Shown: piece by piece, positions 1 through 11,275 of the stretch
Layout: each line of letters starts with the position of its first letter
Numbering within the stretch: the first letter of the stretch is position 1
Assembly: GCA_963771275.1 (NCBI GenBank)
Contig: CAVYSW010000008.1
Coordinates: forward strand, 1 to 11,275
Direction of reading: 5' to 3'
DNA length: 11,275 nt
DNA from: an uncultured Gemmatimonadales bacterium
GTDB lineage: Bacteria; Gemmatimonadota; Gemmatimonadetes; Gemmatimonadales; GWC2-71-9
Notes under the pieces: generated by a model
Database searches by the model: none
The model's input: only the letters and a program-made list of their open reading frames with translations
Told to the model about the DNA's origin: nothing
Position numbers and translations under genes: made by a program

Positions 1-1
1 C

Positions 2-253
2 GACTACATGTACTCGGTGTGGGGCACCTCCTCGGCGGACGTGTATGCGGTGGGCTGCACGTACACCTCCGTGGGGAATCTGTACGAGGCAACGGTCATT
101 CACTACAACGGCACGAGCTGGACCGAGCAAATGCGGCGTTCCACGGGGATGGACGGGACTTCCAGTTGCGACCTCCATGGAGTCTGGGGCAGCTCACCCA
201 CCCAGGTCTTCGCCGTTGGCGGCTACGGAACGGTGTTCCACGGAACGCGGTGA
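2..253 (+). CDS. C-terminal part of a WG-S-repeat (beta-propeller-like) extracellular protein, 5'-truncated by the window edge
   Basis: The frame is open from base 2 to TGA at 251-253. It carries two copies of the repeat motif, VWGTSSADVYAVG and VWGSSPTQVFAVG, separated by HYNGTSW, which is typical of repeat beta-propeller surface proteins. Confidence 0.7.
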   Translation, partial: DYMYSVWGTSSADVYAVGCTYTSVGNLYEATVIHYNGTSWTEQMRRSTGMDGTSSCDLHGVWGSSPTQVFAVGGYGTVFHGTR

Positions 254-434
254 GGGCGGCCATCGAGACATGCTGCCGGCGCTCGGCTTCGGGTCGTCAG
301 AGTGATAGGGGCGTACCTGTTGGGCACGTGCAACAGCACCCTCGTTCCCATGCTCCCGTGTGAAGGTTGCGGACTGGGCCGTCAGGGTGAAGTATTGCGA
401 ATCCGACTCCGCTAGCGACGAGTGCCCAGCCATT

Positions 435-439
435 GGAGG
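435..439 (+). promoter_or_regulatory. Shine-Dalgarno site for the metallopeptidase
   Basis: GGAGG at 435-439 lies 5 nt before ATG 445, which favours 445 over the TTG at 433 as the start. Confidence 0.6.
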
Positions 440-444
440 CGACG

Positions 445-2148
445 ATGCAGCCTGTTGTCCGGCACCTCACGTGGACCCTCGCGGTATGCGCCGTGCCGCT
501 CCTCGCCAACGGTTGTTCCGACCTGCCGGTCGACGGGTCCCCCCCGGCCGTGACTCCGGCCGGCCCCAGCGCGTGGCGGAACTTCGCGGTCGCCGTCACC
601 TGTACCGCGAGCGTCGCGGAGAGCAGCCTTACCTGCAAGCAGCCTCGTCCAGGCCCCGGCGCCCTCGGGCCGAACTTCCTGATCGTGGGTGGGCAGAACC
701 AGTTCGTCCGGCTCGCGTCCAGCGGCGTGAGCTACGACGGGAGCGACATCTTCCAGGCCAACGTGACCGTGACGGTCCTGTTCGGTCAGCCAATGGGTAC
801 GACGGACGGGGTGACGAGCACCGGCGTGCGGGTGTTCTTCCACAGCGGACCAACGATGACCGGCGGCTCCGGCGTGGTGACCGTGGCCAATGCGGACGGA
901 ACGGACACGTTCACCGGCACAGACCAGCCGTACCACCTGTACCCCCAGATCCTGTCCACCAACACCCCCTCGGCACCCAAGACGTGGCGGTGGCATGTAC
1001 CGCCCACGGTCACGACGTTCGAGTTCGAGGTCTACGTCGAGGGCGACGTCGTCTACCCGGACGGATGGGTCGTGGTGCAGCCGCATCCGTGGTACGTCAT
1101 GCCGGGAGGACAGCTCCAACTCGGGGCAACCGTCCTCGACGTCGTCACCCGTGACGTTGGGGGCGCGGTCACCTGGTCCTCCGGGGACGACGCGATCGCG
1201 ACGGTCGACGGCACCGGCCTGGTGGGGGGTGTCGCGCCCGGCGTCGTGGACATCGCAGCGTCGAACGGCGGGCCCCAGGCGGACGGCTTTTCGCGGGTCA
1301 CCGTGCTCGGCAGCGGCTTCAACATCGCGCTCCGCCTCTGGCCCGGCACGCCGGCACCGACGCAGTCCATCCTGGACGCGTTCACGAACGCCAAGGGACG
1401 GTGGGAATCGTTGATCACGGGCGACCTGCAGGCCGTGCTGCTGCACCAGGCGGCCATCCCGTGCGCACCGGCCCTCAACGAGGTGATCGACGACCTGTTG
1501 ATCTTCATGGCCGTGGTGCCGATCGACGGCCCCGGGGGAATCTTGGGGCAGGCCGGCCCATGTTATTACCGCAATTCTGGATCCCTGCCAATAACGGGTA
1601 AGATGGAGTTCGACGTCGCCGACCTGGCTGATCTGCAGGCAGCGGGTCAGTTGGAAGACGTGATCGTGCACGAGATGGGGCACGTGCTCGGGTTCGGAGT
1701 CTTCTGGGGCGGGTTAGGATTGCTGGTACCCAGCACGTGCAGTGGGACGTCGGTGGACCCATATTTCAACGGTGCCTCCGCCCAGGCCGCATTTGACGCG
1801 GCCGGCGGCACAAGCTACAGCGGCAACAAGGTACCGGTCGAGAACACCGGTGGTGCAGGCACGGTCTGCAGTCACTGGCGCGAGAGCGTGCTCGGCAACG
1901 AATTGATGACGGGATGGCTCGATGCGGGCGCGAGTCCGCTCAGCGCGATCACCGTGCAATCCCTGGCCGACATGGGGTACACCGTGGACGCGTCCGGCGC
2001 CGATTCGTATACTCTGCCATCGGCGCCGGGGCCGGCCCTGCGCACGGGGGCAGTCGCCCTCAACAACGATATCCGCCCGGGGCCCTTCTACATGGTGGAC
2101 GAGCAAGGCCGGGTGACGGTGATGACGGCGCCGCGGCGGCGGCCCTGA
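445..2148 (+). CDS. Lipoprotein leishmanolysin-like (M8 family) zinc metallopeptidase with an N-terminal beta-rich domain and an Ig-like (Big_2) domain
   Basis: Signal peptide with lipobox LLANG-C. Ig-like motif VTWSSGDDAIATVDGTGLV. Catalytic domain with IDGPGGILGQAGP, zinc motif HEMGH (1669-1683), third ligand in CSHW (His at 1873) and Met-turn NELMTG (Met at 1906). Confidence 0.85.
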   Translation: MQPVVRHLTWTLAVCAVPLLANGCSDLPVDGSPPAVTPAGPSAWRNFAVAVTCTASVAESSLTCKQPRPGPGALGPNFLIVGGQNQFVRLASSGVSYDGSDIFQANVTVTVLFGQPMGTTDGVTSTGVRVFFHSGPTMTGGSGVVTVANADGTDTFTGTDQPYHLYPQILSTNTPSAPKTWRWHVPPTVTTFEFEVYVEGDVVYPDGWVVVQPHPWYVMPGGQLQLGATVLDVVTRDVGGAVTWSSGDDAIATVDGTGLVGGVAPGVVDIAASNGGPQADGFSRVTVLGSGFNIALRLWPGTPAPTQSILDAFTNAKGRWESLITGDLQAVLLHQAAIPCAPALNEVIDDLLIFMAVVPIDGPGGILGQAGPCYYRNSGSLPITGKMEFDVADLADLQAAGQLEDVIVHEMGHVLGFGVFWGGLGLLVPSTCSGTSVDPYFNGASAQAAFDAAGGTSYSGNKVPVENTGGAGTVCSHWRESVLGNELMTGWLDAGASPLSAITVQSLADMGYTVDASGADSYTLPSAPGPALRTGAVALNNDIRPGPFYMVDEQGRVTVMTAPRRRP

Positions 2149-2193
2149 GGCACCGGACGCCAAGCGATCGAACCGACAACGAGCGCGGACTAC

Positions 2194-2199
2194 GAGGAG
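2194..2199 (+). promoter_or_regulatory. Shine-Dalgarno site for the precursor peptide
   Basis: GAGGAG lies 7 nt upstream of ATG 2207. Confidence 0.7.
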
Positions 2200-2206
2200 T
2201 CATACG

Positions 2207-2389
2207 ATGAAGCCCACCAACCAGCAGTCGCGAACGCCGCCGGATGACTCGCTCCGGGGACCGGGACGCAGGCAGTGGACCCCCCCGACGGTGGAGGAGC
2301 TGCCGAAGCTGACCGACCTCACGCTCCTGACGGGAGACCCGATCGGCGGCGGCGGCGGCACCGGGGGCGGAGGGTCGTCGGTGTTCTAG
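2207..2389 (+). CDS. Putative RiPP precursor peptide (60 aa) with a lasso-type leader and a Gly-rich core
   Basis: Strong RBS. WTPPTVEELPKLTDLTL matches the spacing of the lasso/RRE leader motif (Y/W)xxPxLxxxGxxxxxTx at W24, P27, V29 and T39, with Pro at the Gly position. The C-terminus is LTGDPIGGGGGTGGGGSSVF. It sits directly upstream of the radical SAM gene, in an operon with PqqD and B2. Confidence 0.85.
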   Translation: MKPTNQQSRTPPDDSLRGPGRRQWTPPTVEELPKLTDLTLLTGDPIGGGGGTGGGGSSVF

Positions 2390-2392
2390 GCC

Positions 2393-3400
2393 GTGCCGAT
2401 GCTCGTAGGCTTTGCCGTCACGGAGCACTGCAACCTGCGGTGCCCGCACTGCATCCGCGACGACGTCACCACCGTACGCTCGCTCGAGCCCGAGCTGATC
2501 GTCTCGGTGCTCGATCAGGCTGTGGCCCTGTTCGGGCCGGTCACGGCGAGCTTCACGGGCGGCGAGCCGCTGCTGCACGCCGAGTTCGGCCGCATCGTGG
2601 CGGACTGCTCTGCCCGCGACGTGCCGTACCGCTTCGTCACCAACGCCTGGCACTTGAAGCGGGCCGTCCCGCTGCTGCGCCGCCATCGCCCGCAATCCGT
2701 GCGGCTGAGCCTCTCCGGGGCGAGCGAAGCCACCCATGACGCCGAGCGCGGCCAGGGGAGCTTCCGCCGGGTCCTGCTCGGCGCGGCGCTGCTCACGAAC
2801 GAGCGGATTCCCGCGTACCTGTCGATCGTGATCGACCGCAGGAACCGCCACGAGCTCCGGACCGCCGCGGACCTCGCCGAGCAGCTGGGGTGCCTCGGCA
2901 TCGGGTTCATCCTGCCGCAGCCGACGCCCGGCAGCGCCGCGCGGAACAGCGATCTCCCACCCGAGGAGTGGGTGGCGACGGTGCGTGCGGTCCAAGCGCT
3001 CGCCGCTGAACCGGGACGACGGTCGGCGGTGACTCTGGACTACGGCCACCCGTTCGAGGGCGCCGAGGCCCCGTGCGAGACCTTCGCGCGGCAGCGGATT
3101 TACGTGGACACCAAGGGCCGGCTCTGCACCTGCTGCCAGCTCTCCGGGTTCGGCTTCAACGAGACTGAGGTCGTCGCCGATCTGCACGACGTCTCGCTGG
3201 CAGAGGCGTACGAGCGATACGCTCATCGGGTCGAGGCGCTGCGCCGGGCCCAGCGACCTGTCATCGGGAGTCCGCACCTCACCGATCCGTTCCCCTGCCT
3301 CCGGTGCTGCGTTGCGAGCGGGAAGCTCGAGTGGCTCTCCCAGCACCCGGGGTCGCACTGGCACCGCGCCGCGCTGCGGACGGTCACGTCGGCGGCGTGA
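2393..3400 (+). CDS. Radical SAM enzyme with a C-terminal SPASM/twitch-like Cys-rich region, probable peptide maturase
   Basis: CNLRCPHC (CxxxCxxC, 2429-2452), FTGGEPLL and FVTNA motifs. C-terminal PC...IYVDTKGRLCTCC...CLRCC. The start is GTG 2393 or ATG 2399. Confidence 0.92.
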   Translation: MPMLVGFAVTEHCNLRCPHCIRDDVTTVRSLEPELIVSVLDQAVALFGPVTASFTGGEPLLHAEFGRIVADCSARDVPYRFVTNAWHLKRAVPLLRRHRPQSVRLSLSGASEATHDAERGQGSFRRVLLGAALLTNERIPAYLSIVIDRRNRHELRTAADLAEQLGCLGIGFILPQPTPGSAARNSDLPPEEWVATVRAVQALAAEPGRRSAVTLDYGHPFEGAEAPCETFARQRIYVDTKGRLCTCCQLSGFGFNETEVVADLHDVSLAEAYERYAHRVEALRRAQRPVIGSPHLTDPFPCLRCCVASGKLEWLSQHPGSHWHRAALRTVTSAA

Positions 3401-4569
3401 TGCCTCGGTCTCGTGAGTGCGTTGCCGAGCGCCTCCCAAGCGGGAAGCGCCGAGCAAGCACGCTGGTCTGCTGCCTGTGCGGCGCACTTGCGTGCGGTGA
3501 CTCCACGGGCCCTGACGCGCTCGCCATCGAGATCGCCGGCCGCCTGGAGCGCAGTGCCGTGGTGACCCTGAGCGCGAGCTTCGAGGGGACGCTCCTGGCC
3601 GATTCCGCGGTCACCTGGACCGCCGAGCCGGCCGGTGCCGTGATGTTCCTCGGAGGAGGCATCGCCACACTCGCCCAGGTAGGGCAAGTCACCCTCTCCG
3701 CGCATGCGGCGGTCGGAACCGGTGAGCGCACGATAACGGTGGCGACGCCGCCGACCATCGTGTTCGACCTGCTGCGCGACGGGAACCGCGACATCTATCG
3801 GGTAGCGCTCGATGGCGGGGACCTGGCGCGCCTCACCACCGACCCGGGGGACGACGGCGATCCGACGGCCGTGGGCGACCGCGTCGTCTTCGTCAGCTAT
3901 CGGGATGGGAACGGCGAGCTGTATGCGACATCGCTGAGCGGAGGGGCGCCCACGAGGCTCACGTTCACCGACGTGGCCGAAGCGGGACCGGCACTGTCGC
4001 GGGACGGCGCGTGGCTGGCCTACACCAGGACCGATGGGGGAGTACCCAAGCTGTGGGTGTCACTGTCCAACGGCGGGGGGGCGAGCCCGGGTCACCGGGA
4101 GCTTCGGGTTCGCGGGCTCGATCGAGGCGAGCCCGTCCTGGGCTCCGAGCGGGGATCGTCTGGCCTTCGTGTCCACGTCCGAGGGGACGGCGGACCTGTT
4201 CACCTATGCGGTATCCACTGGAGCGTTCGCCCCGCTCGTGCCGGACTCGGCGGCGCGCGCGGAGGTGGAGCCCGCGTGGAGTCCCGATGGCGCGTGGGTG
4301 GCGTTTGCGACCGACCGCCCCGGCGATACCGAGATCTACCTGCTCGAGGTCGCGACGGGCGAGCTGCGTCGCCTGACCAATCGTCCCGATAGCGATGGAC
4401 AGCCGACCTGGGTGCCGGACGGGCGGCTGGTGTACGTCGCCTGGACCGGGGCGCTCCCGGCCTCCGCTGGCTCGATCCGCAGGTACCGAGCGAGATTCAC
4501 GACATCGACGTCGGGCCGGGCGAGCCACGCCACCCGGCCGGCGTTCTCCCGCTACCGGCGAGCCAATGA
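3400..4569 (+). CDS. TolB-like (PD40-repeat) beta-propeller lipoprotein, interrupted by two apparent frameshifts (~4087 and ~4450)
   Basis: ATG 3400 overlaps the radical SAM stop (TGATG). Lipobox GALA-C-GDSTGP. Repeats include RDGNRDIY, VFVSYRDGNGELY, PALSRDGAWLAY, PSWAPSGDRLAFVS and EPAWSPDGAWVAFATDRPGDTEIY. The reading frame goes 1, then 2 (extra C near 4087), then 1 again (missing G in the run at 4448-4451), and ends LRWLDP...PASQ* at TGA 4567-4569. Confidence 0.8.
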
Positions 4570-4844
4570 GCGACGGCGCACCCGCTCCGCGATACGCGGT
4601 CTCGAAGGACGTGCTGACCGCCCATCTCGAGGGTGAAGCCGTGTTGCTGCACCTCGAGACCAAGCAGTACTACCGACTCAACGAAACCGCGGCGGCCATC
4701 TGGCGGGGCCTGGAGGGCGGCCTGGATCCGGCCGACATCGTTGGGGGCCTCGTCAAGGACTTCGAGATCGACGCCGCGACCGCTGAAGCCGAGGTCGAGC
4801 GGGTGCTCGGCGATCTGCGCGAACGGGGTCTCCTCGCATCGTGA
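4566..4844 (+). CDS. PqqD-family RiPP recognition element (lasso B1/E-like), 92 aa
   Basis: ATG 4566 forms an ATGA overlap with the upstream stop. The sequence LEGEAVLLHLETKQYYRLNETAAAIW...AEVERVLGDLRERGLL is a typical PqqD/RRE pattern. Confidence 0.93.
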   Translation: MSDGAPAPRYAVSKDVLTAHLEGEAVLLHLETKQYYRLNETAAAIWRGLEGGLDPADIVGGLVKDFEIDAATAEAEVERVLGDLRERGLLAS

Positions 4845-5230
4845 CGAGCCGTTTGCTCGAGATGGCGATCGGGACCGGCGCCGCACTCCGCAGTCCCCTG
4901 TGGATCACGGGCTCGCGCCTGCAACGGCTGCTGCAGGACACCCCCGGCGTCTCGCGGGGCTCCCGTCATCCCGAGACTGCGACGCGAGCTTCTCTGCTCG
5001 CCCTGAGGGCGCTCGCGCGCCTTCCCCTGCTCCCGTGGCGGAATACGTGCCTCTACCGCAGCGTCGCCGAGTGTCTCGTGCTGCGGAGCTGCGGGATCGG
5101 CTGCCGGCTGCAACTCGGCGTGTCGCACGACGCCGCGTCGGGTGACGGGATCGTGGCCCACGCGTGGGTGGAGCGCAGTGACCGAGAGCAGGCCGATCAC
5201 CCTCACGTCCTGCTGCGCCCTGGTTCGTGA
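4841..5230 (+). CDS. Lasso peptide B2-type transglutaminase-like leader peptidase
   Basis: GTGA-coupled to PqqD. Motifs NTCLYRS (Cys at 5048), LQLGV and AHAWVE (His at 5159) are diagnostic of the Transglut_core3/B2 family. Confidence 0.9.
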   Translation: MTSRLLEMAIGTGAALRSPLWITGSRLQRLLQDTPGVSRGSRHPETATRASLLALRALARLPLLPWRNTCLYRSVAECLVLRSCGIGCRLQLGVSHDAASGDGIVAHAWVERSDREQADHPHVLLRPGS

Positions 5231-6192
5231 GCATTCGTGGAGACGACGGGCAGATCGCGCACGCGTTGCTGGCAGATCAATCGCTCGTGCTGCGGTCGGA
5301 CCCCCGCTGCTGGCCCCTCGTCCAGCCGTGGGTGCCGCTGAGCTGCGATCCGGCAGAAGCGGGCGCACCACCTCGCGCCGTCGTGGCGGTCGAACCCATG
5401 CAGTCCCCGGCACCGGCATCGGGACAGGTCGGGCTACCCACACTGCAAGTTGGGCCCGTCCGTGCGTGGCTCGACGCCTCAGCGGCAAGCGTGGTGCTGA
5501 GGGGGGCCACGGGCAGCTCGGGCCGGCTCGACCTCGAGGCGCTTCGCGCCACGCTGTGGGCAGACCTCGCTGCGGGCGAGGCAGCCGGTGCCGACCTCTA
5601 CTCCATGCTCACTATCGCGGCGGCGCTGCTGCTCGGCAGGATGCGACGGCCCGTGATCCATGCCGGAGCGGTCGTGGCACCTGATGGGAAGGGTTGGCTC
5701 GTCGTGGGTGATGCGCGGTCGGGCAAGTCCACAGCGTGCGTGAGCCTGGCGAGCAGCGGCTGGGGACTGCTGTCGGACGACCAGGTGGTGCTCACGCCGA
5801 ACGGCCCCACGCTCGAAGTCGAGGGTTGGCTGCGACCCGTGCATCTCGACGAGGGATGGAACGACGGGATACCGCGGGGCAGCCGCCGCACCGTGCACCC
5901 CTCCGAGCTGGGCGCCGGCGCGACGCGCCGCGTCGTGCCGCTTGCCGGCACCGTGCACACGTCCGTCGATCCTGCCCAACCGACGCGCGTCTCCGAGATT
6001 TCGGCGGGTGATGCGTTCACGGGACTGGTCCGCCAGTCCCCGTGGCTCCTTGCCGACCGCGTGGTGGCGCCGTCGCTGGTCGACATCTTGTCGGCCGTCG
6101 CACACCTGCCGCGGTTCTCCTTGCGCTTGGGGCTGGATACGTTCGGCAGGCCAGACCGGGTGCAAGCGTTGCTTACGCCGGCGCTGTTCTAG
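5227..6192 (+). CDS. HPr-kinase-like P-loop kinase (PadeK/ThcoK-like peptide kinase family)
   Basis: GTGA-coupled to B2. Motifs IHAGAV, Walker A GDARSGKST (5707-5733) and LLSDD. Confidence 0.85.
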   Translation: MSIRGDDGQIAHALLADQSLVLRSDPRCWPLVQPWVPLSCDPAEAGAPPRAVVAVEPMQSPAPASGQVGLPTLQVGPVRAWLDASAASVVLRGATGSSGRLDLEALRATLWADLAAGEAAGADLYSMLTIAAALLLGRMRRPVIHAGAVVAPDGKGWLVVGDARSGKSTACVSLASSGWGLLSDDQVVLTPNGPTLEVEGWLRPVHLDEGWNDGIPRGSRRTVHPSELGAGATRRVVPLAGTVHTSVDPAQPTRVSEISAGDAFTGLVRQSPWLLADRVVAPSLVDILSAVAHLPRFSLRLGLDTFGRPDRVQALLTPALF

Positions 6193-7344
6193 CACCACCC
6201 TTCCCCCTCGCGCGGGCCGACAAGACAGCGGCGGCCAGGGCGAGCGGAAGCCCGAAGGCCATCCCGATCGCCACACGCAGGACTCTCGCAGCAACTCTGA
6301 CACCCCGGCCGAGTCGCGGTGCCCGCCGCTCGATCCATGCAATGGGGGGTGACAACGAGACGCCCGTGGTGACCGCCCGCACCCGGTCCCACTCGGTGCG
6401 CATCTCGGCCCGGCCCGCGAGAAGCGCAACCGCCCACCTCCCGACGTCGCCGCGGACCACCTCTGGGAGGGGGAGCCACCGGCCCTGCTGGCGTACCGAG
6501 GCGGACACGGCAGCCTGGTACGTGAACCTGTCTTCAAGCGGCGCCGTGCCGGCTAGCGCTTGGGCCATGAACAGCATGTCGCGCAGCGTGAGCGCATGCG
6601 CGTCACACGCGATCTGCGCCTCGACATCCGCCAGTTCTGACTTACTGCACTGAGCCAGGGCCCAACTCACCAGCAGCAGGTCCCGAATTGCCCCCCTCCG
6701 GTAGGCGTGGAGCGCACCAACGTGCACGAGGAGGTGCCAGAGATGGTCCCTGGCACCCAGGCGACGGAGACCGGTCGCGCCGGCCAGCGGGGTGACCCGG
6801 CTCCAGATGGACTCGGACCAGTCGCACCCCACCATGTCGATCTTGGCGTGGACCTCGACCGGGAGCCCGGCCCCCGCGGCGATCCTCCCCTTGAGGTGGA
6901 ACGGACTACTGGGCCCAACGTCACGGTAGCCGGTGGAGTCGAGAGCCGCAGCAAGCGCCCGGGCATCGTCCGGCCTTGCCAGGACGTCGATATCTGCCAA
7001 GTCCACCGGGTTCTGGTCGGTCAGCGCCGCGACGCCACCCTTGAGCACCACCACCTCCCAGCCGTGTTCCGCCGCCAGGCGATCGATCAGCTGCAGCTGC
7101 GCCCGCGCGCTGAGCACCCGCTGCAGCTCAGTCCGGGCGGCGTGTCGAGCAGCAGCTGGGATTCCTGGTCGAGCAACGCGCGCTGGCCGCTCGCGACGAG
7201 GCGGCCCTTGAGCGGCAGCGCACATCGCTCGGTACGGAGAAAGAGGCCCCAGGAAGCGGGGGAGCATCGAGGCGGCGCTGAAGGGGCGCGCGCGAGACTC
7301 TGGAGCACCCAGGCCCGCAGGTCGAGGACTTCACTGATTCGCAT
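6173..7344 (-). CDS. Nucleotidyltransferase family protein (NTP_transf_5-like), with one apparent frameshift near 7140
   Basis: Motifs VVLKGG, DLADIDVLA, VEVH and HLLVH in ORF 6173-7267. The plausible N-terminus MRISEVLDLRAWVL...ESQLLLDT lies in another frame (ATG 7344, or an alternative start at 7404) and joins AARTELQR if one G is restored near 7140. Confidence 0.8.
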
Positions 7345-7654
7345 TTCATCCGCCAGGGCGACCGGTTGGGCTCGATGCGCCAAGAATATGCCCCGGGGGA
7401 TCACACCGCGAGGTCGAAGGCCTCCAGATCGCTCGAAGGCCGTCTCACGGCCGGCCTTCTTGGCCCCAGTTGGCCGATCTCCCCTCGCTAGTCCATTGAC
7501 CGGCCGCTACGTAGGCGTGATGTTTTCGAGGCTTGCTGATTTCGAGCGTCTCGATGGAGCCGCGGCGATGTGCTGGCATCATGGTACGCGCCGTGCTTAC
7601 CTTAGCCGCCGCCATTGCACTTCCTCTCGAGCCTACAGGGACGGCTGAGTGAGC

Positions 7655-8541
7655 ATGCGAAAGGGAATCATCCTGGCCGGTGGGTCCGGCACGCGTCTCT
7701 ACCCGATCACGCGGGCGGTGAGCAAGCAGATGCTCCCCGTGTACGACAAGCCGATGATTTATTTCCCGCTGACGACGCTGATGCTGGCCGGCATCCGGGA
7801 CCTGCTCCTCATCTCCACGCCGACCGACCTGCTGGGCTTCCAGCGCCTGCTCGGGGACGGCTCCGCGTGGGGACTGAGCCTGTCCTACGCGGAGCAGCCG
7901 TCGCCGGATGGGATCGCGCAAGCGTTTCTGATCGGGCGGGAGTTCGTCGGCGGCGCGCCCAGCTGTCTGGTCCTCGGTGACAATCTGTTCTATGGCAACG
8001 ACCTCACGGCGGCCCTGCGGCGCGCGGACGCGCGGGCCAGGGGCGCGACGGTGTTCGGCTACCACGTGCGCCGATCCCGCGCGCCTACGGCGTGATCGAG
8101 TTCGACGGCACGGGGCGCGCGGTCAGCATCGAGGAGAAACCCGAACGGCCGCGCTCGCACCACGCCGTGACGGGTCTCTACTTCTACGACGAGCGGGCGT
8201 GCGACTTCGCCGCCGCGCTGACCCCGTCGCCCCGGGGGGAGCTGGAGATCACCGACCTGAACCGTCGCTACCTCGAGGACGGCTCGCTGCACGTCGAGGT
8301 CCTGCGGCGCGGGACGGCGTGGCTCGATACCGGGACGCCGGAATCCCTGCTCCAGGCCGGCCAGTTCATCGAGACGATCGAGCAGCGCCAGGGGCTGCCG
8401 CATCGCCTGCCCGGAGGAGATCGCGTTTCGCATGGGCTTCATCGATGCGCGCGCAGCTCGAGGCGCTCGCCGCGCCGCTCGCGCGCACCGCGCTACGGCC
8501 GGTACCTGCTCGACGTGCTCGCCGAGAGTCGCGGCTCGTGA
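7655..8541 (+). CDS. rmlA: Glucose-1-phosphate thymidylyltransferase (frameshifted in this sequence)
   Basis: [59 protein letters not shown] and WLDTGT. Frame breaks occur near 8070-8085 and 8400-8490. Confidence 0.95.
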
Positions 8542-9091
8542 ACGTCCGCCGGACGGCGCTGGAGGGCGTCCTCGTGCTCGAGCCCCGCATCTTCGCGGAC
8601 GGCCGGGGCGCGTTTCTCGAGACGTGGCACGCCGAACGCTATGCCGAGGCCGGGATCTCCCGGTCCATTCGTGCAGGACAATCTCAGTCGATCGGTGCGC
8701 GGCACGTGCTCCGCGGGCTGCACTATCAGGTCGAGCAGCCGCAGGGGAAGCTGGTGTGGGCGGTCGCGCGGCGAGATCTTCGACGTGGCCGTGGACCTGC
8801 GGCGCTCGTCGCCGACCTTCGGCCGGTGGATCGGCGAACGGCTGTCGGGCGACAACGGCTGCCAGCTCTGGATCCCGCCCGGGTTCGCGCACGGCTTCCT
8901 CACCCTCTCGGAGCGCGCGCACGTGGCGTACAAGTGCACGGCGCCCTACGCCCCGGCACACGAGCGCACCCTGCGATGGGACGACCCCACGCTGAGCATC
9001 GCGTGGCCCCTGCCGGACGGGCGTCGCGCCGATCGTCTCCGAGAAGGACGCCGGGGGACTGACGCTGGCCGAGGCGCCCTGCTTCCCGTGA
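8538..9091 (+). CDS. rmlC: dTDP-4-dehydrorhamnose 3,5-epimerase (frameshifted in this sequence)
   Basis: GTG 8538 in a GTGA overlap. Motifs [59 protein letters not shown] and SEKD are spread across frames. Stop TGA at 9089-9091. Confidence 0.93.
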
Positions 9092-9963
9092 CGCGCGTGC
9101 TGGTCACCGGTGCGCTCGGCCAGCTCGGCAGCGAGCTGCGGCGCACGGTCCCGCCGGGCCACGAGATCGTGGCCCTCGACCTGCCGGACTTCGATCTGAC
9201 GCACGCGGCCGACGTCCGGCGCGTCGTCCACGATGCGGCGCCGCACGCGATCATCAACGCCGCCGCCTACACCGCCGTGGACCAGGCCGAAGACGAGCCG
9301 CGACCTGGCCCGCGCGGTGAACGTGGATGGCGCCGCCGCGATCGCCGCGCGCAGCCGTCGAGGCCGGCGCCCGACTGATCCACGTGTCCACCGACTACGT
9401 GTTCGACGGAACGGCCGGCCGCCCGTATCGCGCGGACGATCCGGTCTGCCCCACCAGCGTGTACGGCGAAACCAAGGCGGCGGGAGAGCGTGCGGTGCTG
9501 GAGGCCACGGGAGGCGATGCCGCGGTGGTGCGCACCGCCTGGTTGTACTCCGCGACCGGCAACAACTTCGTGAAGACCATGCTGCGCCTGCTGGGCAGCC
9601 GGGACCAGGTGGGCGTCGTGGCGGACCAGATCGGCTCGCCGACCTGGGCGCGCGGCCTCGCGGTGGCACTGTGGCGCCTGCTGGAGGCCCCCGACGCACG
9701 GGGCAGTCCACCACTGGACCGACGCGGGCGTCGCGAGCTGGTACGATCTGGCGGTGGCGGTGGCGGAGGAAGGACGGGCCCTGGGTCTGTTGAAGCAACC
9801 CGGAGCGGTGCGGCCCATCACGACCGCCGAGTACCCGACCCGCGCGCGCCGCCCCGCGTACAGCGTGCTGCAGCGGAGTCCCGTGTGGGAGGCACTCGGC
9901 GTCCCCGCGGCCCATTGGCGAACCCAGCTGCGCGGCATGCTCGGAGAGCTGGCACATGGCTAA
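9088..9963 (+). CDS. rmlD: dTDP-4-dehydrorhamnose reductase (frameshifted in this sequence)
   Basis: VLVTGALGQLG, INAAAYTAVDQAE, HVSTDYVFDG, YGETKAAGE, VVADQIGSPT and RPAYSVL. Stop TAA at 9961-9963. Confidence 0.93.
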
Positions 9964-11070
9964 CCTGCTCGTCACCGGCGGTGCCGGCTTCATCGGCGCA
10001 ATTTCGTGCACTACTGGCTGCGCGAGCACCCGGGCGACCGCGCTGGTGGTGCTCGACGCGCTGACCTACGCCGGGCAATCTCGCCAACCTCGCCGCGGCC
10101 GACGGGCATGCCAGGCTTCCACTTCGTCCACGGCGACATCGGCGACGGCGATCTGGTGGAGGCAGCTGCTCAAGCAGCACGCCATCGACACGATCGTGCA
10201 CTTCGCCGCCGAGTCGCCACGTCGATCGCTCGATCCACGGCCCCGGACGACTTCGTGCGCACCAACGTCGTCGGCACCGCCACGCTGCTGCGAGGCCCGC
10301 GCAGTGTGGCTCGAGCGGCGGCGGCTCCGCGAGGCCGGTCCGCTTCCACCACGTCTCGACCGACGAGGTGTACGGCTCGCTTGGGCCCCGACCGGCCGTT
10401 CACGGAAGACGACGCCCTACGCGCCCAACTCGCCGTACGCGGCGAGCAAGGCGGCGTCCGACCACCTGGTGCGCGCCTACCACCACACGTACGGGCTGCC
10501 CGGTCACCACCACCAACTGCTCCAACAACTACGGACCGTACCAGTTCCCGGAGAAGCTGATCCCGCTGATGATCGTGAACGCGCTGGAGGGCGCAGCCGC
10601 TGCCGGTCTACGGCGACGGCCAGAACGTGCGGGATTGGCTGTACGTGGAGGACCACTGCCGCGCGATCGATCGCGTCCTCGAGCGGGCCGAGTCGGCGAG
10701 ACCTACAACGTGGGCGGGCGCACCGAGCGGGCCAACCTCGACCTGGTCCGCGCCCTCTGCGCGCTGATCGACGCGGCAGTTCGCCACGGACCCACGGCTG
10801 CGCGAGCGGTTCCCGCGGCAGCCCGGCGGCCGCGGGCAAGCCCACCGCGTCCCTGATCACGTTCGTGAAGGACCGCCCCGGCCACGACCGGCGCTACGCC
10901 ATCGACGACGCCAAGCTCGCGCGCGGAGCTGGGGTTCTGCCCGCACCAGTCGCTCGACTCGGGCCTCGCGCTCACCGTGGCGTGGTATCTCGGATAACGA
11001 GCCCTGGTGGCGCTCGGTGATGGATGGCAGCTACAAGGACTGGATTCGCCACCATTACGGGGGTCCCTAA
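9956..11070 (+). CDS. rmlB: dTDP-glucose 4,6-dehydratase (heavily frameshifted in this sequence)
   Basis: [73 protein letters not shown] and [14 protein letters not shown]. It ends [15 protein letters not shown] at TAA 11068-11070. Confidence 0.93.
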
Positions 11071-11090
11071 CACGTCCTTCGGGACCCCCG
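11058..11090 (+). terminator. GC-rich stem-loop at the rmlB stop, a possible terminator or stability hairpin
   Basis: Perfect 10-bp inverted repeat CGGGGGTCCC (11058-11067) / GGGACCCCCG (11081-11090) with a 13-nt loop. There is no U-tract. Confidence 0.4.
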
Positions 11091-11275
11091 CTGGCGACTT
11101 GTGCAGGGTGTCCCCGTCTCATCGGGCAGAGCACGGCCGAGTGGCCGCTCTCAGCGGCCTCCTATGTCAGCGCGACACCGATCGCCGATGCCGCTGGGGC
11201 CGCCGTTTCGGATGTTAGGATGCCGCTCAAGCAGCCACTCGGCGCTCGCTGTCGCTCGAAGGCGACCCCGGTGCC

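Follow-up and report, generated by a model that had tools for sequence, protein, structure and literature searches.

Clusters of the paeninodin and pseudomycoidin type contain the genes A, B1, B2 and C together with genes for an HprK-like kinase and a nucleotidyltransferase. HprK-like and PqqD-like proteins also occur in the SynChlorMet (SCM) and HPr-rel-A sets, which are uncharacterized and have genomic definitions in NCBIfam/TIGRFAM, and SCM additionally includes radical SAM/SPASM proteins. Among the literature matches listed for these two sets, only "ScmC" as an unrelated acronym was found, and papers on both may exist. Linear polyphosphorylated peptides (LPPs) were described by Popov et al. 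(Nat Commun 2026; PMC13381572). In the available text of that paper, they are assigned to a cyclase-less family comprising a RiPP recognition element (RRE), a kinase and a nucleotidyltransferase; the kinase LppK polyphosphorylates one Ser residue, the leader consensus is YxxPxVLxHQxIxFETxxS, and the family is stated to be restricted to Bacillota. According to the same text, paeninodin-like leaders typically have Trp, not Tyr, in [Y/W]xxP.

The locus studied here lies in a window of 11,275 nt (the whole stretch of DNA that was analyzed) from a soil-type member of Gemmatimonadota. The explanation that we prefer, and consider fairly probable, is that the genes listed in Table 1 include a cyclase-less, RRE-dependent cassette for radical SAM maturation of a peptide, acting by the course proposed below. 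The locus shares with clusters of the paeninodin type a discrete B1-like RRE, B2, an HprK-like kinase and an NTP_transf_5 protein, and its precursor also has Trp in [Y/W]xxP and Thr/Ser at position -2, as far as such leaders are defined in the available text of PMC13381572. It differs from them in that no cyclase was found in the window or in 17 related loci, nor in the genome at curated cut-offs. In addition, most cores are incompetent for ring formation, the set includes a radical SAM enzyme and periplasmic lipoproteins, and the host belongs to Gemmatimonadota rather than Bacillota. The cyclase-less combination of RRE, kinase and nucleotidyltransferase with polysaccharide genes nearby is common to LPP clusters, whereas the peptidase of the latter is not B2 and the main text of PMC13381572 does not contain the term radical SAM.

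Table 1. Features of the cassette and its surroundings in the window.
Feature	Position	Strand	Basis or remark
3' end of a large lipoprotein gene with beta-propeller-like repeats	1..253	+	start lost at contig edge
Lipoprotein: signal peptide with lipobox, M8N beta-sandwich, Big_2, leishmanolysin-type (M8) metalloprotease, HEMGH	445..2148	+	profiles and AF2 model
Precursor peptide, 60 aa	2207..2389	+	ORF; GAGGAG 7 nt before ATG
Radical SAM enzyme	2393..3400, likely start ATG 2399	+	PF04055 69.9 bits
TolB-like PD40 beta-propeller lipoprotein, three frame segments	3400..4569	+	PD40 matches in both frames
Discrete PqqD-type RiPP recognition element, lasso B1-like	4566..4844	+	PF05402 71.7 bits
Lasso-type B2 transglutaminase-like cysteine protease	4841..5230	+	NF033537 54.7 bits, PF13471 48.9 bits
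HprK-like P-loop kinase (putative)	5227..6192	+	TIGR04352 4.3e-9, PF07475 0.004, both below cut-off
NTP_transf_5 nucleotidyltransferase, convergent	6173..7267	-	PF14907 60.8 bits, cut-off 31.2

Every gene of the original prediction, namely an operon running from the precursor to the HprK-like kinase gene and a convergent nucleotidyltransferase gene, was recovered at the predicted position. Stop and start codons overlap at four junctions (TGATG between the radical SAM and TolB-like genes, ATGA between the TolB-like and PqqD genes, and GTGA at both the PqqD/B2 and B2/HprK junctions); therefore, these five genes form one operon. The 3' end of the NTP_transf_5 gene overlaps the kinase gene by 20 nt. 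The rml genes named as a flank were present in the order rmlA, rmlC, rmlD and rmlB from position 7649 onwards, beyond the cassette, and all four were broken. The TolB-like gene contains two frame changes: according to tblastn with intact homologues, frame 1 passes into frame 2 near 4060-4085, where there is a run of seven G, and the reading returns near 4450. The contig is therefore rich in indels, most likely owing to assembly error. A profile search of the window revealed no Asn-synthase-like gene and no ABC gene, as anticipated for a locus said to lack a cyclase and an ABC exporter.

In a profile search, the precursor matched no Pfam or NCBIfam family. Its own profile matched 349 protein clusters in a library of 1.84 billion proteins. 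Residues W24, P27, P33, L38 and T39 of the leader were invariant in the family (75 sequences), so that the WxxP motif is retained throughout, and Thr/Ser occupied position -2 of the likely cleavage site in 70 of 71 precursors, which bears out the predicted lasso-type leader. The core (D44-F60) is Gly-rich and ends in SSVF. Ser/Thr was found within the last five residues of 67 of the 71 cores, and their C-termini varied (VIP, IFP, VCP, VTP and VFG among them). Cys was present in 15 cores, 14 of which contained two.

In the radical SAM enzyme, the CxxxCxxC motif (C13/C17/C20) and C228, C248, C302 and C305 were invariant in 14 sequences, and one auxiliary Fe-S site is probable. A CxxxCxxC motif and a C-terminal Cys-rich auxiliary region are common to RRE-dependent SPASM/twitch maturases (PqqE/PqqD, SkfB, StsB/StsC, SuiB, CteB and MftC); with PqqE and the sactipeptide enzyme StsB the present enzyme also shares a discrete PqqD-type partner, and it has no N-terminal RRE domain of its own. 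The folds nearest to its AF2 model (pLDDT 84.6) were anSME, BlsE, SuiB, PqqE, SkfB and CteB (TM about 0.6), and its best solved sequence relatives were SkfB and PqqE (about 3e-11). In contrast to these maturases, Pfam SPASM (PF13186) gave no match at E<=0.01, only four or five auxiliary Cys are conserved, the substrate is Gly-rich and mostly free of Cys, and removal of the leader is assigned to a lasso B2. The radical SAM enzyme and the kinase had the SCM and HPr-rel-A models as their best or near-best profile matches, but all scores for these sets were far below the cut-offs (ScmF, 66.9 versus 400 bits; ScmE, 51.2/400; ScmC, 21.4/125; ScmD, 24.4/100; HprK_rel_A, 35.9/200; PqqD_rel_X, 24/35). 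The radical SAM enzyme reached no curated family cut-off, ScmF being its best match, and matches no characterized family; its reaction is therefore a guess.

Docking of PqqD on the radical SAM enzyme is predicted. The modeled complex scored 0.74 (best of three controls, 0.00). Of 157 solved complexes, 116 attained this mark, as did 2 of 215 mismatched pairs; the score may partly mirror likeness, since radical SAM enzymes with fused RRE domains have already been solved. All contacts (100%) agreed between runs, and the partner pLDDT was at least 86.

The spread of the cassette was studied. Of 348 pattern-matched genome_contigs stretches, 270 encoded a relative of the radical SAM enzyme; where the 80 stretches kept had titled records, these named Gemmatimonadota lineages. 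When 401 genomes of the phylum were sampled, orthologues at E<=1e-60 were found in 27, representing 17 of 147 genera. In 82 loci, many of them incomplete in extent, partner genes were counted as follows: PqqD, 41; B2, 26; HprK, 35; NTP5, 26; TolB, 49; and M8N, 50. PqqD, B2, HprK, NTP5 and TolB occurred together in 7 of the 29 loci having at least 5 kb on each side. At the Longimicrobium loci L058, L075 and L084, none of these five partner genes was present within 8 kb; B2 homologues were located elsewhere in all five tested genomes with partner-less loci. The closest pairing in the family was that of the precursor with the radical SAM enzyme: the precursor profile matched 76 of the 82 loci, and 51 of 71 stand-alone precursor genes were directly upstream of the radical SAM gene. 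No dedicated exporter was conserved across the loci. The full seven-gene set is common, not universal; the expectation that it is conserved as a unit was thus correct as to its recurrence across Gemmatimonadota but not as to its being fixed. So far, the cassette is confined to this phylum, and no published description of it was found.

The M8 protein (PF01457, 51.6 bits; PF02368, 36.7 bits) had been taken as a boundary of the cassette. This has to be corrected, because its N-terminal M8N domain, an all-beta sandwich in the AF2 model (pLDDT 87.2), marks the lipoprotein family that accompanies the cassette, whereas the M8 catalytic part was found in only 5 of the 82 loci. The product of the truncated gene at the contig edge shared 96% identity, over 83 aa, with the terminal part of a gene that is complete in the C10 copy and carries an M8N domain and at least 12 repeat matches; the same propeller-like repeats follow M8N domains in 23 of the 82 loci. 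A lipobox was visible in the translation of the TolB-like gene. Directly upstream of an M8N lipoprotein gene (about 0-140 nt, some with an ATGA overlap) were 15 of the 71 stand-alone precursor genes. Locus L060 has, in tandem and immediately upstream of its radical SAM gene, three genes of about 800 aa in which leader and core form the start of the protein; the same uninterrupted reading frame then passes through a hydrophobic stretch, a lipobox Cys, an M8N domain and propeller repeats, and a stand-alone precursor was not found there. Within the best 150 of the 349 profile matches, this layout was seen again in six clusters (782-829 aa) and in four fragments. Judged from these translations, the precursor is fused ahead of a lipoprotein signal peptide in a minority of cases. 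The fused forms fit poorly with a simple free-peptide product.

DAG-RiPPs, which are RiPP-lipoprotein hybrids (PNAS 2026; PMC13056109), are similar in that, in the available text of that paper, their precursors bear a signal peptide of the lipoprotein type and undergo cytoplasmic modification ahead of export. They differ in that, in the same text, the modified core follows the lipobox and remains part of the product after lipidation, and MNIOs serve as the enzymes. Because leader and core precede the hydrophobic stretch and lipobox in the fused forms found here, they would depart with the signal peptide, unlike in DAG-RiPPs as described there. The leader-core could accordingly be an N-terminal extension of lipoprotein signal peptides that is modified by cytoplasmic enzymes, an idea for which the fusions, the precursor genes preceding M8N genes and the frequency of M8N and TolB-like genes all speak. 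It was nevertheless judged unlikely: free peptides of 50-100 aa predominate (about 140 of the best 150 matches), most stand-alone precursor genes precede the radical SAM gene and not a lipoprotein gene, neighboring lipoproteins, including the M8 protein of the window, have ordinary signal peptides of their own, and the fusions could stem from an event in one lineage.

The nearest solved relatives of the RRE were the lasso B1 proteins TbiB1 (5.1e-11) and TfuB1 (1.3e-7), while its score with NF033530 (57.4 bits) was under the cut-off of 70; B2 exceeded the NCBI lasso-B2 cut-off of 33, and its Cys (NTCLYRS) and His (HAWV) were conserved in 25 homologues. The lasso type predicted for both proteins was thus supported. 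The kinase is weakly identified by profile (TIGR04352, 35.9 bits versus 200; PF07475, 17.1 versus 33.3), and its putative HprK-like identity draws on these sub-threshold matches together with the Walker A motif GxxxxGKS and the following SDD, conserved in 35 homologues. The DxD motif of NTP_transf_5 was conserved in 26 homologues. The product could instead be an LPP-like linear peptide, defined by phosphorylation and nucleotidyl or glycosyl transfer, in which case the radical SAM enzyme would have some other substrate. This would agree with the cyclase-less gene core shared with LPP clusters and with their position in capsule loci (as given in the available text of PMC13381572), since the cassette is adjoined by rml genes, and the C10 copy, L094 and L051 each contain a KpsE/Wzz-like gene. 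This explanation is improbable, however: the precursor is paired most tightly with the radical SAM gene, the kinase and nucleotidyltransferase genes are absent from many loci, the radical SAM-PqqD model passes its controls, the window encodes neither an SpI-type peptidase nor an MsbA-type pump, and the leader motif is unlike the LPP consensus given in that text.

Mycofactocin precursors end in Val-Tyr. The conserved C-terminal (S/T)-V-F, the discrete PqqD partner, the co-encoded metalloprotease and profile matches of the radical SAM enzyme to the mycofactocin maturase (2.8e-15) and PqqE (2.8e-13), each well short of its cut-off, could point to a PQQ- or mycofactocin-like small molecule or cofactor, formed on C-terminal residues and then excised by a peptidase. 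Yet the core C-termini vary and are internal in the fused forms, no homologues of other mycofactocin or PQQ genes were found among 199 neighboring ORFs, and the M8 catalytic domain is rare, which makes this explanation very improbable.

Among the same 199 ORFs, from 17 loci, none was Asn-synthetase-like (PF00733), and the only Asn-synthase-type genes in the genome were one AsnB gene and one AsnB-like fragment, consistent with the predicted lack of a cyclase. At 385 bits (cut-off, 267), the C3 gene is a true asparagine synthase, and it stays far under both lasso cyclase models. Both AsnB-type genes had asparagine synthase as the best match; their lasso cyclase scores were 148.7 and 80.6 bits, the cut-off being 525, although the AsnB-like gene can be judged only in part, since the end of contig C6 interrupts it. 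A true lasso pathway with a cyclase encoded elsewhere is scarcely credible despite its lasso hallmarks (the RRE, B2, WxxP and Thr at -2), that interrupted gene and 14 of 71 cores formally compatible with a ring (first residue G/A/S/C and Asp/Glu at positions 7-9), because these scores are so low, the core of the window lacks an acidic residue at positions 7-9, 57 of the 71 cores could not form the ring, and a genome search found no B2 or precursor beyond the C8 and C10 copies. The cassette is not a lasso peptide system. The assertion that RRE, B2, kinase and nucleotidyltransferase always need a cyclase is outdated, LPP clusters being a counter-example in the available text of PMC13381572, and this published family makes the present set less surprising.

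For the preferred cyclase-less radical SAM cassette, the following course is proposed. By homology with lasso B1, the discrete RRE would bind the precursor at the leader WxxP and, as the complex model and its controls suggest, would then dock on the radical SAM enzyme. The latter would modify the Gly-rich core using its SAM cluster and one auxiliary cluster. The best, though tentative, guess is a cross-link between the conserved N-terminal (P/A)-I-x-G and the conserved C-terminal (S/T)-(V/I/C)-(F/I) parts, since Cys, where present, is paired at exactly those two ends; epimerization of the conserved Ile/Val ranks second. If the kinases of paeninodin-type and LPP clusters are a guide, the HprK-like kinase may phosphorylate the Ser/Thr retained near the C-terminus, and NTP_transf_5 may build on this phosphate. 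B2, which would receive the leader from the same RRE, would cleave one residue past the conserved Thr/Ser (in the window, T42-G43|D44 or, alternatively, after T39-L40).

The proposal that a lasso leader-processing module was recruited for a non-lasso radical SAM peptide is partly supported, namely by the cyclase-less recurrence and the lasso-like leader, RRE and B2; it had presumed a fixed gene set and missed the M8N lipoproteins. The product may work with the co-encoded extracytoplasmic lipoproteins, i.e., the TolB-like propeller and M8N-domain proteins, and in a minority of genomes it would be made as an N-terminal extension of a lipoprotein signal peptide. If the leader-core were instead primarily such an extension, stand-alone precursors would be split-off versions, and the cassette would tag, gate or process M8N/propeller lipoprotein export or, alternatively, give rise to a modified peptide that stems from the signal peptide and stays anchored in the membrane.

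The source genome comprises 3.86 Mb in 11 contigs and is 96.7% complete; the window is its entire 11,275-base contig C8, and the records of its relatives carry the names of Gemmatimonadota lineages. The genes of the window were assigned from an ORF listing and profile scans (Pfam and NCBIfam), and their positions are collected in the table.

Genes of the window and their positions
Feature	Position	Remarks
Repeat-rich lipoprotein gene, 3' end only	1-253	
Lipoprotein: M8N domain, Big_2 and leishmanolysin-type M8 protease with HEMGH	445-2148	
Precursor, 60-aa ORF	2207-2389	GAGGAG Shine-Dalgarno site
Radical SAM enzyme	2393/2399-3400	PF04055, 69.9 bits
TolB-like PD40 lipoprotein	3400-4569	
PqqD	4566-4844	PF05402, 71.7 bits
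B2-type transglutaminase-like protease	4841-5230	Over the NCBI cut-off (NF033537, 54.7 bits vs 33)
HprK-like P-loop protein	5227-6192	
NTP_transf_5 protein	6173-7267	Opposite strand; 60.8 bits vs cut-off 31.2
rmlA, rmlC, rmlD, rmlB	7649 onward	

Stop and start codons overlapped at all four junctions from the radical SAM gene through the kinase gene. Because of these overlaps and the gene assignments, the gene list and the single operon proposed in the original prediction could be accepted as a correct description of the window, with every gene present. A scan of positions 2100-7700 returned no promoter-like site and one terminator-like site, which was not above the level of shuffled sequences. 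In a search of sequencing runs, there was no RNA set among the matches listed, and the best DNA sets shared 0.10 and 0.08 of the sampled words (all contigs). Two changes of reading frame were found in the TolB-like gene, one of them at a G7 run, and frame changes likewise disrupted each of the four rml genes (7649-11020). It was considered whether the window held a decayed pseudo-cluster. This was ruled out because the breaks sit at homopolymers and also strike the rml housekeeping genes; indel errors made at homopolymers during assembly, and not decay, fit the pattern.

A second copy of the whole cassette was found at the very end of contig C10 of the same genome (C10:835777-844139, positions 6778-15140 of the extracted region L026). 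The DNA of this copy was 86-88% identical to positions 1-7338 of the window, with many gaps, and its proteins formed a mosaic: PqqD and B2 were 100% identical to those of the window, the radical SAM enzyme 93-96%, the M8 lipoprotein 80% and the NTP_transf_5 protein 63-75%. Contig C10 ends where the cassette ends, whereas C8 runs on into the rml genes. Frame breaks were present in the precursor, radical SAM, kinase and nucleotidyltransferase genes of the C10 copy. The two copies could be paralogous loci or strain variants separated by the assembler.

Relatives of the radical SAM enzyme were then used to follow the cassette beyond this genome. Among 8,000 candidates scored, 626 matched at E≤0.001, and the best 120 were 60-91% identical. 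In a species-level genome collection, 270 of the 348 pattern-matched stretches encoded a relative, and the best 80 of these (loci L032-L111) were retained for locus analysis. Five further stretches (L027-L031) were left out as contigs identical to L037, L039, L067, L086 and L100. Together with the window and the C10 copy, this gave 82 non-redundant loci, which were scored with profiles built from the matches. Strong orthologues were present in five of 60 close relatives (genomes G002, G006, G016, G018 and G028), and of 401 genomes sampled from the phylum, 27 had orthologues at E≤1e-60, in 17 of 147 genera. Judged from these homologues, the cassette is spread widely but patchily across the phylum. 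A second radical SAM gene of the same or a related family was also seen near the cassette (locus L049, 3315-4160) or elsewhere (contigs C34 and C14 of genome G207).

The strongest evidence for a real cassette is the precursor family. A small ORF resembling the window precursor was found in nearly every locus, and the precursor profile matched 76 of the 82 loci; within the source genome it matched only the C8 and C10 copies. Among 1.84 billion representatives, the clusters (50% identity) matched by the profile numbered 349 at E≤1e-3, of which 168 reached E≤1e-10. Residues W, P, P, L and T (W24, P27, P33, L38 and T39 in the window) were invariant in 75 distinct aligned precursors. The leader consensus was RRPWxxPxVxxLPRLTxLTLQTG, followed by xxIPGxGxxGxGSTVF. 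For the core analysis, 71 of the 75 sequences were used, the other four being missed by the anchor pattern. The core had a median length of 16 aa and contained 36% Gly. It ended with STVF in 24 sequences, STCF in six, GTVF in six and SSVF in four (the window among them), and the variants VIP, IFP and VCP also occurred. Ser or Thr was present within the last five core residues in 67 of the 71 sequences, and an aromatic residue within the last three in 55. Cys was found in 15 cores, 14 of which had two, one right after the conserved I-P/x-G and the other within the C-terminal motif. Stand-alone precursor genes lay directly upstream of the radical SAM gene in 51 of 71 cases.

The six loci with no match to the precursor profile (L032, L033, L034, L036, L086 and L095) included the four closest relatives of the window radical SAM enzyme (71-73% identity). 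Inspection of the 500 bases upstream of the radical SAM gene in these loci showed no obvious small ORF; their precursor may lie outside the analysed stretch or be too divergent. Locus L044 carried two precursor genes with different cores. In Longimicrobium loci, a second small ORF was located 3' of the radical SAM gene (L058 9546-9692, L064 10444-10701, L075 6846-6995, L076 2711-2989 and L059 10382-10591); its leader was lasso-like but different (RRPFVxPxVExLGxL-type motif), and its end was short and hydrophobic. Downstream of this ORF, L058 and L059 encode a protein of ~630 aa without a Pfam family and YadA_head/Peptidase_S74 proteins (three copies in L058, a single one in L059).

The partner genes recurred across the 82 loci: PqqD in 41, B2 in 26, the HprK-like kinase in 35, NTP_transf_5 in 26, the TolB-like lipoprotein in 49 and the catalytic domain of M8 in five. 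When only loci flanked by 5 kb or more on both sides were counted (29), the corresponding numbers were 20 (PqqD), 13 (B2), 17 (HprK-like), 12 (NTP_transf_5) and 23 (TolB-like), with 19 for M8N, the unassigned N-terminal domain of the M8 lipoprotein. The order of the genes differed between loci, the flanks were unrelated housekeeping genes, and three Longimicrobium loci had only the precursor and the radical SAM gene within 8 kb. In all five genomes tested whose loci had no B2 gene, a B2 homologue was encoded elsewhere. The recurrence of the partners, taken together with their shuffled and incomplete sets, points to a cassette that is real yet modular. The gene set was not a fixed unit, since all five partners occurred together in only seven of the 29 well-flanked loci. 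Two distant loci (L057 4601-6677 and L096 3946-6113) had three tandem genes with a phage tail collar domain and a GNAT acetyltransferase gene upstream of the cassette.

The relation to lasso peptides was examined from two sides, leader handling and cyclization. Aromatic-x-x-P and Thr at -2 are described as lasso recognition features in the available text of two papers (PMC10885120, PMC13381572), and Thr or Ser occupied -2 in 70 of the 71 precursors. The nearest solved relatives of the window PqqD were TbiB1 (5.1e-11) and TfuB1 (1.3e-7), and NF033530 scored 57.4 bits on it, under the cut-off of 70. The B2 protein passed the lasso B2 model, and its Cys and His were conserved; a PDB sequence search with it gave no usable match. 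The WxxP motif alone is not lasso-specific (B2 is) because, as far as the available text of one paper goes, W/Y/LxxP motifs are common to lasso, PqqD and StsC RREs (PMC12710340). With the leader W and P invariant, the prediction of a lasso-type leader, RRE and B2 was sustained, and the leader-handling parts of the cassette are, by homology, of the lasso kind.

No cyclase was found, in line with the original reading of the locus. Profile scans for Asn_synthase (PF00733; NF033535, NF033561) found none in the window. In 17 related loci, PF00733 matched no ORF at E≤1e-4 among the 199 scanned (125 + 74), which came from approximate ORF lists and were at least 90 aa long. PF00733 matched five places in the source genome. 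One was a true asparagine synthase (385 bits vs a cut-off of 267), which reached 148.7 and 69.7 bits against lasso cyclase models with cut-offs of 525 and 300. Another, lying at the end of contig C6, was an AsnB-like fragment with 80.6 bits against the cut-off of 525 and asparagine synthase as its best match; the other three were NadE, NadE and QueC. The C6 gene (C6:1-1005, region L002) is cut by the contig end and adjoins an NAD synthase gene; its asparagine synthase match (1.5e-44) was followed by an XrtA/PEP-CTERM amidotransferase model. A search of the genome for B2 revealed none besides the C8 and C10 copies. No acidic residue was present at positions 7-9 of the window core, whether this is taken as D44-F60 or as L41-F60. 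Lasso-compatible cores (G/A/S/C first and Asp/Glu at 7-9) made up 14 of 71 with the later cut, one residue past the conserved T/S, and one of 71 with the earlier cut. On the evidence of these sequences, the product of the window system is not a lasso peptide.

The radical SAM protein lacks a built-in RRE domain, as its sequence begins right at the invariant CxxxCxxC motif (C13/C17/C20). Further invariant Cys residues were C228, C248, C302 and C305, and C247 was present in most relatives. The SAM-cluster motif agrees with the SPASM/twitch group. These Cys residues may belong to a C-terminal auxiliary Fe-S domain (seven-Cys SPASM or shorter twitch); the Pfam SPASM model (PF13186) gave no match at E≤0.01. 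Fifty NCBIfam models matched, and among the best 25 of these none exceeded its cut-off (StsB 64.4/625, MftC 56.4/265 and PqqE 49.5/381 bits). Placement in a characterised radical SAM RiPP family (sacti-, ranthi-, PQQ, mycofactocin, streptide or others), the case raised at the outset as one that would undo the idea of a new class, was thus not seen among these models. The nearest solved sequences were SkfB and PqqE (~3e-11). The structural model (pLDDT 84.6) resembled anSME, BlsE, SuiB, PqqE, SkfB and CteB at a TM of ~0.6, and its fold neighbours were SPASM and twitch enzymes. A model of the complex with PqqD scored 0.74, compared with 0.00 for the best of three controls; this mark was attained by 116 of 157 solved complexes and by two of 215 mismatched pairs. 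All runs agreed in 100% of contacts, with a partner pLDDT of at least 86. The modelling supports binding of PqqD by the radical SAM enzyme, and part of the score may stem from resemblance to enzymes in which an RRE domain is fused.

Of the paeninodin-type tailoring pair, the NTP_transf_5 protein exceeded its profile cut-off; the profile matches of the putative kinase were all sub-threshold, with the P-loop conserved. In PDB sequence searches, no solved lasso kinase was matched (best E 0.16), and there was no usable match for NTP_transf_5.

Among published systems, linear polyphosphorylated peptides (LPP) are a family with the kinase/nucleotidyltransferase/RRE trio and no cyclase; the kinase polyphosphorylates one Ser, and the peptidase is a signal-peptidase-I homologue (PMC13381572). 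According to the available text of that paper, the family occurs only in Bacillota, in capsule loci and without a radical SAM enzyme. LPP clusters encode a signal peptidase I of archaeal type and an MsbA-like exporter, whereas the window operon has no peptidase S26 or ABC protein, every ORF being assigned to other families. The LPP leader, YxxPxVLxHQxIxFETxxS, also differs from the cassette leader consensus. For the SCM cassette and HPr-rel-A system, the ScmC/D/E/F, HprK_rel_A and PqqD_rel_X scores were all far under the cut-offs. A polysaccharide co-polymerase-like gene lay within the cassette or next to it in the C10 copy (L026 10182-11150) and in two of the 81 other sequences searched (80 loci L032-L111 and the window), namely L094 (8960-9964) and L051 (1107-2369). 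The call is based on a weak KpsE/BexC match, and on Wzz/GNVR in L051. The window copy does not have this gene, and ~1.1 kb is missing between its radical SAM and TolB genes. By analogy, this gene and the adjoining rml genes echo the capsule-locus setting of LPP and paeninodin clusters. A search of the main texts of the available literature found no description of the cassette and none pairing PqqD, HPr kinase and radical SAM, and five leader/core motif strings had no occurrence in the literature text.

A link with surface lipoproteins was absent from the first reading of the window. M8N was found in 50 of the 82 loci, joined to propeller-like repeats or, rarely, to Big_2 and an M8 protease, so the M8 peptidase gene cannot serve as the boundary of the cassette. 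The original prediction was largely right, with amendments on three points: the boundary, the modularity of the gene set and the lipoprotein link. The M8N model was a beta-sandwich with no Foldseek match at E≤0.001; the best ESM Atlas score for the domain, 0.81, was below the lead level. In a wide VIA-align search, the best match was a viral envelope protein (Z 8.5), followed by CBM-like and appendage-like beta-sandwiches (Z 5-7). No function was assigned to M8N because these values lie within the common range of the tool.

Fifteen of the 71 precursor genes lay just upstream of an M8N lipoprotein gene, some with an ATGA overlap. Locus L060 has, in tandem upstream of its radical SAM gene, three 800-aa genes that open with the leader and core; after ...GGSTVF there follow an uninterrupted hydrophobic stretch, the lipobox Cys, M8N and repeats. 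Other fused clusters, among the best 150 of the 349 profile matches, comprised six of 782-829 aa and four fragments. In these fused forms, the RiPP-like module is predicted to be the n-region of the lipoprotein signal peptide. The window precursor had no signal peptide. In DAG-RiPPs (RiPP-lipoprotein hybrids) the modified core comes after the lipobox Cys, whereas here it precedes the hydrophobic stretch and the lipobox; the available text of that paper considers lasso-type N-terminal processing unlikely alongside a signal peptide (PMC13056109). It is conceivable, though rather improbable, that the leader and core are an N-terminal "pro-signal", a radical-SAM-modified Gly-rich segment ahead of the lipoprotein signal peptide. 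In that case, whole pre-lipoproteins in the cytoplasm would be the substrates of the lasso-type RRE/B2 pair and the radical SAM enzyme. The outcome would be either licensed export of a family of surface lipoproteins or a modified peptide that stems from the signal peptide and stays embedded in the membrane, and the free 60-aa peptides, including that of the window, would be a split form of the same device.

Taken as a whole, the cassette was judged to be an RRE-dependent radical-SAM RiPP system that borrows a lasso peptidase. From homology and the one complex model, the RRE would bind the WxxP leader and dock on the radical SAM enzyme. We infer that this enzyme would modify the core, most likely by cross-linking its two conserved ends, with epimerisation as the alternative; the cross-link is preferred because of the placement of the paired Cys, the only hint in the sequence. 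By analogy, the kinase would phosphorylate the conserved C-terminal Ser/Thr, and the nucleotidyltransferase would elaborate the phosphate. B2, again by homology, would cut off the leader beside T42 or T39, and outside the cytoplasm the product would presumably work together with the lipoproteins of the TolB-like and M8N kinds.

In the available text of a 2023 review, the C96/B2 protease family is listed for lasso peptides only (PMC10885120). If confirmed, the cassette would be the first use of this lasso-specific leader peptidase outside lasso peptides, and its radical SAM reaction would be new, with a substrate that is unusual in being Gly-rich and mostly free of Cys. Together with LPP, it would show the RRE/kinase/nucleotidyltransferase module to be a mobile toolkit rather than an accessory of lasso peptides. 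The lipoprotein fusions raise the testable question of whether RiPP machinery can act on or with exported proteins. The family is large, with its 349 precursor clusters and 270 species-level genome matches, and its confinement to a little-studied phylum, represented here almost wholly by uncultured genomes, makes it an untouched source of enzyme chemistry.

Follow-up and report, generated by a model that had tools for sequence, protein, structure and literature searches.

We judge it fairly likely that the 60-residue ORF at positions 2207..2389 (forward strand) of the window, by which we mean the whole 11,275-nt stretch of DNA analysed, encodes a precursor peptide, and that its family, as yet undescribed, comprises linear RiPPs of Gemmatimonadota that are not lassos and would be modified by a radical SAM (rSAM) enzyme and probably phospho-tailored. 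The gene cluster is apparently undescribed: no description of the family was found in the literature searched, a scope that leaves out ~1.7 million PMC articles and most subscription journals. The ORF translates as MKPTNQQSRTPPDDSLRGPGRRQWTPPTVEELPKLTDLTLLTGDPIGGGGGTGGGGSSVF, with leader residues 1-40 at 2207-2326, predicted core residues 41-60 at 2327-2386 and the stop codon at 2387-2389. Neither NCBIfam nor Pfam holds a model for it. Pairwise comparison of 65 distinct DNA versions over a 19-codon leader block gave 10760, 7643 and 22232 differences at codon positions 1, 2 and 3, respectively, an excess at the third position that is the pattern expected for a translated gene. Frameshifts in its TolB-like and rfbA genes mark the contig as noisy. 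Despite them, the precursor agrees with the family consensus along its full length.

The leader is of the lasso type, as the preliminary description of this DNA had proposed. P27, V29 and T39 stand 3, 5 and 15 residues from W24, whose codon starts at 2276, and the interval from there to the end of the stop codon at 2389 is the one first described. The recognition motif of lasso B1 proteins is given as Tyr(-17)/Pro(-14)/Leu(-12)/Thr(-2) in the account of PMC10368454, and the precursor carries the pattern [Y/W](-17)xxP(-14)x[L/V/I](-12) together with Thr(-2). The predicted RRE-binding motif, W24-T-P-P27-T-V29 (2276..2293, forward strand), reads W(-17)xxP(-14)xV(-12), while the leader-core junction, T39-L40/L41-T42 (2321..2332, forward strand), has T39 as the Thr(-2), invariant in the alignment. 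The spacing from W to T(-2) is 15 in 114/114 family members, under a regular expression that permitted 14-16 only. Cleavage near T42/G43, the alternative offered earlier, is rejected because T39 alone keeps the canonical 15-residue distance from W24. We infer from the sequence that the leader is cut after L40, giving the predicted core LTGDPIGGGGGTGGGGSSVF. Judged by its residues, this leader belongs to the W-type ([Y/W]xxP) that is common to paeninodin-type phosphorylated lasso peptides and cyclase-less linear polyphosphorylated peptides (LPPs) as these are described in PMC13381572. The nearest relatives of the system are kinase/nucleotidyltransferase-tailored pathways, rather than lasso peptides in general.

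The composition first reported for the core holds: it has 10 Gly, no Cys and one aromatic residue, the C-terminal Phe, and its sole acidic residue is Asp44 at core position 4, with no Asp/Glu at positions 7-9. Asp/Glu is likewise missing from positions 7-9 in 99/108 homologous cores (present in only 9/108, counting unfused cores), and the Asp44 position is not conserved (D, S, N, G, F and others across the family), in line with the initial view that this core is unable to form a lasso. In the alignment of family proteins, the invariant positions are L32, L35, L38, T39, I46, G48, G50 and V59; conservation is 90% or higher at W24, P27, P33, T36, D37, L40, G49, G55, G56, S57 and F60. Among the core residues that the preliminary description had singled out as possibly invariant, the C-terminal pair thus stood, V59 fully and F60 nearly so, and Asp44 did not. 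The conserved elements of the core are the Ile in P-I-[G/P]-G and a C-terminal [S/T]-[S/T]-V-F, with 0 to about 10 residues of Gly-rich spacer between them; whole cores are 13 to 38 residues long, and some members terminate in TVTP, TVIP or VVGG. A single fixed Ile-to-Phe macrocycle was considered and judged unlikely, because both spacer and core vary in length. Cys is found in 2/108 family cores, which counts against sacti- or ranthipeptides, classes already set aside for the window core, with its lack of Cys donors. Exactly one aromatic residue occurs in 86/108 cores. The triceptide (three-residue cyclophane) motif is an aromatic residue followed by two residues (aromatic-X-X), and none exists in the window core because its sole aromatic residue is C-terminal; the peptide is, as stated before, no aromatic-first triceptide. 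The other core residues used by characterised rSAM cross-linkers are absent as well (no Cys, Trp, Tyr or Lys), and to our knowledge no characterised rSAM peptide chemistry obviously fits a core that is Cys-free, nearly aromatic-free and Gly-rich.

Of 59 candidate database proteins, 57 matched at E<=0.1, the window's own included, and 50 genome loci have the precursor, 49 of them titled Gemmatimonadota; all genomes carrying the family are MAGs, among them L056, titled Gemmatimonas phototrophica. A homologous small ORF does recur beside rSAM/PqqD genes, as the preliminary description had anticipated. Downstream sequence of 1500 nt or more was available for 43 precursor genes, of which 23 have an rSAM gene no more than 400 nt downstream, with its start 4-77 nt past the precursor stop in 22 and 137 nt past it in the remaining one. 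Viewed from the enzyme, a precursor lies directly upstream in 16/27 rSAM loci of other genomes; in the other 11 the precursors are elsewhere in the genome, and for 3 of these they are weak, divergent matches only. In 401 sampled Gemmatimonadota genomes, rSAM was found in 27, the precursor in 25 and both in 24, leaving one genome with precursor and no rSAM (G108) and three with rSAM and no precursor. These three represent a distant subfamily with divergent precursors, in which the rSAM enzyme is 40-44% identical, the leader reads RRPW[V/I]AP.L..HASLTALT, and the peptide ends in I-P-G-S-T-G-F-F with no Gly run. Retention in this subfamily therefore points to I-x-G...S-T-x-F as the element needed by the rSAM enzyme. 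From tblastn maps of the loci, the usual gene order is precursor, twitch-type rSAM, (M8 metalloprotease), PD40 propeller, B1-type RRE, (B2), HprK-like kinase and a convergent PF14907 nucleotidyltransferase, with bracketed genes optional. The precursor family and its synteny are solid.

The rSAM enzyme (335 aa; 2393..3400, forward strand) has CxxxCxxC at C13/C17/C20 and no fused RRE. Its C-terminal part is a twitch or partial-SPASM domain with five auxiliary Cys only, C228, C247, C248, C302 and C305, all invariant (34-39 sequences); the spacing C228-x13-G242-x4-C247 agrees with the SPASM/twitch maturase pattern of CxxxCxxC plus C-terminal auxiliary-cluster Cys (Cx9-15Gx4C...). Pfam SPASM was undetected in the window enzyme and scored 23.8 bits in a distant homologue. 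Among the nearest folds that Foldseek returned for the predicted model (pLDDT 90.5) are SPASM/twitch enzymes that modify peptides: SuiB, anSME, PqqE, SkfB and, in 5wgg/5why, the rSAM that forms sactipeptide thioethers. Equally good scores went to BlsE and viperin, whose substrates are not peptides. The model falls among SPASM/twitch enzymes, with no single chemistry indicated. A PDB sequence search gave weak matches only, the best being PqqE at 1e-7. Every NCBIfam match was far under its cut-off, including the best, ScmF (66.9 vs. 400), as well as TIGR03962 (mycofactocin, 56.4 vs. 265) and TIGR02109 (49.5 vs. 381).

Downstream lies a discrete PqqD-family RRE of the lasso B1 type (4566..4844, forward strand; likely start M58 of ORF 4395-4844), which scores 71.7 bits for PF05402 and 57.4 bits for NF033530, under the cut-off of 70, and matches TbiB1 (5e-22), 9x90_B (1.5e-12) and TfuB1 (4e-12). 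Modelling of the leader:RRE complex, suggested in the preliminary description, lent weak support to binding. The RRE and precursor scored 0.52, against 0.01 for the best of 3 controls, with a pass mark reached by 116/157 solved complexes and 2/215 mismatched pairs, and scores of 0.60 or lower comprise only 18/157 solved complexes and both passing mismatches. Runs agreed in at least 95% of contacts with partner pLDDT of at least 53; because similar complexes have already been solved, the pass may reflect memorised structures. The RRE-Finder paper counts ~300 discrete RREs of lasso type that occur together with rSAM enzymes. The lasso-type B2 cysteine protease (transglutaminase core; 4841..5230, forward strand), with NTCLYRS and AHAW motifs, scores 54.7 bits for NF033537, over the cut-off of 33, and 48.9 bits for PF13471. 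B2 sits between the PqqD and kinase genes in 13/20 unique loci and is absent in 7/20, so leader removal by B2 is not general. The predicted HprK-like P-loop kinase (5227..6192, forward strand) is recognised by its GDARSGKST Walker A motif and conserved cluster position, since its matches fall under every curated cut-off (TIGR04352, 35.9 bits; PF07475, 17.1 bits). The nucleotidyltransferase (6173..7267, reverse strand), convergent with the operon and bearing a D-I-D metal motif, matches PF14907 (NTP_transf_5) at 60.8 bits vs. a cut-off of 31.2. Precedents for the kinase and nucleotidyltransferase are found in PMC6993621 and PMC10368454, as far as these accounts describe them, with PsmN (PMC6993621) that for the nucleotidyltransferase.

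In the pathway that we propose, the discrete B1-type RRE would bind the WxxPx[V/L/I] leader motif, as lasso precedents and, weakly, the complex model suggest, and would present the peptide to three cytoplasmic enzymes, the rSAM, the kinase and the PF14907 enzyme. The rSAM enzyme would modify both conserved core elements, the P-I-[G/P]-G Ile and the [S/T]-[S/T]-V-F terminus; we rank Ile/Val epimerisation or a C-C/C-O cross-link first, followed by MftC-like C-terminal chemistry. Core position 2 holds T in 77, S in 27, Y in 3 and M in 1 of the 108 cores, a hydroxyl residue at the site aligned with LPP Ser3 in 107/108. T42, the conserved hydroxyl 3 residues past T39, is on this positional argument our candidate kinase site, and, given that LppK and BsfK act on Ser3, the HprK-like kinase probably phosphorylates it. 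By analogy with PsmN, the phosphate is then probably decorated by the PF14907 enzyme. Where present, B2 would cut at T39-L40, after L40, and the product, with no lasso ring, would work together with the genetically coupled exported lipoproteins, the M8 metalloprotease and the PD40 propeller, or be processed by them. Against reading the system as a linear family of this kind, the aligned site is mostly Thr, though LppK is described as acting on Ser3 and rejecting Ser3Thr (PMC13381572). The absence of an exporter is also odd for a secreted natural product: no exporter gene was found in the window, nor among the Pfam-scanned ORFs of two further loci (L046 and L098). If the proposal is true, the cluster would define a new family of RiPPs from a phylum that is almost unexplored, one in which a lasso-type leader system lost its cyclase and gained an rSAM enzyme acting on a Cys-free, nearly aromatic-free, Gly-rich core.

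How does the cluster compare with named systems? Both it and the LPP system of Bacillota (lppAKBSDN of Paenibacillus alginolyticus; Popov 2026, PMC13381572) are, on that paper's description of LPPs, cyclase-less lasso relatives. They have in common a discrete RRE, a [Y/W]xxPx[V/L/I] leader, an HprK-like kinase and a PF14907 NTP transferase, and they share spacings of 15 from the aromatic residue to Thr and 3 from Thr to the hydroxyl residue. The LPP motif is given as YxxPxVLxHQxIxFETxxS, with Ser3 polyphosphorylated, and its Y...T..S spacing matches the cluster. The complete LPP set of RRE, leader, kinase and nucleotidyltransferase with no cyclase is found in the window, the kinase being called from sub-threshold matches, Walker A motif and cluster position. 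In contrast, LPP clusters as described in the paper lack an rSAM enzyme, remove the leader with a SipW-type signal peptidase I (LppS) and have an MsbA-like exporter; no match to either was found in the window ORFs (Pfam/NCBIfam) or the scanned ORFs of L046 and L098. LPPs have a Y-type leader and a long variable core, whereas the cluster has a W-type leader and a short, Gly-rich, highly conserved core, with B2 in most loci and linked genes for an M8 protease and a PD40 propeller. LPPs are, according to the paper, confined to Bacillota, and our reading, if true, would extend the cyclase-less LPP concept past that phylum.

Phosphorylated and phosphoglycosylated lasso systems (paeninodin; PsmK/PsmN, PMC6993621; BsfA/K/B1/B2, PMC10368454), as portrayed in those accounts, share with the cluster the W-type leader, Thr(-2), B1, B2, the HprK-like kinase and the PF14907 nucleotidyltransferase. 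They differ in having a cyclase, an acceptor D/E among core residues 7-9 and, in most cases, an ABC exporter, which are absent here, and in being described without an rSAM enzyme. SynChlorMet (ScmC/D/E/F; TIGR04248-04251) has the same combination of rSAM, PqqD RRE and HprK-like protein, with or without a nucleotidyltransferase. The window proteins stayed well below its models (ScmD 24.4 vs. 100, ScmC 21.4 vs. 125, besides the ScmF score above), and the cluster is set apart by its Cys-free Gly-rich core, lasso B2 and tie to M8 proteases. PQQ (PqqA/D/E) and mycofactocin (MftA/B/C) also combine a small peptide, an unfused rSAM and a separate PqqD-family chaperone. The C-terminal V-F of the precursor resembles the V-Y of MftA, but mycofactocin precursors end in Gly-Val-Tyr and ours in S-V-F, with Phe in place of Tyr; the mycofactocin rSAM model is matched far below cut-off, and the cluster contains no other mft or pqq genes.

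The alternative that survives best turns on the metalloprotease. A leishmanolysin-like (M8) zinc metalloprotease with a Big_2 domain, a HEMGH motif and a lipoprotein-type signal peptide is encoded at 433..2148 (forward strand), and a PD40/TolB-like beta-propeller, a probable lipoprotein (...GALAC), at 3400..4636 (forward strand). A frameshift near 4034-4053 breaks the propeller gene of the contig into two frames, 3304-4392 and 4034-4636; in L013 the gene is a single frame. Adjacency of the precursor to rSAM is not universal, with an M8 protease gene following instead within 400 nt in 14/43 precursors. In one genus, moreover, precursor and protease are fused: genome G292 has four tandem ORFs of 817-895 aa with precursor leader and core (...GGSTVF) fused in frame, and G101, the other sampled genome of that genus, has three. 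Leader and core are followed by GLLLAVGLLFGVGAC and the M8 protease with no stops; all precursor matches in G292 are such fused forms, and P0051 has the same fusion. The peptide could then be no free natural product but a partner or module, modified in the cytoplasm, of exported M8 lipoproteases (an extended and modified n-region of the signal peptide, a regulator of secretion or activity, or a peptide subunit), with rSAM, kinase and nucleotidyltransferase tuning the export or function of the protease, a reading we hold to be unlikely. The lipoprotein-type signals on protease and propeller, with no exporter seen in the cluster, would agree with it. Its stricter form, in which the RiPP machinery (RRE, rSAM, kinase, nucleotidyltransferase and B2) modifies a peptide module of an exported metalloprotease and no free antibiotic-like product exists, seems to us somewhat less likely again. 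The module would be fused in one genus as an N-terminal extension of the protease lipoprotein signal peptide and encoded elsewhere by a separate upstream gene. Once modified, the Gly-rich peptide would control how the M8 protease-propeller pair is exported, anchored or active, or would accompany it in these steps. However, more than 100 family members stop right after ...VF, the fused form would place peptide and protease domain at opposite sides of the membrane, and we know of no precedent for such a module. M8-like proteases were found in 260/401 sampled genomes (a tally that includes the unpublished genomes G057 and G181) vs. 25-27 for precursor and rSAM, so the M8 family as a whole is independent of the system, and the idea that it is restricted to carriers was rejected. 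The top full-length M8 matches are confined to precursor-bearing genomes. Under the favoured reading of a linear modified RiPP, too, the precursor-protease fusions give a handle on the purpose of such peptides.

It is also conceivable, at rather long odds, that the peptide is merely an LPP-like phospho(glyco)peptide and that the target of the rSAM enzyme is something else, for example a small molecule, the propeller or the protease. LPPs are already defined by the kinase, RRE and PF14907 set on its own, the core lacks the residues that known rSAM cross-linkers use, and the nearest folds include that of anSME, an enzyme of protein maturation. What argues against a separate target is the start of the rSAM gene within 77 nt of the precursor stop in nearly all adjacent pairs, its co-occurrence with 24 of the 25 precursor-bearing genomes, and the presence of a discrete PqqD beside an rSAM enzyme that has no RRE of its own. 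PqqE/PqqD and MftC/MftB are such rSAM and discrete PqqD pairs.

A true lasso peptide with a cyclase encoded elsewhere, to which the lasso-type leader, B1 and B2 and the few cores with D/E at 7-9 would be suited, is highly improbable given the remaining cores and the variable Asp44, and no lasso cyclase was found in the window or in its genome (96.7% complete). The two strongest of five Asn-synthase matches in that genome are of the asnB type (TIGR01536, 385 bits vs. 267; lasso cyclase NF033535, 149 and 81 vs. 525), and the remaining three are short and weak. The genome yielded no second B1, its sole other PF13471 match is under the cut-off, and the Pfam-scanned ORFs of the window, L046 and L098 include no Asn-synthase homologue.

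At the edges of the cluster, rfb (dTDP-rhamnose) genes were considered as conserved sugar-supply neighbours and rejected, as rfbA matched the window alone, apart from a weak match in L040. The C-terminal end of an upstream gene, cut at the contig edge (2..253, forward strand), carries ~39-aa repeats (VWGSS..DVYAVG...HYNGTSW) with no Pfam match. Because similar repeats adjoin the M8-protease match in other loci, mostly just downstream and on the same strand, they probably form the C-terminal part of an M8 protease.

The precursor is encoded by an ORF of 60 residues (MKPT...WTPPTVEELPKLTDLTLLTGDPIGGGGGTGGGGSSVF; 2207–2389, + strand), in which the W24 codon begins at 2276, so that the coordinates and residue numbering of the preliminary description were exact. 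That description claimed a lasso-type leader on a core unable to form a lasso ring. In passages of PMC10368454, the lasso B1 recognition motif is given as Tyr(-17)/Pro(-14)/Leu(-12)/Thr(-2), and W24, P27, V29 and T39 are spaced in the same way. The predicted core, LTGDPIGGGGGTGGGGSSVF, does have the make-up claimed for it: ten glycines, no cysteine, a single C-terminal Phe, and Asp at core position 4 only. A search of 5.8 billion proteins gave 59 candidates, 57 of them at E≤0.1 (the window's own included), annotated as nothing beyond 'hypothetical protein'. These 57 align with the consensus RRPWVxPxVxELPKLTDLTLQTGxPIGGGGGTGGGGSTVF, where L32, L35, L38, T39, I46, G48, G50 and V59 are invariant, W24, P27, P33, T36, D37, L40, G49, G55, G56, S57 and F60 are at least 90% conserved, and Asp44 shows no conservation. 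A locus scan using one genome per species found 54 stretches fitting a pattern, of which 52 were confirmed, in 50 loci holding 51 precursor ORFs; by title, 49 of these loci belong to Gemmatimonadota lineages and one to an 'uncultured bacterium'. W and T(-2) lie 15 residues apart in every one of the 114 distinct precursors pooled from all sources, a set picked by a regular expression anchored on W..P. Nucleotide differences in the precursor DNA are concentrated at the third codon position (10,760, 7,643 and 22,232 at positions 1, 2 and 3), and the ORF is a real conserved gene.

The precursor follows a leishmanolysin-like (M8) metalloprotease with a Big_2 domain, an HEMGH motif and a lipoprotein-type signal (433–2148, +), and precedes a radical SAM (rSAM) enzyme (2393–3400, +), a PD40/TolB-like propeller broken by a frameshift (3400–4636, +), a PqqD-family RRE (4566–4844, +), a lasso-type B2 protease (4841–5230, +; NF033537, 54.7 bits, cut-off 33), an HprK-like P-loop protein with sub-threshold matches only (5227–6192, +) and a PF14907 nucleotidyltransferase (6173–7267, -; 60.8 bits, cut-off 31.2). 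This order reappears across loci in tblastn maps. The dTDP-rhamnose pathway genes at 7649–11020 (rfbA and others) adjoin the cluster in the window alone, and were not found as neighbors in the other loci compared. At E≤1e-40 the rSAM occurs in 27 of 401 sampled Gemmatimonadota genomes and 17 of 147 genera, and a homologous precursor lies immediately upstream in 16 of 27 rSAM loci from other genomes. Three of the remaining 11 loci have an unambiguous precursor within ~5 kb of the rSAM (genomes G292, G039 and G025), four have one elsewhere in the genome (G111, G148, G175 and G101), one has two copies, both on other contigs (G077), and the last three give weak matches to divergent precursors (E of 3.6e-6, 1e-5 and 0.0036). 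The precursor profile matches 25 of the 401 genomes, 24 of which are also rSAM-positive, counts that come from related genomes and are not independent trials. The rSAM-only genomes G097, G170 and G270 represent a divergent subfamily. The one precursor-only genome, G108, is 96% complete and has the precursor beside a full-length M8 protease, with no rSAM match at E≤1e-40.

The window is the entire contig C8 (11,275 bp) of a 3.86 Mb genome in 11 contigs that is 96.7% complete. The complete locus, M8 protease through nucleotidyltransferase (433–7267 in the window), occurs a second time in the same genome, on contig C10 at 836210–844200 (loci L002 and L003). The proteins of this second copy are 63–100% identical to those of the window, with frameshifts in the precursor (Gly run), rSAM, propeller, kinase and nucleotidyltransferase, and the copy looks to be a duplicate from the assembly or a variant from another strain, not a true paralogue. 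Apparent frameshifts also occur in the window, in the TolB-like gene (4034–4053) and in rfbA (7649–8095 and 8092–8541, at 8092), and the rfbB-like ORF (9956–11020) shows, by eye, conserved islands amid out-of-frame stretches. The pattern is suggestive of decay or of errors in the consensus, and single-gene inferences from this contig therefore need care.

No cyclase gene was found in the window or among the ORFs scanned in two further loci, L046 and L098. Five matches to the Asn-synthase domain occur in the window's genome. Of these, the best two are asnB-type: one reaches 385 bits against TIGR01536 (cut-off 267) and 149 against the lasso cyclase model (cut-off 525), and the other, incomplete and lying at the edge of a contig, scores 81 against the cyclase model with its cut-off of 525; the remaining three are short and weak. 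The sole further RRE and B2 gene copy in this genome is at the end of contig C10. Across 108 unfused cores, 13 to 38 residues long, D/E at positions 7–9 occurs in just nine, any D/E in 54 and Cys in two. Taken with the absence of a conserved acidic acceptor, these results exclude a lasso ring for the precursor family as a whole and bear out the original observation and its inference.

Among the closest described pathways are some that also lack a cyclase. Popov et al. 2026 (PMC13381572) describe cyclase-less 'linear polyphosphorylated peptides' (LPPs) in Bacillota, encoded with an HprK-like kinase, a discrete RRE, a SipW-type leader peptidase, an exporter and an NTP transferase; LPP leaders follow the motif YxxPxVLxHQxIxFETxxS, core Ser3 is polyphosphorylated by LppK, and WxxP is assigned to paeninodin-type lasso leaders. 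The Gemmatimonadota precursors likewise have an aromatic-to-Thr distance of 15 and a distance of 3 from Thr to a hydroxyl residue, T42 (T in 77 of 108 cores, S in 27, Y in 3 and M in 1). For the cluster's kinase and PF14907 genes, the experimental precedents are PsmK/PsmN, which phosphorylate and then add a hexose to the phosphate (passages of PMC6993621), and BsfK, which acts on Ser3 in an RRE-dependent manner (passages of PMC10368454). The leader-handling and tailoring half of the cluster therefore shares homology with the LPP and phosphorylated lasso pathways. In contrast to those pathways, the cluster has an rSAM, a Gly-rich Cys-free core, and protease and propeller partners; 'radical SAM', 'rSAM' and 'Gemmatimon' have zero occurrences in the PMC13381572 text. 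The precursor belongs to a conserved RiPP-type family of Gemmatimonadota that appears to be undescribed; the family combines lasso/LPP-type leader recognition and tailoring with a twitch rSAM, lacks a cyclase and has a core rich in Gly and free of Cys. The literature searched yielded no description of it, with bioinformatic mentions possible in other literature or supplements; passages of the RRE-Finder paper report ~300 lasso-type discrete RREs co-occurring with rSAM enzymes, and nothing more specific.

The RRE profile matches TbiB1 (5e-22), TfuB1 (4e-12) and 9x90_B (1.5e-12), whose annotation is a lasso PqqD-family chaperone; the match to 9x8z_B is weaker (2e-4). Modeling the RRE with the precursor gave weak support for a complex, with a predicted score of 0.52 vs. 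0.01 for the best of three controls, where 116 of 157 solved complexes attain the benchmark mark, as do 2 of 215 mismatched pairs, and scores ≤0.60 include just 18 of the 157 yet both mismatches that passed. Prediction runs share at least 95% of contacts, with partner pLDDT of at least 53. Because similar complexes have already been solved, the pass may stem from memorized structures.

No RRE is fused to the rSAM, which carries C13/C17/C20 and five invariant C-terminal cysteines (C228-x13-G-x4-C247, C248, C302-x2-C305); its model is confident (pLDDT 90.5). The nearest folds are BlsE, SuiB, viperin, anSME, PqqE, SkfB and a sactipeptide thioether-forming rSAM (5wgg/5why), and the top PDB sequence match is PqqE (1e-7). 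From its cysteine pattern, model and nearest folds it is a twitch or partial-SPASM enzyme, a type for which peptides are frequent substrates, and it has no close characterized relative. In the core, its candidate substrate, a Gly-rich spacer that varies in length separates two conserved elements, P-I-[G/P]-G and [G]-[S/T]-[S/T]-V-F; endings among the pooled precursors include STVF (57), SSVF (27) and GTVF (6). A distant subfamily, with rSAMs 40–44% identical that match Pfam SPASM and the order rSAM, kinase, precursor, retains the leader RRPW[V/I]AP.L..HASLTALT; its core is longer, unrelated and without the Gly run, ending ...DIPGSTGFFP or ...ICGSISIFCD. These precursors are at L096:11737–12018, L098:11746–12039 and L099:3–308. 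The element common to both groups is I-x-G...S-[T/I]-x-F. The rSAM would most likely epimerize Ile/Val or form a C-C or C-O cross-link in the core; a precedent is the epipeptide enzyme, which reportedly acts on Val and Ile. MftC-like C-terminal chemistry would rank lower, since TVTP, TVIP and VVGG endings occur in some members.

A less likely rival reading, suggested by how the two genes are arranged and by what the cluster lacks, is that the peptide serves the exported M8 protease and is not a free product. For the 43 precursor genes where 1500 nt or more of downstream sequence is available, the next gene within 400 nt is the rSAM in 23, an M8 protease in 14 and neither in 6. Unfused proteases have their own start codon and signal peptide, 40–240 nt downstream. 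In G292, four tandem ORFs of 817–895 residues, without internal stops, fuse precursor and protease, as do three ORFs in G101, of the same genus (L092, G292:C77, 2337–9941; L103, L109, L112 and L114; G101:C95). There, leader and core (...GGSTVF) run straight into GLLLAVGLLFGVGAC and the M8 protease, a junction identical in the database protein P0051, so that the precursor takes the place of the n-region of the lipoprotein signal peptide. B2 is missing at 7 of 20 unique RRE-kinase loci (a PF13471 gene is elsewhere in two of the B2-less genomes and none was found in one), and no exporter gene was seen among the window ORFs or those scanned in L046 and L098. Against this, M8-like proteases occur in 260 of 401 genomes, a count that includes the unpublished G057 and G181, and the M8 family at large is therefore not specific to the rSAM-precursor system. 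Repeats of ~39 residues (VWGSS..DVFAVG..GTILHYDGTSW), with no Pfam match, occur at window 2–253, L026:4749–6419 and L093:10035–11645. In other loci they adjoin a match to the M8 protease, usually directly downstream and in the same orientation, and are therefore probably a C-terminal domain of these proteases that resembles a beta-propeller; the 5' end of the window is the tail of a gene bearing them.
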